Source: Thermodesulfobacteriota bacterium
GTDB lineage: Bacteria > Desulfobacterota > RBG-13-43-22
Reading direction: 5' to 3'
Length of the DNA stretch: 64,000 nt
Assembly: GCA_040755035.1 (NCBI GenBank)
Contig: JBFMBU010000313.1
Coordinates: 3,763-67,762 of the forward strand
Below are positions 1-64,000 of the stretch, one piece after another; within the stretch, counting starts at the first letter, position 1; each line of letters opens with the position of its first letter. The notes under the pieces were generated by a model. That model searched no databases and had not been told where the DNA came from. It saw nothing but the letters and a program-made list of their open reading frames with translations. The position numbers and the translations under genes were made by a program.

Positions 1-890
1 CTGCCCCAACGGTTCGGGTACCTGACGGGTCGATCAGGGTTACGACCATTGGCCATGCCTCTTTTTTGATTCAAATGGACGGGGTCAATATCCTAACCGA
101 TCCCATCTGGTCCAAACGCTGCAGCCCGGTTTCCTGGGTCGGACCAAAACGTCACCAGCCCCCCGGCCTGCGCTTCGATGACCTGCCTCAAATCGATATG
201 ATTCTGATATCGCACAACCACTACGATCACCTGGATCTCCCCACTCTTAAACGGCTGGCCGATAAAGACACTCCCCGCGCTTTGGTGCCCCTTGGAAATC
301 GGGAGCTGGTTTTGGAATCAGGGATACCGCAGGTGGAGGAAAAGGACTGGTGGGAATCGGTCTCTCTGAGTCCGAAGGTTAAAGTCACCCTGGTTCCGGC
401 TCAGCATTTTTCAGCACGGACCCCCTGGGACCGCAATAAGACCCTTTGGGGAGGATTTGTTATTTCCGGGCCTTCCGGAAAGGTCTATTTTGCCGGGGAT
501 ACCGCCTATGGGCCGCATCTCCTGGAAATCGGGCGCCGTTTTGTTCCAATCCGATTGGCCCTTCTACCCATTTCCCCTTTCCGAACCGGGAAATCGAACG
601 ATCTGACCCCTTCCAGGTTTTCCATTGTTCACCTGGGGCCGGTCGAAGCCGTTCGGGCTCATATGGACCTGGAGGCTGAAAAGAGTATCGCTGCTCATTT
701 CCGGGTCTTTCGTCTGGGGTGGGACGGTTTTGATGATGCCGTCAACGAACTGGCCAGTGCTATCCGGAAGCAGAATCTCCGGCCAGAGGTATTTCCGGCC
801 CCGTCCCCCGGTCAGGTTTTCGAATCGGGGCCGTTCATTGCAGAAAAAGAGGTAGCCGGGAGGCCCAGGCGGTCAGCCCTTGGGGGATGA
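1..890 (+). CDS. MBL-fold metallo-hydrolase (Lactamase_B_2 / NAPE-PLD-like), 5' partial. The reading frame is open to the window start.
   Basis: HNHYDHLD (HxHxDH) metal-binding motif. The upstream in-frame translation ...IRVTTIGHASFLIQMDG is the typical MBL N-terminus. No stop before position 1. Confidence 0.8.
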   Translation, partial: APTVRVPDGSIRVTTIGHASFLIQMDGVNILTDPIWSKRCSPVSWVGPKRHQPPGLRFDDLPQIDMILISHNHYDHLDLPTLKRLADKDTPRALVPLGNRELVLESGIPQVEEKDWWESVSLSPKVKVTLVPAQHFSARTPWDRNKTLWGGFVISGPSGKVYFAGDTAYGPHLLEIGRRFVPIRLALLPISPFRTGKSNDLTPSRFSIVHLGPVEAVRAHMDLEAEKSIAAHFRVFRLGWDGFDDAVNELASAIRKQNLRPEVFPAPSPGQVFESGPFIAEKEVAGRPRRSALGG

Positions 891-897
891 TAAGGGT

Positions 898-1266
898 ATG
901 AAATCGATCAGCTCGTTCGCTTGGGTTCTTCTTTTATGGATCGGGGTTGCTCACGGGGCAGAGGATCACGAGGGGGCTAGGATCCAATATCTGATTTCCT
1001 CGGTCGAGACCCTTGAAGGGGCTGTATTTATTCGAAACGGACAGGCCTATGACGGAAAAAAAGCAGGGGAGCATTTAGGGCTTAAATTAAAAGCCGCCGG
1101 AAAGCGGGTTAAGACCGCCGAGGACTTTATTAAGTTATGCGCTTCCCGATCATCGGTGACGGGCATTCCTTATCAAATTCGGTTTCCCGACGGCCGGGTT
1201 CTGAAAGCGGAAACTTTCTTTATAAGCACTCTGAAAAGTTACTCTGCCAAAGGGGCTCGGGAGTAG
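898..1266 (+). CDS. DUF5329-family secreted protein
   Basis: Signal peptide (SFAWVLLLWIGVAHGA) followed by the IQYLISSVE...FIRNG...AGEHL...TAEDFIKLCASRSSVTG pattern typical of DUF5329. An AAGGG RBS precedes the ATG at 898. The ORF-track start at 880 is less likely. Confidence 0.55.
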   Translation: MKSISSFAWVLLLWIGVAHGAEDHEGARIQYLISSVETLEGAVFIRNGQAYDGKKAGEHLGLKLKAAGKRVKTAEDFIKLCASRSSVTGIPYQIRFPDGRVLKAETFFISTLKSYSAKGARE

Positions 1267-1291
1267 ATCCTTTCCTGTCCCTTCCGTCCCC

Positions 1292-2431
1292 TTATTTGGG
1301 GCCGAAATAGGGATCTTTGGTTTTGGCCGGTTGGGTTGGAGACGGCGACGGTTTTTTGGTTTTGGTTTTGGTGCCGGATTTTTCCTCGGCTGCCCCCTCC
1401 GTGGTGACAGTTGTGGCCGTCGTTTCCTGGGCCCTTTTTTCTTCCAACCTCTTCAACTCGGCCCGAATCTCTTCCAGCCTTTTTTCTTCAGCCCGGATTT
1501 CCTCCTGTCTTTTCTCCTCAGCCTTTTTTTCTTCCAGACGTTTGATCTCCTCGCGCAACTCTTCCAAACGTTTCTCTTCGGCCCGGATTTCCTCCTGACG
1601 CTTCTCAGCCGCTCTTTTCTCTAAAAGCCGTTTTTCTTCCAAGCGTTTTTCCTCGGCCCGGATTTCCTCCAATCGTTTCGCTTCCAGCTTCTTTTGTTCG
1701 GCTTGGATTTCCGCGTTTTTTTTCTCTTCTGATGGTTTGTCTCCGGCCGGTTTCTCCTGGACGGATTTATCTTTTTTCTCTTTTTCCGGTTTTACCTCGG
1801 TTGTTTTTTCTTTAGCTGTTTTTTCTTCGGACGGGGCCGGTTTGCTTTCTTCCACCAGGGCGGCCAGGAAAGCCGAATCGGCCAGGATTTGTTCCGTCAC
1901 CCTGACCAGGGACTCACTGATGCTTTCCTGATAGTTCACCTCAGAAAGGCTACGTCCCCGATTCGTTCCCACACCGGAATAAACGTGCTTGAACAGAACG
2001 GTCCCCGCTTTATCCTTGATCTCAAGAGCCAGCCGGGTTTCGGAATTATAGGTCCGCCCTTCGATAGTCCAGAACTCCATGACGGAACCGGATAGTAATC
2101 GATCCGCGGTGTCAGCGTTATTGGCCAGTCGTAAACCTATGGCATTAAATTCATTTTTTAAAACCGTCAGGATGAAATTCCTGACCTGACGATCGTCCGA
2201 GGTTACTATACGAATGAATTTATTTTTTTCTTCCTGATTTTCGCCGATTTCCCTGGGGCGTTTTCGAGTATCCCGGATCCCTTCCCAAAAGATTCTGATG
2301 GGCGGAACTTTTTTTATTTGAACATTGACGGAGCTTTTGGGCTTATACTGAAGCTGGATCACCTTTTCATTGGCCTCGGCCAACAGGGGAATCAGCAGGA
2401 AAAAAAGGCAAATAAATAGATATCGTTTCAA
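1292..2431 (-). CDS. Secreted/periplasmic protein with three tandem ~30-aa KE-rich coiled-coil repeats (EEIRAEEKRLEE...) and a Thr/Pro/Lys-rich C-terminal tail
   Basis: Long ORF. The likely start is a TTG at 2431 with a perfect AGGAGG RBS 7 nt upstream, giving MKRYLFICLFFLLIPLLAEA as signal peptide. The track start at 2494 is also TTG. The DNA shows ~90-nt tandem repeats at 1440-1720. Confidence 0.7.
   Translation of the reverse strand: MKRYLFICLFFLLIPLLAEANEKVIQLQYKPKSSVNVQIKKVPPIRIFWEGIRDTRKRPREIGENQEEKNKFIRIVTSDDRQVRNFILTVLKNEFNAIGLRLANNADTADRLLSGSVMEFWTIEGRTYNSETRLALEIKDKAGTVLFKHVYSGVGTNRGRSLSEVNYQESISESLVRVTEQILADSAFLAALVEESKPAPSEEKTAKEKTTEVKPEKEKKDKSVQEKPAGDKPSEEKKNAEIQAEQKKLEAKRLEEIRAEEKRLEEKRLLEKRAAEKRQEEIRAEEKRLEELREEIKRLEEKKAEEKRQEEIRAEEKRLEEIRAELKRLEEKRAQETTATTVTTEGAAEEKSGTKTKTKKPSPSPTQPAKTKDPYFGPK
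1440..1720 (-). repeat. Intragenic ~90-bp (36-nt sub-periodic) tandem repeats encoding an EEKRLEE/EEIRAEE coiled-coil array
   Basis: Repeated ttcctccagncgttt / ttcttcagcccggatttcctcc blocks are visible on '+'. They encode three ~30-aa repeats in the '-' frame. Confidence 0.7.
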
Positions 2432-2481
2432 GGAAGGACCTCCTGCATGAAGGATACAAACTCTAACGTACCTTAAAAGAT

Positions 2482-2590
2482 GAATGCTACGCAAATTGGA
2501 TAGAATGCATTAAAAATAAGAGATAAACCCGGACCAAATGAGGAATTTTCGAATATCCAATTTGGGTTCCGGCTGATCCGGGTTGGGATA
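2482..2590. repeat. Dispersed intergenic repeat family A, copy 1. It has a 5' GAATKCTACGCAAATTGGATAG box, an internal AAACCCGGACC...GGTCCGGGTT inverted pair and a 3' GGTTCCGGCTGRTCCGGGTTGG box.
   Basis: Near-identical blocks at 23982-24090, 48917-49024 and 59786-59912. A 3' half lies at 60005-60052. Confidence 0.75.
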
Positions 2591-2665
2591 TTACACTAAG
2601 ATGAAGGGATTATAAATCAAGAAAAAATTTCGGTCAAAAAGAAAAAGGATTTAACAGTAAAAATT

Positions 2666-2741
2666 TGGTGGGCCGTGTAGGGCTCGAACCTACGACCTAC
2701 TGATTAAGAGTCAGTTGCTCTACCTGTTGAGCTAACGGCCC
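2666..2741 (-). tRNA. tRNA-Lys (anticodon CTT), CCA encoded
   Basis: Reverse complement reads GGGCCGTTAGCTCAACAGGTAGAGCAACTGACTCTTAATCAGT...GGTTCGAGCCCTACACGGCCCACCA. It has a cloverleaf with a 7-nt anticodon loop C-T-CTT-A-A and a T-loop GGTTCGAGCCC. Confidence 0.9.
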
Positions 2742-2810
2742 TAAAGATGTTATTTTCTAACATAAACGGCAGAAATTGACAAGGGGAAAAATGTATCCCG
2801 GGAAAAAGAA

Positions 2811-3307
2811 TTATGGACTATTTTTATCTGGTTGCGGTTTCCCCCGTTCTTTTTCTACCCCTTCCAGAATCCTTTCTATTCTCGATTTTGGCAACCGGCC
2901 GAAAAGTTTTTGCAGGGCTTCCTTGGAAAAATGCTCCTGCAGAAAGGCGTTTACTGGGATTCGCTCCTGCCAGCAACCGATCAGATTGCGGCAGGGCAGG
3001 GTCCCTTGAGAACGGCGACAATACTGGAAGTTAAGCGTCATCCCCAGTTGGTTGCAATAAGCTTCCAGAGTATCGTAGGCGTCGATCATGATCCGGAAGG
3101 GCTTCAAGTGACCGGGAGGACCGGACACGCTGACGCGGAGCAGGGGGGGACACGGGGAGCGAGAGACAGGGAGACACGGGTAATAATAAAGATGTGGTCA
3201 AGAACAGATAGAATATCATCCTTTACGAGGTCCTTCACTTCACTGTTCACCCGTGTCGCCAAATTCTCCGCCTCACCGTGCCTCTCCAAATAACGGTTCA
3301 AAAGCAA
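2811..3307 (-). pseudogene. Hypothetical gene split by a -1 frameshift in a low-complexity, G7-containing repeat region. The N-terminal part is ORF 3104-3307 and the C-terminal part is ORF 2811-3128.
   Basis: Two protein-like minus-strand ORFs in different frames overlap at 3104-3128. The downstream frame is open up to 3197 and spans a G7/C7 tract (3143-3149) inside a degenerate LPVSP-coding repeat. A 1-nt indel would fuse them into a ~165-aa protein. The C-terminal part contains four Cys. Confidence 0.35.
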
Positions 3308-3327
3308 AACAGCTCCTTGACTGAAAA

Positions 3328-4695
3328 TCAGATCTTTGGTTTGGGAAATTTTTCCAGGGCTTTTAAGGATTTTTGAATGTCTTCGTCAGGCAATTCGAAA
3401 TCAGCCAGTTTGCCTTCGAAGTAGGCATTGTAAGCCATCATATCCACCAGCCCGTGACCGCTCCAGTTCACCAGGATGGTCTTGGCCTTGCCTTCTTCCT
3501 TGCATTTTTTAGCCTCGGAAATAACCGCGGCTAGGGCATGGTTGGTCTCCGGGGCCGGGATATACCCTTCCGTTCTGGACCAGGTCACGCCGGCGGCAAA
3601 GGTTTCCAGTTGCTGTACGGCTCGGGGTTCAATCAGTTTATCCAGGATCAATTGAGAAACAATAGGAGCCATACCGTGATAGCGCAATCCACCGGCATGG
3701 ATTGGGGCCGGGACGAAGTTATGGCCCAGGCTATGCATGGCCAGCAAGGGGGTCATCTGGACCGTATCCCCGAAATCATAGACAAAGGGACCTTTGGTCA
3801 TGGTCGGGCATGAGGCCGGTTCTACGGCGATAATTTCAATCTTTTTCCCGCCGATCTTGTCCCGGACAAAGGGCAGGGCCATTCCGGCGAAGTTGCTTCC
3901 GCCTCCGGCACAACCGATGACGATGTCCGGATAGTCTCCGGCCTTCTGAAGCTGCTTTTGTGCTTCCAGGCCGATGATGGTCTGATGAAGCAATACGTGG
4001 TTCAAGACACTGCCCAGGGAGTACTTGCTGCCGGGATTGGTTACGGCATCTTCCACGGCTTCACTGATGGCAATCCCCAGGCTGCCCGGGGAGTTGGGGT
4101 CCTGTTCCAATATGGTTCGACCGGCCTTGGTGTCCGGGCTGGGGCTGGGGATACAGGTCGCTCCCCAGGTGTTCATCATCAGCCTGCGGTAAGGTTTCTG
4201 ATCATAACTGATACGGACCATATAGACCTTGATTTCCAGACCGAATAGGGCGCCGGCAAAACTCAGGGCACTGCCCCATTGTCCGGCACCGGTTTCAGTG
4301 GCAATGCGTTTGGTCCCGGAAATTTTATTGTAATAAGCCTGGGGAACGGCCGTATTGGGTTTATGACTGCCGGCCGGACTGACCCCTTCGTTTTTATAAT
4401 AGATCTTGGCCGGGGTTTGTAAAAAGGCTTCCAGGGCATACGCTCGTATTAAAGGAGAAGGACGCCAGATCAGGTATTTTTCCAGGACCGGTTCCGGGAT
4501 ATCGATAAACCTTTGGGGACTGACCTCCTGTTCAATAAGGGGCATGGGAAAGATGGGGGCCAGATCGTCAGGGCCGACCGGCTGACCGGTCCCGGGATGC
4601 AAAGGGGGTTGCATTCCATTGGGCATGTCTGGCAAAATGTTGTACCACTGGCGGGGCATTTCATCTTCGGTCAATAGAATTTTTTTGGGCACCAT
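3328..4695 (-). CDS. trpB2: TrpB-like pyridoxal-phosphate-dependent enzyme (tryptophan synthase beta paralog, TrpB2 type)
   Basis: Full-length match to the TrpB-like family layout: [16 protein letters not shown] lysine motif, [12 protein letters not shown], and a [10 protein letters not shown] glycine loop. Confidence 0.85.
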
Positions 4696-4851
4696 AAATC
4701 CTCCTTCTCCAATATTCGGTTTTATTTTTGTTGCATATTATAGTGTTTTAAATGAAAATATGAGGCCGAATGCCGCAGCTGAAAAAAGCCGGGAGGGCTA
4801 TGGGTCACACTATATATAAGGACCCACTTCACTGTCAATGGTATTTATTCA

Positions 4852-5175
4852 ATGGAGAACGATACAAAATCAATAAAAAGCGTAGTCGGGGAGCTATGGT
4901 CCGGCGGGGACGCGGTGATCGATCCCACGATCACTTCCGTTATCGCGGCCTGGTCCAGGGTCGTACCGAAATCCTTGAGGTCGGGAATGTGTCTGGAAGG
5001 TTTTAGGGAGGGGACCCTTCATGTCCTCGTCTCCAATCCGGTAGTCGGCCAGCAGCTGCAATTTCAGAAAGAAATCCTAAGGGAGAAGATGAATGCCCTT
5101 CTGGGGAAGCCGCTGATCAAGGGTTTTCGGATCAAATCCGGTACGTTTGCCCCTATCCATCCAACCAGCGTTTGA
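4852..5175 (+). CDS. DUF721 (DciA-like) domain protein
   Basis: V.P.SL..G.L.V.V..P....QL.F.K..L..K.N..LG...I..F..K pattern characteristic of DUF721. Confidence 0.55.
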   Translation: MENDTKSIKSVVGELWSGGDAVIDPTITSVIAAWSRVVPKSLRSGMCLEGFREGTLHVLVSNPVVGQQLQFQKEILREKMNALLGKPLIKGFRIKSGTFAPIHPTSV

Positions 5176-5914
5176 ACTGAGGATTGTAAACCCCGACCTC
5201 CCGGTAAACCGTGAGCGGCGGCAGGACACGCAGATCCTCTCGGCCTTGATAAACCGCTTCCATTAAGACCCATTCGGCTTCTTTTTCGGCAAAAGAATGA
5301 ACCAGTTGAATTTTTTTGGGCTCCAGAAGGTACTTCCGAGAAGAGGCCAATAAAGAAACCAAACGCCAGGCCGGATAGATGACAAACCATTTCCCTCCGG
5401 CCTTCAAGGCATGGGCCACGGCCATGAGCAATTCAGGCAGGGTGACCCTTATTTCATGGCGGGCCAGGGCTTTTTGCGGATCAGGGTTAATACGCCCCTT
5501 GTGCAAAGGGCGAAATGGCGGATTGCTGATGACCAGATCAAAACATCCTTTTTTAAGGTACCAGGGGAGGCGGCAAAGATCCCCGCGAATGACGAAAATT
5601 CGTTTCTCATAGCCGTTCAAAAGGACGTTTCGCCTGGCCAGATCGGCGAGGGATGCTTCCAGTTCCAAAGCGACAAAACGGGCCCCGGGAAAGTTCCGGG
5701 CCAGGAGCAGGGTCAGTATCCCGCTGCCGGTTCCCAGGTCCAGGATGCTGGAGGGTGTCTTGGAATGGACAAAATGGGAGAGGATCAAGGCGTCAATGGA
5801 AAAACGATATCCGTTTTTTTTCTGGATAAGCCGAATTCCCTTTTCCCCCCAAAAATCAAGGGTTTCATCAGTCCCAAGGCCCATCGGCTTTTCAGGGGGA
5901 AACGGATTCATCAC
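5153..5914 (-). CDS. trmN6: tRNA1(Val) (adenine37-N6)-methyltransferase, TrmN6/YfiC family
   Basis: SAM-binding LDLGTGSGIL motif, VISNPPF (N6-adenine MTase motif IV), and family-typical length and N-terminus. Confidence 0.8.
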   Translation of the reverse strand: MMNPFPPEKPMGLGTDETLDFWGEKGIRLIQKKNGYRFSIDALILSHFVHSKTPSSILDLGTGSGILTLLLARNFPGARFVALELEASLADLARRNVLLNGYEKRIFVIRGDLCRLPWYLKKGCFDLVISNPPFRPLHKGRINPDPQKALARHEIRVTLPELLMAVAHALKAGGKWFVIYPAWRLVSLLASSRKYLLEPKKIQLVHSFAEKEAEWVLMEAVYQGREDLRVLPPLTVYREVGVYNPQFKRWLDG

Positions 5915-7244
5915 CTTTTAGAGAATGCATCACCAATCCGGTCAAGGTTTTGGGATAAAAAAAGGTGGATTTTCTGGGCATGACCAATGAGGCTTCAGCA
6001 ATACGCCGGACTTGTTCCACCGGGGTGGGGTTCAAAAAGAAGGCCAGTCGATCCCTGCTTTTTTCCACCGATTCCAAGGTCTGTAATCCATCATGGCAAT
6101 AGGTGATCATGTTTTCCCGGTCCAGATCCTCGGGTTTGATGCCCAGGATTTTTTGAAAGATAAGCCGGCTGAGAATCATGACATCCAGCCCATAAAGCAG
6201 GGGATGGAGGTCTTCGACCCAATGGCCTTTCAAGGCCTTATTTTTAAGGCTCAAAAGATAAATGAGATTGGTTTGAGGCAGGAAAAAGCCGAATGAAGGT
6301 GACGATCGCCCCTTTTCCTTTTGACGGGATTTTAACTCTGCCAGTATCTGTGACTTGAGGTCAGGGTTATAGGGGATTTTTTCAATGATAAAATCTTCAG
6401 CCAGTTTGTTTTCTAATGTGGAAGGGGTGAGTTCGATGGACCGGTTCAAGATGCGATGAACCGGAAAAATGGTCAAACCGGGGTCTTCCATGGGGCAGAA
6501 AAACATCAACGTATAGTTGAAAGATCCTGTTTCGACCAGCTCCGGAAATTGACCGAGCATATCGGCTTGAAAAGCCAGACTGGTCTCATAGCGGTGGTGA
6601 CCATCGGCGATATAGACCGTTTTATTGGAAAAATTTTCCATTACCCTTTTCAGAGCTGAAGGGTCGGAAATCCTCCAGAGTTGATGATGAACAGCATCCT
6701 GATCGACAAAGTCGATAAAAGGTTCGTTGGGACGCTTTTCGGAGAGGGTAGGAATGACCGATCCCTCCGGATCCAGATAAAAAGAAAAAATCGGGCAGAA
6801 TTGCATTCGGCAATGCTGAAATAATTCATACCGGTCTCGTTTGTGGGAAGAAAAAGTTTTTTCATGAGGACGAACTTTGCCGGATTCAAAACTTTCCAGT
6901 CTCAAAAGGGCAATAAATCCGTTCCGGACCCTTATCTCTCCCCCGGGGACCTTAAAGTGGATTGTATAAAGATAGATAGCCGGTTCTCGGTCCTGAATCA
7001 GAATATTATTCTCTTGCCATCGGGATAAATCCCGGGCGGCCCGGGTGTAACGGTTGTCTTCGGCGGTGTCTTGGGGGGAAGTCTTCCCAAAATCAATCCG
7101 TATAATATTATAGGGGTGCAACCGGTAATAAAAGCTCTGTCCTTCCTCATCGATCACGTCGTAGGGAGGGGTTAAAACCCGGGAGAGGTCTTCAATGAGG
7201 TTGTGATTATAGAGAATTCCCCGAAAGGGGGCGATATGGGCCAC
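5892..7244 (-). CDS. DUF1015 domain-containing protein
   Basis: N-terminus MAHIAPFRGILYN...LTPPYDVID and overall ~450 aa match the DUF1015 family. Confidence 0.8.
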   Translation of the reverse strand: MAHIAPFRGILYNHNLIEDLSRVLTPPYDVIDEEGQSFYYRLHPYNIIRIDFGKTSPQDTAEDNRYTRAARDLSRWQENNILIQDREPAIYLYTIHFKVPGGEIRVRNGFIALLRLESFESGKVRPHEKTFSSHKRDRYELFQHCRMQFCPIFSFYLDPEGSVIPTLSEKRPNEPFIDFVDQDAVHHQLWRISDPSALKRVMENFSNKTVYIADGHHRYETSLAFQADMLGQFPELVETGSFNYTLMFFCPMEDPGLTIFPVHRILNRSIELTPSTLENKLAEDFIIEKIPYNPDLKSQILAELKSRQKEKGRSSPSFGFFLPQTNLIYLLSLKNKALKGHWVEDLHPLLYGLDVMILSRLIFQKILGIKPEDLDRENMITYCHDGLQTLESVEKSRDRLAFFLNPTPVEQVRRIAEASLVMPRKSTFFYPKTLTGLVMHSLKGDESVSP

Positions 7245-7513
7245 CTTCGTCTGTGCTCCTTTCTATTCACTGTCTATGAGGATTTTTATTACCATGACCG
7301 CGTTGCCGGGTAAAGAAAAACATTTTCAAATTAAATCACATTTAATAATGCAACAGCGAACTATGGAGGCGAAAAATAGCTTTCGGTGGGAAAGGGCTTG
7401 GTTTTGTTAATTTCTCCCGAAGCCCCCTGCTTGGGACCGTGCAGAGGACTTCAGGAATGAATGATTGCGATGCGTAGAAAAAGCTTTCGGCCTTATTAGG
7501 TTAACGGAAAGGA

Positions 7514-7756
7514 TTATTTTTTCTTGGGAAGGGGTTTGACTTTTTTCCCTTTTAAATAAATCCTCAAGGCCTCATCGACTACCTCTTTAATCCCCTTTTT
7601 CTCCCAATAGGTGATGGATTTGATCTTACTGTGACTGGTCCCCCGTATCATAACGGTGGTACGTATCCATTTTTCTTCCGGTTTGAAAGGTCCTTGAGCT
7701 TTTCTGACGGTACCAGGGCGGCTTCTTTTTACCGCCGATTTTTTGCGGACAACCAT
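7514..7756 (-). CDS. Small basic ribbon-helix-helix (CopG/Arc-like) DNA-binding protein
   Basis: An RTTVMIRG beta-strand is followed by two helices (SHSKIKSITYW / KEVVDEALRIYL), which is the RHH fold signature. The N- and C-terminal tails are Lys/Arg-rich. Confidence 0.5.
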   Translation of the reverse strand: MVVRKKSAVKRSRPGTVRKAQGPFKPEEKWIRTTVMIRGTSHSKIKSITYWEKKGIKEVVDEALRIYLKGKKVKPLPKKK

Positions 7757-7770
7757 ATGGTTTTGCCCCC

Positions 7771-7810
7771 ATTCAAATTAAAACCACTTATCCTGATACG
7801 GATAAGGTTA
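7771..7810 (-). terminator. Intrinsic terminator downstream of hup. The hairpin CCUUAUCC/GGAUAAG is followed by UUUUAAUUU.
   Basis: A 7-8 bp perfect inverted repeat CTTATCC-N7-GGATAAG at 7787-7807. The minus-strand RNA has a U-rich tail right after the HU stop. Confidence 0.5.
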
Positions 7811-7851
7811 TTTCCCTCCGGCCTGTTTTATGGACCGTCGTCCAGGAAAGA

Positions 7852-8154
7852 CTATTTTTTGGGTGGAACAACAGCGTCCTTAAAGGCCTTGGCGATCCGC
7901 ATTTTGGTAACGGTCTTGGCCGGGATCTTGATGGGTTCGCCGGTTTGGGGATTCCTGCCCGTTCTGGCTTTCCTTTTGGAAAGGACCATCTTCCCGATGC
8001 CGGGGATGGTAAACGAACCGCTTTTTTTGGTTTCTGAAACGGCTAACCGGGCCAATTCATCCAGGACCTCTTTGGAGGTGTTTTTAGTCAGCATGAATTT
8101 TCCCGCCAGATGTGAAACTAACTGGGTTTTGGTGAGGGGTTTTTTGGTAGCCAT
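7852..8154 (-). CDS. hup: HU family nucleoid-associated DNA-binding protein
   Basis: RNPQTGEPIKIPAK arm motif and family N-terminus MATKKPLTKTQLVSHLA. The 100 aa include a Lys-rich C-terminal tail. Confidence 0.9.
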   Translation of the reverse strand: MATKKPLTKTQLVSHLAGKFMLTKNTSKEVLDELARLAVSETKKSGSFTIPGIGKMVLSKRKARTGRNPQTGEPIKIPAKTVTKMRIAKAFKDAVVPPKK

Positions 8155-8277
8155 AGCCTAAGTCCTCCTTTAAAAAAAATATTTTCTTTGTTGTATATAA
8201 TAGAAAATAAGCAAAGGTCAAGGGAAAAAGTTGAAAACACCCAAAAAAAAGCAGAAAAAATACCTTTTTCTTTTTCG

Positions 8278-9147
8278 TTAACGTTCTTTCCTTCTAAGAA
8301 ATGGGTTTTTGGGAAAAGCGCTGGGTCCCAATTTTTGACAAGAGGGGCAAAAGTGTGTGCCTCTTCCGGCTACGCGAATTTTTTTTATCAAAAAACCACA
8401 AATCGGGCAAGGCTCTGCCGTCCGGCCATAGACCTGATGGTAGTTTTGAAATCCGCCGCTGGTCCCATCCGGTTTGCGGTAATCTCTCAGAGTGGATCCC
8501 TGGGCGGTGATGGCGCGTTTCAATATTTTTTTGATGATCCGAAAGAGGTTTTGGATTTGAGACTTCGACAAAACACCGGTTTGGGTCAGGGGATGGAGGC
8601 CCGATTGGAATAAGGCCTCGTCCACATAAATGTTCCCCAGACCGCTGATCATCGTTTGGTCCAGTAAAAAGGATTTGATATTTCTTCTTTTCGATTGGAT
8701 CAGGTCGGTAAATTTTTGACAGGTGGTCTCAAAGGGATCGGGTCCAATTCGACGAAGGCCGGACAGGCTTTCTGGTCTGTCGGCCGGTTCGTATTGAAAA
8801 AAGCCGAATTTTCTGACATCCCGGTATCGTAATTGAATGTCCGAATCGTCAAACCGGAAAAGGAGATGGGAATGACGGTCTACGGCGGCGGATTGGGGTT
8901 CGATAAAGACCTGCCCGGTCATTTTGAGATGCAGTATCATCGTTCCCGGGGGATCGAGAACAAAAAGGATGAACTTGCCTTTACGCCGGATTTCCCTTAT
9001 GATTGACCCCGTTACCTGACGAAGGAAAGCTGAGGGAGGGCCTTGGAGGACGCTCCGGCTGAGAATCTTTACGCTTCGGATTTTGCGGCCGGTCAGAGGT
9101 AAGCGAAGACGGCGAACCACGGTTTCAACTTCGGGGAGTTCCGGCAT
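8278..9147 (-). CDS. mutM: Formamidopyrimidine-DNA glycosylase
   Basis: MPELPEVE catalytic N-terminus (Pro2/Glu3), H2TH region, and C-terminal zinc finger CPICG...CPSCQ. Confidence 0.9.
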   Translation of the reverse strand: MPELPEVETVVRRLRLPLTGRKIRSVKILSRSVLQGPPSAFLRQVTGSIIREIRRKGKFILFVLDPPGTMILHLKMTGQVFIEPQSAAVDRHSHLLFRFDDSDIQLRYRDVRKFGFFQYEPADRPESLSGLRRIGPDPFETTCQKFTDLIQSKRRNIKSFLLDQTMISGLGNIYVDEALFQSGLHPLTQTGVLSKSQIQNLFRIIKKILKRAITAQGSTLRDYRKPDGTSGGFQNYHQVYGRTAEPCPICGFLIKKIRVAGRGTHFCPSCQKLGPSAFPKNPFLRRKER

Positions 9148-9156
9148 ACGGATAGC

Positions 9157-10041
9157 TCAGCGTTCAATGTCCGGGGTTCGGCGTTGATCCGGTCGGGGAC
9201 GATAACGGTTGATGAACCATTTCATTTGACGGCAGATCCCGCGGATCAGACGTACTTCGTTGCTGTACAGTCCGATGCGGGAAAAAAAACGACGCAAGCT
9301 CATCATCCACAGGTCAGGATTTTGCTTATCCAGGAAATCCATTAGCTGCAGGACCTCGGACAGGTGGCCGTACATACCCTCCAGTTCGAAAGAAGAGGCC
9401 AATGAATTTCGGATTTCCAATTTCTGATTTCGGGCTGGAAAAATCGGAGAATCGATAGCCGAAAGATCTAAAGTTTCAGGGGTGGGGGGGATGGGTTCTT
9501 TTCCATTCCGAAATCTGAAATCCGCAATCGGCAATGATGGGTCCTGCTGGGCCAGGAGGACCTCATAACAAAGGATCAATACCGCCTGGGCCAGATTAAG
9601 GGAACCGGGCCGGGCTGTGGGAATGGTGACCGTGGCCTGACAAAAGCGTAATTCTTCATTGGTCAATCCTCGGTTTTCCGGACCGAAGAGCAGGGCGATA
9701 CGGTTTTTCCTTCCCAGGGAGGCAATTTTTTGAGCGGCCCGGACCGGATCAATGACTTCCTTGCGCTGCCCCCCCAGGCGGGCTGTAGTTCCCACGACGT
9801 ACTGAAAAGGGGATAGGGCCTCGGCCAGGTCGGAGTGGGTCTCCATAGTCTCCAAAAGTCCCCGGGCCACATGGGTGGAGAGTTTGGTCATCCTTTCCCA
9901 GTCGGTGTCCTCGGGATTGACCAAAAGGATGCGGGAAAACCCCATATTCCAGGCCGCTCGGGCCGTAGCCCCGATGTTTTCGGCAAAACGAGGACGGTGC
10001 AGAACCACCGAGATATGATCGAATCTAACCGGTTCCTTCAT
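9157..10041 (-). CDS. TrmH/SpoU-family RNA 2'-O-methyltransferase (TrmJ-like) with a ~60-aa C-terminal extension
   Basis: SPOUT motifs HISVVLHRPRFAENIGATARAA, LLFGPENRGLTNEE and NLAQAVLILCYE. Confidence 0.8.
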   Translation of the reverse strand: MKEPVRFDHISVVLHRPRFAENIGATARAAWNMGFSRILLVNPEDTDWERMTKLSTHVARGLLETMETHSDLAEALSPFQYVVGTTARLGGQRKEVIDPVRAAQKIASLGRKNRIALLFGPENRGLTNEELRFCQATVTIPTARPGSLNLAQAVLILCYEVLLAQQDPSLPIADFRFRNGKEPIPPTPETLDLSAIDSPIFPARNQKLEIRNSLASSFELEGMYGHLSEVLQLMDFLDKQNPDLWMMSLRRFFSRIGLYSNEVRLIRGICRQMKWFINRYRPRPDQRRTPDIER

Positions 10042-10144
10042 TGAAATTTTACACTTTTAACCCAACTGGTTTATAGGTTATAATCTTTGAAATCTGAACT
10101 CTTGGTTTATTATCACACTTAGGCGGGTAAAACAACAACCCTCA

Positions 10145-12322
10145 ATGGTTAAAGGAATTTTTACTGTTTTCATCGTTCTTATTTCCCCCTGGGCCATGTT
10201 TTTCGCCGGATGCGGAAAGACCTGGAACAACCCTTACCCGGCCGGAGACCAGGGAGGCAACATCCTGTATTCGGCCTTTTCCGAGCGGCCCAAACATCTT
10301 GACCCGGTACAGTCCTACAGCGAAAACGAAGCCGTTTTTCTGGGCCAGATCTATGAGCCTCCCCTGCAATATCACTACCTGAAAAAACCTTATGTCCTGG
10401 TTCCGGCCACAGCCAAAGAGATCCCCCGACCCAAATTTTTTGATAAGGCCGGACGACGTCTATCGGATGAGGCGGAAGCCGGGGAGGTAGCCTTTAGTCT
10501 CTATGAAATAAAAATCTTTCCAGGAATTTTTTTCCAACCTCATCCGGCCTTTGCTAAAGACAGGGCCGGAAATTTGCGTTATCATAACCTAACGGCCACT
10601 GATCTCAGATTTATCGAAACCCTCTCCGATTTTAAATATAAAGGGACCCGGGAATTGACTGCGGCAGATTATGTCTATCAGATCAAGCGCCTGGCCCACC
10701 CGAGGCTTCATTCGCCGGTTTTCGGACTCATGAGCGAATATATCATCGGTCTAAAAACCCTGGCCCGCCAACTCAAAGAAGCCGACTCGATTCTGAGCCG
10801 GGGGGGTAAAGAAAACCCCTTTCTGGATCTGAAGGGGTTCGATCTGGAAGGGGTCCGGGCCATTGATCGTTATACGTTTCAAATAAAACTCAAGGGTAAG
10901 TATTCTCAATTTGTTTACTGGCTGGCTATGTCTTTTTTCGCCCCTGTCCCCTTAGAAGCCGACCGGTTTTATGCCCAGCCGGGCATGGCGGAAAAGAATC
11001 TGACCCTGGACTGGTATCCGGTGGGTACCGGGCCGTATATGTTGACCGAAAACAACCCCAACCGTCGAATGGTCCTGGAAAAAAACCCCCATTTCCACGG
11101 GGAGAAATATCCCTCGGAGGGGGAAAAGGGGGATGCGGCGGCGGGCTTTCTTAAGGATGCGGGAAAACCTTTGCCTTTTATCGATCGGGCGGTTTTCAGT
11201 ATGGAAAAGGAAGGCATCCCTTACTGGAATAAATTTCTGCAGGGATATTACGATGCCTCGGGGATCAGTTCCGACAGTTTCGATCAGGCCGTTCGAATAA
11301 CTTCAGCCGGTGAAATCGCCTTGACTGAAAAAATGAGGGAAAAAGGGATTGGTCTGACTACTTCCGTGGCCCCGACGGTTATTTACGTGGGATTTAACAT
11401 GCTGGATCCGGTGGTGGGAGGGTTTTCGGAAAAGGCTCGAAAACTGCGGCAGGCCCTCTCTATCGCCGTCGATTACGAGGAATACATCAGCATCTTCGCC
11501 AACGGGCGGGGGATGGCCGCCCAAGGCCCCATACCTCCGGGAATTTTCGGGACCCACGACGGTCCGGAGGGGATCAATCCCTATGTTTATGATTGGGTGA
11601 ACCTCCAGGTGAGGCGGAAACCCATTGAAACCGCAAAAAGGCTTCTGGCCGAGGCCGGGTATCCGGAAGGGATCGAGCGGGAGACCGGCCGGCCCCTGGT
11701 CCTTAATTTTGATGTGACGGCCCGTGGACCGGATGATAAATCACGGCTGGATTGGATGCGGAAACAGTTTCAAAAATTAAACCTGCAATTGGTGGTCCGG
11801 TCCACCGATTACAACCGGTTTCAGGATAAGATCCGTAAAGGGAACGCCCAAATTTTCAATTGGGGTTGGAATGCCGATTACCCGGATCCGGAAAATTTCC
11901 TCTTTCTGCTTTACGGTCCCCAGGGAACGGTAAAAAACCAGGGGGAAAACTCGGCAAACTACGGTAATCCGGAGTATGATCGACTTTTTGAGAAAATGAA
12001 AAACATGGAAAACGGTCCTGCCCGTCAGGCCGTTATAGACCAGATGGTAGAAATCGCCCGTGGGGATGCACCCTGGCTGTGGGGATTTCATCCCAAGGAA
12101 TACAGCCTTTATCAGGGCTGGATGCATAACCGGAAACCGAATCCGATGGCCAGGAACGGTTTGAAATATCAACGTATCGACACGCTGCAGCGGGAAAGGC
12201 TGCGCCGGGCATGGAACCGGCCCGTCTTCTGGCCCTTGTCCCTGATCCTGGTTCTGGGCGCCGCTTCACTTTTACCGGCTATCCTTGTCTTTCGGCGAAG
12301 GGAGCGGAGGACAGCCATCTGA
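10145..12322 (+). CDS. ABC transporter substrate-binding protein, family 5 (peptide/nickel, DppA/OppA-like), with a C-terminal transmembrane anchor
   Basis: N-terminal signal with a Cys lipobox (FFAGCG) and an SBP_bac_5-like core. The C-terminus VFWPLSLILVLGAASLLPAILVFRRRERR is hydrophobic and followed by positive charges. Confidence 0.8.
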   Translation: MVKGIFTVFIVLISPWAMFFAGCGKTWNNPYPAGDQGGNILYSAFSERPKHLDPVQSYSENEAVFLGQIYEPPLQYHYLKKPYVLVPATAKEIPRPKFFDKAGRRLSDEAEAGEVAFSLYEIKIFPGIFFQPHPAFAKDRAGNLRYHNLTATDLRFIETLSDFKYKGTRELTAADYVYQIKRLAHPRLHSPVFGLMSEYIIGLKTLARQLKEADSILSRGGKENPFLDLKGFDLEGVRAIDRYTFQIKLKGKYSQFVYWLAMSFFAPVPLEADRFYAQPGMAEKNLTLDWYPVGTGPYMLTENNPNRRMVLEKNPHFHGEKYPSEGEKGDAAAGFLKDAGKPLPFIDRAVFSMEKEGIPYWNKFLQGYYDASGISSDSFDQAVRITSAGEIALTEKMREKGIGLTTSVAPTVIYVGFNMLDPVVGGFSEKARKLRQALSIAVDYEEYISIFANGRGMAAQGPIPPGIFGTHDGPEGINPYVYDWVNLQVRRKPIETAKRLLAEAGYPEGIERETGRPLVLNFDVTARGPDDKSRLDWMRKQFQKLNLQLVVRSTDYNRFQDKIRKGNAQIFNWGWNADYPDPENFLFLLYGPQGTVKNQGENSANYGNPEYDRLFEKMKNMENGPARQAVIDQMVEIARGDAPWLWGFHPKEYSLYQGWMHNRKPNPMARNGLKYQRIDTLQRERLRRAWNRPVFWPLSLILVLGAASLLPAILVFRRRERRTAI

Positions 12323-13299
12323 TGCTGAATTATATCATCCGCCGTGTCCTTTATGCCGTTCCGATCCTGATCGGGGTCAATATTTTGACCTTCAGTCTCT
12401 TTTTTGTGGTCAACTCAGCGGATGATATGGCCAGGGTCCATCTGGGCACAAAACGGGTCACCCCGGAGGCTGTCCAAAAATGGAAACAAGAAAGGGGATA
12501 TGACCAACCCCTTTTGTATAATCCTCAAGCCACCGGGATAGGCCAAATAACCCGGACCATTTTTTTTCAAAAATCGGTCCGATTATTCGCCTTCCAATTC
12601 GGCCGGGCCGATGACGGCCGGGACATCGCTTACGAGATCCGGAACCGGATGATGCCCAGTCTGGCCATTGCCCTGCCGGTGTTCCTTTTAGGTCTGTTCT
12701 GTTATATTTCGTTCGCTTTGATGATGGCCTTTTTCCGGGCCACTTACCTCGATATCTGGGGGGTGGTCTTCTGCGTAGCTTTGATGTCCATCTCCAGCCT
12801 CTTTTATATCATCGGAGGGCAGTATCTGATCAGTAAGCTTTGGAATCTGGTCCCGATTTCGGGTTATGGAAACGGGATCAGCGCTGTAAAATTCCTGATC
12901 CTGCCGGTGCTGGTAGGGGTGGCCAGCGGCGTAGGGGCCGGTGCCCGCTGGTATCGAACCATCTTTCTGGAGGAAATGAATAAAGACTATGTCCGCACTG
13001 CCCGGGCCAAAGGGCTTTCGGAATGGCGTGTACTCTTTCGGCATGTCCTCCAGAACGCCATGATTCCCATTTTAACCGGGGCGGTGGTGGTCATTCCCGT
13101 TCTTTTTATGGGAAGTCTGATCACCGAATCCTTTTTCGGAATCCCGGGCCTGGGCAGTTATACCATTGATGCCATACATTCTCAAGATTTCGCTGTGGTC
13201 CGGGCCATGGTTTTTCTGGGGTCGGTGCTCTACATCATAGGGCTGATCCTGACCGATATCTCTTATACCCTGGTAGATCCGAGGATCAGGTTGGAATAG
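12322..13299 (+). CDS. ABC transporter permease (DppB/OppB-like)
   Basis: MLNYIIRRVLYAVPILIGV N-terminus and the EEMNKDYVRTARAKGL EAA-loop motif. The ATG overlaps the upstream stop (TGATG). Confidence 0.85.
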   Translation: MLNYIIRRVLYAVPILIGVNILTFSLFFVVNSADDMARVHLGTKRVTPEAVQKWKQERGYDQPLLYNPQATGIGQITRTIFFQKSVRLFAFQFGRADDGRDIAYEIRNRMMPSLAIALPVFLLGLFCYISFALMMAFFRATYLDIWGVVFCVALMSISSLFYIIGGQYLISKLWNLVPISGYGNGISAVKFLILPVLVGVASGVGAGARWYRTIFLEEMNKDYVRTARAKGLSEWRVLFRHVLQNAMIPILTGAVVVIPVLFMGSLITESFFGIPGLGSYTIDAIHSQDFAVVRAMVFLGSVLYIIGLILTDISYTLVDPRIRLE

Positions 13300-14765
13300 T
13301 GGGCTTCAAACCGATCATACTCTGGACGGATGGATTGCTGGCCTTGCTGCTATTGGCAGGGCTGACCTATGGTTGGGCAGTAAAACACCGGGAACACCTG
13401 CGAACACCATGGCAGCGGGTGATCCGGAACCGGAGCGGGTTGGTTTCTATTTTGATTTTGTCCGTTTTCCTGTTTGTCGGTTTAGTGGACAGCCTCCATT
13501 TCCGCCCGGAGTTGAAGTCCTCCAAGGGCCGGGAAAAAGCCTATGCCGTGGAAGTGTTGAGTCTGCTGGACGTTTTGCTGGCCCCCCTGCGGCTGCACAC
13601 GGAAAAGACGTATTCCGCACCCTTGGCCGCCAGGTTATTCTCCAAAGAAACGGTGGAAATGCCGGACGGGCGTCAAACACGGATTTTCCCACGTCTGCTT
13701 TACGGAGGGGCCCATCTTCAAGAGCCGGAAAGGGAAAAAAACGGAGATATCGTGAAAAGGACCTTTTGGGGTCTGTTGACGGCCGTGGTGATTTGGGGAA
13801 TGCTGGCCTTTTTTTTCCTGATACTCCTGGCCCGGCGGAGCCAGGAACGATTATCCGTCAAGGCCAGGAGTCTGTTCCGGGGTAAGGAGGAGGTCCCCTG
13901 GCAGGCCGCTTTGTGGACCCTTTTGGTACTGCTTTTGTTCGGGATTCCTATCGCCTTTCTGAGTATCAAGTACCATGTGTTGGGGACCGATAAAGTGGGG
14001 CAGGATGTTTTATTTCTGGCCCTGAAGAGCATTCGCACCGGATTGATCATCGGCACCCTGACCACACTGGTGATGCTGCCCTTTGCCGTGTTGCTGGGAA
14101 TCATGGCCGGATATTTCCGGGGTTGGGTGGATGATGCCATTCAGTATATATACACCACACTGAACTCCATTCCGGCGGTGCTGTTGATCGCCGCGGCCGT
14201 GCTGATGACCCAGGTCTTTATGGATAGGCATGTCGACTGGTTTGAAACGGTCAGCGCCAGGGCTGATTTTCGTCTCCTGTTTCTTTGCCTCATCCTGGGG
14301 GTGACCAGTTGGACCGGCCTTTGCCGTCTGCTGCGTGGTGAGGCACTGAAATTGCGGGAGATGGAGTATATCCAGGCCGCTCAGGCTTTGGGGGTTTCCG
14401 AATTCCGAATCATCCTCCGGCATATCCTGCCTAATGTCATGCATATTATTTTGATTGCCGTGGTGATGGACTTTTCCGGCCTGGTCTTGGCCGAGGCCGT
14501 ATTGTCCTATGTCGGCGTGGGTGTGGATCCCTCCATGATCAGTTTCGGGACCATGATCAACAGCGCCCGGATGGAAATGGCCAGGGAGCCGATGGTCTGG
14601 TGGTCCCTGGCCGCCGCTTTCGGTTTTATGTTTTTGCTGGTACTCTCCGCCAACCTCTTTTCCGATACGGTGCGGGATGCCTTTGATCCCAGAATTCAAA
14701 CCCGCTCTATCCGTCTCCTCTTCCGGCGGCAAGCCCTTTTAGAAAAAAAAGAGGACCGGCCATGA
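13299..14765 (+). CDS. ABC transporter permease (DppC/OppC-like) with a ~190-aa N-terminal membrane extension
   Basis: GTG start overlapping the upstream stop. Contains the C-terminal BPD_transp_1 core with EAAQALGVSEFRIILRHILPN. Confidence 0.8.
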   Translation: MGFKPIILWTDGLLALLLLAGLTYGWAVKHREHLRTPWQRVIRNRSGLVSILILSVFLFVGLVDSLHFRPELKSSKGREKAYAVEVLSLLDVLLAPLRLHTEKTYSAPLAARLFSKETVEMPDGRQTRIFPRLLYGGAHLQEPEREKNGDIVKRTFWGLLTAVVIWGMLAFFFLILLARRSQERLSVKARSLFRGKEEVPWQAALWTLLVLLLFGIPIAFLSIKYHVLGTDKVGQDVLFLALKSIRTGLIIGTLTTLVMLPFAVLLGIMAGYFRGWVDDAIQYIYTTLNSIPAVLLIAAAVLMTQVFMDRHVDWFETVSARADFRLLFLCLILGVTSWTGLCRLLRGEALKLREMEYIQAAQALGVSEFRIILRHILPNVMHIILIAVVMDFSGLVLAEAVLSYVGVGVDPSMISFGTMINSARMEMAREPMVWWSLAAAFGFMFLLVLSANLFSDTVRDAFDPRIQTRSIRLLFRRQALLEKKEDRP

Positions 14766-16879
14766 AAGCGCCCTTACTGGAGGTTGAGGGTCTTAATACC
14801 CGGCTCTTCACCGCTGATGGGGTGGTCAGGGCCGTAGATGGTCTATCCTTTTCTCTTCAGACCGGGGAAACCTTCGCCCTTCTGGGGGAATCCGGTTGCG
14901 GCAAGACCATGGCCGCTTTGTCTATCATGAGGCTGTTACCGGAAACCGGGATGATCACCGGCGGCCGGGTCCGGTTGAACGGGACCGATCTTTTGCGGCT
15001 GCCGGAGATGGAAATGCGGAAGGTTAGGGGTAGAAGAATCGGCATGATTTTTCAAGAGCCGATGTTGAGTCTGAATCCGGTGGTAACCGTAGGCAGCCAG
15101 GTGACGGAGGTCCTGCTGCATCATTTCTCTTTGTCCAGGGGGGAGGCCGAAGGACGCGCCTTGGAGATGTTGGAAGCCGTTGGCCTTCCTGAAGCACGAC
15201 GACGAAAGGATTATTATCCCTTTCAGTTCTCCGGCGGTATGAAACAAAGGGTCATGGCCGCCATGGCCCTGGCCTGCGGACCGGATCTATTGATTGCCGA
15301 TGAACCGACGACAGCCCTGGATGTGACCATTCAAGCCCAGGTGCTTGATCTGCTCAGAAATTTGCAAGCCCAAAAAGGCATGGCTGTTTTGCTGATCACC
15401 CATGATTTAGGTGTAGTAGCGGAAATGGCCCAGCGGGTGGCGGTCATGTATGCCGGTGAGGTGGTGGAAACCGCGGACCGGGCCCTTTTTTTCACCCGAC
15501 CCTCTCATCCCTATTCTCAGAAGCTGTTTGCATCTATGCCCTTAAGGGATAAGCGGGGGCAGGCCTTGTCGGTTATCCAGGGTAATGTGCCCTCTCTGGC
15601 CCGGGAGTTTCCCGGCTGCCGGTTTGCCGAACGTTGCGAAAAGAGCCGCGGTCAATGTTTTCGGGAACCCCCCCCCTGGATTGAAACCGCTCCCGGTCAG
15701 GGGGTCCGCTGCCATCTTTTCGCTCTTGGAGCAGAGGGAAATAGTTCGGCCTTCAGCGTTCAGTGTTCAGCGTTCGGCGTAAAACCTGAAAACCAAAGGC
15801 TTGCGGGAGAACTTTTTCAAGACGAGCGAGATACGGGATACGAGATACGAGATACACCGATTGAAGGCGGGCACTGTACTGGAGAGCAGGGCCGGGAAGA
15901 ACCGCCTACCCTCCTGCTGGTGGAAGGATTGAAGGTCTACTTTCCTATCCGCAAGGGTTTGCTGAAAAAAACCGTAGGCCAGGTAAAAGCCGTCGACGGG
16001 GTCTCTCTCTCCATCCGAACCGGTCGGACCCTGGCTTTAGTCGGCGAATCCGGTTGTGGAAAGACTACGCTGGGGAAGGGAATTTTGCGGCTTATTCCCA
16101 TGGCCGGAGGGTCGGTATCCTTTGAAGGAAGGGAGTTGGCATTGCTCGGGGCCGAACGGCTGCGGTCTCTGCGGAAGTCATTTCAGATTATTTTTCAGGA
16201 CCCCTATGCCTCATTAAACCCCCGCCTGCGGGTGGTGGAGATCATCGAGGAGGGCATGAGTGCCTTAGGGGTGGGAAAAACCCGGGAAGAACGCCTGTAC
16301 CGGATCGACCGGCTGTTGGAGGAAGTAGGGTTGTCCCCGGAAATCAAATTCCGTTATCCCCACGAATTTTCCGGAGGGCAGCGTCAGCGCATTGCCATAG
16401 CCCGGGCCCTTTCCGTGGAGCCCAAACTGATTGTCTGCGACGAACCGACCAGCGCCCTGGACATCTCCGTCCAGGCTCAAATCCTGAATCTGCTCAAAGA
16501 CCTCCAGGAAAAACACAAACTGGGCTACCTGTTTATCACCCATAATATATCAGTGGTGGAGTATCTGGCCCATGAAGTGGCGGTCATGTACTTAGGCCGG
16601 GTGGTGGAACAAGGTACGGTCGATGAGCTCTTGGATCATCCCGGTCATCCCTACACCCGGGCCCTGCTTTCGGCCGTACCGACCATAGATCCGAAAACCC
16701 GGAGGGAGGTTATACGCCTGGTGGGGGACCTGCCTTCCCCGGCCGCACCTCCTGACGGCTGCTTTTTCCATCCCCGCTGCCCGGAGGTGATGGCCGTCTG
16801 CCGGGATCGTTATCCGGGAAAAAGCATGATAAGCGCAACCCGTTATGTCCACTGTCATCTTTATGGGGAGCGGGAATAA
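14762..16879 (+). CDS. ABC transporter ATP-binding protein, fused double ATPase (DppD-like plus DppF-like domains). The inter-domain linker carries heptamer tandem repeats.
   Basis: Two sets of Walker A (GESGCGKT), signature (FSGGMKQR / FSGGQRQR) and Walker B motifs, plus oligopeptide C-terminal domains. The ATGA start overlaps the upstream gene. Confidence 0.85.
15745..15779 (+). repeat. Heptanucleotide tandem array, 5 units (TTCGGCC TTCAGCG TTCAGTG TTCAGCG TTCGGCG), in frame inside the ATPase linker
   Basis: Direct reading. It is the reverse complement of the CGCCGAA units at 52931-52958. Confidence 0.85.
15827..15854 (+). repeat. Heptanucleotide tandem array CGAGATA/CGGGATA, 4 units, inside the ATPase linker
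   Basis: Direct reading. An inverted copy array lies at 16882-16916. Confidence 0.85.
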
Positions 16880-16881
16880 TT

Positions 16882-16916
16882 TCTCGTATCTCGTATCTCG
16901 TTGCTCGTATCTCGTC
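16882..16916 (+). repeat. Heptanucleotide tandem array TCTCGTA, 5 units (reverse complement of CGAGATA), 3 nt after the ATPase stop codon
   Basis: Direct reading. It forms a long-range inverted repeat with 15827-15854, ~1.05 kb away. Confidence 0.85.
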
Positions 16917-17003
16917 TAAACTCTCTTCTGATGATCTCAAAAAAAGTTAAAATCACTAAGTGGTCATTTCGACTGGAAGGAGAAATCTTGAAATCTCGCA
17001 TCC

Positions 17004-17043
17004 CTGAACCCTTGAATCCTCGAATCCTTGGACCCTTTTGACC
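17004..17043 (+). repeat. Octanucleotide tandem array, 5 degenerate units (consensus TTGAATCC)
   Basis: ctgaaccc ttgaatcc tcgaatcc ttggaccc ttttgacc, in the convergent intergenic region. Confidence 0.6.
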
Positions 17044-17067
17044 AACCCCTCGTGAGAAGAACCCTTC

Positions 17068-17838
17068 TTATTTGCCGCTGAAGCGGGGTTCCCTTTTTTC
17101 AGCAAAGGCCCGGATGGCCTCCTCCCGGTCTTCACTTATTTCCTGGGGAAGGACGTAGTCCACATATTCCCTTTCCGCTTTTCTGACCGACCGCTCCGTT
17201 TGCGTATAGTATCCGTATTTTACCGAACGGACAAAGAGGGGAGGGACTTTTTTTAGCATTTCCGCCCATTTTTCGGCTTCGCTCAACAGGGCGTCGTCCG
17301 GGACCACTTGGTTGACCAGACCGAATCCCATGGCCCTTTGGGCATTCATCAGACGGCCTCCCTTCCAGGAAAGCAGCATGAACTCCAGGGCGATTTTAAA
17401 AGGCATATAGGGGATATATTGAGGAGGGACCTGGGCCACCCCGGCCTTGCTTTCCGGATAACCGAAGAAGGCGTTCTCGGAAGCGATGGTGATATCGCAG
17501 CCGGTTACGGCAATGAGATAACCCTGGCCCAGGGCATAACCACGAACAGCCCCGACAATCGGTTTGAAAAGGGCGGTCCCGTTAAGGGGATACGCCTCGT
17601 GGTATTGCCAGGGTTTCCCGTTTTTTCGGTCCTCACCGGTCAAATCGACGCCCACGGAAAAGGAGGTTCCCTTTCCGGATAAAATGGCCACCCGGGCTTC
17701 GGGATCGGCCTCGAAACGTTTCCAGGTATCCCGGAGGGCGTAACTCATTTCAATATTGAAGGCATTCAATTTCTCCGGCCGATTGAGGCTGATATAGGCG
17801 ATCCGGTTTTTTACTTCATAGAGAACGGTTTCGGACAT
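17068..17838 (-). CDS. Enoyl-CoA hydratase/isomerase (crotonase) family protein
   Basis: ISLNRPEKLNAF and the oxyanion-hole region GKGTSFSVGVDL. Confidence 0.85.
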   Translation of the reverse strand: MSETVLYEVKNRIAYISLNRPEKLNAFNIEMSYALRDTWKRFEADPEARVAILSGKGTSFSVGVDLTGEDRKNGKPWQYHEAYPLNGTALFKPIVGAVRGYALGQGYLIAVTGCDITIASENAFFGYPESKAGVAQVPPQYIPYMPFKIALEFMLLSWKGGRLMNAQRAMGFGLVNQVVPDDALLSEAEKWAEMLKKVPPLFVRSVKYGYYTQTERSVRKAEREYVDYVLPQEISEDREEAIRAFAEKREPRFSGK

Positions 17839-17851
17839 GGGGTCTTCCTCC

Positions 17852-18712
17852 TTATTCTTTTTTACTCAATCCCGCTTTTTCCAGCCAGGGCCGGGAGAGT
17901 TCAAAGTTCCTCTGGGCTAGTTTGGTCCGGGCGAACCCTCCTTCGCTGGGCGGGGCCATTTTCCCTTCCCGCGTGGCGGTCATGAGGCAGAAATTATTAA
18001 ACGAAGATTCCACTTCGGCGTTCAAACCCATGGTTTCTTCCATATGATTGATGGAAAACTTGCACAACCGGACCCAGTAAGGAACATCCAAGTAATTTTC
18101 CGCTACCCGTTCGGCATAGGCCAGGGTTTCCTGTTCCAGGGTTTCCGGGGAAAAGACCCTGTTGACAAAACCGTAAGAACGGGCTTCTTCGGCGGTCATA
18201 AAGCGGTGTTCGAACAAAATCTCCTTGGCCTTGCGGGGACCGATGTCATAAGGAACGGAGAAATATTCGACAAAACCGGGGAGGAAGCGGGCGTCGGAGG
18301 CGGCGAAAAGTACATCCATGGAAGCGGCCACCATCCAGCCCCCGAAGATGCAATAGCCGTGGACCATGGCCATGGTGGGTTTGGCCAGATTCCTCCAGGC
18401 TAAGCAGAATTCGATATAGACCCTGCGCATGTCTTCAAACCAGGGGGTCAACCCCTGTTCGGCCCGGACGGCATAACCCTGCTCTTGTTTGTACATCCGA
18501 TCCTCCTCCGTGCCGATGTCATGACCGGCGGAAAAGGCCCGGCCCAGGCCGGAAAGGACGATAGCCCCGCAGGCCGGATCCTTGACCGCGGTCTTGAGGG
18601 CGGTATCCACTTCTTCCAACATCTGGTAGCTCTGGGCGTTGAGGAACCTGGGTCGATTCAACAGGATCCTGGCCACTTTTCCCGGTTGATAAAGGATGTG
18701 GTTGTAGTTCAT
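17852..18712 (-). CDS. Enoyl-CoA hydratase/isomerase (crotonase) family protein
   Basis: ILLNRPRFLNAQ and GLGRAFSAGHDIG. The start is chosen at MNYNH with a GGAGG RBS. The upstream ATG of the ORF track (18784) is less likely. Confidence 0.75.
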   Translation of the reverse strand: MNYNHILYQPGKVARILLNRPRFLNAQSYQMLEEVDTALKTAVKDPACGAIVLSGLGRAFSAGHDIGTEEDRMYKQEQGYAVRAEQGLTPWFEDMRRVYIEFCLAWRNLAKPTMAMVHGYCIFGGWMVAASMDVLFAASDARFLPGFVEYFSVPYDIGPRKAKEILFEHRFMTAEEARSYGFVNRVFSPETLEQETLAYAERVAENYLDVPYWVRLCKFSINHMEETMGLNAEVESSFNNFCLMTATREGKMAPPSEGGFARTKLAQRNFELSRPWLEKAGLSKKE

Positions 18713-18890
18713 GGGGCGACCTCCAGAAAAGAATGAAAGTTTTTTATATGAAATTTGCCTATCACTTACGCTGTTGGATGTCAATCTTTCCTTTCTCGAA
18801 ACCGTTTCGGGTTAAAAAAAACTTGAAGAATCAAGGGAAAAATGATAACTTATTTAACATGTCTATTAACTTATATAAGGAGGATTGGAA

Positions 18891-19253
18891 ATGAGGAAAC
18901 TTTTTATTTTTCTGTCGGTTGGAGCACTCTTGGGAATATTTTTAGGAGCGGCCCCGGTTCAGGCAGCGGATAGTGTGACCGGAAACTGGGATTGTAAAAT
19001 CGATTACGGCAGCGGTACGGGGTATCCCACCTTTGTTTTGCAGCAGGACGGTGAAAAAGTTGCCGGAACGTACAAGGGGGCCTTGGGAGACTCTAAAGTT
19101 ACAGGAAAAATAACGGGCAGCGATTTCGAACTCTCATTTAATTCCAATAATATTGATATGACCTATAAAGGCAAGGTGGAAGGGAATAGGCTGAGCGGCA
19201 GCGGTGATTTGGGACCGATCGGCAAAGGGCCCTTCTCCTGCACCAAGAAATAA
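18891..19253 (+). CDS. Small secreted protein of unknown function (signal peptide, Gly/Lys-rich beta-type domain)
   Basis: An AGGAGG RBS lies 7 nt upstream of the ATG at 18891. The signal peptide is LFIFLSVGALLGIFLGAAPVQA. The track start at 18885 is TTG. Confidence 0.6.
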   Translation: MRKLFIFLSVGALLGIFLGAAPVQAADSVTGNWDCKIDYGSGTGYPTFVLQQDGEKVAGTYKGALGDSKVTGKITGSDFELSFNSNNIDMTYKGKVEGNRLSGSGDLGPIGKGPFSCTKK

Positions 19254-19432
19254 GAATTCGATAGGAACCCTTTCTATCCGGCTGGCCGGTCTGAGGTCGG
19301 GCAGCCGGAATATTTTTTAACCGCCGTTCCCTTCCCCCGGGTCCTTTGTCTCCATCCCCAACAGGTTCCTTTTAGTATCATATCCGTAAAAACCCTTGCC
19401 AAAATCACATTTCTTCTTTAAAATAGAAGCTT

Positions 19433-20803
19433 ATGGATTTTTCGCATAAAATTTACACCGTTAGCCGTTTGACCGAGGAGATTAAAGACCTGCTGGAGGA
19501 GTCCTTCCCCGTCGTCTGGCTGGAAGGGGAAATTTCCAATTTCAGGGTCCCACCCAGCGGGCACTACTACTTTCTTTTAAAGGACTCCGCCAGCCAGATC
19601 CGGGCGGTTTTTTTCAAGTCCGGGAGGTCGGTCCTGGCCTTCAAACCGGAGGATGGCCTTCAGGTCCTTTGCCTGGGCCGTTTGAGCGTCTATCCCGGTC
19701 GGGGGGAATACCAGATTATTTTAGAGCGGATGGAATTGAAAGGCTGGGGTGCCCTGCAGTTGGCCTTTGAACAGCTCAAGGCCAGGTTGCTTGAAGAGGG
19801 CTTGTTTGATGGGGAGCGGAAGAAATCGTTGCCTTTACTCCCTCGAAAAGTGGCCGTGGTCACCTCCCCCTCCGGGGCGGCCATACGGGACTTTTTACGG
19901 ATCCTCTACCGGCGTTTTACCAACATACAAGTCCTTGTCTTTCCCGTACTGGTGCAGGGAGAATCGGCTTCTTTTGAGATTGAAAAAGCCTTAGACCGGA
20001 TCAACCGGGACTTTCAGGAGATAGAGGTTATTGTTCTGACCAGAGGAGGGGGTTCGGTTGAGGACCTTTGGCCTTTTAATGAAGAACGGGTAGCCAGGGC
20101 TATTGCTGTTTCCCGAATACCTGTTATTTCCGCTGTGGGACATGAAGTGGATTTTACCATTTCCGATTTTGTAGCGGATTTAAGGGCCTCCACCCCGTCG
20201 GCCGCCGCCGAACTGTTGATCCAACCCCAAAGGGAATGGGAGGCGAAGATTGAGGATTACCAGAACCGCTTGTTTAATCAAATTCAGGTCAGGATCGATC
20301 GTTATAAAGAAAAGGTCTTCCATTGGCAGAAGCGGTTAGGGGACCCTCGGCGGCGTTGGGTGGATATGGCCCTGCGTCTGGATGATTTCGGGGTCCGCCT
20401 TCGTCTGGCTTTGCAATCGGCGGCCAGGAAAGAGGAGGAACGCCTGCGCTGGATGCGGGAAAGAATTATATCGTATAATCCCCAAGGAAGGATGGAGAGC
20501 AGCCGCCTTCGACTGGAAGGAGCGGAATCGAATTTAAAAGCCCTGATGGCCAAAATAATGGTCCATTGGGAGATGCATCTTAAGACCCAGCATAAAACCC
20601 TCCAGGCTTTGAGTCCTTGGGGGGTGTTGGATAGGGGATATGCCCTGGTTCGAACGCTTCCCGACTTGAAATGGATTAAAACGGTGGAAGATGCCCCGCA
20701 AGGGAAGAACATTCATATAGACATGGCCCGGGCCGAATGGGATTGCCGGGTGGAAGAAGCACGGGAAAAGGAGGAACGGTTCCTTGTCCAAAGAACGATT
20801 TGA
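19433..20803 (+). CDS. xseA: Exodeoxyribonuclease VII large subunit
   Basis: OB-fold N-terminus (YTVSRLTEEIKDLLEESFPVVWLEGEISNF), a catalytic core and a long coiled-coil C-terminus, ~456 aa. Confidence 0.9.
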   Translation: MDFSHKIYTVSRLTEEIKDLLEESFPVVWLEGEISNFRVPPSGHYYFLLKDSASQIRAVFFKSGRSVLAFKPEDGLQVLCLGRLSVYPGRGEYQIILERMELKGWGALQLAFEQLKARLLEEGLFDGERKKSLPLLPRKVAVVTSPSGAAIRDFLRILYRRFTNIQVLVFPVLVQGESASFEIEKALDRINRDFQEIEVIVLTRGGGSVEDLWPFNEERVARAIAVSRIPVISAVGHEVDFTISDFVADLRASTPSAAAELLIQPQREWEAKIEDYQNRLFNQIQVRIDRYKEKVFHWQKRLGDPRRRWVDMALRLDDFGVRLRLALQSAARKEEERLRWMRERIISYNPQGRMESSRLRLEGAESNLKALMAKIMVHWEMHLKTQHKTLQALSPWGVLDRGYALVRTLPDLKWIKTVEDAPQGKNIHIDMARAEWDCRVEEAREKEERFLVQRTI

Positions 20804-21020
20804 AGATACCTTTAGAAAACTGGAAACCATTGTCCAGAAAATGGAGAACGGTGACCTCTCCCTGGAAGATTCCCTGAAGCTTTTTGAGGAAGGGATGCGT
20901 TTGTCCAGACTTTGTTCGGAGAAGTTGAATGAGATTCAGAAAAAGGTTGAAATATTGGTGAAAACCGAGGACGGCGGAATAACCAGCCGACCTTTTTCCC
21001 AGGAAGAGGAGCCGGCGTAG
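20784..21020 (+). CDS. xseB: Exodeoxyribonuclease VII small subunit
   Basis: FE..LE.IV..LE.GDLSLEDSL..FEEG motif. Overlaps xseA by 20 nt. Confidence 0.9.
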   Translation: MSKERFEDTFRKLETIVQKMENGDLSLEDSLKLFEEGMRLSRLCSEKLNEIQKKVEILVKTEDGGITSRPFSQEEEPA

Positions 21021-21021
21021 T

Positions 21022-21915
21022 TTGATTGATTTTAGGGCGGAACTGAAAACCTATCAAGACCGTATTGACGGAGCGCTGCGGGCTTATTTCCCCACGGCCG
21101 CCTACCTTACCCCCCGGGTACGGAAAGCCATGGCCTACAGCCTCTTTGCCGGTGGAAAACGGATCAGGCCTATCCTCTGTCTGATGGGCTGCCGGGTTGT
21201 GGGCGGGCGTATCGCATCGGCCCTTCCGGCGGCCTGCGCCCTTGAATATATCCATACCTATTCCTTGATCCATGACGATCTCCCGGCCCTTGATAACGAT
21301 GATTTTCGAAGGGGTCGGCTGACCTGTCATAAAAAATTCGGGGAAGCGACGGCGATCCTGGCCGGTGACGCCTTGCTGACCGAAGCCTTTGTTTTGCTTT
21401 CCCGGAGGGAGGTACTAAAATCGGTTCCGAGTGCGGCACGACTGCAAGTGATCCATATTGTAGCCGAGGCCGCCGGTCTTCGAGGGATGATCGGTGGACA
21501 GGAGGCCGATTTAGAGGCTGAAAAGAAAAAGGTGACCAAGACTTTTATAAATTTCATTCACCAGCGCAAAACCGGGGCCATGATCAAGGCCTCTCTGCTG
21601 TGCGGAGGAGTGATCGGAGGGGGGAGCAAGGCCCAGCTTAGAGCACTGGCCGCCTTTGGAGAAAAGATAGGCTTGGCTTTCCAGATCAGGGATGATTTGT
21701 TGAATGTGGAAGGTCAGCCCCGGCTCATGGGAAAACGAACCGGGACGGATGAAAAAAAGGCCAAAGCCACCTATCCCCTCTTGGTGGGCCTGGAAACTTC
21801 CCGGGCGGTTGGCAGGGAGCTGGTCAATCAGGGCGCTGCGGCCCTTGGGATTTTTGGGAATAGGGCGCAACCCCTGATCCGGCTGGGGACGTATGTCCTT
21901 TCCAGGGACCGTTAG
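21022..21915 (+). CDS. ispA: Polyprenyl diphosphate synthase (farnesyl diphosphate synthase / geranyltranstransferase)
   Basis: First Asp-rich motif [17 protein letters not shown] and second Asp-rich region [12 protein letters not shown] start. Confidence 0.85.
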
Positions 21916-21970
21916 GGAAAGGAAGTATCCAAGGGCAATTCCAAATGGAAAGCAACAAGTTGAAGAAACC

Positions 21971-23893
21971 ATGAATCAAAAAATTAGAATTCCGGTAGAG
22001 GATGAACCCTCCTCCCTGTTAAGCACTATTTCCGGTCCCCAGGACCTGAAATCCCTATCCCTGCCCAGATTAAAGCAGGTGGCGGAGGAAGTACGAAAAC
22101 TGATCATTGAGACGGTCAGCCGGAACGGCGGGCATTTGGCTCCCAATTTGGGTGTGGTAGAATTGACCATTGCCCTTCATTATGTGTTTAACAGTCCTGT
22201 GGACAAGATCATTTGGGATGTGGGACACCAGTCGTATACCCATAAAATTTTATCCGGTCGGAGGGAGCTGTTCCCCAGCCTAAGGACTTTCGGTGGGATC
22301 AGCGGATTTCCAAAGAGACAGGAAAGTCCTCATGATGTCTTCGATACCGGTCACAGCGGCAATTCCATTTCGGTGGGATTGGGGATCACAGCGGCCAGGG
22401 ACCTGAAAAGGGAGCCGTTCAAGGTCATCGCCGTTATTGGAGACGGTTCGATGACCTCCGGAGAAGCCTTTGAAGGGCTGAACCAGGCCGGACATCTGAA
22501 CAAAGATCTGATCGTGATCTTAAACGACAACGAGATGTCCATTTCTCAGAATGTGGGAGCCCTTTCCTCCTTTTTAAGCAAACGGCTGACCGGAAAGGGT
22601 TTCGTTCATTTCAAGAGAGACGTGGAATCTTTTTTCAAATCCATTCCCGGGATCGGGGAGAACCTGATTCAGTTCGTAAAAAAAGGGGAGGATTCTTTTA
22701 CCGGGTTTTTCACCCCGGGCATGCTTTTCGCCGCTTTGCATTTTGACTATGTGGGGCCGGTCAAGGGCCACCAATTGGAGGACCTGATCACCACCTTTGA
22801 AAATATCCGTCATCTCCAGGCCCCGGTACTGGTCCATGTCCTGACCACCAAGGGCAAGGGGTATCCGCCGGCGGAAAAAAATCCCAGCTATTTTCACGGG
22901 GTAGGGCCTTTCGATCTTGAAGCAGAGGATCCGAGTCTGAAAAAACCTGGAGCCGTTCCAACCTACACCGAGGTCTTCGGATCGACCCTCATCGAATTAG
23001 GGGAGAGGGATCTTCGTCTGGTGGCCATCACCGCTGCCATGCCCGAGGGGACCGGTTTGCATGGATTTGCCCAAAGATTCCCCCAGCGTTTCTTTGATGT
23101 GGGGATCGCCGAACAACATGCCGTCACCTTCGCCGCCGGATTGGCCTTGGAGGGTTTGAGGCCCATAGTCGCTTTGTATTCCACTTTCATCCAGCGGGCT
23201 TATGACCAGGTATTGGAAGATGTCTGTCTCCAGAACCTGCCGGTCATTTTCGCCCTGGATCGGGCCGGAATCGTAGGGGAAGACGGACCGACCCATCAGG
23301 GGCTTTTTGATCTATCCTTCCTGCGCATCCTCCCCAATCTGATGATCCTGGTCCCAAAGGACGAGAAAGAGCTAAGAGATATGCTTTATTCAGCCCTTAC
23401 TTATGCCGGACCGGTGGCCATACGCTATCCCCGTGGAGCCGGAGTGGGCGTATCGTTGACCGTTCCTCCGCAAACCTTGAATCCAGGACAATGGGAGGTC
23501 CTCCAGGAGGGGGATGCTTTGGCCCTGCTGGCCATAGGGAATACGGTCTATCCGGCCCTGGAAGCGGCAAAACTTTTATTAAGACAGGGGAGAAAGGCCC
23601 AAGTGGTCAATGCCCGTTTTCTTAAACCTCTGGACGAAGGACTTCTGCTGGCCTTAGGAAGGAAATTTAAAACGATTATTACTGTGGAAGAGAACCTCTT
23701 GGCCGGCGGTTTCGGGAGCGCTGTTATGGAAAAGCTGCAACAGTTGTCATGCCCGGGGGTGCGGGTCAGGTCCTTAGGGATTCCCGATTGTTTTGTCGAA
23801 CAAGGGGCCCCGCAAAAACTAAGAAGCCTTTATGGTCTGGACGCCGAGGGGATTTTCCGGGTCTTAGCCGAGGAACTCAGCCTGTCCCAATAA
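21971..23893 (+). CDS. dxs: 1-deoxy-D-xylulose-5-phosphate synthase
   Basis: TPP-binding GDG(x)n N motif ([15 protein letters not shown]), GHQSY, and transketolase-like C-terminal domains. The ORF-track start at 21893 is possible, but MNQKIR fits Dxs N-termini better. Confidence 0.85.
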
Positions 23894-23981
23894 AAGAAAC
23901 CGGGGACGATAAAAGGATTTGACCAGTGACCGCCAAGGGGGTTATCTTCTCCCTGAGCGGGGCCTTAGGGCCTTAAGGTTT

Positions 23982-24090
23982 GAATTCTACGCAAATTAAG
24001 TGAAATTAATACAAAAAAGGGAATTTCCCCGGACCGAACGGAACATTTTCGGAATTCCGAATTTGGTCCCGGCGGGTCAGGGCTGGAATC
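23982..24090. repeat. Dispersed intergenic repeat family A, copy 2
   Basis: gaattctacgcaaatt...ccccggaccgaacgg...ttttcggaattccgaatttggtcccggcgggtcagggctgg. Aligns with copies at 2482, 48917 and 59786. Confidence 0.75.
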
Positions 24091-24127
24091 GATATGGGGT
24101 TGGAAGGTTCCCCCCCCTACTTGGGAG

Positions 24128-24871
24128 ATGAGGATGCGAAAAATCCGGGTGGACCGTCTGCTGGTCGAAAAAGGGCTGGCCCCTTCGCATGAAAAGGCCC
24201 GGGCATTGGTCTATGCCGGGGTAGTCCGAGCGGGGAAGATAGTGGTTGAAAAACCCGGGAAAGCCGTGGACCCGGGGTTGTCTTTGGAGGTAGATACCGC
24301 TCCCCACCCTTTTGTCAGCAGGGGGGGGGTAAAATTAGAGAAGGCCCTGGCCGAGTTTGAGGTTGAGGTCCTGGGCCGGGTGGCCCTGGATATTGGGGCT
24401 TCCAGCGGAGGATTTACCCATTGCCTTTTGTTGAGAGGAATTAAGCGGGTTTATGCCGTCGATGTCGGTTATGGTCAATTGGCCTGGGAGATCCGTCAGG
24501 ATCCCCGGGTCAAGGTCATGGAACGGGTTAATGCCAGGTATCTTACCCCCGGGGATATCGGCGAAACGGTGGATATTTTGGTTGTAGACGCTTCTTTTAT
24601 TTCCTTGAAATTAATTATCCCCCCCTTACTGCCCTTAGTCAAAGGGGAGGGAGAAATCATCGCCCTGATCAAACCCCAATTTGAAGTCGGAAAAGGGAAG
24701 GTGGGGAAAGGAGGAGTGGTTAGAAGTGAGGAGGATCACTTAAAAGTCATTGAGGACCTTTCCCTTTTTTTTAAAGAGAGGGGCCTGAAGGTTATGGGAA
24801 TCACGGAATCTCCTATTCAAGGGGCCAAGGGGAATCGGGAATTTTTTATTTATTTGATAAATAAGGCCTAA
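24128..24871 (+). CDS. tlyA: TlyA-family rRNA (cytidine-2'-O)-methyltransferase (hemolysin A-like)
   Basis: S4-like N-terminus (RVDRLLVEKGLAPSHEKARALV) and FtsJ-like MTase core (VALDIGASSGGFT). Confidence 0.85.
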   Translation: MRMRKIRVDRLLVEKGLAPSHEKARALVYAGVVRAGKIVVEKPGKAVDPGLSLEVDTAPHPFVSRGGVKLEKALAEFEVEVLGRVALDIGASSGGFTHCLLLRGIKRVYAVDVGYGQLAWEIRQDPRVKVMERVNARYLTPGDIGETVDILVVDASFISLKLIIPPLLPLVKGEGEIIALIKPQFEVGKGKVGKGGVVRSEEDHLKVIEDLSLFFKERGLKVMGITESPIQGAKGNREFFIYLINKA

Positions 24872-24951
24872 GGGGGTCCGGAACCAAAAGTGGTTATCCG
24901 AGTTTTAAGGTACTAAAGGTCTATCAAAATAGCAAAAGGAGACGGTGAAAG

Positions 24952-26145
24952 ATGAAGTTGGCAGAACGTGTGGGACAAATCAAACCATCCCTGACCTTGG
25001 CCGTGGATGCCAAGGCCAAGGCTATGGTAAAATCCGGACTGGATATTATCAGTTTCGGTGTCGGAGAACCGGATTTTGATACGCCGGAACACATCAAAGA
25101 GGCCGCCGTGCAGGCGCTCAAAGAAGGTTTTACCAAATATACCCCGGTAAGCGGGATTGAAGAATTGAAAGAGGCGGTCGCCTTTCGGTTTAAAGAAGAT
25201 TTAGGTTTGGAGTATAAGGCGCAGGAAGTGGTTGTCAGCTGCGGGGGAAAACATGCCTTGTATAATATCGCTCAGGCCCTTTGGGGACCCGGGGACGAGG
25301 TGATCATCCCGGCCCCCTACTGGGTCTCCTATCCGCCCATGGTGCAATTGGCCGGCGCTGAACCGGTTATTATTCCCACCAGCGCGTCCAGAGGATTCAA
25401 GCTTTCCGCGGAAGAATTAGAAGCGGCGGTCACCCCTCGAACCAGGGCCATCATCCTCAACAGCCCCTCCAATCCCACCGGTTCTGTGTATTCAAGAGAA
25501 GAACTGCAAGCCTTGGGCAGGGTGATCCTGGAAAAAGACCTGATGGTGATCAGTGATGATATCTACGACAAGATCCTCTTTGACCAACCGTCTTTTTTCA
25601 ACCTGGCCATGATCGATCCCCGTTTCAAGGAAAGGACCCTGGTCGTCAATGGGGCTTCCAAAACCTATGCCATGACCGGCTGGCGGATCGGCTATCTGGC
25701 CGGTCCAGGCGCGGTGATCAAGGCCATTGATACCATTCAAAGCCATAGTACCTCGAATCCGACCTCCATCGCCCAGAAGGCCGCCGTGGCCGCCTTGAGA
25801 GGCCCCCAGGATTTTGTAAAGACTATGGTTGCCGAATTCGATCGCCGGCGAAGGTATATTGCCGACCGGTTGCAAGCCCTTTCGGCGGTAAAAACCACAC
25901 TGCCCCAGGGGGCCTTTTATATTTTTCCTGTTTTTTCCTCCTACTATGGGCGAAAGAATGGAAACCAGGAGTTAAAGAATTCTCTGGATTTCGCCGATTA
26001 TCTATTAGAGAAGGCCAGGATCGCCGTAGTGCCCGGTGCGGCCTTTGGAGAAGACGCCTGTCTCCGGTTTTCCTATGCGACTTCATTGGAAAAAATTGAA
26101 AAGGGAATGGATCGGTTGGAAAAGGCCTTGAAGGAACTTGGATAA
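24952..26145 (+). CDS. Pyridoxal-phosphate-dependent aminotransferase class I (aspartate aminotransferase-like)
   Basis: SPSNPTG, the PLP-lysine region NGASKTYAMTGWRIGY, and ~397 aa. Confidence 0.85.
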   Translation: MKLAERVGQIKPSLTLAVDAKAKAMVKSGLDIISFGVGEPDFDTPEHIKEAAVQALKEGFTKYTPVSGIEELKEAVAFRFKEDLGLEYKAQEVVVSCGGKHALYNIAQALWGPGDEVIIPAPYWVSYPPMVQLAGAEPVIIPTSASRGFKLSAEELEAAVTPRTRAIILNSPSNPTGSVYSREELQALGRVILEKDLMVISDDIYDKILFDQPSFFNLAMIDPRFKERTLVVNGASKTYAMTGWRIGYLAGPGAVIKAIDTIQSHSTSNPTSIAQKAAVAALRGPQDFVKTMVAEFDRRRRYIADRLQALSAVKTTLPQGAFYIFPVFSSYYGRKNGNQELKNSLDFADYLLEKARIAVVPGAAFGEDACLRFSYATSLEKIEKGMDRLEKALKELG

Positions 26146-26229
26146 AAGCCATTCCGGGAGGGATCAGAAACTAAGAGGTCCGGGCTGTAAGCTCCCTATC
26201 GTTTTCCATAGGGCGGAATTTCCCTTGCG

Positions 26230-26267
26230 GTGTGAGCCTTCCAGGGCAAACAGGAAGGCTCAGACAC
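26230..26267. other. Strong intergenic stem-loop (13-bp stem GTGTGAGCCTTCC / GGAAGGCTCAGACAC, 10-nt loop)
   Basis: Direct inverted repeat. No U-tract follows on either strand, so it is not a canonical terminator. Confidence 0.5.
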
Positions 26268-26297
26268 CAAAAGGGCGGTTCATTTACTAAGGAAACC

Positions 26298-26585
26298 TTA
26301 GCGGGCACTCCGTTTGGATGCCTTCAACGGATTGATTTTGGCGGCGGCTGGGGCCGGGGATTTCTTGATATGGGTGGCGAGATTGCAATTCCCCAATTTC
26401 CATTTTTGCGATGGATTCGGAGTGGAAAGGCAAAAGTTCCCGCTTTCAAAGGCTTTGACCCGATCACAACCGTCACATTGTTCGATTATCGGATAACAGG
26501 CCCCGCTGTTAAATGAACAGCCCTTAGGGCTCATGAAGGTGCAGGGAACGCCGGGTTTTAACGTGGAACAATTCATGGGTATCAC
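26298..26585 (-). CDS. Small Cys-rich protein (8 Cys in 95 aa) of unknown function, divergent from pilB
   Basis: An ORF with regularly spaced Cys (C6, C15, C23, C30, C37, C40, C52, C67). Nothing else is recognizable. Confidence 0.3.
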   Translation of the reverse strand: MIPMNCSTLKPGVPCTFMSPKGCSFNSGACYPIIEQCDGCDRVKAFESGNFCLSTPNPSQKWKLGNCNLATHIKKSPAPAAAKINPLKASKRSAR

Positions 26586-26648
26586 CCCCTTTCATTAAAC
26601 TTTATAATATAAATTTAATTACAAACAAAGTCAATACTTTTTTGAAAA

Positions 26649-28346
26649 ATGTTTAAAAGTAATCGCATCGGCGAATTGCTCCTGCGGGAGAAGAAGATAA
26701 CCACCCAGCAGCTGGATGATGTTCTGGCGGAACTAAAACGACTGGGCGGCCAGTCCAAAATCGGGACCCTGTTGATTCAAAAGGGTTTTATGGACGAAAC
26801 CACCCTGCTTCGTTTTTTGGCCAAACAGTTCGGGCTGCCGATTATCGATCTGACCCGAATCGAGTTTGATCCGGCCTTGGCTGATCTCATCCCCGACAAC
26901 ATTGCCCGCAAATACGAGATCCTTCCTATCAGCAAAGAAGGGACCACGCTGAAACTGGCCATCTCGGATCCGTCGAATATTTTCGCCCTGGATGACCTGA
27001 AATTCCTGACCGGCAGTAATATTCAGTTATTCCTGTCCTCGGAAAGACAACTGAAAGAGGCCCTGGATAAACACTACAGCCTGACTTCCTCCCTGACCCA
27101 GGCCCTGGAGGATCTGAAGGGCATGGAAATTGATTTCGTCAGTCAGGAAGAGGACCTGGACGATACCAACCTGGAAATCGCCGCCAAAGAAGCCCCGGTC
27201 GTTAAACTGGCCAACCTTTTGCTGATTGACGCCATAAAACGAGGGGCCAGCGATATTCATTTTGAAGCCTATGAACGGGCTTTCCGGGTCCGTTACCGTA
27301 TTGACGGGGTGCTATATGAAATCATGAATCCCCCGATGAAATTGAAAAATGCCCTGATTTCCCGTTTAAAAATCATGTCCAACCTTAATATTGCCGAACG
27401 AAGGCTTCCCCAGGACGGGCGGTTGAAGCTGCGTTTCGGGGAAAACAGGGATATGGATTTCCGGGTATCGGTCCTGCCCACCCTTTACGGGGAAAAGGTG
27501 GTCCTTCGTCTCTTAGATAAGACCAATCTACAGGTGGACCTGGAACGGCTCGGCTTTGAGCCGGATGCCCTGACAAAATTCTATCAGGCGGTCCATAAAC
27601 CCTATGGCATGATCCTGGTCACCGGGCCTACCGGCAGCGGGAAAACCACCACCCTTTACTCCACCCTGGGCGAATTAAATAAAACCACCTACAATATTTC
27701 CACGGCCGAAGATCCGGTGGAACTCAATATTTTCGGTATCAATCAGGTCCATGTCCATGAAGAAATTGGACTGACTTTTTCCAATGTCCTTCGGTCTTTC
27801 CTTAGACAAGATCCTGATATCATTATGGTTGGTGAAATTCGCGATAAGGAGACGGCTGAAATTTCCATAAAAGCGGCCCTAACCGGCCATCTGGTTTTAA
27901 GTACGCTCCATACCAATGACGCGGCTAACACGGTCACCAGGCTTCTGGATATGGGGATTGAACCCTTTTTGGTGTCCTCCTCACTTAATCTGGTCCTGGC
28001 CCAGAGGCTGGTGAGAAAATTATGTCCCAGCTGTAAAAAAAAGGTTGAAAAATCTACGGATTTATTGAAAGAATTTAATCTGGATCCAAGGATCCAGGCC
28101 TTGTGGGAACCGGTGGGATGTCCGTCCTGCAATTTCTCGGGTTACAAAGGACGAATCGCCATTTATGAGGTATTACCTTTGTTTGAACGGCTAAAAGATT
28201 TAATCTTTGAAAGGGCCTCGGCCGCCGAAATAAAACGGGTCGCCCGGGGCGAGGGGATGAAGACCCTTAGAGAAGGCGGGGTCACTAAGGTATTAGAGGG
28301 GTTAACCACCTTGGAGGAAGTCATTCGAGTGACGGATAAGGATTAA
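26649..28346 (+). CDS. pilB: Type IV pilus assembly ATPase PilB (GspE/PilB family, with N-terminal GSPII_E_N domain)
   Basis: Walker A GPTGSGKTTT, Asp box, His box, the tetracysteine CPSC...CPSC motif, and 565 aa. Confidence 0.85.
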   Translation: MFKSNRIGELLLREKKITTQQLDDVLAELKRLGGQSKIGTLLIQKGFMDETTLLRFLAKQFGLPIIDLTRIEFDPALADLIPDNIARKYEILPISKEGTTLKLAISDPSNIFALDDLKFLTGSNIQLFLSSERQLKEALDKHYSLTSSLTQALEDLKGMEIDFVSQEEDLDDTNLEIAAKEAPVVKLANLLLIDAIKRGASDIHFEAYERAFRVRYRIDGVLYEIMNPPMKLKNALISRLKIMSNLNIAERRLPQDGRLKLRFGENRDMDFRVSVLPTLYGEKVVLRLLDKTNLQVDLERLGFEPDALTKFYQAVHKPYGMILVTGPTGSGKTTTLYSTLGELNKTTYNISTAEDPVELNIFGINQVHVHEEIGLTFSNVLRSFLRQDPDIIMVGEIRDKETAEISIKAALTGHLVLSTLHTNDAANTVTRLLDMGIEPFLVSSSLNLVLAQRLVRKLCPSCKKKVEKSTDLLKEFNLDPRIQALWEPVGCPSCNFSGYKGRIAIYEVLPLFERLKDLIFERASAAEIKRVARGEGMKTLREGGVTKVLEGLTTLEEVIRVTDKD

Positions 28347-28349
28347 TCT

Positions 28350-29558
28350 ATGCCTACTTACACCTGGCAGGGGAAGACAAAACAAGGGGAGGTAAAAAGA
28401 GGGGAACTGGTGGCCGATAACCCGGCCGTGGCCGCTTTACAGCTTCGGAAAACGGGCATCATCCCCGGTCGTATTCAACAGAAACGGGAAGAGGCGGCAA
28501 AAAAGCTGTCGGTCCGGAAGAAGATACCCAGGAAATCGGTGGTGGTTTTTACCCGTCAGTTCGCGACGATGATCAATGCCGGGTTACCCCTGGTGCAGTG
28601 CCTCAATATTCTGGCTCTGCAGCAGGAGAACCCCTCTTTTGCCAATATTATAACCAAGGTTAAAGGGGACGTCGAAAGCGGTGAGGCCTTGAATGAAGCC
28701 CTTAAAAAGCACCCTAAGGTGTTTGATGAGCTCTATACCAACCTGGTTCAAGCCGGTGAAACCGGCGGTATCCTGGATCTGATTTTAAACCGATTGGCCA
28801 GTTATATTGAAAAGAGTGAAAAATTGCGGAAAAAGGTCCGAGGGGCCATGATCTATCCGGCCGTGGTTACCTCGGTGGCCGTCATTGTTACGGCGGTGAT
28901 CCTTCTCTTTGTGATTCCGGTTTTTGAAAAGATGTTCTCCGAGGTCGGTCAATCCCTGCCCGGTCCCACCCAGTTTGTCATCAACCTCAGCCGTTTTGTA
29001 AGCCAAAATATTATTTATATGATCATCGGGCTGGCGGTTCTCATTTATATTTTTCGGCGCGTCTACCGGACGGAAAAGGGTAAATATCTCTTGGATGATC
29101 TTTTTCTAAAGCTGCCCCTTTTTGGGCTGCTGTTAAAAAAAGTGGCCGTGGCCAAGTTTACCCGGACTTTCGGGACCATGATCAGCAGCGGCGTACCGAT
29201 CCTGGAGGCCATGGATATCGTGGCCAAGTCGGCCGGCAACAAAGTAGTGGAAAAGGCCATTTATAAGGCCAGAGGAAGCATAGCCGAAGGAAGGACCATT
29301 TCCGAACCTTTGGCCGAAAGCAAGGTTTTTCCACCTATGGTAACCCAAATGATCGGTGTGGGTGAGGCTTCGGGGGAGCTGGACACCATGCTCAATAAAA
29401 TTGCCGATTTTTACGACGACGATGTTGACGCGGCCGTCAGCAACCTGACCTCCATGATGGAACCGGTCATGATGGTTGTTCTGGGAGGGGTGGTGGGAGG
29501 GCTGGTTATTTCAATGTATCTGCCGATCTTCAAGATGGGGGAAGCCATCCAGGGGTAA
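28350..29558 (+). CDS. pilC: Type IV pilus inner-membrane platform protein PilC (GspF family)
   Basis: Two T2SSF repeats, three TM segments and a MPTYTWQGKTKQGE N-terminus. Confidence 0.85.
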   Translation: MPTYTWQGKTKQGEVKRGELVADNPAVAALQLRKTGIIPGRIQQKREEAAKKLSVRKKIPRKSVVVFTRQFATMINAGLPLVQCLNILALQQENPSFANIITKVKGDVESGEALNEALKKHPKVFDELYTNLVQAGETGGILDLILNRLASYIEKSEKLRKKVRGAMIYPAVVTSVAVIVTAVILLFVIPVFEKMFSEVGQSLPGPTQFVINLSRFVSQNIIYMIIGLAVLIYIFRRVYRTEKGKYLLDDLFLKLPLFGLLLKKVAVAKFTRTFGTMISSGVPILEAMDIVAKSAGNKVVEKAIYKARGSIAEGRTISEPLAESKVFPPMVTQMIGVGEASGELDTMLNKIADFYDDDVDAAVSNLTSMMEPVMMVVLGGVVGGLVISMYLPIFKMGEAIQG

Positions 29559-29561
29559 TTC

Positions 29562-31274
29562 ATGGGAAACGACTTCCCCCTTCCCGGCCCCGAAAAGGAC
29601 AGGACGGGTTCTTCTCTAAACTGGATATATCTCGAATCAGGTTTGTCGCGCAAGATCCGCTGGCTGATCCTCTGGCGACTGGTTTTTGTTTCCCTGCTTT
29701 TGATATTGACGGTGCTCCTCCAGGAAAAGGAGGGGTATTTCAGTTTCCCCTTTTCCTTTTTTTCTTTCAATGTTCTGATCGCCCTACAGTACTTTTTTTC
29801 TCTGGTGTATATCCTGGTTATGGTATGGGGGAAAGCTCTTCGGGCGATTGCCATGGTTCAATTGGTCATGGACGTGCTTTTCGTCACGGCCGTGGTTTAT
29901 GTATCGGGGGGGATTGAGTCCCTTTTTTCTTTTCTGTATTTTCTGATCATTTTGGCCGGAGGGGTCCTCTTTTTCCGCTGGGGAGGGTTGTTGACCGCCC
30001 TCTTTGTCCTGGTATCGTATGCCCTGCTCTTGCTTTTCCAGGGCGCAGGGGTCATCCCCTTCTATTTTGGATTACCGGACTTGCCGGCCCCGGTTTCCCG
30101 CCGGTATCTTTATTATCAAATCATCATGAACGGCCTTGGGTTCTTTTTTGTAGGATTTCTGGGCAGTGTCTTTACCGAGGAGACCAGACGACAACGCTCT
30201 CAAATTGAGACCCAGAAAAAAAACATCGAACAATTGGAACAACTAAACCGTATTGTCGTTGAAAATCTGGAAATGGGTTTGCTCACCCTGGACCATGAAA
30301 ATAAAATCCTGAGTATAAACCAGGCCGGAGAAAAAATACTGGGGAAGAAGGCCACGGAGTTGGTCCGCCAACCTTTGGAGACCCTCTTCCCGGAAGCATA
30401 CAGCCTGCCGGATGGGGGGGAAACCTCCGAAGGGCAACGGAGTGAGGTCTCTTACTCCACTCCCGAGGGGGCCCTGATGATTATCGGGTATACCCAATAT
30501 CGGCTCAAGGAGGGGCAAGCCCCGGGAATCGGGACCATCGTTTCTTTTAAGGATATTTCCAGGATCAAAACCATGGAGGACCATTTGAGGCAGGTGGATC
30601 GTCTGGCCTTGCTGGGTAGAATGGCCGCCGGGATTGCCCACGAGGTTCGCAATCCTCTGGCCTCGATCAGCGGATCCATCCAGGTCTTAAGGGATGATTA
30701 TCATGGGAATGAAACCGGTGAACGGCTTCTGAATATCGTTTCCCGGGAATTAGCCAAGCTGGACGGTTTGATGAATAACTTTTTGGCGTTTACCCGGGGG
30801 GTTCAATCCTCGGCCACCCGCATAAACGTTTCCGAACTGATTCTGGAAACCGTGGATCTGATGAAAAAAAACAGAGAATTCCCTTCTTCCATCCTCTGGA
30901 AGCTGGAAATCACTCCCGATCTTTTTTTAAAAATATCGGCCAGCGAATTGTCCCAGGTCCTTTTTAATCTCATAACCAATGCCTTGCAGGCCCTGGCCGC
31001 CGATGGAGAAATTCTCATCCGGGCCCGAGAGCTTAAGACCGGCCTGAAGGATGACACCATCGAAATTTTGATCCGGGACAATGGGGCCGGGATCAACGAG
31101 ACCGATCAAAAAAAAATATTTGAACCGTTTTATACAACCAAGAGCAGGGGGACCGGTTTGGGCTTGAGTATTGTTCAAAAAATCGTCTCCGACTATGATG
31201 GAAGGATCTTACTGGAAAGCCGGTTGGGGGCTGGGACGACCTTTACCATCCAATTTCCTGATCGAGGGCGGTAG
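29562..31274 (+). CDS. pilS: Sensor histidine kinase, PilS-like (polytopic membrane N-terminus, PAS, HisKA, HATPase_c)
   Basis: Six or more TM helices, H-box AHEVRNPLASI, and the N/G1/G2 boxes (NLITNALQA, DNGAGI, GTGLGL). The position after pilBC matches pilS. Confidence 0.7.
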   Translation: MGNDFPLPGPEKDRTGSSLNWIYLESGLSRKIRWLILWRLVFVSLLLILTVLLQEKEGYFSFPFSFFSFNVLIALQYFFSLVYILVMVWGKALRAIAMVQLVMDVLFVTAVVYVSGGIESLFSFLYFLIILAGGVLFFRWGGLLTALFVLVSYALLLLFQGAGVIPFYFGLPDLPAPVSRRYLYYQIIMNGLGFFFVGFLGSVFTEETRRQRSQIETQKKNIEQLEQLNRIVVENLEMGLLTLDHENKILSINQAGEKILGKKATELVRQPLETLFPEAYSLPDGGETSEGQRSEVSYSTPEGALMIIGYTQYRLKEGQAPGIGTIVSFKDISRIKTMEDHLRQVDRLALLGRMAAGIAHEVRNPLASISGSIQVLRDDYHGNETGERLLNIVSRELAKLDGLMNNFLAFTRGVQSSATRINVSELILETVDLMKKNREFPSSILWKLEITPDLFLKISASELSQVLFNLITNALQALAADGEILIRARELKTGLKDDTIEILIRDNGAGINETDQKKIFEPFYTTKSRGTGLGLSIVQKIVSDYDGRILLESRLGAGTTFTIQFPDRGR

Positions 31275-31315
31275 GACCTTCGGAAACAGGCTTAGAAAAG
31301 GGATGTAAGAATACT

Positions 31316-31954
31316 ATGATCAGTATTATTGATTATAAAGCGGGAAACCTGACCAGTGTGGAGCGGGCCTTAAAAAAGCTGGGCATTTCCTGCCGGATCA
31401 CCGGCGATCCTGAACGTATTATGGAATCGGATCGGGTTATTTTCCCAGGGGTCGGGGCTGCCGGAGAGGCCATGAAGATCCTGCGTCGTGAGGGTTTGGA
31501 TGAGGCCTTACGGAACTTTTTCCGGTCCGGCCGTCCTTTGCTGGGTATTTGCCTGGGGACTCAGGTCATCTTGGATTTCAGTGAAGAAAATCAAACCCCT
31601 TGTCTGGGAATCCTGCCCGGGGAGGTGAAGCGTTTCCCGTCCCCCCACAGGGATGCTGCCGGGAATCCTTTAAAAATCCCCCATATGGGATGGAACCAGG
31701 TTGAATGGGAAGGGGACCACCCCATGATCCGGGGCCTAAACCCCCGGAGCAGCTTTTATTTCGTTCATGCTTATTATCCTTTACCGCGGGACCTGAGACA
31801 GGTCCTGGGAAGGACCCACTACGGGTTTTTTTTTCCTTCAGCCCTGGCCTTTAGAAATTTAGTGGCCCTGCAATTTCATCCGGAGAAGAGCGGTCCTCCA
31901 GGCCTGGCTTTGCTGAGGGCTTTTTCCGAATGGGAGGGACAGGATGTTGACTAA
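31316..31954 (+). CDS. hisH: Imidazole glycerol phosphate synthase glutaminase subunit HisH (or HisH-like paralog)
   Basis: [12 protein letters not shown], the catalytic Cys in GICLGTQ, and an HGF...QFHPEKS C-terminal region. Confidence 0.8.
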
Positions 31955-32723
31955 ACGTATCATCCCCTGTCTGGATGTCCGGGATGGGAAAACCACCAAG
32001 GGGGTCAGGTTTCTGGAAAACAAAGACATCGGTGACCCGGTGGAAATGGCCCGTTTTTATTACCAAGAAGGGGCGGATGAATTGGTTTTTTACGACATCA
32101 CCGCTTCAGCTGAAAAAAGGGGGATCATGATCGAGGTGGTTCGTCGGGTAGCCGAAGAAATTTTTATTCCCTTCTCCGTAGGTGGCGGGATAGCCAGTTT
32201 GGAAGACATGCATCAGGTCCTTTGGGCCGGGGCGGAAAAGGTCAGTATCAACTCGGCGGCCATAAAAAATCCTTCCTTAATCAGTGAGGGTGCCCGGGCT
32301 TTTGGTTCACAATGTATTGTTTTGGGGATGGACGTAAAAAAAGTTTCCCTTCGCCCCGGAATTCCTTCCGGATACGAAATGGTTATCCACGGCGGCCGGA
32401 CCTATACCGGCTTTGATGCCTTGTGGTGGGCCAAAGAGGTCGAAAGACTGGGAGCAGGAGAAATCTGCCTCAACTCCATTGATGCCGATGGGACCCAAAA
32501 AGGTTATGAAATGGAGTTAACGACCTTGATTTCCGAAGCGGTTTCCATCCCGGTCATCGCCTCCGGCGGGGCCGGTCTCCCGGAACATTTGTTGGAAGTA
32601 TTAACAGCGGGAAAGGCCGATGCGGCCTTGATAGCCTCCATGACCCATTTTGGGACGTACACCATTAGGCAGCTCAAGGACTTTTTAAAAGACCGGGAGG
32701 TGGGGGTACGGTATTTGTGGTAA
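31944..32723 (+). CDS. hisF: Imidazole glycerol phosphate synthase cyclase subunit HisF (or HisF-like paralog). It follows hisH directly with no hisA.
   Basis: [28 protein letters not shown] and [12 protein letters not shown] are canonical HisF motifs. An 11-nt overlap with hisH suggests translational coupling. Confidence 0.8.
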
Positions 32724-32749
32724 GGATACCTATTTAAAAGGGGAACTCT

Positions 32750-33544
32750 ATGTTTGAAGCGGGAGATTTTTTCGATTGTTCCCAAGGGGAGCATCAAGGA
32801 CTTTTTGCCGATACAGATCGGGTTTGGGAAGTATTGCCAAAAATAAAATCGTATTTACAGGCCAAGGTGGTTTCCAATTTGGAAGGGATCGTGGGGGAGA
32901 GCACCTTTTTGGCGCAAACGGTGGTTATTTCCGGAGGAATCCCTTTACGTTACGGATTTTCTCTTCAACCGGGTGACGCCACCAAAGGGGAATTCAAGGT
33001 TTTCTATGAAAATCATGAATTAGAGGACCCGGTGGTCTTATTCGCCGGTGTGACTCTGGTTGGAAGGGATATTTATATTGGACCCGGAACCGTGGTCGAA
33101 CCCGGGGCCTATATCAAAGGTCCGGCCTATATAGGAAAAATGACCGAAGTACGTCAGGGTGCCTATTTGCGCGGTAACTGTTTGGTCGGCGATCGCTGCG
33201 TAGTGGGCCATGTAACGGAAATGAAGAATTCGGTTATGTTTGACGGGGCCAAGGCCGGGCATTTCGCCTACATCGGCGACAGCCTTTTAGGCAGGGACTG
33301 TAATTTGGGTGCCGGGACCAAACTGGCTAATCTGAAAGTGGTGGGAGGAACTATTCATGTCAAAGGGGAAGATCGAGAATTCGATACCGGCTTGAGGAAA
33401 TTGGGCGTGATTATGGGAGATCGTACGGAAACCGGATGTAATGCCGTCACCAACCCCGGGACCTTGTTGGGTCCGAAATGTATTATTGGTCCCAACGTGG
33501 CCGTAAAAGCAGGGTATTATCCAGGACGGACAGTGATCCGCTGA
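32750..33544 (+). CDS. Left-handed beta-helix (hexapeptide repeat) protein, probable acyl/acetyltransferase
   Basis: Multiple [LIV]-G-x-x-x-x hexapeptide repeats across ~150 aa. Confidence 0.65.
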   Translation: MFEAGDFFDCSQGEHQGLFADTDRVWEVLPKIKSYLQAKVVSNLEGIVGESTFLAQTVVISGGIPLRYGFSLQPGDATKGEFKVFYENHELEDPVVLFAGVTLVGRDIYIGPGTVVEPGAYIKGPAYIGKMTEVRQGAYLRGNCLVGDRCVVGHVTEMKNSVMFDGAKAGHFAYIGDSLLGRDCNLGAGTKLANLKVVGGTIHVKGEDREFDTGLRKLGVIMGDRTETGCNAVTNPGTLLGPKCIIGPNVAVKAGYYPGRTVIR

Positions 33545-33550
33545 AAGGCC

Positions 33551-34333
33551 ATGAACCAGGGACCGTATATCACCTTCAGTCAGCGCTTCAAAGAATGTCC
33601 GGGGGTGACCCTTCTCCGGACCCGGCCAAATTTTTCCGACTATTCTGCGGAAGAAAAAAAAATGATCCGAGGGGCGGAAAAAGTCTATTATCCCACCTGG
33701 CTTTATGTCGATTTGTTCATCACTTTAGGGAAAAAGATATTTCCCAGTCGGGAAACCTATGTATATTCAGGCGATAAAATCAAACAAACCACCCTTTTTC
33801 AACTTTTACAAATTCCCCATCCCCGGACACGGATCTATTTCGGGGATCAGAAAAAGAACGTTCTTAATGAGTTCACCTTCCCCTTTATCGGGAAAATTCC
33901 CCGGGGTTCCTCCATGGGAAGGGGGGTGTTTTTAATTCGCCATGAGGAGGACCTGAGGCGTTATCTGCATAGATCCCCGGTAGCTTACATCCAGGAATAT
34001 GTCCCTTTGGAAAAAGACTTGCGGGTGATCCTGATTAAGCAGTGCGTTATCCTGGCTTACTGGAAAATCGCCTCCCCGGGGGAGTTTCGCCATAATCTGG
34101 CCCAGGGAGCGGCGATCAGTTTTGGTGATATCCCCCAGGAGGCCCTGGATTTCGCCGAGGCAACCACCCGGATGTGTAATTTTGATGACGTGGGGCTGGA
34201 TTTATGTCATAATTCTGAAAAAGGCTGGATGGTGCTGGAGGCCAATATGAACTATGGTCTTCAGGGATTGAAGGAAAAAGGACTGAATATACGGTCGGTC
34301 CTCAAAGATTTGATGATCCAGGGAAAAATCTGA
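33551..34333 (+). CDS. ATP-grasp domain protein (RimK-like ligase)
   Basis: The PFIGKIPRGSSMGRGVFLI and YIQEYVP...DLRVILI pattern of RimK/GshB-type ATP-grasp enzymes. Confidence 0.65.
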   Translation: MNQGPYITFSQRFKECPGVTLLRTRPNFSDYSAEEKKMIRGAEKVYYPTWLYVDLFITLGKKIFPSRETYVYSGDKIKQTTLFQLLQIPHPRTRIYFGDQKKNVLNEFTFPFIGKIPRGSSMGRGVFLIRHEEDLRRYLHRSPVAYIQEYVPLEKDLRVILIKQCVILAYWKIASPGEFRHNLAQGAAISFGDIPQEALDFAEATTRMCNFDDVGLDLCHNSEKGWMVLEANMNYGLQGLKEKGLNIRSVLKDLMIQGKI

Positions 34334-34361
34334 TAGGGGGATAATTAAGGAAAAACCATAG

Positions 34362-34778
34362 TTGATTATGATGGTTCTTGACTTACAATGCACCCATGCC
34401 CATTGTTTTGAAGGCTGGTTTTCCAATTCAGAGGCCTTTCTAAGACAGAAAGAGGCGGGCGAAATCCGCTGTCCGGTTTGTGACGATCATCATGTCACCC
34501 AAGCCTTATCTCCGGTGGCCATAAAACGAGCTTATCGGCCCCAGCCTGAGGAAGACAGGGATGAGGTTCCGGGAAAACTGATAAAGGATTTTTACCGCTA
34601 TATCGAAAAGAATTTTGAAGAGGTCGGGACTGAATTTGCCAAAGAGGCCTTAAAGATCCACTATGGAGTGGGTGAAAAAAGGAATATCCGAGGAACCTCC
34701 ACCGAAGAAGAAGAGAAGGTCTTGAAGGAGGAGGGCGTGGCCTTTCATAAAATCCCCTTTCCCAAAGGGGGGCAGTAA
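34362..34778 (+). CDS. DUF1178 family protein (zinc-ribbon-like CxxHxF...CPVC N-terminus)
   Basis: DLQCTHAHCFEGWF...CPVC matches the DUF1178 N-terminal signature. Confidence 0.6.
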   Translation: MIMMVLDLQCTHAHCFEGWFSNSEAFLRQKEAGEIRCPVCDDHHVTQALSPVAIKRAYRPQPEEDRDEVPGKLIKDFYRYIEKNFEEVGTEFAKEALKIHYGVGEKRNIRGTSTEEEEKVLKEEGVAFHKIPFPKGGQ

Positions 34779-34849
34779 TTTATTGGGAATATCTCCCCCG
34801 GGAACTTTCACCATCGGCGGCAGCGTCAGATCCTGTGCACTTTTAATAG

Positions 34850-35542
34850 TTGGGGAATTCTTTAATGGCTCAGTCCCTCAAAGATAAGGGATTAAAAGCC
34901 CTGATTCCTTTTGCCCATCCCTTATTTTCCCTCTGGTTCGGCAGCTGCCGTCCCCGTATGCTTCATCAAGAATATCATGAAGCGTTTTTTTTGAATCAGA
35001 ATCCATTTATCGCCGTAACCTGGCATCGGGCTTCGATTTTTTTCTGTTATTATTATGGGCCCTTTCATCCCATGGTCATGTTCAGTCAGAGCCCCGATGG
35101 GGAATATTTGGCCCGCTTTGCCCAACGCTGCGGTGTCGTTCCGGTGAGGGGATCTTCCACCCGCGGAGGTGAACGGGCTTTGATTCAAATGATCCGCTTT
35201 TTGCGCCAGGGAAACAGGATTTGCTCGACGGTGTTGGACGGACCTCAAGGCCCACCCTATAAGGCCAAGACCGGCCTTCTTTTTTTGGCTAAAAAAACCG
35301 GCTTACCGCTGTTGCCGATCATCTGGTCCTCCCCTAAAGCCATTACCCTGGAGAACACCTGGGACAGGACCATGATTCCCAAACCCTTCAGTCCGGTGGT
35401 AATTAATTATGGCCCACCCATGTTTGTCCCCTCGGATTGTCCCGATAGTGAGATGGAAAGAATAAGAAAGGGGATTGAGGACAGGCTGAATGGGTTGATG
35501 GTCGAAGCGGATCACTATTGCGGATATAAAACCCGCTGGTAA
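34850..35542 (+). CDS. DUF374 domain protein (lysophospholipid acyltransferase-like)
   Basis: The IAVTWHRASIF...MFSQSPDGEYLARFAQRCGVVPVRGSSTRGG pattern is typical of DUF374. Confidence 0.7.
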   Translation: MGNSLMAQSLKDKGLKALIPFAHPLFSLWFGSCRPRMLHQEYHEAFFLNQNPFIAVTWHRASIFFCYYYGPFHPMVMFSQSPDGEYLARFAQRCGVVPVRGSSTRGGERALIQMIRFLRQGNRICSTVLDGPQGPPYKAKTGLLFLAKKTGLPLLPIIWSSPKAITLENTWDRTMIPKPFSPVVINYGPPMFVPSDCPDSEMERIRKGIEDRLNGLMVEADHYCGYKTRW

Positions 35543-35565
35543 TAAAATAGGGCTCATCTCCAAAG

Positions 35566-35632
35566 GATGGTTTCGCAAAAAGTCCCATTTTGTCATTTCG
35601 AGGAGAGAATCGACGAAAAATCTTTAAGGTTT
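35566..35632. repeat. Dispersed intergenic repeat family B, copy 1 (GGTYTCGCAAAAAGNCC...ATTTTGTCATTTCGAGGAGAGAANCGACGANAAATCTTT)
   Basis: Nearly identical to 59930-60001. The 5' part recurs at 61176. Confidence 0.75.
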
Positions 35633-35652
35633 CCTGATCCGAAATCCGCATT

Positions 35653-35922
35653 TTAATGGTAGTATCCTTGGCGCAGGAAACCCAATTTTTTAATATAAAA
35701 AATCTTGGCCAATTCCCGAAGCAGATGATTGGTTGACTCCTCAATTTTTTCCAGATCCTGATCGGTAATGGCCTCAGGCTGGAAATGGGTGATCAGTTCC
35801 TTCAGGTTTTGAAGCTGGTGGGCGATTTCCAGGTTGACGGCCTTTCCCCCCATGAATTCATGGACTTCCAGTATGGTTTGGAGACAATTTTGAAGGCGAA
35901 GTTGCCGTTGCTGAGGCTTCAT
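35653..35922 (-). CDS. Small helical protein of unknown function, last gene of the pilT/pilU operon
   Basis: ORF with start chosen at MKPQQ, which avoids overlap with the upstream gene. The track ORF extends to 36018. Confidence 0.4.
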   Translation of the reverse strand: MKPQQRQLRLQNCLQTILEVHEFMGGKAVNLEIAHQLQNLKELITHFQPEAITDQDLEKIEESTNHLLRELAKIFYIKKLGFLRQGYYH

Positions 35923-35960
35923 GGCGATTTTCCGGTTTGGCTTACCAAATAAACAGTGTT

Positions 35961-36428
35961 CTAATATCCGATAATATCTTTTCGGGATTGGAAATAGGCC
36001 TGGTAGAGGTGCTTCCATTCCATCCAGGAGTTTGTAATCCGTTTGGCGATATCGGGCAGGTTTTGCGGCGGAAGGACCAGATTGACGCCCAGGGCAAAAG
36101 CGGCCAGACGATCTCCGACCTTAACCCCTTGTCCCACCCAGGCCACAAAGATTTCCCTTCGTTGATTGGTCGGCATGGTTTGTATATATTCCAGAACCGG
36201 GTTGGATCCCGAATCCTCGCTGCCGAACCCTTCAAACAATATGAGAAAATCCGGCTCCCCAAATTCCATGCTGGAAAAAAGCTCCTCCGGGGTATTGCAT
36301 TGCAGGGGAAATCCCTTTTTGGTACGAATAATTTCCGCCAGGGAGTCCGCTCCCGGTGGGGGAGCGGCGATAAGCACCGTTCGTTCAGCCAGGGGATTGT
36401 CTTCTAATCCGATCCAAAGTCGGTTCAT
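35961..36428 (-). CDS. Receiver-like (CheY-fold) protein lacking the canonical phospho-acceptor Asp
   Basis: A beta-alpha pattern (VLIAAPP...DFLILFEGFG...IFVAWVG...) resembles REC domains, but Glu/Phe replaces the conserved Asp. Confidence 0.4.
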   Translation of the reverse strand: MNRLWIGLEDNPLAERTVLIAAPPPGADSLAEIIRTKKGFPLQCNTPEELFSSMEFGEPDFLILFEGFGSEDSGSNPVLEYIQTMPTNQRREIFVAWVGQGVKVGDRLAAFALGVNLVLPPQNLPDIAKRITNSWMEWKHLYQAYFQSRKDIIGY

Positions 36429-36452
36429 ATCATCCTTCTTTTTTTCCTGAAG

Positions 36453-37613
36453 TTATCTCGTATATTCATGGTCCAGGGTCAAATTTTCAATATCCGTTGT
36501 TTTTTCACCCCTGCGGCTTTTAATGTGGTCCAGACCCCGCTGCACTATTGCGCGTTTGGAGGCGTAGAGTTGGGCGGTCTCTTCGCTGATGAGGCCCTGA
36601 CGGTAAACGGAGATAATGTCCTGGTCGAAAGTTTGGCATCCCAAGGGACGGCTGCTCTCCATGATTTCATAAAAAGTTTTTTCTTCCGTTTCGCCGTGTA
36701 ATATCAGGTCCTGGACCCGGAGATTGTTGACCATAATCTCAAAAACCGCTACTCGCCCCTGGTCGATTCGGGGTAAAAGTCTTTGACTGACTACCCAGCG
36801 TAAGGCCCCCGAAAGACGGATCCTGACCTGTTGTTCTTCTTCCTGATCAAAAAAACCCAGAATGCGGTTCAGGGTTTGTGTGGCGTCAGTGGTATGCAAG
36901 GTACTCAAGACCAGATGACCGGTTTCCGAGGCGGTCAAAGCGATCTCCATGGTCTCCCGGTCCCTGATTTCGCCGACGAGTATGACCTTGGGTGCTTGCC
37001 TTAAGGCGGCCCGCAATCCATGGGCGAACGTGTCAAAATCAATCCCCAGTTCCCTTTGGTTAAACGTCGCCCTTTTGTGGGGGTGAACGATTTCCACCGG
37101 ATCCTCCAAGGTAATGACGTGGACCGGATCCATTTCATTAATCTCGTCCAGGATGGCCGCCAGAGAAGTGGTTTTCCCGGACCCGGTGGCGCCGGTGAAA
37201 AATATGATCCCGTTTTTCTCCCGGGACATTTTCTTAAACACCTGGGGTAGATGCAGTTCATCAATGGTCGGAATTTCAACCGGCAGTTTTCTCATGACGA
37301 TACTGTATTGGTTCTTTTGAGAAAAAACACTGACCCGGAAACGCACTTTGTCCTGGATGGCATGGGAAAGGTCGCAAGACCCTTCCCGGAGCAGGGTTTC
37401 CATTTTTCGCCGGTCGGAACGGATCAGATTAAAGGCCATAACCTCGGTTTGAAAGGGTGTCAGCACTTTGGTGGGAAAATTCATCTGCACCGGGACGAGT
37501 TGCCCGTAAATCTCTACCTGAAAAGGACGACCGACGGTCAGATTGATGTCCGAAATTTGGGGGAAATTTTCAACGATTTTGGATAGGATGAAATCCAGTT
37601 CGGCTCGTCGCAT
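36453..37613 (-). CDS. pilU: PilT/PilU-family type IV pilus retraction ATPase (PilU-like paralog)
   Basis: Walker A GATGSGKTT, Asp box, His box (LSTLHTTDA) and ~386 aa. Confidence 0.75.
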   Translation of the reverse strand: MRRAELDFILSKIVENFPQISDINLTVGRPFQVEIYGQLVPVQMNFPTKVLTPFQTEVMAFNLIRSDRRKMETLLREGSCDLSHAIQDKVRFRVSVFSQKNQYSIVMRKLPVEIPTIDELHLPQVFKKMSREKNGIIFFTGATGSGKTTSLAAILDEINEMDPVHVITLEDPVEIVHPHKRATFNQRELGIDFDTFAHGLRAALRQAPKVILVGEIRDRETMEIALTASETGHLVLSTLHTTDATQTLNRILGFFDQEEEQQVRIRLSGALRWVVSQRLLPRIDQGRVAVFEIMVNNLRVQDLILHGETEEKTFYEIMESSRPLGCQTFDQDIISVYRQGLISEETAQLYASKRAIVQRGLDHIKSRRGEKTTDIENLTLDHEYTR

Positions 37614-37730
37614 AGATCAATCCATCTAAGTTAGTGTTAAAAGAACAGGGTGGATACCAAATTCGATTATAGTAGCTTTTAGAAAAAGGACCTGCATCAG
37701 AACCTCCTCCGGATCCGCTACACCTGCTTG

Positions 37731-38813
37731 CTATATCTCAGTGAAATCGGTGACCAGATCTCCGGCGAAGGGTTTGAATTTTTCTTTATCAATACATTTA
37801 TTGTAAGCCTCTGCCCCGGAAATCCATCCTTTTTTTACAAAGTCCATAATGGCGTCGTCCAGGGATTGCATTCCGTACTTTCTCCCGGTTTGAATGACCG
37901 AGGGGATCTGATAGGTTTTGCCTTCCCTGACTAAGTTGCGCACGGCGTGGGTGCCGATCAGGATTTCCAGGGCGGCGATCCGTCCTTTTCGGTCTATTCT
38001 TTTAAAAAGGGTTTGGGAGATCACCGCCCGTAAAGCATCGGCCAACGTGGACCGGATTTGGGACTGCTGATCGGCAGGGAAGACCTCGATGATACGGTCC
38101 ATGGTTTTGGAGGCACTGATCGTGTGCAGAGTGGCAAAGACCAGGTGGCCGGTTTCGGCAGCTTCAATGGCCAGGGAAACCGTTTCCAGATCCCTCATTT
38201 CTCCCACCAGAATAATGTCCGGGTCCTCACGCAAGGCCCCCCTCAAAGCCGAGGCAAACGACCGGGTATGCCGGCCGACTTCACGGTGGTTAATCGTGCA
38301 ATTGATGTTATGATGTACGAATTCTATCGGGTCTTCGACAGTCAGGATATGGTCTTTGCGCTCCCGATTGGCCTGATCGATAATCGCCGCCAGGGTGGTG
38401 GATTTACCGCTGCCGGTAGGACCGGTCACCAGGACCAGGCCTTTTGGCAACAAGGCCAGGCGCTTAATAACCATGGGGAGTCCCAACTCCTCCACCGTGG
38501 AGATCTTGCTCGGGATTTCTCTGAAGACCGCCCCGACTCCATGGAGCTGGCGGAAAAAATTGGCCCGGTATCTGGCTAAACCTGGAATCTCATAGGCGAA
38601 ATCCAAATCACCGGTTTCCTCAAAATGCTTGATCTTTTCCTCGGGGGTGACTTCATATAACAAGGCCTTGAGCTGATCATTTTCCAGAACGTCAAACTTC
38701 ACCCTTTCCAGCTCACCACGGATGCGGAGGATCGGTTGAGCCCCTGAGGAGAGATGGAGGTCAGAGGCCCCATGGTCGTGCATTAATTTAAAAAAAGCGT
38801 CGATCTGTGCCAT
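37731..38813 (-). CDS. pilT: Twitching motility ATPase PilT
   Basis: GPTGSGKSTT, and the AIRNLVREGK motif is present as AVRNLVREGK. The N-terminus MAQIDAFFKLMHDHGASDLHL is canonical PilT. Confidence 0.9.
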   Translation of the reverse strand: MAQIDAFFKLMHDHGASDLHLSSGAQPILRIRGELERVKFDVLENDQLKALLYEVTPEEKIKHFEETGDLDFAYEIPGLARYRANFFRQLHGVGAVFREIPSKISTVEELGLPMVIKRLALLPKGLVLVTGPTGSGKSTTLAAIIDQANRERKDHILTVEDPIEFVHHNINCTINHREVGRHTRSFASALRGALREDPDIILVGEMRDLETVSLAIEAAETGHLVFATLHTISASKTMDRIIEVFPADQQSQIRSTLADALRAVISQTLFKRIDRKGRIAALEILIGTHAVRNLVREGKTYQIPSVIQTGRKYGMQSLDDAIMDFVKKGWISGAEAYNKCIDKEKFKPFAGDLVTDFTEI

Positions 38814-38838
38814 ATCGCTCCCGTTTATAGCATTAAGG

Positions 38839-39177
38839 TTATCGTATCAAACTGTTTATTATCCAGCTTATCAGGCTTATCAGCAGTGCCCCGACAAAAG
38901 CCGGCCAGAACCCTTGGATTACGAATCCTTTTATCAAGGAGGACACCAGCCAGAGCATAAACCCATTAATAACCAAGGTGAACAGCCCTAAAGTAAGGAT
39001 AGTGACGGGAAGGGTCAGGATGATCAAAAAAGGGCGGATCAGGGCGTTTAAGATGCCGAGCAAGGCGGCGGCCAGAAATAAAGGGGCTGCTCCTCTGACC
39101 TCAATGCCCCGGACCAGATAGGAGGCGGTAAAAATGGCCAAGGCATTAATTACCCATCTGAGCAATATCTTGGACAT
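38839..39177 (-). CDS. Phage holin family 4 (YvlD/DUF360-like) small membrane protein
   Basis: Four TM helices and LIRPFLIILTLPVTILTLGLFTLVINGFMLWL, typical of that family. Confidence 0.65.
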   Translation of the reverse strand: MSKILLRWVINALAIFTASYLVRGIEVRGAAPLFLAAALLGILNALIRPFLIILTLPVTILTLGLFTLVINGFMLWLVSSLIKGFVIQGFWPAFVGALLISLISWIINSLIR

Positions 39178-39374
39178 GTTTTCTTATTTAGCACACTTGC
39201 CTGGAAGTGTAAATTTTATTTTTATTGACGGGATCGGTCCAAGTTGGTAAGAAATTATGGACTACGGTTTTCATCGGAAAAAGGCCTTTCCGGATGAGAA
39301 CGCCATTTAGTTATTGTTGGGTTCTACACCGCTTGGATCCGTAAAAAGGACTGGGACGGGGAAAGAAAGCACGA

Positions 39375-39408
39375 AAAACCCCTGGACGCCCATCCCGGGG
39401 TTTTTTTT
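39375..39408 (+). terminator. Strong intrinsic-terminator-like hairpin (CCCCTGG-N8-CCCGGGG plus T8) immediately upstream of the panB RBS
   Basis: GC stem, T8 tract downstream and A5 upstream. Confidence 0.55.
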
Positions 39409-39452
39409 GCCGAGGAGACCTCTTGACCCAGGAAAGAGAAAAGGACGATACC

Positions 39453-40319
39453 ATGGAAAGAAAAAAAGTTACCATCGTAGACCTGCTGACCAAAAAAAAG
39501 GAAAGAAATAAAATAACCATGTTAACCGCCTATGACTTCGCCCTGGCTTCCTTTATCGACCAATCGGGAATTGATATGATCCTGGTGGGCGATTCCTTGG
39601 GGATGGTGGTCCTGGGATACGATTCCACGGTTCCGGTGACCATGGAGGAGATGATCCATCATTGCCGTGCTGTCCGCCGGGGGGTGCGCTATGCCTTTTT
39701 GGTGGGGGATATGCCCTTCATGTCCTACAATGTCAACAGGGAAGAGGCCATCAGAAACGCCGGAAGATTGATTAAAGAGGCCGGTTGTGATGCCGTCAAA
39801 CTGGAAGGGGGGATGGAGGTGGCCGAAACCGTTCGCTCTATCACCCTGGCCGGTATTCCTGTGATGGCCCACATCGGATTGACCCCACAGACAGCCGGAC
39901 AATTGGGGGGATTCAAGGTTCAGGGAAAGGAGGTCGAATCGGCAAAAAAGTTGTTGGATTCCGCACTGGCTTTGGAAGCTGCCGGGGCTTTTTCTATAGT
40001 TATGGAATGCATTCCGGACAAGCTGGCCGGTCTGATTTCACGTGCTTTAAAAATTCCCACCATTGGAATAGGGGCCGGTCCGGACTGCGACGGCCAGGTG
40101 CTTGTCAGCAATGATCTGTTAGGTTTGTTTGAGAGGTTTACTCCTAAATTTGTAAAACAATACATAAAGTTATTTACTATAATTAAGGAAACGGTTAAAG
40201 AATACAAAAAGGAAGTGGAATCCGGAAATTTTCCCGGTCCGGAACACAGTTTTCTCATGGATCCCAAGGTCTTCGAGCAAATGGGCCTAATGAAAAAGGG
40301 CAGAAAGAGGAAAGGATAA
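39453..40319 (+). CDS. panB: 3-methyl-2-oxobutanoate hydroxymethyltransferase
   Basis: ITMLTAYD, MILVGDSLGMVVLG and HIGLTPQ motifs. An alternative TTG start at 39423 with a GAGGAG RBS is possible. Confidence 0.85.
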   Translation: MERKKVTIVDLLTKKKERNKITMLTAYDFALASFIDQSGIDMILVGDSLGMVVLGYDSTVPVTMEEMIHHCRAVRRGVRYAFLVGDMPFMSYNVNREEAIRNAGRLIKEAGCDAVKLEGGMEVAETVRSITLAGIPVMAHIGLTPQTAGQLGGFKVQGKEVESAKKLLDSALALEAAGAFSIVMECIPDKLAGLISRALKIPTIGIGAGPDCDGQVLVSNDLLGLFERFTPKFVKQYIKLFTIIKETVKEYKKEVESGNFPGPEHSFLMDPKVFEQMGLMKKGRKRKG

Positions 40320-40323
40320 AGCC

Positions 40324-41274
40324 ATGAAAATCGGAGTTGTCGGGCCGGGGGCCATGGGCTGCCTCCTGGCCGGAAAATTGGCCCTGGCCGGCAATGAGGT
40401 CGTCCTCCTGGACCACTATCCGGAACGGGTCCGAGTTTTAAATCGGTTAGGGGTGAGGATAGAGTCCGATAATCAGGTTGTAAAAGTAAAAATTCCCGTC
40501 ACCCTTGATGCTGAAGTTTTATCGTCGTCCGAGGTGATCCTGATCTGCGTCAAGGCTTACGATACTCTAACGGTAGCCCGGACCCTCCAAGGCCTTGCTA
40601 AAGGGCCCTATTTTTTAACCCTCCAAAACGGGGTGGGAAATATAGAGACCCTGGGAAAATATCTTCCCAAAAAAAAGATCCTGGGCGGTATTACCTCCCA
40701 TGGGGCCACAGATTTGGGTTCTGGAAGGGTACGCCATGCCGGCCGGGGAGAAACCTTTATCGGTTTCGGGTTCGATAAGGGGAAAAGAGAACCAAGAGTG
40801 GACCAGATCAGGGACCAAATTCTGGAAAGATTATCCCAGGCCGGGTTCTCGACCCGGTGGGTGCCGGACATTGAGAATCTCATTTGGAGTAAGCTATTGA
40901 TAAACATTGGAATTAACGCCTTGACCGCCCTGACTCGGCTCCCTAACGGTAAGCTGGTCGAATTTAACGGGGTCAAAGAGATCTTGGAAGAAGCCGTCAG
41001 AGAAGGGATGGAAATCGGTCTGAAAAAAGGCATACAATTTATCCAAGCCGACCCTGTGGCCCAGGTGAAGAAAGTCTGCCGGCTGACGGCCACGAACGTC
41101 TCTTCCATGCTCCAAGACATCCTCAAAAAAAGCAGGACAGAGATTGATTTTATTAACGGCGTTATCGTGCGGGAAGGACGTCGTTATGGAACGCCGGTGC
41201 CGGTCAACAGCCTGCTGACACGTCTGGTAAAAACCATTGAACAATCCTATGCTCAGACGGTAGCTGCCTGTTGA
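40324..41274 (+). CDS. panE: 2-dehydropantoate 2-reductase (ketopantoate reductase)
   Basis: MKIGVVGPGAMG Rossmann N-terminus and the ApbA C-terminal domain. Confidence 0.8.
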   Translation: MKIGVVGPGAMGCLLAGKLALAGNEVVLLDHYPERVRVLNRLGVRIESDNQVVKVKIPVTLDAEVLSSSEVILICVKAYDTLTVARTLQGLAKGPYFLTLQNGVGNIETLGKYLPKKKILGGITSHGATDLGSGRVRHAGRGETFIGFGFDKGKREPRVDQIRDQILERLSQAGFSTRWVPDIENLIWSKLLINIGINALTALTRLPNGKLVEFNGVKEILEEAVREGMEIGLKKGIQFIQADPVAQVKKVCRLTATNVSSMLQDILKKSRTEIDFINGVIVREGRRYGTPVPVNSLLTRLVKTIEQSYAQTVAAC

Positions 41275-41706
41275 CGGAGGGAAAACGGATTGGGGATAAA
41301 GGAAGATGGCGACCATCCTCCCTCATTCCCCCAATCCCGCTTTTTCCTGGATTATGATTGCGGTGCCGGTGAAGCGGCAACGGCTGTCTTGGCGGCTATT
41401 TTTTTCCTTTTTTGACGGCGATGCCGTCTCCGTTCGATTTCTCTAACCCTTTCAATCTTTTTGTGCTTTGCCAATGGATCACCCCCCTAAAAAATATTTT
41501 TCTTGCCGGAGAACGGGATAGGTCCCGGTTTTACCTTCCATCTATTATGGTAAGATATTTTGATCCTGTCAAGAAGGTTATCCCCTCTGATTTTTCTTCA
41601 AGATACCCGCGGTTTTGAAAAGGAGAAGGTTTGAAAAGAGGCCTTTTCTTGCGTCCTCCGATGTTAGTTTAAAGAAATAGATTCTGTAGTGATTTTCCCT
41701 CAATAT

Positions 41707-41742
41707 TGTGCACTTTCACATTTTTTTGTGCAAAAAAATGAA
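41707..41742. promoter_or_regulatory. Palindromic operator-like motifs: TGTGCACTTTCACA followed by T7-GTGC-A7
   Basis: Inverted repeats in the AT-rich island, ~90 bp upstream of the sigma-54 promoter. Confidence 0.4.
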
Positions 41743-41806
41743 GGGGACTAAAGCAATAAAAAACATAACCAATTGAAATTTAATATAATATTTTTTAAGC
41801 GTTAAT

Positions 41807-41826
41807 TGGCATTTTTTTTGCAAAAA
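41807..41826 (+). promoter_or_regulatory. Sigma-54 (RpoN) promoter candidate TGGCAT-N5-TTGCA, overlapped by the perfect palindrome TTTTTTGCAAAAAA
   Basis: GG and GC are separated by exactly 10 nt. It matches TGGCAC-N5-TTGCW at 11 of 12 positions. A small ORF with a strong RBS lies ~60 nt downstream. Confidence 0.55.
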
Positions 41827-41889
41827 ATTATTTTTATTACATGAGGATCCCAAAATAAGGGAGGGTTTTGGGGGAAAAGGAGATGGATA

Positions 41890-42132
41890 ATGAGGTTGCA
41901 GACCGAGTCATTAGTTGACCAGTTTTATTACTCGAACCAGGATAAAATGATTTCCTGTCCCTTTCAACCCGGAAACCTAAAAATTTCTAAAAAGGCCTGT
42001 CTGAAACGGTACAAAGCGGCCCAGCGTAGAAAGATGGAAGTCTTCCGGGTGGAAGATCTTTTTAACTATTTCATATCGCAGGGATTGTCTCGCTGCCAAA
42101 AATGTCCGATCATTGAAACTTCAGGGGCTTGA
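41890..42132 (+). CDS. Small hypothetical protein (80 aa, 4 Cys: C23, C37, C70, C73) downstream of the sigma-54 promoter
   Basis: AGGAG RBS 7 nt upstream of the ATG. No recognizable family. Confidence 0.3.
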   Translation: MRLQTESLVDQFYYSNQDKMISCPFQPGNLKISKKACLKRYKAAQRRKMEVFRVEDLFNYFISQGLSRCQKCPIIETSGA

Positions 42133-42324
42133 AGGGATTTTATTGTTCTAATTCGGTCCCTGTTGTCAGAGCAGTGGAGGTTCCGTTGCGGTTTTTTCAA
42201 AAATCGGGAGATGCCGATTTTGGAAGGCTGCCTGCCTATAGAATTCTATTCGTAAGTTACTGAGGGAAAACCCTGTCGGCGTCCTTCCTCCCGGTGAAAA
42301 CGGATAATCAATAAAGAAGGATAA

Positions 42325-42582
42325 ATGCTTCCAATTTTAATTTTATATATTGATAAAGAGTATAGCATCACCTATTGGATCATCGGGGGAGAAATGAAAA
42401 TCGTCTCCCCCTTAACCCTCTCCCAGGCCATTCAACTTTTAAAGAACGTCCAATTCGATCTGATTGTTTCCGACCCGTTACATATCGCCATCCTAAGGAC
42501 GGAGGATCCCGGAAGCAGGAAAAGTGAGAATTCCCCTATTTGGTTGGCGGCAGAATCCTTATCCCAACCTCCTTTACCTTGA
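42325..42582 (+). CDS. Hypothetical 85-aa ORF. It may be a fragment resembling a receiver-domain segment (DLIVSDP).
   Basis: ORF only, in an AT-rich region. Confidence 0.15.
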   Translation: MLPILILYIDKEYSITYWIIGGEMKIVSPLTLSQAIQLLKNVQFDLIVSDPLHIAILRTEDPGSRKSENSPIWLAAESLSQPPLP

Positions 42583-42614
42583 AGAAATCCATCCGGAGCA
42601 AAGACCAAGATGAT

Positions 42615-42669
42615 CAGTACAGAATCAGTACAGAATCAGTACAAAATCAGTACAAAATCAGGACAGAAT
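42615..42669. repeat. 11-bp tandem array, 5 units (CAGTACAGAAT x2, CAGTACAAAAT x2, CAGGACAGAAT), directly 3' of the aconitase-family gene
   Basis: Direct reading. Confidence 0.85.
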
Positions 42670-44618
42670 CAACCCCGTGCCTTTTGATTTCTCTTAAGGT
42701 AAGACAGTAGACCACCGGCCAGGAAAATTTCCATTTTTTCCGTGGGGACCAAGGCTTTTAAAAGGAAATTTTTCTTTTGGGTCAGGTTAAAGGCCTGGAT
42801 CTCTTTTCCCTGTTTGAGGGCTTTCAAGACCTGATGAAACTCCAACCAATCGTCTTGCTGCAGGGATAAATAATCCTTCGGTTCTAAAAAAACCAGAGGA
42901 AGGATCCCGTAATTGATCAGATTACTTAGATGGATTCTGGCAAAAGACTTGGCTACCACAGCACGGATGCCTAAAAACATAGGGGCCAGGACCGCATGTT
43001 CTCTTGAAGAACCCTGTCCATAATTTTCACCTCCGATAATGACGCCCCCCTGGGCCTGAGCGGCCCTTTCGGTAAAAGTTGGGTCCAGACGGGAGAAGGT
43101 AAAACGGGAGATGGCCGGGATGTTTGATCGAAACGGCAGAACCTCGGATCCTCCAGGCAGGATGTCGTCGGTAGAGATGTGGTCACCGGTTTTAATCAAG
43201 ACCCGGGCCTGGAAGGAAGCCGATAAAGGTTTACTAAGCGGGAGGGGCTTGATATTCGGCCCGCGGACAATTTTTATCCCTTGCGGATTGGGGGTGGGGG
43301 GGTGAAGCAGAGAGGCGGACTGGCTTCGGGGAGGGAGATTGGAAACCTTTGGCAGGGAAATTTTTTCCTTAAAAGGGTCGACCACTTCTCCCTTGAGGGC
43401 GATTAAAGCGGCGGTCAGCGGATTACATAAATAAACCCGGGCGGAGAGGGTTCCGCTCCGACCCCTGAAGTTTCGATTATAGGTCCTGAAGGAAATTCCA
43501 TTTTCCGGAGGCGCTCCCCCCATACCAATGCAGGGACCACATGCGGATTCCAGGAGACGGGCGCCGGAAGCCAGGAGTGCCCCGAGATCCCCTTTTTCAG
43601 CCAGGGCCTTCATGACTTCTCTGGAACCGGGATTGATTAAAAGGCTTAGGCCGGGGTGGATGGGTTTCCCGGCCAGGAGGGTGGCTACGGACTTCAGAGA
43701 AGCATAGGAGGAATTGGAACAACTTCCGATACAGACCTGGTGGACCTTCAATCCGATAATCTTTTTCAGTGGTACAATATTATCCGGGCTGAAAGGACAG
43801 GCGACCAACGGTTCCAGTTGATCGAGATTTATTTCTAAATGATCCTCATAGACCGCTTCCGGGTCAGGAGACAGCTTTATCCAATCTCTCGCCCGTCCTT
43901 GGGTCTCTAAAAAGGACCGGGTTATTTCATCGCTGGGGAACAGGGAGGTCGTGGCCCCCAGTTCAGCCCCCAGGTTACAAATAGTAGCCCTTTCGGTGGC
44001 CGAAAGGGTCTTAAGGGCCGGGCCTTGAAACTCATGTACCCATCCCACTCCTCCACGAACCGTCAGGCGACGGAGCAGTTCCAAAGCCACGTCCATGGCC
44101 GTAACCCAGGGTCTCTTCAGATGGCCGATAAGCCGAATACGCCTTACCTTGGGTCGAACAAGAAAATAGGGGTAACCGGCCATAGCCGCGGCGATGTCCA
44201 ATCCCCCGCAGCCCATAGCCAGCATGCCCAGACCGCCGGCGGTAGGGGTATGGCTGTCCGATCCCAATAGGACTTGACCTGGTCTGGCAAACCGTTCCAG
44301 ATGTACCTGATGGCAGATGCCGTTTCCGGCCGGGGAGAAGTAGGCCCCAAAGCGGGCGGCCGAGCTTTGCAGATAGAGATGATCATCCGGATTGCGGGAA
44401 TCCGCCTGAAGCGTGTTGTGGTCTACATAGGAAACCGCCAGGGGGACCTGTATGCGTTTTTTTTTGATGGCTTCAAACTGCAGATAGACCATGGTCCCGG
44501 TGGCGTCCTGAGTCAAGACCTGGTCTATTTTTAGGGGAATGGTTTCCCCGTTTGTTTTCTGGCCTCTGCTCACATGGTGATTGACAATTTTTTGAAAAAG
44601 CGTCTCCTGCATAACCAC
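42669..44618 (-). CDS. Aconitase-family hydro-lyase with fused large (LeuC-like) and swivel (LeuD-like) domains
   Basis: GSDSHT, the Cys ligand region GSCSNSS (one of the conserved Fe-S cluster ligands), and a C-terminal swivel domain. 649 aa. Confidence 0.7.
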   Translation of the reverse strand: MVMQETLFQKIVNHHVSRGQKTNGETIPLKIDQVLTQDATGTMVYLQFEAIKKKRIQVPLAVSYVDHNTLQADSRNPDDHLYLQSSAARFGAYFSPAGNGICHQVHLERFARPGQVLLGSDSHTPTAGGLGMLAMGCGGLDIAAAMAGYPYFLVRPKVRRIRLIGHLKRPWVTAMDVALELLRRLTVRGGVGWVHEFQGPALKTLSATERATICNLGAELGATTSLFPSDEITRSFLETQGRARDWIKLSPDPEAVYEDHLEINLDQLEPLVACPFSPDNIVPLKKIIGLKVHQVCIGSCSNSSYASLKSVATLLAGKPIHPGLSLLINPGSREVMKALAEKGDLGALLASGARLLESACGPCIGMGGAPPENGISFRTYNRNFRGRSGTLSARVYLCNPLTAALIALKGEVVDPFKEKISLPKVSNLPPRSQSASLLHPPTPNPQGIKIVRGPNIKPLPLSKPLSASFQARVLIKTGDHISTDDILPGGSEVLPFRSNIPAISRFTFSRLDPTFTERAAQAQGGVIIGGENYGQGSSREHAVLAPMFLGIRAVVAKSFARIHLSNLINYGILPLVFLEPKDYLSLQQDDWLEFHQVLKALKQGKEIQAFNLTQKKNFLLKALVPTEKMEIFLAGGLLSYLKRNQKARG

Positions 44619-44631
44619 TCCTCATTACGTA

Positions 44632-46440
44632 TTAGATGTCTGACTCATTCTCTAAGGGGAGCACCACGGTCATGGTCGTACCCCGGGGGGAGGTCTCGAC
44701 GCGGATATCCCCATTATGGTCCTGTATCAATTTATAAGAAACGGCCAATCCCAGACCGGTACCTTTCTTCTTGTTGGTGATAAAAGGACGGAAGAGATTT
44801 TCTTTAATCTCCGGTTCTATTCCTGGGCCGGTGTCGGTGATGCGGATCAGGACCGAATCCTGATCCCGTTCGGTAGCCAGGGTCAGTGATCCTCCTTCAG
44901 GCATGGCTTCAACGGCATTCTTTGTCAGGTTCAACAGAACCTGCTTGATCTGCTCCGGATCAAAATTAAACTCAGGCAGGGAGGGGGCCAGTTCGGTTTT
45001 AACCTCTATGTGCTGTTCGGTGAATAAAGGATTGAAAAGATGGACCTGGTCCCGCACCATATCATTGATCTGGGCCTTTGATTTTTTCGGAATGGTCGGG
45101 CGGGTGAAATCACGGACATCGATCAAAATTTTTTCCAGCCGGGCGATTTCCGAGGTAATAATTTCGAGCTTGGCCTTTTCTTTCTCCCCCAGTTGGGGTG
45201 AGCGCTTGAGTTGTCCGGCGAGTCCACCGATGGCCATCAGGGGATTTTTTATCTCGTGGGAAACATGACCGGCCATGGAACCTACAGCGGCCAGCCGTTC
45301 GGAGTGAACCAGTTTTTCCTGGGAGCGACGCAGTTCTTCCGTTTTATTATCTACTTCGATTTTGAGGTATCGGGACCAGCGGTTGGAGATAAAAACAAAG
45401 AGGCCGGTGCTGAAAATGACGATCAATTGAAAGATAACGATTAAAAAGGCCTGATCCATAATAAGGCTGCGGACCAGTCCGGAGACCTCTTTCACCGGGG
45501 CGACCACGGCTACAGACCAAAACTCCGCAGCCGGCCCCAGCCTTTTTTGCCCTTTCCGGTCAGGTGTTTCATAAAAAGGGATGGGGGTGTAGGCTACCAG
45601 TTTATCGGTAACTTTGATTAATTCCCGGTGCCACCCGGTCACATAAGTGGAAGTGCCCTCTTTTTTCTTTAACAGCTCATTGCGGGTCAGATCGTCAATT
45701 TTTTTATAGGAAATCCTGGGATTCTTCAGACCGCGGACGACAAAGATGTTTCGGCCGACAAATTCAGGATCGAAATGATCCATAAATATCCCATTGGAGT
45801 TGATGATCCAAGGGTACCCGGATTTACCGGAGATGACCCCCTCGTCGGCTTTCTTGGCCATATGGATGGCGTCGATTATGAAAACCAAGGCCCCGGCGAT
45901 TTGATCCTGCCTTTTGTTTTCAAAAGGTACGGCCATAGGAAGGACCCATTTGCCTCCCTGGGCCATGGTCCTTCCCACCCATACCCGATGGTCCCCCGAT
46001 TCGGATTCCCTGTAGGGGATCAGTGTCGGGGTGAGGGGCAAGGGAATGGATCCCGCGGTCCATTCCGGGGAACGGACCTGACCGATAACCCGGCCATCCC
46101 GGTCCAAAGCCATAATGGCCAAGAGATCTCCCGGCATCAGGTTTTGAAAGGGAGAAAAGATCCTTTCCGGTTGCAGGACAATATCAAATAGTTCCTTTTC
46201 CCAAATCTGGCGCAGGCCCAGAAGGGTGATCTGTAGATGGGTCATCTGGTTTTGGACGTGATCGGAAATCTTTCGGGCCAGGATGAGCTGTTGTTGGTTG
46301 AATTGGTCGGAAAGCACCTGAGAGATCTGCCGCCAAGTGGAGTAGCCCACGAAAACGATCAAAATCGTCAATAGGACAGCCAGGGTGTATACCAGGGGGA
46401 GGGTTTTTCTTACTAGAAAGGGGATGGGTATCTTTTTCAT
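44632..46440 (-). CDS. Sensor histidine kinase with periplasmic Cache-like domain, HAMP/coiled coil, HisKA and HATPase_c
   Basis: H-box GHVSHEIKNPLMAI and N/G boxes (NLTKNAVEAM, DTGPGI, GTGLGL). The start at 46440 forms an ATGA overlap with the upstream lptF/G-like stop. The track start at 46566 is less likely. Confidence 0.75.
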   Translation of the reverse strand: MKKIPIPFLVRKTLPLVYTLAVLLTILIVFVGYSTWRQISQVLSDQFNQQQLILARKISDHVQNQMTHLQITLLGLRQIWEKELFDIVLQPERIFSPFQNLMPGDLLAIMALDRDGRVIGQVRSPEWTAGSIPLPLTPTLIPYRESESGDHRVWVGRTMAQGGKWVLPMAVPFENKRQDQIAGALVFIIDAIHMAKKADEGVISGKSGYPWIINSNGIFMDHFDPEFVGRNIFVVRGLKNPRISYKKIDDLTRNELLKKKEGTSTYVTGWHRELIKVTDKLVAYTPIPFYETPDRKGQKRLGPAAEFWSVAVVAPVKEVSGLVRSLIMDQAFLIVIFQLIVIFSTGLFVFISNRWSRYLKIEVDNKTEELRRSQEKLVHSERLAAVGSMAGHVSHEIKNPLMAIGGLAGQLKRSPQLGEKEKAKLEIITSEIARLEKILIDVRDFTRPTIPKKSKAQINDMVRDQVHLFNPLFTEQHIEVKTELAPSLPEFNFDPEQIKQVLLNLTKNAVEAMPEGGSLTLATERDQDSVLIRITDTGPGIEPEIKENLFRPFITNKKKGTGLGLAVSYKLIQDHNGDIRVETSPRGTTMTVVLPLENESDI

Positions 46441-47516
46441 TGCCGGATATTCAGGAATAAATAACCGCCGACCAAAAGAAAAAGCAGGTTGGAAGCCCAG
46501 GCGGCCCAGAGGGGGGGAAAGGTCCCGGAAAGACCCAGGGAACGGGAAAAGCCGAAAAAGATCCAATAGAGAAAGGCCAGGAACAAACTGCCGACGATCC
46601 CTTGGGCGACCCCGATGCCTTTTTCCTTACGCAAGGCCAGGGCGATACCGAAGAGGGCCATGATTATGCAGACAAAAGGAAAAGACAAACGGATATGTTT
46701 TTCCACAATATAAGGGGTGGCGTCATATCCCTCCCCTTGAACCTTGCGGATGGTTTTCCGCAGTTCCTGGTAGGTCATTTCCGCCCCGGTTTTTTCCTGA
46801 TAGCGAAAATCCTCAGGCGTTTCAGAAAGGAAAAGGACTTTTTCAAGAAACGGTTCGCTGCCGGAGGTGCCGTCAGGCGAGAAGGTCTGATACAGTCCAT
46901 TTTTAAAGGTCCAACCGCCGTTTTTCCAGACCACGGATGCCGCATCCAGTCGAGATTGTAATTTAAATCCATGGTCGAAAAAATGGAGGGAAACCCCCTC
47001 AGCGGTTTGATCTTTAAAATTAAAACGGCTGAAAGAATAAATAGCCTGATGTCCTTTATACCAGATCTTTTCTTGAAGCAGCACGGCCCGGGGTTCGATT
47101 TTTTTAACCCGGACGTTCCAGATTTCCTGGGCCCGGCCTTGAGCAAAAGGGACCATCACCTCCCCCAGGATCAGGAGAGAGATGGTTGAGGCCATGGCCA
47201 GAAGTAGGATGGGAAAGGAGAGGCGGCCCATATTGATCCCGCTGGATTTGAAGGCGATAAGCTGGTTGTTCTTGGAAAAAAACCCAAACGTGAGCTGGGT
47301 GCCCATTACTATGGCCACCGGGATCAGTTGTTTGATGATAAAGGGTAGGGTATAGGCAAAGTATTGCATCATGACCCTTGTGGACACACCGGCTTCGCTG
47401 AAGTCCTTGAGTTTTCCCATGACATCCAGCAGGAGGAAGAGGAAGATAAATATACCCAGGCAGAGGAGGGTCATTTTCAGGAATTCCCGGGATATATAAT
47501 GACTGATAATTCGCAT
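46437..47516 (-). CDS. LptF/LptG-family lipopolysaccharide export permease
   Basis: MRIISHYISREFLK N-terminus and a YjgP/YjgQ six-TM layout with a periplasmic beta-jellyroll insert. Confidence 0.8.
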   Translation of the reverse strand: MRIISHYISREFLKMTLLCLGIFIFLFLLLDVMGKLKDFSEAGVSTRVMMQYFAYTLPFIIKQLIPVAIVMGTQLTFGFFSKNNQLIAFKSSGINMGRLSFPILLLAMASTISLLILGEVMVPFAQGRAQEIWNVRVKKIEPRAVLLQEKIWYKGHQAIYSFSRFNFKDQTAEGVSLHFFDHGFKLQSRLDAASVVWKNGGWTFKNGLYQTFSPDGTSGSEPFLEKVLFLSETPEDFRYQEKTGAEMTYQELRKTIRKVQGEGYDATPYIVEKHIRLSFPFVCIIMALFGIALALRKEKGIGVAQGIVGSLFLAFLYWIFFGFSRSLGLSGTFPPLWAAWASNLLFLLVGGYLFLNIRQ

Positions 47517-47635
47517 GATTAAATACTAACCAAGGACACCCTTTTTGTAAATAGAAAATACAGATCAAGAAAGGTGTTTGATTTTTTTTCCAACAGTTGA
47601 TACCTTAGGAACAGTAATTTCAGGTAGAGACCCTT

Positions 47636-48679
47636 ATGAACATCAGAGTGCAGATCGAAACCAGAGAAGAGCAGGTCTTATCCCCTCTGGCAGCCTTCAG
47701 TTCCAGAAGCCGCGGCCGGGATATCCCTGAGGAAGAATGTGCCATTCGAACGGCTTTCCAGAGGGATCGGGACCGTATTATCCACTCCAAGGCCTTTCGC
47801 CGTTTGAAACATAAAACCCAGGTATTTCTGGCCCCTACCGGGGATCATTACCGCACCCGTCTGACCCATACCCTGGAGGTTTCTCAAATCGCCCGAACCA
47901 TTTCCCGGGCCCTTGGGTTGAATGAGGATTTGGCTGAAGCCGTGGCCCTGGGACATGATCTGGGACATACCCCGTTCGGACACGCGGGGGAAGAGGTCCT
48001 TAATGATATCGTCCCCGGGGGTTTTAATCATACCCAACAGAGTCTTCGGGTGGTGGAGGTCCTGGAAAAAGGGGGGAAAGGGCTGAACCTGACCCTCGAG
48101 GTGCGGGACGGAATTATTAAACATTCCAAAGGCAGGGGAGAAATTCTTCCCCGCGGCTCGGCTGACAAGGCTTTGACCATGGAAGGGCAGGTAGTAAGGG
48201 TGGCTGATATCATCGCCTATATCTGCCACGATCTGGACGATGCCATTCGCGGGGGGGTCATTTCCGTGGAGGATGTACCTGTTTTTTGCACCCGTATGCT
48301 GGGGGACCGGAGTTCTAAAAGGATTGATACCATGGTGCGAAGCTTAGTCGAATTCAGTCTCAAGGATCCCTCCCAGGGGCTTTCCATGGACGAGGAGGTC
48401 CTGGAAGCCATGGTCACTCTGAGGGCTTTTTTATATGAGCGGGTCTATGATCTGGGTAGGGTCCATGATGATTTTATCAAGGCCCGGAAAGTGATCAGTG
48501 AATTGTTTCAGGTTTTAGTTTCCGTCCCGGACCTTATGGAAACCTATCTGGGACCGAACAGGGATCCGGAGACCTCTGCCGGACAGAGGGCGGCGGATTT
48601 CATCGCCGGAATGACCGACCGCTATGCCCTGAATCTTTATGAAAGGATTTTTTTACCGAAGCCCTGGGCGGTGTTGTAA
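47636..48679 (+). CDS. dGTPase-like HD-domain phosphohydrolase (deoxyguanosinetriphosphate triphosphohydrolase-like protein)
   Basis: RDRDRIIHSKAFRRLKHKTQVF, the HD motif TRLTHTLEVSQIAR and GHDLGHTPFGH. Confidence 0.8.
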   Translation: MNIRVQIETREEQVLSPLAAFSSRSRGRDIPEEECAIRTAFQRDRDRIIHSKAFRRLKHKTQVFLAPTGDHYRTRLTHTLEVSQIARTISRALGLNEDLAEAVALGHDLGHTPFGHAGEEVLNDIVPGGFNHTQQSLRVVEVLEKGGKGLNLTLEVRDGIIKHSKGRGEILPRGSADKALTMEGQVVRVADIIAYICHDLDDAIRGGVISVEDVPVFCTRMLGDRSSKRIDTMVRSLVEFSLKDPSQGLSMDEEVLEAMVTLRAFLYERVYDLGRVHDDFIKARKVISELFQVLVSVPDLMETYLGPNRDPETSAGQRAADFIAGMTDRYALNLYERIFLPKPWAVL

Positions 48680-48916
48680 TTTTTGTTGGGGAAAATTGTC
48701 ATGGGAAAAAGAAGTACTCCCGGCATCCTGTAAAATAGAGATATATTAAAAGGTTAATCTTGACAAAGCCCTTCCGGGATGATAACCTATAATTATCATT
48801 AGGTTTATTTTTCTTGCCCCCTGGCCCTGAGGGGAGGGAATTTTTTCGTCTGACCTTGTGGGGGAAGGGTCTTTTGAAGAAACGCGCCTGCCTGGGGCAA
48901 TAGGAACTTAAAAGCA

Positions 48917-49024
48917 GAATTCTACGCAAATTGGATAGTATTTATTTAGAAACAAGATCTAAACCCGGACCGCATGAGGTGTTTGCGAACATCCCCCTCC
49001 GGTTCCGGCTGGTCCGGGTTGGAA
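48917..49024. repeat. Dispersed intergenic repeat family A, copy 3 (best-preserved copy)
   Basis: gaattctacgcaaattggatag...aaacccggaccgcatgagg...ggttccggctggtccgggttgg. Confidence 0.8.
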
Positions 49025-49049
49025 ACCCATAAGGTAAAAAAGGTCAGAG

Positions 49050-50573
49050 ATGATTTCCGAAATACCCGTTTTCAAACCCGAACAACTTCCCAGGATCCCC
49101 TTGACCCTGGAAGGAATTTCTTCCCGGTTTATAAGGGAAAATCTGGTTATCCCCCTTGAATATAAAAATAATATTTTAAAAGTGGCTATGGGCTGCCCGG
49201 AAGATCGGGAGACGGTCGATGCCCTGGAAGTAGCCACTTCGGCTGAAGTCGTGGTTTATGCCGGTGATCCCTCCCTGATTTCCGATTATATCGCCAAATT
49301 TTACGGCCAGGAATCGCAGAATATCAACCGGATCATTGAGGACATCGGCACCGATTCCTTGGAATTCCTGAAGGAAGAGGAAGAGGACATCGGCCATTTA
49401 AAAGACCTGGCTTCGGAGGCCCCGATTATCAAGCTGGTCAATATGGTCATTTCCCGGGCCGTTGAAAACCGGGCCAGTGATATTCACATTGAGCCCTTTG
49501 AGGATGAATTGAAGGTGCGCTACCGCATAGACGGCGTGCTTCACGATATTGAATCCCTGCCCAAGAATCTCCAGGCCGCCATCCTCTCCCGGATTAAAAT
49601 CATGGCCAAACTCAATATCGCCGAAAAGAGGCTCCCCCAGGACGGCCGGATCAAATTGAAGGTCATGGAAAAGGAAATCGATCTCAGGGTATCCACCATA
49701 CCCGTTCTATACGGTGAGGGGGTGGTGATGAGGATCCTGCAGAAGGAAGGGATCACCATCGACCTCAACCTCCTGGGGTTTGCGCCCCGAACCCTATCCC
49801 TTTTTGATCAGCTTATAACAAAATCCAACGGAATTATCCTGGTCACCGGGCCCACCGGCAGCGGGAAGACCACCACCCTTTATGGGGCACTGGACAAAAT
49901 CAATTCGCCGGACAAAAAGATCATTACCGTTGAGGACCCCATAGAATATCAATTGAAAGGGATCAACCAAATCCAGGTTAAACCACAAATCGGCTTGAAT
50001 TTTGCCGGCACCCTTCGTCATATTGTCCGACATGATCCGGATATTATCATGATCGGCGAAATCCGCGATTTGGAAACGGCCGAGATCGCTATCCAGTCGG
50101 CCTTGACCGGACATCTGGTTTTTTCTACCTTACATACCAATGATGCTCCCAGCGCCATCACCCGTTTGCTGGATATGGGGGTAGAAAGTTTTCTCCTTTC
50201 TTCCACCATTCGAGGCGTTCTGGCCCAGCGTTTGGTGCGGCTCATCTGTCCGGTTTGTAAAACGGTCGACCCCGCCCCGGCGGTGCCGGAGGAGTGGGTT
50301 CATCTGCAAGTGGGGGATATGGGGACTTTATATCGAGGGGCCGGCTGCGAAAGATGTGCCGGAACCGGGTATTGGGGGCGAATCGGTATCTTTGAACTGT
50401 TTCTGATCGACGATCTCATACGACGAATGATCCTGCAGGGTGCCGATGTGATTCAAATCCGGGAGGCGGCCAGAAAAAACGGGATGAAAACTTTGCTGGA
50501 AGACGGCCTGGAAAAGGTGAAGGCCTCCCTGACCACGCTGCCTGAAGTCTTAAGGGTCACACAAGAGGTCTAA
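49050..50573 (+). CDS. gspE: Type II secretion system ATPase GspE
   Basis: Short N1/N2 domain, GPTGSGKTTT, His box and the tetracysteine CPVC...CERC motif. It heads a gspF-pseudopilin-gspK-L-M cluster. Confidence 0.85.
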   Translation: MISEIPVFKPEQLPRIPLTLEGISSRFIRENLVIPLEYKNNILKVAMGCPEDRETVDALEVATSAEVVVYAGDPSLISDYIAKFYGQESQNINRIIEDIGTDSLEFLKEEEEDIGHLKDLASEAPIIKLVNMVISRAVENRASDIHIEPFEDELKVRYRIDGVLHDIESLPKNLQAAILSRIKIMAKLNIAEKRLPQDGRIKLKVMEKEIDLRVSTIPVLYGEGVVMRILQKEGITIDLNLLGFAPRTLSLFDQLITKSNGIILVTGPTGSGKTTTLYGALDKINSPDKKIITVEDPIEYQLKGINQIQVKPQIGLNFAGTLRHIVRHDPDIIMIGEIRDLETAEIAIQSALTGHLVFSTLHTNDAPSAITRLLDMGVESFLLSSTIRGVLAQRLVRLICPVCKTVDPAPAVPEEWVHLQVGDMGTLYRGAGCERCAGTGYWGRIGIFELFLIDDLIRRMILQGADVIQIREAARKNGMKTLLEDGLEKVKASLTTLPEVLRVTQEV

Positions 50574-51766
50574 TGGCCGTATTTTCTTACCGGGGTACCA
50601 ATGGGGAGGGTGCAGTCCTGGAAGGGGCCATTGAAGCCCCTGATGAACAGGCAGCCGCCGAACAACTGAAAAATGCCCATATCATCCCCATTGCCATCGC
50701 TCTTCCGGGAAAAAGTCTTAAGACCCGCCTGGGGCGACGTACCACGGCCGGGGACCTCCTCAACTTTACTACCGAATTATCGGCCCTGCTTGAGGCCGGA
50801 TTACCCATAGACCGGAGCCTCAACATCCTTTCCGGTCTGGCGGAAAAAAAAGAAAAACAAATCCTCCTTCAGACCATTCTGCGTTCCATTCGTGAGGGGA
50901 GTTCTTTTTCTGATGCCCTGCAGAAACACCCCCGGGTATTCTCCCGCTTATATATTAATATGGTCAGGGCCGGTGAAGCCGGGGGTGTCCTGCCCACGGT
51001 GCTGGAAAAATTAACCGAATTTCTGGAAACGACCCAGGAACTTAAAGAGCAGGTTTTATCCTCAATGATTTACCCGATTATACTGCTTTCCACCGGCGGG
51101 ATCTCCATTCTCATATTATTAACCTACGTTTTGCCGAAATTTTCCACTATCTTCGCCGAATTGGGTGGGGCCATGCCCCTTTCCACTCAGTTGCTGCTCT
51201 CCTTCAGCCGTGGTCTACAATCCTATTGGTGGGTCGTTTTGCCGGTGTTTTTTGCCTCCTGGATCTTATTCAGGACCTATATAAAATCCGATACCGGCCG
51301 CTACCGCTGGGACGGATTGAAATTAAAATTGATGAAAGAGATCCTCCAGAAGCTGGAAACCGCTCGGTTTTGCCGGACCCTGGGGACCCTGCTACGAAGC
51401 GGGGTTCCCTTATTGCAGGCCTTGAAAAATTCGCGAGACGTGATCGGCAATCAGGTCATCGCCCTGGCTCTGGAAGAGGTTTCCAAAGGGGTAAAAGAAG
51501 GGAAAGGCATGGCCCTGCCTCTGTCAGGGACGGGGGTCTTTCCGCCTCTGGCCTTATCCATGATCAAGGTCGGGGAAGAGACCGGGCAGTTGGATGTCAT
51601 GTTATTGAAAGTGGCCGCAGCTTACGAGAAGAGCCTTCGGGTTTCGATCAAGCGTTTTATCAGTTTTCTGGAGCCGGCGCTGATCCTGGGTATGGGATTG
51701 ATTATCGGGTTTATTGTCATGTCTATGCTGCTGGCTGTTTTCAGTATTACCGATCTGCCTTTTTAG
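50573..51766 (+). CDS. gspF: Type II secretion system inner-membrane platform protein GspF
   Basis: Two T2SSF repeats and three TM segments. The start overlaps the gspE stop. Confidence 0.85.
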   Translation: MAVFSYRGTNGEGAVLEGAIEAPDEQAAAEQLKNAHIIPIAIALPGKSLKTRLGRRTTAGDLLNFTTELSALLEAGLPIDRSLNILSGLAEKKEKQILLQTILRSIREGSSFSDALQKHPRVFSRLYINMVRAGEAGGVLPTVLEKLTEFLETTQELKEQVLSSMIYPIILLSTGGISILILLTYVLPKFSTIFAELGGAMPLSTQLLLSFSRGLQSYWWVVLPVFFASWILFRTYIKSDTGRYRWDGLKLKLMKEILQKLETARFCRTLGTLLRSGVPLLQALKNSRDVIGNQVIALALEEVSKGVKEGKGMALPLSGTGVFPPLALSMIKVGEETGQLDVMLLKVAAAYEKSLRVSIKRFISFLEPALILGMGLIIGFIVMSMLLAVFSITDLPF

Positions 51767-51784
51767 ATCGGAGGCGGGTGAAAA

Positions 51785-52303
51785 GTGCGACGGATCATTA
51801 ACGGTTATCGGGAAATGCCGTTACTCAAAGCCGAGCGATTGGCGAGGAACGGTTATAGTAACAACCCGTCGGGTTTCACGCTCTTGGAAATGATTATTGT
51901 TTTATTGTTGAGCCTGTTGATCCTGGGGGTGGTTTCGGTTTCTCTGGCCGGATTAATTTCTTCAACCAGACTCCTTGGCGCGGCCAGGGAATTTCAGGCT
52001 TCTTTAAGACAGGCCCGTGATTTGGCCGCCATTCACGGGGAAGAGCAGGAGTGGCGGGTCGATTTGGAATCCGGGGTCTATGGAATCGAAGGCCGAAGTC
52101 AGCGAAAAATTCCTCCGCGAGTGGGATTGATCATTGTCGTTTCCACAGGTGAAGAGATCCGCAGCGGGAAATATCTCCTGCGTTTCCAACCCAATCGGGG
52201 ATCGTCCGGCGAGCTTTTCCGATTGACCGACAAAAATAGGATGGTCACTATCGCCCTGGATCCGGTGATAGGGGCTGTGATCTACCGGGAGGTACATTCT
52301 TAA
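51785..52303 (+). CDS. gspH: Pseudopilin with prepilin-type N-terminal cleavage/methylation domain (GspH-like by size and position)
   Basis: G|FTLLEMIIVLLLSLLILG class III signal, ~170 aa. Confidence 0.65.
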   Translation: MRRIINGYREMPLLKAERLARNGYSNNPSGFTLLEMIIVLLLSLLILGVVSVSLAGLISSTRLLGAAREFQASLRQARDLAAIHGEEQEWRVDLESGVYGIEGRSQRKIPPRVGLIIVVSTGEEIRSGKYLLRFQPNRGSSGELFRLTDKNRMVTIALDPVIGAVIYREVHS

Positions 52304-52435
52304 GCGGATGGAATCCCGCGAGCGATGGGATTAATGTGGGAGGTTATATTGAAGCACAAGAAATCTCCCTGAATTGACTTGACCCTTTTTTATAAAACCT
52401 TGACCGCAGCACAAATTAAAAAAAGGTCCACGAAC

Positions 52436-52852
52436 ATGGCGGCAAACCTAAAGGATGCACAGAGCCTTTTTAAAAAAAAATCCGGGTTTACCCTGCTGGA
52501 GGTGCTGGTGGCTTTGGTTCTCTTGGGGATGGCCGTTACGGCGATGTTACAGCTTTTTTCGGCCAACCTGAACGCCATATCCAAATCAGAGGGTTATGTG
52601 GCCTGTTCCCTGGAGGCGCAATCCAAAATGCGGGAGGTCCTCGAGGAAAAAGAACTTTCCGAGAGTTCCTGGAGCGGCATTACGGCCAACGGCTATCGCT
52701 ATCAGGTTACCGTTGCTGAACTCTTAAAAGAAAGGACGGACAGCCTTCCGCTGAAACTGTTGGAGGTGGAAGTCAGGCTCTATTGGAACCTGGGGGTCCG
52801 GGAAAAGACCTTATCTCTGAACACCATGAAAATGGTGGAAAAAAAGATATGA
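52436..52852 (+). CDS. gspI: Pseudopilin (GspI-like by size and position)
   Basis: KKKSG|FTLLEVLVALVLLGMAV. The start is chosen at MAANL; the track ORF begins at 52379. Confidence 0.6.
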   Translation: MAANLKDAQSLFKKKSGFTLLEVLVALVLLGMAVTAMLQLFSANLNAISKSEGYVACSLEAQSKMREVLEEKELSESSWSGITANGYRYQVTVAELLKERTDSLPLKLLEVEVRLYWNLGVREKTLSLNTMKMVEKKI

Positions 52853-53598
52853 AAAACCAGATGATAGGCATAGCTTTTATAGGCGATGCCTGTAAAACCC
52901 CTCTAAAAATAGAAGAGGGTTATCTCTTATCGCCGAACGCCGAACGCCGAAGGCCGAACGTTTTTTTAGGGAAGGCCCCCGGTTTCACCCTGCTGGAATT
53001 GCTGATTTCCATAACCATTGTCGGGGTGCTGCTGTTTATCCTCATGTCTGTTTTGCGGCTGGGTTATCGGTCGGTGGAGGCCGGAGAAAAAAAGATTGAA
53101 TCCCTGGAACGCTTCCGGGCCTCTTTTAACCTGATTGAGGCCCAGATCCAGTCCGAGATCCCCTTGTCCTTTTTGGAAAACGGAGAGAGAAAATACTATT
53201 TTAAAGGGCAATCCGGGTTACTGGAGTTTTCTACCAACCATTCCCTTTGGGAAGGGGAGAGCGGTTTTGTGCTGGTCTCCTACCGGGTGGAGGAGGAGGG
53301 GCAGGGGAAATGGTCCTTGTGGGCCGCGGAAGGCAAAATAGGGCAATCACCCTTGAGGGAGGTAAAGCTTCTGGGGGCTTTTGACAAGATCTCCTTTTCC
53401 TATTTCTATCAGGACCCGACCGAAGAAAGCGGGCAATGGCTGGAGGAATGGACGGAGACGGCTTTTCGGCCGAAAAAGATCAAACTGGATTTGGTTGTTG
53501 ACGGTAAAGAGCTCTCCATCCTATCGCCCTTAAAAAGCCAGGGGGGCCTGACCGGACTCCAGACCAGGCCGATTTCCAGAAGCTCAAGCGGGGGATGA
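52849..53598 (+). CDS. gspJ: Pseudopilin (GspJ-like) with an unusually long ~45-aa leader that contains a heptamer repeat array
   Basis: ...GKAPG|FTLLELLISITIVGVLL. The only in-frame ATGs (52849, 52861) lie upstream of the CGCCGAA array. The ATGA start overlaps gspI. Confidence 0.6.
   Translation: MKNQMIGIAFIGDACKTPLKIEEGYLLSPNAERRRPNVFLGKAPGFTLLELLISITIVGVLLFILMSVLRLGYRSVEAGEKKIESLERFRASFNLIEAQIQSEIPLSFLENGERKYYFKGQSGLLEFSTNHSLWEGESGFVLVSYRVEEEGQGKWSLWAAEGKIGQSPLREVKLLGAFDKISFSYFYQDPTEESGQWLEEWTETAFRPKKIKLDLVVDGKELSILSPLKSQGGLTGLQTRPISRSSSGG
52931..52958 (+). repeat. Heptanucleotide tandem array CGCCGAA x3 plus GGCCGAA, followed by a T7 homopolymer, inside the pseudopilin leader coding region
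   Basis: Direct reading. It is the same heptamer family, in reverse complement, as 15745-15779. Confidence 0.85.
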
Positions 53599-54698
53599 TG
53601 AACGACCTTGACTTAGAATCTCTTGTCGGGAAAAGGCCTTCTCCGGAAGGGAGAGACCTTTTTCAACGACCGACGTCCTCCCGGGGATCGGCCCCGGGAT
53701 ATTTCTTCAGGGGGAGAAAAATCGGGCAGGAGGGGATCGCCCTATTGACCGTGGTCTGGGTCTTAATGGTTTTGATGGTCATTGTTTTTTCCTTTTCGTT
53801 CATGGCCAGGACCGAAACCCTTTCTTCCCTGGCCTTTAAGGAAGGGATGGAAAAACGGTTTCTGGCGGAGGCCGGCGTGGAACGAGGGATCATGGAGCTG
53901 TTTTTCCGAAAAACCAACCTCAATGCGTCGTTGCCAGAAGACCTGGCCGTCTGGAAAATTGACGGCCGCCCCTATGAGGGAAGGGTGGGGGAAGGGAATT
54001 ACCGGGTCAGAATTTTTGACGAATCGGGAAAACTGGATTTAAATACAGCACCGGAGCGGTTGTTGCGCGCCCTGATCCGATCCCTTGTTTCGCAAGAAAC
54101 AGAGGCGGATTCGATTATGGATTCTATTCAGGACTGGCGGGACGGTGATGATTTACATCGACTGCTCGGTGCCGAATCCGACTATTATCAGTCCCTGCCT
54201 CAACCGTATAAGGCCAAAAACGCTGACTTCGAGACCCTGGAGGAACTGTCGTTGGTCAAAGGCGTGACCAAGGAACTCCTTTATGGAGAAAATAACCGCA
54301 AAGGACTGATGGATTATTTGACGGTCCAGGGAAGGACCAACCGGATCAATGTCAACGCCGCTCCCCGGGAGGTCCTGCTGATCATTCCGGGAATGACGGC
54401 GGCAATGGTCGAAGAAATCCTGGCCTTCCGGGAAAAACAAGAGATTAAAAATTTACAAGAGATCGGCGGTTCTGTGGTCGGCAGTCAGTCTCTGATCCAG
54501 CCCTATGTCACCACCGCACAAGGAACGGCCTTTGCCATAGAGTCCTTGGGTTTCAAAGAAAAGGCCCGGTCCGGATACGCGGTCAAAGCCGTCGTTTCCC
54601 TGACCGCAAACAACCAGTATAACACCCTTTATTTTAAGACAGCGGTTACAATCAGAGAAAATGGAAGCACCCGGGAACAATCAACCAACGGAAGTTAA
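53595..54698 (+). CDS. gspK: Type II secretion minor pseudopilin GspK
   Basis: N-terminal hydrophobic helix lacking Glu5 (GIALLTVVWVLMVLMVIVF), ~367 aa, and a C-terminal helix-hairpin-helix-like region. Confidence 0.7.
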   Translation: MMNDLDLESLVGKRPSPEGRDLFQRPTSSRGSAPGYFFRGRKIGQEGIALLTVVWVLMVLMVIVFSFSFMARTETLSSLAFKEGMEKRFLAEAGVERGIMELFFRKTNLNASLPEDLAVWKIDGRPYEGRVGEGNYRVRIFDESGKLDLNTAPERLLRALIRSLVSQETEADSIMDSIQDWRDGDDLHRLLGAESDYYQSLPQPYKAKNADFETLEELSLVKGVTKELLYGENNRKGLMDYLTVQGRTNRINVNAAPREVLLIIPGMTAAMVEEILAFREKQEIKNLQEIGGSVVGSQSLIQPYVTTAQGTAFAIESLGFKEKARSGYAVKAVVSLTANNQYNTLYFKTAVTIRENGSTREQSTNGS

Positions 54699-56181
54699 TC
54701 AGGGGACCTCTGGGAAACCTAAAGGAAAGGCCCTGGGCCGGCTGTTTTTATTGAGTCTGGCCGACGACAGGATTTGGTATAAAAAAACCCTTTGCCTGGC
54801 CATAGAAAAGGGAGGGGTCTCGGTATCCTTGGGCAGGCGTTTCTTTTCCAAGATAAGAATCAGCGGACTCAAATATTATCCCTGCCCCGGCAGTGAATAC
54901 CCTCCGCCGGAATTTGTGACTTCCTGTTTAGGATTGGCGACCACCGAGCTTCAGGCCGGTGGAGTTCCGGTGGTCCTGAGTCTTCCCAAATCCTGGGCGG
55001 TTATCCGAACCGCGGACTACCCGTCGACCGTATTGGAAAATCTCTCCAATGTCCTGGGGTTTGAATTGGATCGGATAACTCCTTTTAATCCGGAAACCGC
55101 TTATTTTGATTTCCATACAATCAAGGAAGATGCCTCCCGCATAACGGTTTTGGTGGCGGCCGTCAGAATGGACGTGGCTGATCCCTATCTTAAAGTCCTG
55201 CGGGAAAAAGGGATAACGGTCGAGCAGGTAACCATCAACCTTTTGGGGTTTGGGACCCTGAGCCGGTTCCTGCAAAAACAAGATCCGGTCATTTTTCTGA
55301 ATATTGAAGAAAACCAATATGAGGGCCTTCTGTACTTGCCCGAATCCCTATTGAAAGTTTTTTCAGGCCCTTTCCCCAACGAAGACCGGAACGGGGCCTT
55401 GAGCCGGATTGAAAAGGATTTGGAATCCATACTGGCTGAAGCGGGGGGAGTTGGCAAAATAAAAGAAGTCTATTGTCGGATAAAGGAAGGAGATCCCTTT
55501 CTCAAGGAACGGATACCTACCCGTATGCGCTGGCCGGTTCATTTTTTGGGGGGATCGGATCCGGCCTTCAATCAAATCCTCGGTCTTAAACCCGGGGAAG
55601 GCCCCATCCCCTGCAGCGCCCTGGGGGGACTGCTGGAGGCTTTATGGACCAAGGCCCTGGGCCTCAATCTTTTACGGAAAGGCCGACGTAAAAAAATAAG
55701 GCCCCCGCTGGTCCTGACCCTTCTGCTGCTTATCCTTTTCGGGATTATGATCGGGGTTTATTGGCTGGCCCCAATGGAAGCGGAGAAGAAGCGATTGCAG
55801 GACATTGAAAAACAAATCGCCGCCCAAAAAGGGGAAATAAAAAAAATTGAAACCTTAAAAAAAGAGGTGGATTCCGTTTTTGAAGAAATCGAAAAGATAC
55901 ATTCCTTCAAGACCACGAACCCCTTGAGCTTGAATCTCCTGAAGGAACTTACCCTGATCCTGCCCAAAAATTCCTGGTTGACACGGGTGAGGATTTCGGA
56001 ATCGCAGGTCAATATCGAGGGCTATTCCCCCTCAGCCACACCGTTGATTCCCAGACTGGATGCCTCAAGATATTTCAGAAAGGTGGAGTTCTCCGCCCCG
56101 ACTTTTCGGGACCCAAGGCAGAATATGGACCGTTTTCAGATCAAAATGGAAATTGAAGGCCGTGAGGATGAAAAAAAATAG
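54661..56181 (+). CDS. gspL: GspL-like assembly protein: PilM-type actin-like cytoplasmic domain fused to a TM helix plus a PilN-like periplasmic domain
   Basis: The N-terminal 330 aa are PilM/GspL-cyto-like. A TM segment LVLTLLLLILFGIMIGVYWL is followed by a coiled coil and a PilN-like domain. Confidence 0.65.
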   Translation: MEAPGNNQPTEVNQGTSGKPKGKALGRLFLLSLADDRIWYKKTLCLAIEKGGVSVSLGRRFFSKIRISGLKYYPCPGSEYPPPEFVTSCLGLATTELQAGGVPVVLSLPKSWAVIRTADYPSTVLENLSNVLGFELDRITPFNPETAYFDFHTIKEDASRITVLVAAVRMDVADPYLKVLREKGITVEQVTINLLGFGTLSRFLQKQDPVIFLNIEENQYEGLLYLPESLLKVFSGPFPNEDRNGALSRIEKDLESILAEAGGVGKIKEVYCRIKEGDPFLKERIPTRMRWPVHFLGGSDPAFNQILGLKPGEGPIPCSALGGLLEALWTKALGLNLLRKGRRKKIRPPLVLTLLLLILFGIMIGVYWLAPMEAEKKRLQDIEKQIAAQKGEIKKIETLKKEVDSVFEEIEKIHSFKTTNPLSLNLLKELTLILPKNSWLTRVRISESQVNIEGYSPSATPLIPRLDASRYFRKVEFSAPTFRDPRQNMDRFQIKMEIEGREDEKK

Positions 56182-56812
56182 AGTATTATACATAGCGATT
56201 CCCATTTTGTTTATCCTGGCCGGCTTGGTATTTTATGAATACGGCTATCTCCGGATAAAAACGGAAGAAGCCGTTATTCGAGAGGAACAAGAAAGCAAGG
56301 CCAAGACCCTGGAAAAATATCTTTCCGTTATTGCCGAAAGACCGGATCTGGAAAAAAGGTTGGCGGCACTCAAAGAGCAAAGAAAGTCGGAAAACGCCAA
56401 AATGGTTGAAGGAGAAACCTTTTCCCTGGCCGCGGCCGCACTGCAGGACATGGTCAAGAGCATCATCGTCAGTCGCAACGGTGTCATCTCCAGCGAGCGT
56501 ATGGGCAAGGAAGAGGAATTCACTCCCGGGCCGCCCGATCCGCCCCGCGATGGTCTTCCCAAACAGAAAGGCGAAAGGACTTCCTTGCCGGGAAAAGAGA
56601 AGAAAGAAGAAAAAAAACGTTTTAGAATCGTCCAGGTCAGCTTCGATTTTACAGCACCGGACATCGGTGTGTTGAGGGACATCGTTTTTTTTATCGAAAC
56701 CAAAACCCCCTACCTGGTGATCAAAGAACTGGATGCCCGGGTCAGAAATTTCCGGGACCCCCGGGAACTTATGGTCAGACTGGATGTCACCGCCCTGTAT
56801 GGAGGACGGTAA
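56168..56812 (+). CDS. gspM: GspM/PilO-like inner-membrane assembly protein
   Basis: Single N-terminal TM segment (LYIAIPILFILAGLVFY), a coiled coil and a C-terminal alpha/beta domain. Start at MKKNRV. Confidence 0.6.
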   Translation: MKKNRVLYIAIPILFILAGLVFYEYGYLRIKTEEAVIREEQESKAKTLEKYLSVIAERPDLEKRLAALKEQRKSENAKMVEGETFSLAAAALQDMVKSIIVSRNGVISSERMGKEEEFTPGPPDPPRDGLPKQKGERTSLPGKEKKEEKKRFRIVQVSFDFTAPDIGVLRDIVFFIETKTPYLVIKELDARVRNFRDPRELMVRLDVTALYGGR

Positions 56813-56813
56813 T

Positions 56814-57515
56814 ATGATTTTAAGGAAAATATTCTCCCAGGTTACTATCCTGAACGGCCTGTTGATAGCGGGGATCGCTGTTTTCTTTTTTGGTTTTCTT
56901 TCCCCGCGCTTGAATACGGATGTAACCTACGCCCCGACGATCATCAAAAAAAAACCTATGGGCAGAAGCGCGTCCGAGACTTCCACCGCGCAAGCCCCTT
57001 TGTCTCCCCAGGATTACCGGACCGTTGCCGATGAAAATTTGTTTCATCCCGACCGTATCGTTCCCCCGGAAAAAAAGGCGGAAGCAGCGCTCCCCAAACC
57101 GGAATTTGTCCTCTATGGGACTTTACTTGCGCCGGATTTGAGCCTGGCCTATATGGAGGATAAGAAAGCTCCGGTGACCACTCCCGGTAGGGGACAGAGG
57201 CAGACCGCTTTAAAGATCGGAGAAACCCTGAGCGGTTTCCGGTTGAAGGAAGTAGCCAAAGACCGGGTGGTGATGGTTCGGGGGGAAGAATCCCTTCAGG
57301 TCCTGCTTCAGGACCCTGGAACCTCTAAACCCAGGGAAGCGGGAACAGGGGCCGCTGTCAGAGGCTCGGTCTCATCTCCCGGGAGGACACCAACCTCATC
57401 TCCACCCCTGCCGAACAGGACACCACCTCCGCTTCCTCCTGGGCAACGGGTGCCGGTTCCGGAGAGAATCCCTCCTCCCGCTCTTCCTCCCCCTCCGATG
57501 CCGCCGGGGAGATGA
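56814..57515 (+). CDS. gspC: GspC/PilP-like protein with Pro-rich C-terminus
   Basis: N-terminal TM segment, a central domain, and a C-terminal PPPLPPG...PPPALPPPPMPP region. Confidence 0.5.
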   Translation: MILRKIFSQVTILNGLLIAGIAVFFFGFLSPRLNTDVTYAPTIIKKKPMGRSASETSTAQAPLSPQDYRTVADENLFHPDRIVPPEKKAEAALPKPEFVLYGTLLAPDLSLAYMEDKKAPVTTPGRGQRQTALKIGETLSGFRLKEVAKDRVVMVRGEESLQVLLQDPGTSKPREAGTGAAVRGSVSSPGRTPTSSPPLPNRTPPPLPPGQRVPVPERIPPPALPPPPMPPGR

Positions 57516-57644
57516 GATAGAGAAAACCTCGGATTTTCGATTTGGGTTGCCGCTGGTTCGGGTCGGGAAGATTAGAGAAAAGGTCGTTTGCTGCCGAAGT
57601 GAAAACCGGAAAATTACTTTGGAAGCGTTCAGTTTTTTTGCAAT

Positions 57645-59663
57645 TTATTGGGGCTTGTTCAAGAGCAGGTCCATTTTCTTCATATCCTTGGTCACGCCAT
57701 CCAACCGATGGATATAAATCGAGGTCAGGTTCTCGGCCTCCTGTTGATTGCGGATCACCTTGGGGGTGAGGAGAAGAACGATTTCGGACCTTGATTTTTC
57801 CCTGGTGGTTGATCCGAACAGGTACCCTAACAAAGGAATTTTGCTCAGCCAGGGGATCCCTCCCCGGGTAGTATCCGTTTTATCTCTGATCAGTCCTCCA
57901 ATAACAATGGTCTGACCGTCCTGGACCACCAGATTGGTTTTAGCCTCCCGCTTAAAGATGATCGGGTATTCCTGATCGTCATAAAGCTTCCGTAAACGGT
58001 AATCGGAAACCTCCTGGGACACTTCCAGATTAACCAGTCCGCCGTCATTAATTAAAGGGGTTATTTCCAACATGGTGCCGGTGTCTTTATATTGGATGGT
58101 CCTTTGGATTTGGGTCGTGCCGGTAATATTGGTTTCGGAGGTGACGATGGGGATCTGGTCGCCGATCTGTATCTTGGCCTTGCGGTTGTCCATGGCCAGG
58201 ATATGGGGGGAGGCCAGGACGGACAGCTTGGATTCCGTGGCCAGGGTGCGTAGAAAACCCCGGATAAGGCCGGTCTTGTCGATACCCAAAAAGGTAAAGC
58301 CGGTGGTGGCGGCCGTTTCGGAAGGGGAAAAACCGAAATTGAAAAAATTGGAATCCACCTTACTTTTGACCGACCACTCCAGACCGAATTGCAGGTCATC
58401 CCCCAAAGTAATCTCGGCGATGAGGACTTCGATCATCACCTGGCGGGGGACGATATCGATCTTTCTGATGGTTTCCAGGATCAGGGCATAGTCATCCGGC
58501 GTGGCCAGAATGATCAGGGAATTGGTCACTTCATCCGGAAAGATTTTGGTGATATCGGAAACCAAGGCCTCTCCGGCGGCAGATGGGCCCAAAGTGATGC
58601 GGGATTGAACCGCCGGGGTCGTTTGCCCGCCGGCGGGAGAGGTCGGTCGGGCGGGAGTAGTAACGGTGGCCTGGGCCGGGGGGGCGGTCCGGGGGGGTGC
58701 TGCAGTTCCTAAATAAATCTGTTGCAGCAGAGCGGAGAGGTCCTTGGCCTTGCTGTTTTGGACCGGGTAGACATAGACCTGGGGTTTGATCTGCTTGAGC
58801 TGTTCGCTGTCGAATATTTCGATGAGATGGAGGAGTCGTTTCACATTGGCGTCCGTATCGACGATAATGAGATAATTGATCTTGGGCACATCGACGATAA
58901 CGGCATTGGCCGATAAAAAAGGGGTCAAAACCCGGACCATCTCCGTTGAGGAAAAATATTTGATGGGTACCACCTGCAGCAGGCCCAATCCGGACAGGGT
59001 CACCTTTTCAGGCGTTCGGCCGATGCTGACCGGTGCCGGTTCTTTGGACATGTCGGCGATGGGGATGATCCGGTACAGGCCTCCCTCTTCCACCACTCCG
59101 ATGCCATTTAAACGGAGGATGACCTCCATGAGCGGCAGGACGTCCTCCCTGCCGACCGGGGTCACCGAGCGGAAATTGACCCTTCCTTTGACCTTTGGAT
59201 CGATAATGTAATTATAGCGCAGAACCCCGCCGAATATGGTTTGAATCACGGAATAGACATCGGCATCATCGAAATTTAAGCTGATATCCCCTCTTTTAGG
59301 GGCCGGCTTTTGCTGATTGAAGGCCCCTTGACCATTTTGAACAGGGGCAGGAAGCGAAGTCCCATTCGGGGGCCCGGGTTGGGGAGGAGGGACCTTGTCG
59401 CTTCTCCCATCAACGGGTGGGGGCGGAAGGGACGGAGGCAAGGGGACAGGCGTCGGAGGAGTAGAAGAGGGCGCGCTCTGGGTTTTGGGCGGCGGCAACG
59501 GAGGGGGCATTACCTGTTGTGTTTGGGCCTGGGCAAACTCCTTGGGAAGCGGGGGTTGGGACCAGGTTGGGTGACCGAGGGCCAGCACCACAAGGCAGAG
59601 ACCAAGAAAAGCGATAAAACTACACCGGACTGCCCGCATTCCCAAAAGAATTTTCCTCCTCAA
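57645..59663 (-). CDS. gspD: Secretin GspD/PilQ family
   Basis: N0/N1 domains, a C-terminal secretin domain (VVQDGQTIVIGGLIRD...IPWLSKIPLLGYLF) and a Pro-rich N-terminal linker. Confidence 0.85.
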   Translation of the reverse strand: MRRKILLGMRAVRCSFIAFLGLCLVVLALGHPTWSQPPLPKEFAQAQTQQVMPPPLPPPKTQSAPSSTPPTPVPLPPSLPPPPVDGRSDKVPPPQPGPPNGTSLPAPVQNGQGAFNQQKPAPKRGDISLNFDDADVYSVIQTIFGGVLRYNYIIDPKVKGRVNFRSVTPVGREDVLPLMEVILRLNGIGVVEEGGLYRIIPIADMSKEPAPVSIGRTPEKVTLSGLGLLQVVPIKYFSSTEMVRVLTPFLSANAVIVDVPKINYLIIVDTDANVKRLLHLIEIFDSEQLKQIKPQVYVYPVQNSKAKDLSALLQQIYLGTAAPPRTAPPAQATVTTPARPTSPAGGQTTPAVQSRITLGPSAAGEALVSDITKIFPDEVTNSLIILATPDDYALILETIRKIDIVPRQVMIEVLIAEITLGDDLQFGLEWSVKSKVDSNFFNFGFSPSETAATTGFTFLGIDKTGLIRGFLRTLATESKLSVLASPHILAMDNRKAKIQIGDQIPIVTSETNITGTTQIQRTIQYKDTGTMLEITPLINDGGLVNLEVSQEVSDYRLRKLYDDQEYPIIFKREAKTNLVVQDGQTIVIGGLIRDKTDTTRGGIPWLSKIPLLGYLFGSTTREKSRSEIVLLLTPKVIRNQQEAENLTSIYIHRLDGVTKDMKKMDLLLNKPQ

Positions 59664-59785
59664 CGGCTAAAAATACCTTTTCTAAGCATAAAATCTTACA
59701 CTAAAAAAACCTTTTTAACAAATAAAAACTTCATCTTCTACGTTTTTTTTTAAGGGATTAGTAACAAAAGAATAAAATTAGAATA

Positions 59786-59912
59786 AAATTCTCTGCAAAA
59801 TAGAAGGAACTTATTAAAAAGAACAGACCTTGGACCCGGACCCATTGAGTTATTTTCAATATGTTTCTTGTCACCGGATCTTGATCGCGGCTGGGCCGGA
59901 TTGGGTTGTGGG
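59786..59912. repeat. Dispersed intergenic repeat family A, copy 4 (diverged)
   Basis: aaattctctgcaaaatagaagg...ggacccggacccattgag...cggctgggccggattgggttgtgg. Confidence 0.6.
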
Positions 59913-59929
59913 TTTTCGTTTTAGTAACT

Positions 59930-60001
59930 TGCAAATAGGATGGTCTCGCAAAAAGACCAATTTTGTCATTTCGAGGAGAGAAGCGACGAGAAATCTTTGA
60001 A
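59930..60001. repeat. Dispersed intergenic repeat family B, copy 2 (begins with hairpin GGTCTCGCAAAAAGACC)
   Basis: ~90% identical to 35566-35632. Confidence 0.8.
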
Positions 60002-60004
60002 GTA

Positions 60005-60052
60005 TTTTCGGAATTCCGTCTTGGTTCCGGCTGGTCCGGGCTGGGTTACGGA
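60005..60052. repeat. Repeat family A, partial copy (3' half: TTTTCGGAATTCCG...GGTTCCGGCTGGTCCGGGCTGG)
   Basis: Matches the 3' halves of the copies at 24040-24090 and 48990-49024. Confidence 0.7.
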
Positions 60053-60185
60053 TTTTTTTTCGGAGAAGAAAGTTAATCAAGGGAAAATTTTTTAAAGGTC
60101 CCGGTTTATGGGGTTATGGCCGTGCAGGGCCAGGAAGATTGTTTTTTGTTTTTAGATATCTTATGGTTATGAGATAGTCCTTTTC

Positions 60186-60220
60186 ATTTGAAAAAAAAAG
60201 GGTTCGGTGGTATAAAATAA
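60186..60220 (+). promoter_or_regulatory. Sigma-70-type promoter candidate for gspG (TTGAAA, 17 nt spacer, TATAAA)
   Basis: -35/-10 hexamers with 17-nt spacing, ~20 nt upstream of the RBS. Confidence 0.45.
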
Positions 60221-60238
60221 TAAAAAAGGAAATATCTA

Positions 60239-60673
60239 ATGCTGCCATTAAAAAGCCTTCCTTCTTCTTCTAAACAACGGGGGTTTTCCCTGATCGAACT
60301 CATGGTGGTCATGGTCATTATCGGTCTTCTGGCCGCCCTGGTTGGGCCCAGAATATTTCCCAAACTGGGTAAGGGAAAGCAGGCCACGGCCAAGGCCCAG
60401 ATCGAATTGTTGAATCAAGCCCTGGATCAGTACCGCTTGGACACCGGGGCCTATCCTTCCAGCCAGGAAGGGCTCAACGCCTTGACGACTAATCCCGGAA
60501 ATGAAAAATGGGACGGCCCATATTTAAAGAAAAAGGTCCCTGATGATCCCTGGGGGCACCCCTATGTTTACCAGATTCCCGGCAGCAACGGAGAATATGA
60601 TCTGCTCTCCTACGGCCGCGACAACAAACCGGGGGGAGAAGGGGAAGATAAGGATATCACCAATTGGGAGTGA
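60239..60673 (+). CDS. gspG: Type II secretion major pseudopilin GspG
   Basis: G|FSLIELMVVMVIIGLLAALV, AKAQI, DGPYL, DPWGHPYVY and SYGRD are all hallmark GspG motifs. Confidence 0.9.
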   Translation: MLPLKSLPSSSKQRGFSLIELMVVMVIIGLLAALVGPRIFPKLGKGKQATAKAQIELLNQALDQYRLDTGAYPSSQEGLNALTTNPGNEKWDGPYLKKKVPDDPWGHPYVYQIPGSNGEYDLLSYGRDNKPGGEGEDKDITNWE

Positions 60674-60678
60674 AGGTC

Positions 60679-61116
60679 ATGCTGCCTAAGAAAATTGCCT
60701 TTACGGCCGGGTTGCTTTGGTTGACGTTTTCATTTTTTCTTCTTTCGGGCTGCGAAGTCTCGGAGGTCAACAAGCAGGACAGCCTCTCCAGCGGAACCAC
60801 CTCCGGTTACGGGAGCAGCGGGGGTCCGGCGGCGAATATCACCCTTTATGCGGCCAACAACAATCTGGTTTCCGGGGCGACTACGACCCTGACCGTTGTC
60901 GTTACCGACGGTTCAGGGAGGCGGACCGACGCCTCGATCATCCTCACCTCTACTCGGGGGGGGACTTTTAACGGGACCGATACTACTTTGATCGGTACCA
61001 CGTCCGGAGGGGCTTTCATCGCCGATTATAAAGCAAATTACGCCGGCGATGACGAAGTGACCGCTACGGTAGCCGGTACGGCCCTCAAGGCAACGATTGT
61101 CATCTCTGTCTCTTGA
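60679..61116 (+). CDS. Lipoprotein with Ig-like (BIG-type) Thr/Gly-rich domain
   Basis: Lipobox LLSGC after a signal helix. The beta-rich TTLTVVVTDGSG...VTATVAG region resembles bacterial Ig-like domains. Confidence 0.6.
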   Translation: MLPKKIAFTAGLLWLTFSFFLLSGCEVSEVNKQDSLSSGTTSGYGSSGGPAANITLYAANNNLVSGATTTLTVVVTDGSGRRTDASIILTSTRGGTFNGTDTTLIGTTSGGAFIADYKANYAGDDEVTATVAGTALKATIVISVS

Positions 61117-61175
61117 GTTTCTTGCCTTTCGCAGGGGCTTAGATTCTTACTCGAAAAGTCTGAGGATTTATCTCT

Positions 61176-61311
61176 GATGGTCTCGCAAAAAGTCGTCGAA
61201 GGCCCATTATAGTCATTCCGGTGAAAACCGGAATCCAGTAATTTCAGCAAGATATAGACCTCTGGACCCCGGCTTTCGCCGGGGAGAAGACTTTTTGCAA
61301 GTCCATCTATT
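61176..61311. repeat. Repeat family B-related element bounded by imperfect 19-bp terminal inverted repeats (GATGGTCTCGCAAAAAGTC ... GACTTTTTGCAAGTCCATC), containing hairpin CCCCGGCTTTCGCCGGGG
   Basis: Direct reading. It has a MITE-like architecture and lies in the convergent intergenic region. Confidence 0.6.
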
Positions 61312-61321
61312 AAGATTTTTT

Positions 61322-64000
61322 TTATTCCTGCCGGTCTATTCTTTTTACTTCACCTTCATAATTATTTGAGGGGTTGTTATCCATCCGTTTTTCCCCCAGG
61401 CCTACCCTGTTTTTCCCGGCCCTTTTGGCGGCATAGAGGGCTTGATCAGCGCAACGTATAAGGCTGGTCTTGTCTGCGGCCATGGTGGGGAAAACCGCCA
61501 CCCCCAGGCTGATGGTCACCTGGAGCTTCTTGACCCCGACCGGTACGGCCATTTCTTCCACCGCACGCCTTATTTTTTCCGCGGCCGCCAGGGCCCCGTC
61601 CTGATCCGTAGCCGGTAAAAGGAGAACGAATTCTTCACCTCCGTATCTGGCCGGTAGATCCTCAGTCCGGCAGTTGGTTCTGATGGTCCCAGCCACCTGA
61701 CAAAGCACTTCGTCCCCTGAGAGATGTCCATAGGTATCGTTAATTTTTTTAAAGTTATCGATATCCATCATAACCAGGGAGAGGGGTTGGCTGTGCCGTA
61801 AGGAGCGGTGCAATTCCTGGTCGAGCAGGAAATGGAAATAGCGTTGGATATAAAGTTTGGTCAAGCCGTCGGTTGTGGCCAATTCAAAGAGACGGGCGTT
61901 TTCCAGGGAAACGGCGGCTTGGGTGGAAATGAGTTTCAGGAGTTCCAGCCTCTCAGGGGTAAAGGCATTGGGTGTAAGGTTGTTTTCCAGATAAAGGATT
62001 CCGATGGTTCGGCCTTGACCGACAATCGGAGTGCAAAGAATGGAGCGGCAGCGGTTTCTCCTGATGAAAGGATCATGGATGAAGGCCCCTTCGCGGTAAG
62101 CGTTGCCAAGGATGATGTCTTTTCCGCTGTGGTTGACATAATGAACCACGGCCAGGGAAAGATCCGCCGAGGTTTCCAGGGGAAGGGATTGCCCGACACG
62201 AATGGCCTCCGTTTCCGGCCCTCCGCAGGCTTCGAGGAAAAGATTTCCCTCCCTGGTGAGGAGAAGAAATCCGCGCTGGGCTCCGGCGTTGACCAAGGCC
62301 AACTGCATTATTTTTTTCAGGAGCTGCTCCAGAAAAATTTCGCCGGAAAGTGCCTGGGAGACCTGCAGGACCGTGTTCATATCGAGAAGGGGAAAAGGTT
62401 CCGGAGGGGCCGTCAGGAGCCGGGAGGAATCCTCAGTACCTGCGGGTTTTCCCTTAGGGAAAAAGGCTGGATACCTGGAGGCGAGATAAACCATGCTGGC
62501 TATGGAACCCCATTGTTCATAACAACGGTAGGCCAAAGTCAGCATAACACCGGCCTCAGCCTCGTTTCCGGAGTGTAAATACATTTGTCCCTTTCTTTCG
62601 CAGGCCAAGGCCTGCTCATAAAGGAATCCGTTTCGATCGGCCCCTTCGATAGCGGACTGAAAAAGTCCCAAGGCTTCCTGAAAACGCCCTTCTATGCCGG
62701 CAACCTCCGCCCGAATAAGATCCGCCTTATGTTGAAAATTTTCCGGACAAAGGGCGGCCCAGCGGGACAATTTGCTCAGGTTACGTCGGAGCAGGGCCTT
62801 GAATTTTCGCCGGCGTTTGGTTTCCCCTTCTTTTAAGAGGGCGATCAGGACCAGGGACAGATTAAAATAGTGGTCCACGATCAAGAGACTCCCTCTGGGG
62901 GCCTGGATATAGCGTTCCAGTTCCAGGGCGGTTTTTAGGGCCTCCTCAAAACGGCCGCTCCAGAGATGCAATATGACCATCGGCGATAAAGCATAGCAAA
63001 GCCCAAAGAGATTATTCTCTTTTTTCAAGTGGTCGATATAGGAAGGATAATCCAGTGTGTCGGCCTTCAACCATTGCCGGTCCGGCGGTTGTCCTTTCAA
63101 TCCCAGGATAAACTGGAAGATTTGCTGATACTGGGCGGAGATCATGGGATCATTCACTTTCCCCATAAATTCCCGATACCGCTTCAGTTCATCCAGGGTC
63201 TCATCTAAGTTATGGCTGAGCCAAACCCTTAACTGGGCAGAGGAGGTGACGCTGTGGCCGGCAAAAAGGAAATCGCCGTTATGAAGGGACGCTTCATAGG
63301 CTTGAGAAAAAAAATCAAGGTCGTATCGGGCGTGTTTTTTCCAATGTTGAATGAAAAAGGCGAAAGTATGAAATACCCGACCGGCTGTTTTACGGTTGCC
63401 CAGTTTTTTGTTGAGCTTCAAGGACATCAGTCCGAGGTGGAAGGCCGTTTCAAAATCATCCTGTTCGGTTTGGATGATGGTGGCCAAGGCCATGAAAGAT
63501 ACGGCGGAATGGGGCGTGTGGCCGTGGTGCAGGATGCTGATCACTGCCTTGAGGGTCAGCAGGGCGAACAAATTGGGACTGACATAATAGGCCGGAGTTC
63601 CGATATTGGGAAGGAGGTCATGAAGGGCCAATAAATCGGGGTCGGTCATAGGGGGCAGTTCCAGGATTCCTCCAAGGGAGGTTTTCAATACTTGCCGTTT
63701 CGCTTTGAATAAGGCCAGACGGACCGGAAGTCTTCCCACCTGGAAGGGAACATGGATCCGGAAAAGTTTTAAAGCCTCCAATCCCAGGCGGATCGCTTCT
63801 CGAGGCTGAGCGGTATTGGTCAATAAAAGAACCATGGTGTTGTAGGCGCGAACCTTGTCCCGCTTGGACACGGCCTTTTGTTTGATAATCTCAAAAAGTC
63901 TCTGAGCCTCGGAAAAATTTCTGGTTAAATATCGGCATTCCATCAGTTCGACAAAAAGGGAAAAAGTCAGCCGGTAATCCGTTTCCCAGGGGTTTTTCTC
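61322..64000 (-). CDS. Diguanylate cyclase with N-terminal TPR repeats, GAF domain and C-terminal GGDEF domain (GGEEF active site), 5' partial. The frame is open to the window end.
   Basis: RYGGEEFVLLLP, a GAF-like region, and TPR-like helices. No stop between 63943 and 64000 in frame. Confidence 0.85.
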   Translation of the reverse strand, partial: EKNPWETDYRLTFSLFVELMECRYLTRNFSEAQRLFEIIKQKAVSKRDKVRAYNTMVLLLTNTAQPREAIRLGLEALKLFRIHVPFQVGRLPVRLALFKAKRQVLKTSLGGILELPPMTDPDLLALHDLLPNIGTPAYYVSPNLFALLTLKAVISILHHGHTPHSAVSFMALATIIQTEQDDFETAFHLGLMSLKLNKKLGNRKTAGRVFHTFAFFIQHWKKHARYDLDFFSQAYEASLHNGDFLFAGHSVTSSAQLRVWLSHNLDETLDELKRYREFMGKVNDPMISAQYQQIFQFILGLKGQPPDRQWLKADTLDYPSYIDHLKKENNLFGLCYALSPMVILHLWSGRFEEALKTALELERYIQAPRGSLLIVDHYFNLSLVLIALLKEGETKRRRKFKALLRRNLSKLSRWAALCPENFQHKADLIRAEVAGIEGRFQEALGLFQSAIEGADRNGFLYEQALACERKGQMYLHSGNEAEAGVMLTLAYRCYEQWGSIASMVYLASRYPAFFPKGKPAGTEDSSRLLTAPPEPFPLLDMNTVLQVSQALSGEIFLEQLLKKIMQLALVNAGAQRGFLLLTREGNLFLEACGGPETEAIRVGQSLPLETSADLSLAVVHYVNHSGKDIILGNAYREGAFIHDPFIRRNRCRSILCTPIVGQGRTIGILYLENNLTPNAFTPERLELLKLISTQAAVSLENARLFELATTDGLTKLYIQRYFHFLLDQELHRSLRHSQPLSLVMMDIDNFKKINDTYGHLSGDEVLCQVAGTIRTNCRTEDLPARYGGEEFVLLLPATDQDGALAAAEKIRRAVEEMAVPVGVKKLQVTISLGVAVFPTMAADKTSLIRCADQALYAAKRAGKNRVGLGEKRMDNNPSNNYEGEVKRIDRQE

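Follow-up and report, generated by a model that had tools for sequence, protein, structure and literature searches.

Small genes between panE and the aconitase gene

The window analysed here, a 64,000-nt stretch of DNA in full, contains between panE and an aconitase gene an AT-rich gap whose GC content, as pointed out in the first-pass annotation, falls well below that of its surroundings (0.31-0.32 at 41550-42000 versus ~0.50 in the flanks). The same annotation had described the gap as gene-poor. We found instead that three conserved small ORFs fill ~45% of it, two of which had been missed, and that all three (the DUF6800 gene, ORF80 and ORF85) are under purifying selection with dN/dS values of ~0.1-0.2. 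The genes and the elements around them are as follows:

41278-41348, no strand assigned: hairpin between the panE stop codon (41274) and the stop codon of the minus-strand DUF6800 gene; RNA fold of -32.4 kcal/mol, z = -2.7
41352-41474, minus strand: DUF6800 gene, 40 aa, product very basic (MAKHKKIERVREIERRR...); conserved TTG start with a G-rich RBS 5' of it
41544-41572, minus strand: sigma-70-type promoter of the DUF6800 gene, TTGACA-17-CATAAT (11/12 matches), pointing away from the ORF80 promoter
41878-41882, plus strand: Shine-Dalgarno sequence AGGAG, 7 nt before the ORF80 ATG; AAAGGAGAT is conserved in locus L004
41890-42132, plus strand: ORF80, 80 aa (MEW6188409.1, AB1585_22050), annotated 'hypothetical protein'
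42133-42235, plus strand: structured spacer that follows ORF80 and includes a terminator-like hairpin at 42171-42189 plus GGTTTTTTCA; z = -2.6
42325-42582, plus strand: ORF85, 85 aa (MEW6188410.1, AB1585_22055), dN/dS ~0.2
42613-42671, no strand assigned: 5.4 tandem copies of the 11-nt repeat ATCAGTACAGA, located at the stop codon of the aconitase gene within the convergent gap

A divergent mini-protein gene and its consensus sigma-70 promoter occupy the left part of the gap as a unit of their own. The 40-aa product scored 30.5 bits against Pfam DUF6800 (PF20607; gathering cut-off of 25, E = 4e-7), a family itself devoid of an assigned function. Tblastn recovered the gene at 69-80% identity in L001-L004 (dN/dS ~0.1), and the promoter likewise recurs in each of these four loci as TTGACA...(C/G/T)ATAAT. 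Since the exact sequence of the product was absent from the protein collection searched, the gene was probably missed by gene calling in the deposited MAG. The hairpin separating it from panE is a probable bidirectional terminator.

On the other side of the gap, the hairpin following ORF80 is possibly a partial terminator. No equivalent structure was seen in the other loci, and ORF80 and ORF85 are therefore probably co-transcribed. Of the 11 loci with an ORF85, 10 have it 3' of ORF80. It consists of a conserved 58-residue core (LILYID..Y..TYWII...QAIQLLKN.EFDLIVSDP) and a variable tail. It had no Pfam match at E<=1, and its AF2 model (pLDDT 58) was too weak for use. A CheY-like receiver (PF00072) was considered for ORF85 and rejected, there being no Response_reg match in Pfam; hhalign gave a probability of 14% against one receiver and of 4.8% against the receiver profile, aligning only QAIQLLKN.EFDLIVSD with the alpha2-beta3 region of receivers. 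The 11-nt tandem repeat, absent from L004, lies outside the promoter/gene module.

The predicted sigma-54 promoter and its upstream blocks

The DNA upstream of ORF80 holds the following elements:

41706-41737, plus strand: UAS-like block ATTGTGCACTTTCACATTTTTTTGTGCAAAAA, alternating TGTG/CACA half-sites, invariant in alignment A2
41708-41721: palindrome TGTGCACTTTCACA
41721-41738: palindrome T7-GTGC-A7, inside a perfect inverted repeat CATTTTTTTG/CAAAAAAATG at 41719-41740
41766-41778, minus strand: IHF-like site TTTCAATTGGTTA, 1 mismatch to WATCAANNNNTTR, at ~-62
41807-41822, plus strand: sigma-54-type -24/-12 element TGGCATTTTTTTTGCA (TGGCAT-TTTTT-TTGCA), with a transcription start predicted at ~41833
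41814-41827, no strand assigned: perfect palindrome T6-GC-A6 TTTTTTGCAAAAAA, overlapping the -12 element, within T8-GC-A6

The sigma-54 motif was present as first described, TGGCAT-N5-TTGCA with exact spacing, except that its end had been placed one base short, at 41821. Its GG (41808-9) and GC (41820-1) doublets are separated by exactly 10 nt (GG-N10-GC), the spacing of a sigma-54 promoter. The IUPAC pattern TGGCAYN5TTGCW has a single exact match in the 64-kb window, compared to none in 100 shuffles. A looser weighted score of at least 19/20, in turn, was reached somewhere in 51% of block-shuffled 64-kb windows, so that the motif alone is not decisive and conservation becomes the deciding evidence. 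Ten distinct related loci, nine of them syntenic and the tenth being L010, have a site scoring at least 19/20, or a one-base variant of it, in the same orientation and 83-340 nt 5' of their ORF80 orthologue, which amounts to conservation of both position and orientation. The element takes the form TGGCA(C/T)-N5-(T/A)TTGC(A/T) in L001, L002, L003, L004, L011, L014 and L028/29, and occurs as the variants AGGCAC-N5-TTGCA in L010 and TGGAAT-N5-TTGCA in L030.

In these 10 loci, the -24/-12 element is the last of three non-coding blocks (UAS-like, IHF-like and -24/-12) that have kept a fixed spacing while the DNA between them and synonymous sites diverged (dS ~1.0 relative to L004, the closest locus, and saturated relative to the others). 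The core of the UAS-like block, TTCACATTTTTTTGTGCAA at 41715-41733, is centred at ~-109 from the predicted start, ~90 nt 5' of the -24/-12 element. The block occurs just once in the window when up to 3 mismatches are allowed; its exact 14-mer CACATTTTTTTGTG was found in L001/L013, L002, L004 and L011, and variants of the block in L003, L014, L028 and L030. It is presumably the binding site of a bacterial enhancer-binding protein (bEBP), although TTCACA-T7-GTGCAA matches no bEBP site or consensus that we know of. The IHF-like site is embedded in a block, AAAAAYATAAC-N3-TTGAAAT, that is conserved in alignment A2, and its offset from the -24 element is -41 or -40 in 6 of the 10 loci. AT-rich DNA often yields such sites by chance (one arose somewhere in the region in 36% of shuffles), and it is for this reason the fixed position that counts as evidence for the site.

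Taken with the small gene that follows, this conserved architecture bears out the first-pass proposal of an enhancer-dependent promoter for a small protein gene, and supports, at the level of sequence comparison, the transcription of ORF80 from a genuine sigma-54 promoter of textbook design. The palindromes of the first-pass annotation were likewise all found where it had placed them. The one over the -12 element, T6-GC-A6, does not live up to the regulatory role suggested for it: it is missing from every orthologue, is not conserved in alignment A2, is explained by a 3-nt deletion relative to L004, and is probably an incidental, window-specific feature rather than an operator. Several ORF80 paralogues have no recognizable sigma-54 site, and the L005/L015 paralogue, which sits in an IS91/resolvase/SSB context, has a sigma-70-like promoter instead. 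Sigma-54 control is accordingly a property of the orthologous group and not of the whole family.

The ORF80 family and its gene neighbourhoods

The 80-aa ORF and its AGGAG ribosome-binding site were confirmed. ORF80 has 38 homologues at 50-96% identity and belongs to a family of at least 150 clusters (50% identity, E<=1e-3); its dN/dS of 0.09 relative to L004 denotes purifying selection. The family is uncharacterised and without Pfam, NCBIfam or PDB entry, ORF80 having found no match in Pfam, NCBIfam, PHROG, PADLOC or PDB. The protein is basic and, in an alignment of 137 diverse members, displays near-invariant C23, C37, C69 and C72 residues; it also has a Q-P-G-x-L motif. Of these four cysteines, reported earlier as two pairs, the last two form the single CxxC, while 14 residues separate the first two. 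The AF2 model, of mediocre quality (pLDDT 70), predicts a helix, a hairpin and a long Lys/Arg-rich helix, and its comparison with known folds returned no match.

The cysteines suggest that ORF80 may bind a metal, either Zn or Fe-S. Zinc-binding regulators such as RsrA (ZAS), DksA/TraR C4 fingers and zinc ribbons resemble it in size (~80 aa), in their four cysteines with a C-terminal CxxC, and in the regulatory gene context of the family, an ECF sigma factor being encoded two genes upstream on the same strand in L031. The Cys pattern differs, however: with C-x13-C-x31-C-x2-C, ORF80 has one CxxC where rubredoxins and zinc ribbons have two knuckles, and no member of the family has a His four residues before C69, as the HxxxCxxC of ZAS anti-sigma factors (zf-HC2) would require. 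Pfam yielded no ZAS anti-sigma match for ORF80 and no zf-HC2, DksA or zinc-ribbon match above noise, the zinc-ribbon matches being restricted to single family members at E>=0.008. The predicted helix-hairpin-long helix arrangement would also set the protein apart from the four-helix anti-sigma domain.

Signalling genes recur in the neighbourhoods of ORF80 relatives, which come from related bacteria of the sulfate-reducer type. The L010 orthologue is located 430 nt 3' of genes for a histidine kinase (HK) and an RR-PAS-AAA+-HTH_8 bEBP, with tandem palindromes TTACAGTTCTGTAA and GGCAC-N5-TTGCA in the spacer; in L006, a homologue directly follows a bEBP gene. Such placement of more distant homologues immediately 3' of a bEBP gene agrees with the sigma-54 control first proposed for the small gene. 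Further bEBP genes occur 2-7 kb away in L017, L022 and L023; bEBPs within 8 kb amount to only 5 of ~20 loci, a frequency near our estimated background for bEBP-rich genomes. In L017, an ATGA overlap links the ORF80-like gene to the stop codon of a gene for a stand-alone receiver, with a HisKA/HATPase kinase gene 30 nt further on, and the same order of receiver, ORF80-like gene and PAS kinase is seen in L018. Divergent regulators are encoded upstream in L021 (LuxR-type RR) and L019/20 (Crp-type). The window itself carries no bEBP, receiver or rpoN gene. As the first-pass annotation had noted for bEBPs, none is nearby: neither a GAFTGA nor an ESELFGH motif was found in the 64 kb, nor did tblastn with two bEBPs, receiver domains included, yield a match.

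Gene neighbourhood and Cys conservation are what suggest that ORF80 may serve two-component/bEBP signalling as an accessory or connector protein. Small connector and feedback proteins of such systems include PmrD, SafA, HrpV/HrpG and PspA. By analogy, ORF80 would share with them its small size, a gene switched on by a signalling system, and a location beside or inside signalling operons (L017/L018); it resembles none of them in sequence or fold, and they lack its Cys4 signature.

Proposed control of ORF80 and alternative explanations

We consider it probable that a conserved module of small genes has its control region in the AT-rich stretch, and that a bEBP-activated sigma-54 promoter there drives expression of ORF80, a putative signalling accessory protein. 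Textbook sigma-54 biology supplies the mechanism, into which we fit the parts that were observed, namely motifs conserved at fixed spacing, two ORFs under purifying selection and the gene neighbourhoods. RNA polymerase with sigma-54 would form a closed complex at the -24/-12 element (41807-41822); a bEBP encoded elsewhere in the genome would bind the TTCACATTTTTTTGTGCAA block ~109 bp upstream; and a bend at the IHF-like site (~-62) would bring it to the polymerase, where ATP hydrolysis would lead to promoter opening. Transcription would start near 41833 and yield an mRNA with a ~57-nt leader and the AGGAG ribosome-binding site, coding for ORF80 and probably extending through ORF85, such that production of ORF80 would depend on an active state of its activator. 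Pu of Pseudomonas putida, nifH of Klebsiella and glnHp2 of E. coli are classical examples of enhancer-dependent sigma-54 promoters in which IHF assists looping. The locus resembles these in the exact spacing of its -24 GG and -12 GC, its conserved distal dyad site ~100 bp upstream, the A/T-rich IHF-like site that separates the two and, in the relatives L010 and L006, in having an activator gene immediately upstream; it differs in that the putative activator of the window copy is unlinked.

Quite unlikely, in our assessment, is that ORF80 is a real gene transcribed from a sigma-70-type promoter such as TTGGCA-17-TATTTT (41806-41834), the sigma-54-like motif not being its promoter. That site overlaps the motif with 9/12 matches in a consensus scan, AT-rich DNA readily yields sigma-70-like sites (8 found versus 2.9 expected), the L005 paralogue has a good sigma-70-like promoter, and loose sigma-54 scores of the same level are common by chance. 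Against it, the bases conserved across 10 loci are the sigma-54-diagnostic GG and GC doublets at exact spacing, whereas TATTTT, the putative -10, shows no conservation. A sigma-70 promoter would moreover have no use for a conserved distal block or a fixed-distance IHF-like site, and bEBP genes adjoin homologues in L006 and L010. A somewhat more serious alternative, still an unlikely one, accepts sigma-54 control and makes ORF80 a metal or redox protein (an electron carrier, metallochaperone or stress protein) of the neighbouring central metabolism, represented by aconitase, pyruvate:ferredoxin oxidoreductase and pantothenate genes. Its four invariant cysteines, its conserved place beside aconitase, an Fe-S enzyme (or beside POR/ferredoxin genes in L028), and the thioredoxin-like ORF downstream in L010 would suit such a function. 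Yet paralogues outside this metabolic context still lie beside regulators, one of them translationally coupled to a receiver gene; the strongly basic character and long Lys/Arg-rich helix would be unusual in an electron carrier; and the protein has a single CxxC knuckle and no rubredoxin or ferredoxin match in Pfam.

The first-pass annotation had also entertained a regulatory RNA and a remnant of a horizontally acquired islet, neither of which found support. That the main product of the promoter is an sRNA or dual-function RNA, the ORF being secondary, is very improbable: the short stand-alone unit and the terminator-like hairpin after the ORF in the window would be in keeping with it, but protein-level purifying selection is strong against saturated synonymous change, the hairpin is not conserved, Rfam returned no match, and the 5'UTR, ~57 to ~310 nt long, is conserved neither in sequence nor in length. 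To a decaying islet with ORFs as remnants we give next to no credence. The GC dip to 0.31 and the IS91/resolvase/SSB context of one paralogue speak for it; against it, the order panB-panE-gap-ORF80-ORF85-aconitase is kept in no fewer than 8 MAGs although dS is saturated, none of the three small ORFs is disrupted and each is under purifying selection, and the dip falls on promoter/enhancer DNA rather than on the ORFs. No plasmid or phage homologues of the locus were found, nor any mobility genes flanking the module in the window, and the locus is ancestral.

What looked like an empty AT-rich gap thus contains three real small genes and a well-defined enhancer-dependent promoter, illustrating how incompletely small-protein genes and their control regions have been described for uncultured Thermodesulfobacteriota. 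The conserved UAS provides a concrete handle on finding the activator of ORF80. With its recurrence in two-component, bEBP and ECF-sigma loci, the ORF80 family can reasonably be regarded as a candidate new accessory protein of signalling; the regulatory architecture being a textbook one, this is an incremental step unless the protein turns out to work by a new mechanism. One such possibility, which we regard as doubtful, is that ORF80 represents a new kind of effector module in two-component signalling, Cys4-based and metal-dependent, equivalent to the output half of a response regulator that has been split and whose halves have separated. It would be translationally coupled to a stand-alone receiver and a kinase in L017/L018, and re-wired here as the sigma-54 target of an unlinked bEBP, paired with ORF85 as a degenerate, receiver-derived partner. 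In L027, the one locus where ORF85 precedes ORF80, it occupies the place held by the receiver in L017/L018.

Small genes between panE and the aconitase gene

The interval separating panE from the convergent aconitate hydratase gene spans 1394 nt, and its GC content falls from ~0.50 to 0.31-0.32 across 41550-42000. The first-pass annotation had described this region as gene-poor and, possibly, as the remnant of a horizontally acquired islet. Neither description held. Three small ORFs, all under purifying selection and kept in related metagenome-assembled genomes (MAGs), were found in the gap: a DUF6800 mini-gene, ORF80 (encoding an 80-aa protein with four Cys residues) and ORF85 (85 aa). Related loci kept the order panB-panE-(DUF6800)-ORF80-ORF85, usually with a convergently oriented aconitase gene and the gene for a histidine kinase after it, and searches for a plasmid or phage origin of the region gave zero matches.

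Features of the panE-aconitase region
40324-41274, plus strand: panE (TIGR00745)
41278-41348: hairpin between the stop codons of panE and the DUF6800 ORF (-32.4 kcal/mol, z = -2.7)
41352-41474, minus strand: very basic 40-aa ORF (Pfam DUF6800, 30.5 bits vs a threshold of 25 bits)
41572-41544, minus strand: near-consensus predicted sigma-70 promoter of the DUF6800 gene, TTGACA-17-CATAAT
41706-41737: distal block resembling an upstream activator sequence (UAS), ATTGT..TTCACATTTTTTTGTGCAAA, centred at about -109
41708-41721: palindrome TGTGCACTTTCACA
41721-41738: T7-GTGC-A7 element, with perfect 10-nt arms at 41719-41740
about -62: middle block, AAAAATATAAC-N3-TTGAAAT
41807-41822, plus strand: predicted sigma-54 -24/-12 element TGGCATTTTTTTTGCA, GG and GC exactly 10 nt apart
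41814-41827: T6-GC-A6 palindrome overlapping the -12 element
41890-42132: ORF80, 80 aa (MEW6188409.1, 'hypothetical protein', Thermodesulfobacteriota MAG), AGGAG at 7-nt spacing
42171-42189: terminator-like hairpin after ORF80, followed by a T-run
42325-42582: ORF85 (MEW6188410.1, 'hypothetical protein', Thermodesulfobacteriota MAG)
42669-44618, minus strand: aconitate hydratase gene (NF005558)

The DUF6800 ORF displayed a TTG start in all syntenic loci and a dN/dS of about 0.1, and its sigma-70 promoter was visible in four other loci (L001-L004) as well. This mini-gene is predicted to form a separate, sigma-70-driven unit adjoining the ORF80-ORF85 module, and the hairpin at 41278-41348 is a plausible bidirectional terminator. 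Its product was absent from the protein collection, so gene calling for the deposited MAG probably missed this gene. The composition of the protein (MAKHKKIERVREIERRRHRRQKRKK...) resembles that of small ribosome- or nucleic acid-associated proteins; a literature search on DUF6800 returned nothing. At the other end of the gap, an 11-nt tandem repeat, ATCAGTACAGA (42613-42671, 5.4 copies, 93% match), lies right at the stop codon of the aconitase gene, in the space where this gene and ORF85 converge, and is missing from L004, the closest related locus.

The predicted sigma-54 promoter upstream of ORF80

An exact match to TGGCAYN5TTGCW was found at a single place in the 64-kb window and in 0 of 100 shuffles. 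With a looser weighted score, an equally good site was present somewhere in 51% of block-shuffled windows, so that the motif alone proves little. In all syntenic loci compared, ORF80 was preceded by a co-oriented sigma-54 element, reading TGGCA(C/T)-N5-(T/A)TTGC(A/T) in L001/L013, L002, L003/L012, L004, L011, L014 and L028/29, and TGGAAT-N5-TTGCA in L030; the version in the non-syntenic locus L010 is AGGCAC-N5-TTGCA. In a promoter-region alignment of five loci, conservation was confined mainly to three blocks; their spacing is fixed, and the DNA separating them has diverged. The distal block, to which the UAS-like sequence TTCACATTTTTTTGTGCAA belongs, has no second copy in the window, and five other loci carry its 14-mer core unchanged; as L001 and L013 represent one region, these amount to four distinct sites. 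On the minus strand, the middle block contains TTTCAA-N4-TTA, which differs at one position from the IHF consensus WATCAANNNNTTR; in 6 of 10 loci, this IHF-like site keeps the same offset (-41 or -40) relative to the -24 element. The third block is the -24/-12 element itself. A textbook enhancer-dependent promoter comprises a UAS at ~-110, an IHF site at ~-60 and a -24/-12 element. By phylogenetic footprinting, the ORF80 promoter is predicted to be a true sigma-54 promoter, conserved, with the canonical layout and an ordinary regulatory mechanism, which would control a two-gene module of uncharacterised small proteins, ORF80 and ORF85. The earlier proposal of an enhancer-dependent small gene is considerably strengthened by the conservation of these promoter blocks across related loci.

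The alternative of a small RNA fared less well, as Rfam scans of the region, at gathering and permissive thresholds, revealed no credible RNA family and ORF80 is under purifying selection (dN/dS of 0.09 vs L004, with dS about 1; synonymous sites are saturated relative to more distant loci). The promoter-to-ATG distance ranges from 83 to 340 nt between loci through unconserved insertions, making a conserved leader structure or riboswitch unlikely. In L028 (945-1103) and L029 (1916-2074), gene calling placed a 52-aa ORF within the longer 5' leader, after the sigma-54 promoter and before ORF80; it may be a real gene or a leader peptide.

The emphasis initially placed on the T6-GC-A6 palindrome was not borne out. 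None of the orthologues has this palindrome over the -12 element, and in the window it arises where the alignment with L004 has a 3-nt gap (TTGCATTTAAAAA to TTGCAAAAAA); its reading as an operator was rejected for want of conservation, and in our view it is probably incidental. Of the upstream palindrome, the A7 arm is likewise common only to the window and L004. Because no clear counterpart of the terminator-like hairpin following ORF80 was found in the other loci, ORF80 and ORF85 are probably co-transcribed, perhaps with partial termination between them in the window organism. A short conserved motif, GGTTTTAACC(C)AATAGC, was seen between ORF80 and ORF85 in L001 (about 6290-6345), L002 (about 3640-3690), L011 and L030 and is missing from the window.

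The ORF80 and ORF85 proteins

ORF80 has 38 homologues at 50-96% identity, in which M1, P24, Q26-P27-G28-N29-L30, I32, A36-C37, K39-R40 and F58 are invariant and C23, C69 and C72 nearly so. When 1.84 billion representatives were searched with a profile, the family grew to 150 clusters (E<=1e-3); in a 137-sequence alignment, C37 was invariant and C23, Q26, P27, G28, L30, R40, C69 and C72 were conserved at >=90%. All genome matches were to Thermodesulfobacteriota, Syntrophales or 'delta proteobacterium' MAGs; two paralogues in one genome were common. Queried as a single protein, a 39-sequence profile and a 137-sequence profile, ORF80 retrieved nothing above noise from Pfam, NCBIfam, PHROGs, PADLOC or PDB. 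Its AF2 model (pLDDT 70) displays a helix (3-15), a hairpin (20-33) and a long basic helix (34-63), with a poorly modelled CxxC tail, and matched no solved fold. No named or multi-domain members turned up among 5.8 billion proteins searched by profile, and neither informative domain fusions nor source names emerged. Among candidate fusions, the two long hits that matched in several stretches, P0051 and P0113, were low-complexity, repetitive, eukaryotic-looking and most likely spurious matches, and P0118 (ABC_membrane + RsbRD_N + ORF80-like) was probably a merged gene call. No comparable small, Cys-rich protein under sigma-54 control was found in the literature.

ORF85 consists of a 58-residue conserved core and a variable tail (dN/dS about 0.2). 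Eleven loci carry it, and in 10 of these, including L010 outside the panE-aconitase synteny, it comes after ORF80. In L027, ORF85 lies upstream of ORF80, in the position occupied by a receiver gene in L017/L018. This position and an FDLIVSDP motif suggested a degenerate receiver, but statistical tests were unsupportive: Pfam returned no Response_reg match, and profile-profile comparison with receivers gave 5-14% probability only. On these comparisons, ORF85 would not be classed as a receiver. With a pLDDT of 58, its structure model could not be used to look for similar folds.

Regulatory neighbourhoods and candidate activators

Neighbours of ORF80-like genes at other loci
L017: stand-alone receiver gene whose stop overlaps the ORF80-like start (ATGA); HisKA/HATPase kinase 30 nt 3'; bacterial enhancer-binding protein (bEBP) 2 kb further
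L018: receiver, ORF80-like gene, PAS kinase, ordered as in L017
L019/20: Crp-type regulator upstream, divergent
L021: LuxR-type response regulator upstream, divergent
L031 (25% identity): ECF sigma factor, CBM48 protein and unknown ORF upstream

From these regulatory neighbours and the residue conservation, we infer that ORF80 may bind a metal through its four Cys residues and act as an accessory protein in signalling. That it is a non-regulatory redox or metal protein is a serious rival. We favour the signalling accessory, and the ORF80 family is an unstudied one, plausibly linked to signalling.

In line with the first-pass annotation, no bEBP gene was detected in the 64-kb window, nor any receiver domain or RpoN box. 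In L010 (Desulfobacca sp.), the ORF80-ORF85 pair lies 430 nt 3' of a histidine kinase and a bEBP (RR-PAS-AAA+(GAFTGA)-HTH_8, RR denoting response regulator), and the spacer from bEBP to ORF80 harbors two tandem TTACAGTTCTGTAA palindromes and GGCAC-N5-TTGCA. The L006 homologue again directly follows a bEBP gene, its best candidate element being TGGTAC-N5-TTGTA, with GT replacing GC. Sigma-54 control thus appears to be a recurring property of the ORF80 orthologous group. UAS sequences differ within this group, whose members are presumably served by different activators. Several paralogues are devoid of a recognisable sigma-54 site, and that of L005/L015 has a sigma-70-like promoter in an IS91/SSB/resolvase context.

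A histidine kinase gene (44632-46566, minus strand) adjoins the aconitase gene of the window. This adjacency is conserved, the kinase being of the dCache/HisKA/HATPase type in syntenic L001 and L003, and the window copy is considered an orphan kinase since a receiver domain was undetectable across the 64 kb. Finally, a dispersed palindromic repeat (cattccggcgaaagccggaatccagg ... gaccccggctttcgccgggga) has one copy in the window (61212-61287) and others in L003 (5330-5660; no Rfam family matched this copy), L006 (5500-5800) and L021 (about 6520-6600). Inserted upstream of ORF80 in two unrelated loci, this element looks MITE- or REP-like.

What the first reader, a model, noticed from the sequence alone, without database searches (positions are those of the whole stretch)
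52849..52965. The same heptamer family (CGCCGAA x4) plus a T7 tract inside the leader of a pseudopilin gene: candidate phase-variable pseudopilin
The GspJ-like pseudopilin can only start at ATGs upstream of the array. The array and an adjacent T7 homopolymer therefore sit inside an unusually long ~45-aa leader (MKNQMIGIAFIGDACKTPLKIEEGYLLSPNAERRRPNVFLGKAPG|FTLLE). Heptamer or homopolymer slippage here would switch the gene off or on. This is a classic contingency-locus layout, but in a T2SS minor pseudopilin, where it is not a described feature. The array is the reverse complement of the one in the ABC ATPase linker at 15745, and the flanking TATCTC matches the CGAGATA family. It looks like a compressed copy of the same composite element.
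Basis: partly seen in the sequence, partly recalled or inferred. Interest (0 to 1): 0.75.

Follow-up and report, generated by a model that had tools for sequence, protein, structure and literature searches.

The report
Heptamer repeat inside long pseudopilin leader
A short 7-base tandem repeat really does lie inside an unusually long, cleaved-off leader of a secretion-system pseudopilin gene, but comparison with relatives shows a stable passenger repeat in a tolerant stretch of sequence, not a proven on/off switch.

Summary
CGCCGAA x4.3 (52931-52960) and a T7 run (52961-52967) lie inside the GspJ-like pseudopilin ORF (52849-53598). No ATG, GTG or TTG lies between them and the G45|FTLLE cleavage site, so the leader must be 41-45 aa; the described range is 6-26 aa.

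The contingency-locus reading is not supported.
- Orthologues at 56-77% identity keep four units at the same position and in the same frame. They differ by point substitutions.
- The T-run is a conserved Gly/Val-Phe-Leu codon block, and A/T runs of 7 or more occur 91 times in the window.
- Arrays of the same kind sit in frame in linkers of two housekeeping genes of this window.
- About 26 array-bearing prepilin leaders from other genomes are almost all in the ON frame, and one was identical in four assemblies.
- The true heptanucleotide switch neuO shows 3-53 units and 66% OFF genomes.

Best explanation: an old gspI-gspJ spacer of about 135 nt carrying heptamer repeats became translated. The proximal start (ATG or GTG at -10 in some orthologues) is CCG here, so translation starts at the conserved ATGA overlap and the leader is presumably cleaved off.

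One point stays unexplained: four-to-six-unit heptamer arrays cluster at prepilin leaders across phyla.

The parts
52379..52852 (+). GspI-like pseudopilin gene. Its stop TGA (52850-52852) overlaps the next gene's ATG.
   Evidence: ORF list; Pfam N_methyl; the C-terminal coding block ...ATGGTGGAAAAA... is conserved in all orthologue junctions.
52849..52851 (+). Start codon of the GspJ-like gene, in an ATGA overlap that implies translational coupling. An SD-like GGTGGA lies about 9 nt upstream.
   Evidence: Sequence. The same 4-base overlap is called in L129, L130, L131, L133, L137 and the P0007 contig.
52849..52983 (+). Leader-coding region of 45 codons ending in G45. It is a translated former gspI-gspJ spacer.
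   Evidence: There is no in-frame start after 52861. Window versus L129: nucleotide identity 0.78/0.78/0.76 at codon positions 1/2/3, with no frame-breaking indel. That equals the identity of a 545-nt intergenic region (0.77). The mature part shows 0.83/0.92/0.65.
52866..52891 (+). Imperfect hairpin (AGGCATAGC / GCGATGCCT) in the 5' half of the leader. It is not conserved in L129.
   Evidence: The RNA fold of 52835-52995 is not significant (z = -1.39).
52920..52962 (+). Period-7 tract. TTATCTC and TTATCGC are followed by the core array CGCCGAA x3 + GGCCGAA (52931-52960).
   Evidence: Homologous four-unit arrays occur in L130 (CGCCGAA + CACCGAA x3) and L129 (decayed).
52961..52967 (+). T7 run within the codons GTT TTT TTA (Val-Phe-Leu). 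It is homologous to the conserved Gly-Phe-Leu of the proximal leader.
   Evidence: The run is T6 in L129, L130, L139 and L140, and T4 in L131 and L137.
52984..53598 (+). Mature GspJ-like pseudopilin (F+1 TLLE+5 ...), under purifying selection.
   Evidence: Pfam T2SSJ and N_methyl; 360 homologues; codon-position identity pattern against L129.
15744..15855 (+). Composite of a GTTCRGC x5 array (reverse complement of the leader array) and a CGAGATA x4 array. It lies in frame in the linker of a fused double ABC ATPase.
16882..16915 (+). TCTCGTA x5 array just after the ABC ATPase stop, inverted relative to 15827-15855.
9405..9535 (-). Inverted pair of heptamer arrays translated in frame, in the linker after the SpoU domain of a TrmJ-like methyltransferase (ORF 9157-10041, minus strand).

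Best explanation
The array is an ordinary member of the heptanucleotide tandem-repeat class that is over-represented in this genome and its relatives. It lies in an old spacer of about 135 nt between gspI and gspJ.

In some orthologues that spacer is untranslated, and gspJ starts at a proximal ATG or GTG ten codons before the cleavage glycine (M-NGFLKRESG|F). In the window's lineage that codon is CCG. Translation therefore has to begin at the conserved ATG that overlaps the gspI stop (ATGA), and it reads through the whole spacer, repeat included. The result is a leader of 41-45 aa. The leader stays in the cytoplasm and is presumably removed by the prepilin peptidase, so its sequence hardly matters as long as the frame stays open.

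What is shown: the anatomy, the loss of the proximal start, frame conservation, evolution of the leader at the rate of non-coding DNA, a stable unit number, and arrays of the same kind tolerated in frame in housekeeping genes.

What is inferred: use of ATG 52849, cleavage of a 45-aa leader, and selective neutrality of the array.
For: (1) Start and frame. The ATGA overlap and an open leader of 31-48 codons are conserved in L129, L130, L131, L133 and L137. L139 (GTG) and L140/L141 (ATG) have a start at -10, with in-frame stops or a frame offset upstream. The homologous codon in the window is CCG.

(2) No protein-type selection on the leader. Identity to L129 is flat across codon positions (0.78/0.78/0.76) and equals the intergenic identity of 0.77. 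The mature part shows 0.83/0.92/0.65.

(3) Stability. Four units sit at the same site in the window, L129 and L130. The differences are substitutions at about the background rate.

(4) The tract is short: three perfect units. The T7 is a conserved codon block and one of 91 A/T runs of 7 or more in the window.

(5) Permissive-site pattern. Three other heptamer arrays in the window are translated in frame in domain linkers. The SpoU linker insert is absent from 253-aa orthologues and is 20-70 aa long and variable in the close clade.

(6) Other prepilin leaders. All but one of 26 array-bearing leaders away from a contig end have an in-frame start at or upstream of the array, or between it and the cleavage site. 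One array is identical in four assemblies. Within clusters of at least 90% identity, leaders change by substitution or by wholesale replacement, not by unit number alone.
Against: No read-level or strain-level data exist for this species, so low-frequency slippage cannot be excluded. Three of the four units in L130 carry the same G-to-A difference (CACCGAA), which implies some concerted evolution, through slippage or conversion, at this very site.

Period-7 and period-8 arrays (not multiples of 3) are eight-fold enriched in the 150 nt before prepilin cleavage sites, whereas period-6 arrays are not. Pure neutrality does not predict that. The modal size of 4-6 units also hints at a constraint.

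Four-fold degenerate sites between the window and L129 are only 0.59 identical, so by that benchmark the leader (0.77) is more conserved than neutral. Cleavage of a leader this long has not been demonstrated.
Confidence: 0.6

Rival explanations
1. True contingency locus. Slipped-strand mispairing of the heptamer array (or the T7 run) switches the minor pseudopilin ON and OFF in the population, for example to escape pilus-dependent phages.
For: A non-triplet repeat lies between the only usable start and the mature protein, in a removable leader of a surface-machine gene, and any change of one or two units truncates the protein. Heptanucleotide switches in 5' coding regions do exist, as in neuO (PMC13001214). 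Heptamer arrays recur in prepilin leaders of many lineages. There are signs of unit homogenisation in L130.
Against: Only three units are perfect. The unit number is conserved across orthologues down to 56% identity. The sister L129 array has decayed by point mutation yet stays in frame. At most one candidate OFF allele occurs among about 26 array-bearing leaders, against 65.6% OFF and 3-53 units for neuO. One array is identical in four assemblies. Arrays of the same kind lie in housekeeping ORFs.
Confidence: 0.12
2. Functional cis-element. The four-unit heptamer array, alone or with the spacer, is a binding site or RNA/DNA signal that tunes translation or coupling of gspJ. It is comparable to the role proposed for TAACTGA repeats next to start codons in Beggiatoaceae.
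For: The spacer length (about 45-48 codons) is kept even where it is untranslated (L140). The leader is more conserved than four-fold degenerate sites (0.77 against 0.59). Arrays cluster at gene 5' ends and have a narrow size range of 4-6 units. A precedent proposal exists in PMC4679880, and a modal size of four units is reported in Xanthomonas (PMC4692102).
Against: Unit sequences differ completely between loci and lineages, so no common ligand is evident. There is no significant RNA fold (z = -1.39), no Rfam match and no terminator or promoter at the array. The sister genome lets the array decay. Leader identity equals that of generic intergenic DNA.
Confidence: 0.15
3. The long leader is not translated. 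The gene uses an unrecognised non-canonical start near the cleavage site, or it is a decaying pseudogene.
For: Some orthologues do use a proximal start. Gene callers disagree on starts in this family.
Against: No ATG, GTG, TTG, CTG or ATH codon lies between the array and G45. The mature region is under clear purifying selection in both the window and L129, and both lack a proximal start. The 45-codon frame is open without indels in both, and in further orthologues.
Confidence: 0.05

Closest known systems
Over-represented heptanucleotide long SSRs of bacteria (cyanobacterial STRR repeats, Xanthomonas GGGAATC repeats; PMC4692102 and the 2007 survey it cites)
   Same: The unit is 7 nt and the typical size is about four units. 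Many loci occur per genome, often as inverted pairs able to form hairpins, and the function is unknown. Period 7 dominates over other periods here too.
   Different: Those repeats are described mainly as intergenic. Here several are translated in frame (a leader and two linkers), the units are varied and not G-rich, and the host is an uncultured Thermodesulfobacteriota MAG.
TAACTGA direct repeats next to start codons in Beggiatoaceae, Cyanobacteria and Bacteroidetes (PMC4679880)
   Same: These are heptamer direct repeats of 2-6 copies at gene 5' ends, with no obvious link to gene function.
   Different: They have a single conserved unit and lie a few nucleotides upstream of the start codon. 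Here many different units are found, located downstream of the start codon and inside the ORF.
SSR contingency loci in 5' coding or signal-peptide regions, for example E. coli K1 neuO (AAGACTC)n (PMC13001214); Neisseria opa CTCTT repeats (my own knowledge)
   Same: A non-triplet repeat lies between the start codon and the mature protein of a surface-related gene, so the layout permits frame switching.
   Different: neuO has 3-53 units and 65.6% OFF genomes. Here there are four units, fixed across orthologues, with no OFF alleles seen.
Rickettsia palindromic elements inserted in frame into ORFs (review PMC10969869)
   Same: Dispersed repeat sequences are tolerated as in-frame insertions at permissive positions of unrelated housekeeping proteins.
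   Different: RPEs are palindromic, MITE-like elements of about 150 bp that encode a conserved peptide. Here the elements are short tandem arrays with variable units, and no transposition signature was found.
Class III (prepilin) signal peptides (PMC4471445)
   Same: A glycine sits at -1, Phe at +1 and Glu at +5, followed by a hydrophobic helix. The leader is hydrophilic with a net positive charge.
   Different: The described leader range is 6-26 aa. Here the minimum is 41 aa, among the five longest of 411 prepilin motifs examined.

Membership tests
SSR-mediated contingency (phase-variable) locus | A repeat with a unit length that is not a multiple of 3, inside the ORF or promoter, so that copy-number change alters expression | tested here: met
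   The array and T7 lie between the only start codons and G45. Changes of one or two units, or of one T, give stops after 37-85 codons.
SSR-mediated contingency (phase-variable) locus | A tract long and perfect enough to be hypermutable | tested here: inconclusive
   There are three perfect units plus one variant unit. neuO ranges from 3 to 53 units, most commonly 20. No rate data exist for four-unit heptamer tracts.
SSR-mediated contingency (phase-variable) locus | Unit-number polymorphism among related strains or within populations | tested here: not met
   Four units occur in the window, L129 and L130. Comparable arrays in other genomes are invariant in four assemblies and within clusters of at least 90% identity. 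No population data exist for this species itself.
SSR-mediated contingency (phase-variable) locus | Both ON and OFF alleles found in sequenced genomes | tested here: not met
   At most one candidate OFF state (L086) occurs among about 26 array-bearing prepilin leaders. N-terminally truncated gene calls turned out to be start-choice artefacts.
Heptanucleotide long-SSR / STRR-like repeat class | Tandem 7-nt units at several loci per genome, with period 7 over-represented relative to other periods | tested here: met
   The window has 5 period-7 arrays against 0 in shuffles, and other periods give at most 1. Across 1.1 Mb of related loci there are 58 period-7 arrays against 0-16 for each other period from 5 to 12.
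Heptanucleotide long-SSR / STRR-like repeat class | Predominantly intergenic location | tested here: not met
   Four of the five or six arrays in the window lie inside ORFs in frame.
In-frame selfish repeat (RPE-like) | Copies at unrelated loci that share sequence | tested here: met
   The leader array and the ABC-linker array share the unit and the irregular end GAAGGCCGAAC. Only two copies are seen in 64 kb.
In-frame selfish repeat (RPE-like) | Insert absent from orthologues (insertion polymorphism) and placed at permissive sites | tested here: met
   The SpoU linker insert is absent from 253-aa orthologues. GspJ orthologues exist with 9-10-aa leaders and shorter spacers. The positions are a leader and domain linkers.
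In-frame selfish repeat (RPE-like) | Transposition hallmarks (terminal inverted repeats, target-site duplication) | tested here: inconclusive
   Only a weak 16-nt direct repeat was found (13/16 matches, 52810 and 52926). One copy is conserved gspI coding sequence, so it is probably a chance match.
Prepilin (class III signal peptide) substrate | Gly at -1, a hydrophobic N-terminal helix, and Glu at +5 | tested here: met
   The sequence is ...KAPG|FTLLELLISITIVGVLLFILMSVL. Pfam N_methyl matches with E = 1.2e-5, and G45, F46 and E50 are invariant in the alignment.
Prepilin (class III signal peptide) substrate | A short hydrophilic leader (6-26 aa) | tested here: not met
   The minimum possible leader is 41 aa; the range is taken from PMC4471445.
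Prepilin (class III signal peptide) substrate | Cleavage by a prepilin peptidase | not testable with these tools
   This needs proteomics or a processing assay.

The most novel reading that the evidence does not exclude
Four-to-six-unit heptamer (and octamer) arrays placed directly after a translationally coupled ATG, and before the G|FTLLE cleavage site, are a recurrent and selected feature of minor (pseudo)pilin genes in uncultured anaerobes (Thermodesulfobacteriota, Nitrospirota and others). They would act either as low-rate slip-strand switches or as cis-signals that set minor-pilin stoichiometry, and the cleavable leader would have evolved as the place where such non-triplet repeats can be carried.
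Probability: 0.15. Interest if true: 0.75.

Novelty: new variant of a known kind. Interest (0 to 1): 0.38.

Why it matters
The finding shows that a layout resembling a contingency locus is not enough to call phase variation. Comparative stability of unit number separates a passenger repeat from a switch.

Two positive results are still worth recording.
- Some T2SS-like pseudopilins have obligatory leaders well beyond the 6-26 aa considered normal. These leaders were made by translating a former intergenic spacer after the proximal start codon was lost.
- Heptanucleotide repeats, whose over-representation in bacteria is long known but unexplained, are here often carried inside ORFs at permissive sites. 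They cluster at prepilin leaders in many uncultured lineages.

If that clustering proves to be selected, it would give the heptamer-repeat puzzle a testable function.

Tried and rejected
- **Terminator, promoter or structured RNA at the array.** No terminator or promoter hit lies at the site. The RNA fold gives z = -1.39. Rfam returns only a chance lncRNA hit at E = 0.46.
- **Collection scans for close orthologues.** Those relatives were recovered by exact-protein look-ups instead.
- **N-terminally truncated homologue calls as candidate OFF alleles.** P0013, P0031, P0034 and P0123 were checked. The DNA shows intact frames with usable starts, so these are gene-caller start choices.
- **Target-site duplication.** The 16-nt direct repeat at 52810 and 52926 was considered and rejected, because one copy is conserved gspI coding sequence.
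- **Leader more conserved than neutral.** This is true against four-fold degenerate sites (0.59) but not against a 545-nt intergenic region (0.77), so it was not used as evidence for function.
- **Population variation for this species.** Only one contig carries the protein, and the sister has two identical entries, so this was not testable.
- **-1 frameshifting at U UUU UUA.** The heptamer is in phase, but the -1 product is a meaningless 83-aa peptide (read from the T8 variant, which gives the same downstream frame). This was not pursued.

Full report
**1. The observation**

The window carries a T2SS-like operon on the + strand:
- gspE, 49050-50573
- gspF, 50573-51766
- two pseudopilin genes, 51785-52303 and 52379-52852
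- a GspJ-like gene, 52849-53598
- gspK, 53595-54698
- a PilM/N-like gene, 54661-56181

These assignments rest. Exact-protein hits label the source a Thermodesulfobacteriota MAG on a 68.6-kb contig.

Tandem Repeats Finder reports CGCCGAA x4.3 at 52931-52960. The period-7 register spans 52920-52962, and T7 lies at 52961-52967. The array is far above chance. There are 6 matches to a two-unit probe against 0.57 expected. The window has 5 period-7 arrays against 0 in shuffles, while other periods give at most 1.

The GspJ-like ATG overlaps the preceding stop as ATGA. No ATG, GTG, TTG or rarer start codon lies between the array and the cleavage glycine G45. The array is the reverse complement of the one in the ABC ATPase linker at 15745-15780, and both share the irregular end GAAGGCCGAAC.

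**2. Orthologues**

A search returned 360 homologues, mostly from Nitrospirota/Thermodesulfovibrionia and 'delta' MAGs. Their predicted leaders range from 2 to 77 aa, with a median of 30. Many of these leaders look like translated genomic repeats.

The nearest clade keeps a leader of 45-49 aa. DNA from exact-protein look-ups shows three things.
- The ATGA-overlap start is conserved in L129, L130, L131, L133 and L137.
- L130 (56% identity) has CGCCGAA + CACCGAA x3 followed by T6, at the same place and in the same frame.
- The sister L129 (77% identity) has a four-unit array decayed by point substitutions. L131, L134 and L137 keep only remnants such as AAGGCCGAACGTT.

So the array is old, its unit number has stayed at four, and it changes by substitution. 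There is a hint of unit homogenisation in L130.

**3. Why the leader is long**

L139 and L140/L141 have a proximal GVG/ATG start ten codons before the glycine (M-NGFLKRESG|F). Their upstream spacer is untranslated, because of in-frame stops or a frame offset. L135/L136 similarly start at -9.

The conserved 'NGF(L/I)K..SG' of these short leaders aligns with the window's 'PNVFLGKAPG'. The start-codon position is CCG in the window, L129 and L130. The spacer therefore became coding when the proximal start was lost, and the T7 run is simply the Gly/Val-Phe-Leu codon block (T4-T7 among orthologues).

Window versus L129 supports this. Leader identity is 0.78/0.78/0.76 at codon positions 1-3, with no frame-breaking indel. 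The mature part shows 0.83/0.92/0.65, and a 545-nt intergenic region shows 0.77. The leader evolves like non-coding DNA that must stay open.

Across 411 prepilin motifs in the fetched loci, the minimal possible leader has a median of 10 aa. Twenty-eight are 27 aa or longer, and the window (41 aa) is among the five longest. The described range is 6-26 aa (PMC4471445).

**4. Is it a switch?**

By construction, a change of one or two units, or of one T, truncates the protein. The signatures of a contingency locus are nevertheless missing.
- Only three units are perfect.
- The unit number is fixed across deep orthologues.
- T7 is one of 91 A/T runs of 7 or more in the window.
- Of 26 prepilin leaders in other genomes that carry a heptamer array, nearly all are in frame with a start at or before the array, and at most one candidate OFF state (L086) was found.
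- One such array (L025) is identical in four independent assemblies.
- Within clusters of at least 90% identity, leaders differ by substitution or wholesale replacement (for example 9 aa against 45 aa on nearly identical mature proteins), never by unit number alone.

A bona fide heptanucleotide switch, neuO, shows 3-53 units and 65.6% OFF genomes (PMC13001214).

**5. Arrays of the same kind in housekeeping genes**

An inverted heptamer pair at 9405-9535 is translated in frame just after the SpoU domain of a TrmJ-like methyltransferase. The composite at 15744-15855 lies between the two halves of a fused ABC ATPase. Distant SpoU orthologues (253 aa) lack the insert, while the close clade carries a heptamer-coded linker of 20-70 aa that varies in length.

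This pattern recalls Rickettsia palindromic elements in ORFs (PMC10969869). It argues for passenger repeats at permissive sites.

**6. What remains odd**

In 1.13 Mb of loci around pseudopilin genes, period 7 dominates: 58 arrays against 0-16 for each other period from 5 to 12. Twenty-six of the 58 lie within 150 nt upstream of a prepilin cleavage codon, a zone covering 5.5% of the sequence (p about 7e-18). Period 8 shows 8 of 13 in that zone, and period 6 shows 1 of 12.

Prepilin genes make up roughly a third of genes in these loci, by my own estimate of total gene number. Most other arrays also sit at the 5' ends of ORFs. The excess over 'any gene 5' end' is therefore modest and could not be tested properly here.

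Heptamer over-representation and a modal size of four units are known but unexplained (PMC4692102). Heptamer repeats next to start codons have been proposed as translational signals (PMC4679880). No RNA structure, Rfam family, promoter or terminator was found at the array.

**7. Verdict**

The repeat is real, the long leader is real, and the family assignment is correct. The contingency-locus interpretation is not supported.

The most likely explanation (confidence 0.6) is a stable passenger heptamer repeat in a spacer that became a translated, cleavable leader after start-codon migration. The rivals are a true switch (0.12), a cis-regulatory element (0.15), and an untranslated leader or pseudogene (0.05).

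Novelty: a new variant of known kinds, namely a heptanucleotide SSR, an in-frame tolerated repeat and a class III signal peptide. Interest is moderate to low for the stated claim, and somewhat higher for the cross-phylum association with prepilin leaders.

Noticed in passing
window 9405-9535 (minus-strand ORF 9157-10041): An inverted pair of heptamer arrays is translated in frame in the linker after the SpoU domain of a TrmJ-like RNA methyltransferase. Distant orthologues (253 aa) lack the insert. The close clade has a hypervariable heptamer-coded linker of 20-70 aa with motifs such as ISDCGLRN...NSEIRNPKSEI.
   Followed up: partly
window 15827-15855 and 16882-16915: The CGAGATA x4 and TCTCGTA x5 arrays are inverted copies about 1 kb apart. 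They bracket exactly the second ATPase half of the fused ABC ATPase (14762-16879). It is unclear whether this reflects a rearrangement or a cassette boundary.
   Followed up: no
window 16987-17037: A period-8 array (CTTGAATC-like, about 6 units) lies in the convergent intergenic region after the ABC ATPase. Period-8 arrays are also enriched in prepilin leaders of other loci (8 of 13).
   Followed up: partly
window 52472-52480: An A9 run (preceded by T5) encodes the KKK of the GspI-like leader ...LFKKKSG|F. It is longer than the flagged T7 and absent from the sister locus L129.
   Followed up: no
window 52960-52968: GTT TTT TTA contains the HIV-type slippery heptamer U UUU UUA in the correct phase for -1 frameshifting. 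The -1 product would be a meaningless 83-aa peptide, so this is probably coincidental.
   Followed up: partly
window 42613-42671: An 11-nt tandem repeat, ATCAGTACAGA x5.4 with 93% matches, is the highest-scoring short-period array in the window.
   Followed up: no
window 1443-1633: Nested 30-nt and 90-nt tandem repeats (72-76% matches) probably form a repetitive coding segment.
   Followed up: no
L025 5100-5160 and cluster members P0124-P0136: GspH-like pseudopilins at least 90% identical in the mature part carry three unrelated leaders, built from different heptamer arrays (AGACTTC-type against AAATTTC-type). This indicates wholesale leader replacement between close strains.
   Followed up: partly
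Homologue leaders P0038-P0113: Many orthologue leaders appear to be translations of other genome-wide repeats (motifs PPFTKGGLRGDYG, IRDC..LAMTN, VIASQRRSNL, LRQAQGDN). The gspI-gspJ junction therefore seems to be a general sink for dispersed repeats in Nitrospirota-type genomes.
   Followed up: no
L133 8538-8906 and L138 1477-1857: A gene of the 23S rRNA intervening-sequence protein family (PF05635) is inserted between gspF and the pseudopilin genes in two orthologous operons. It is absent from the window.
   Followed up: no
L130 437-481 and 520-560; L086 2200-2340: GspI-like leaders of 56-60 codons are encoded by an inverted pair of ATATCGA-type heptamer arrays (NIEYRISNVEC...FGVRHSIFEF). 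In L086 no in-frame start codon was found, which makes it the only candidate OFF or fused state seen.
   Followed up: no
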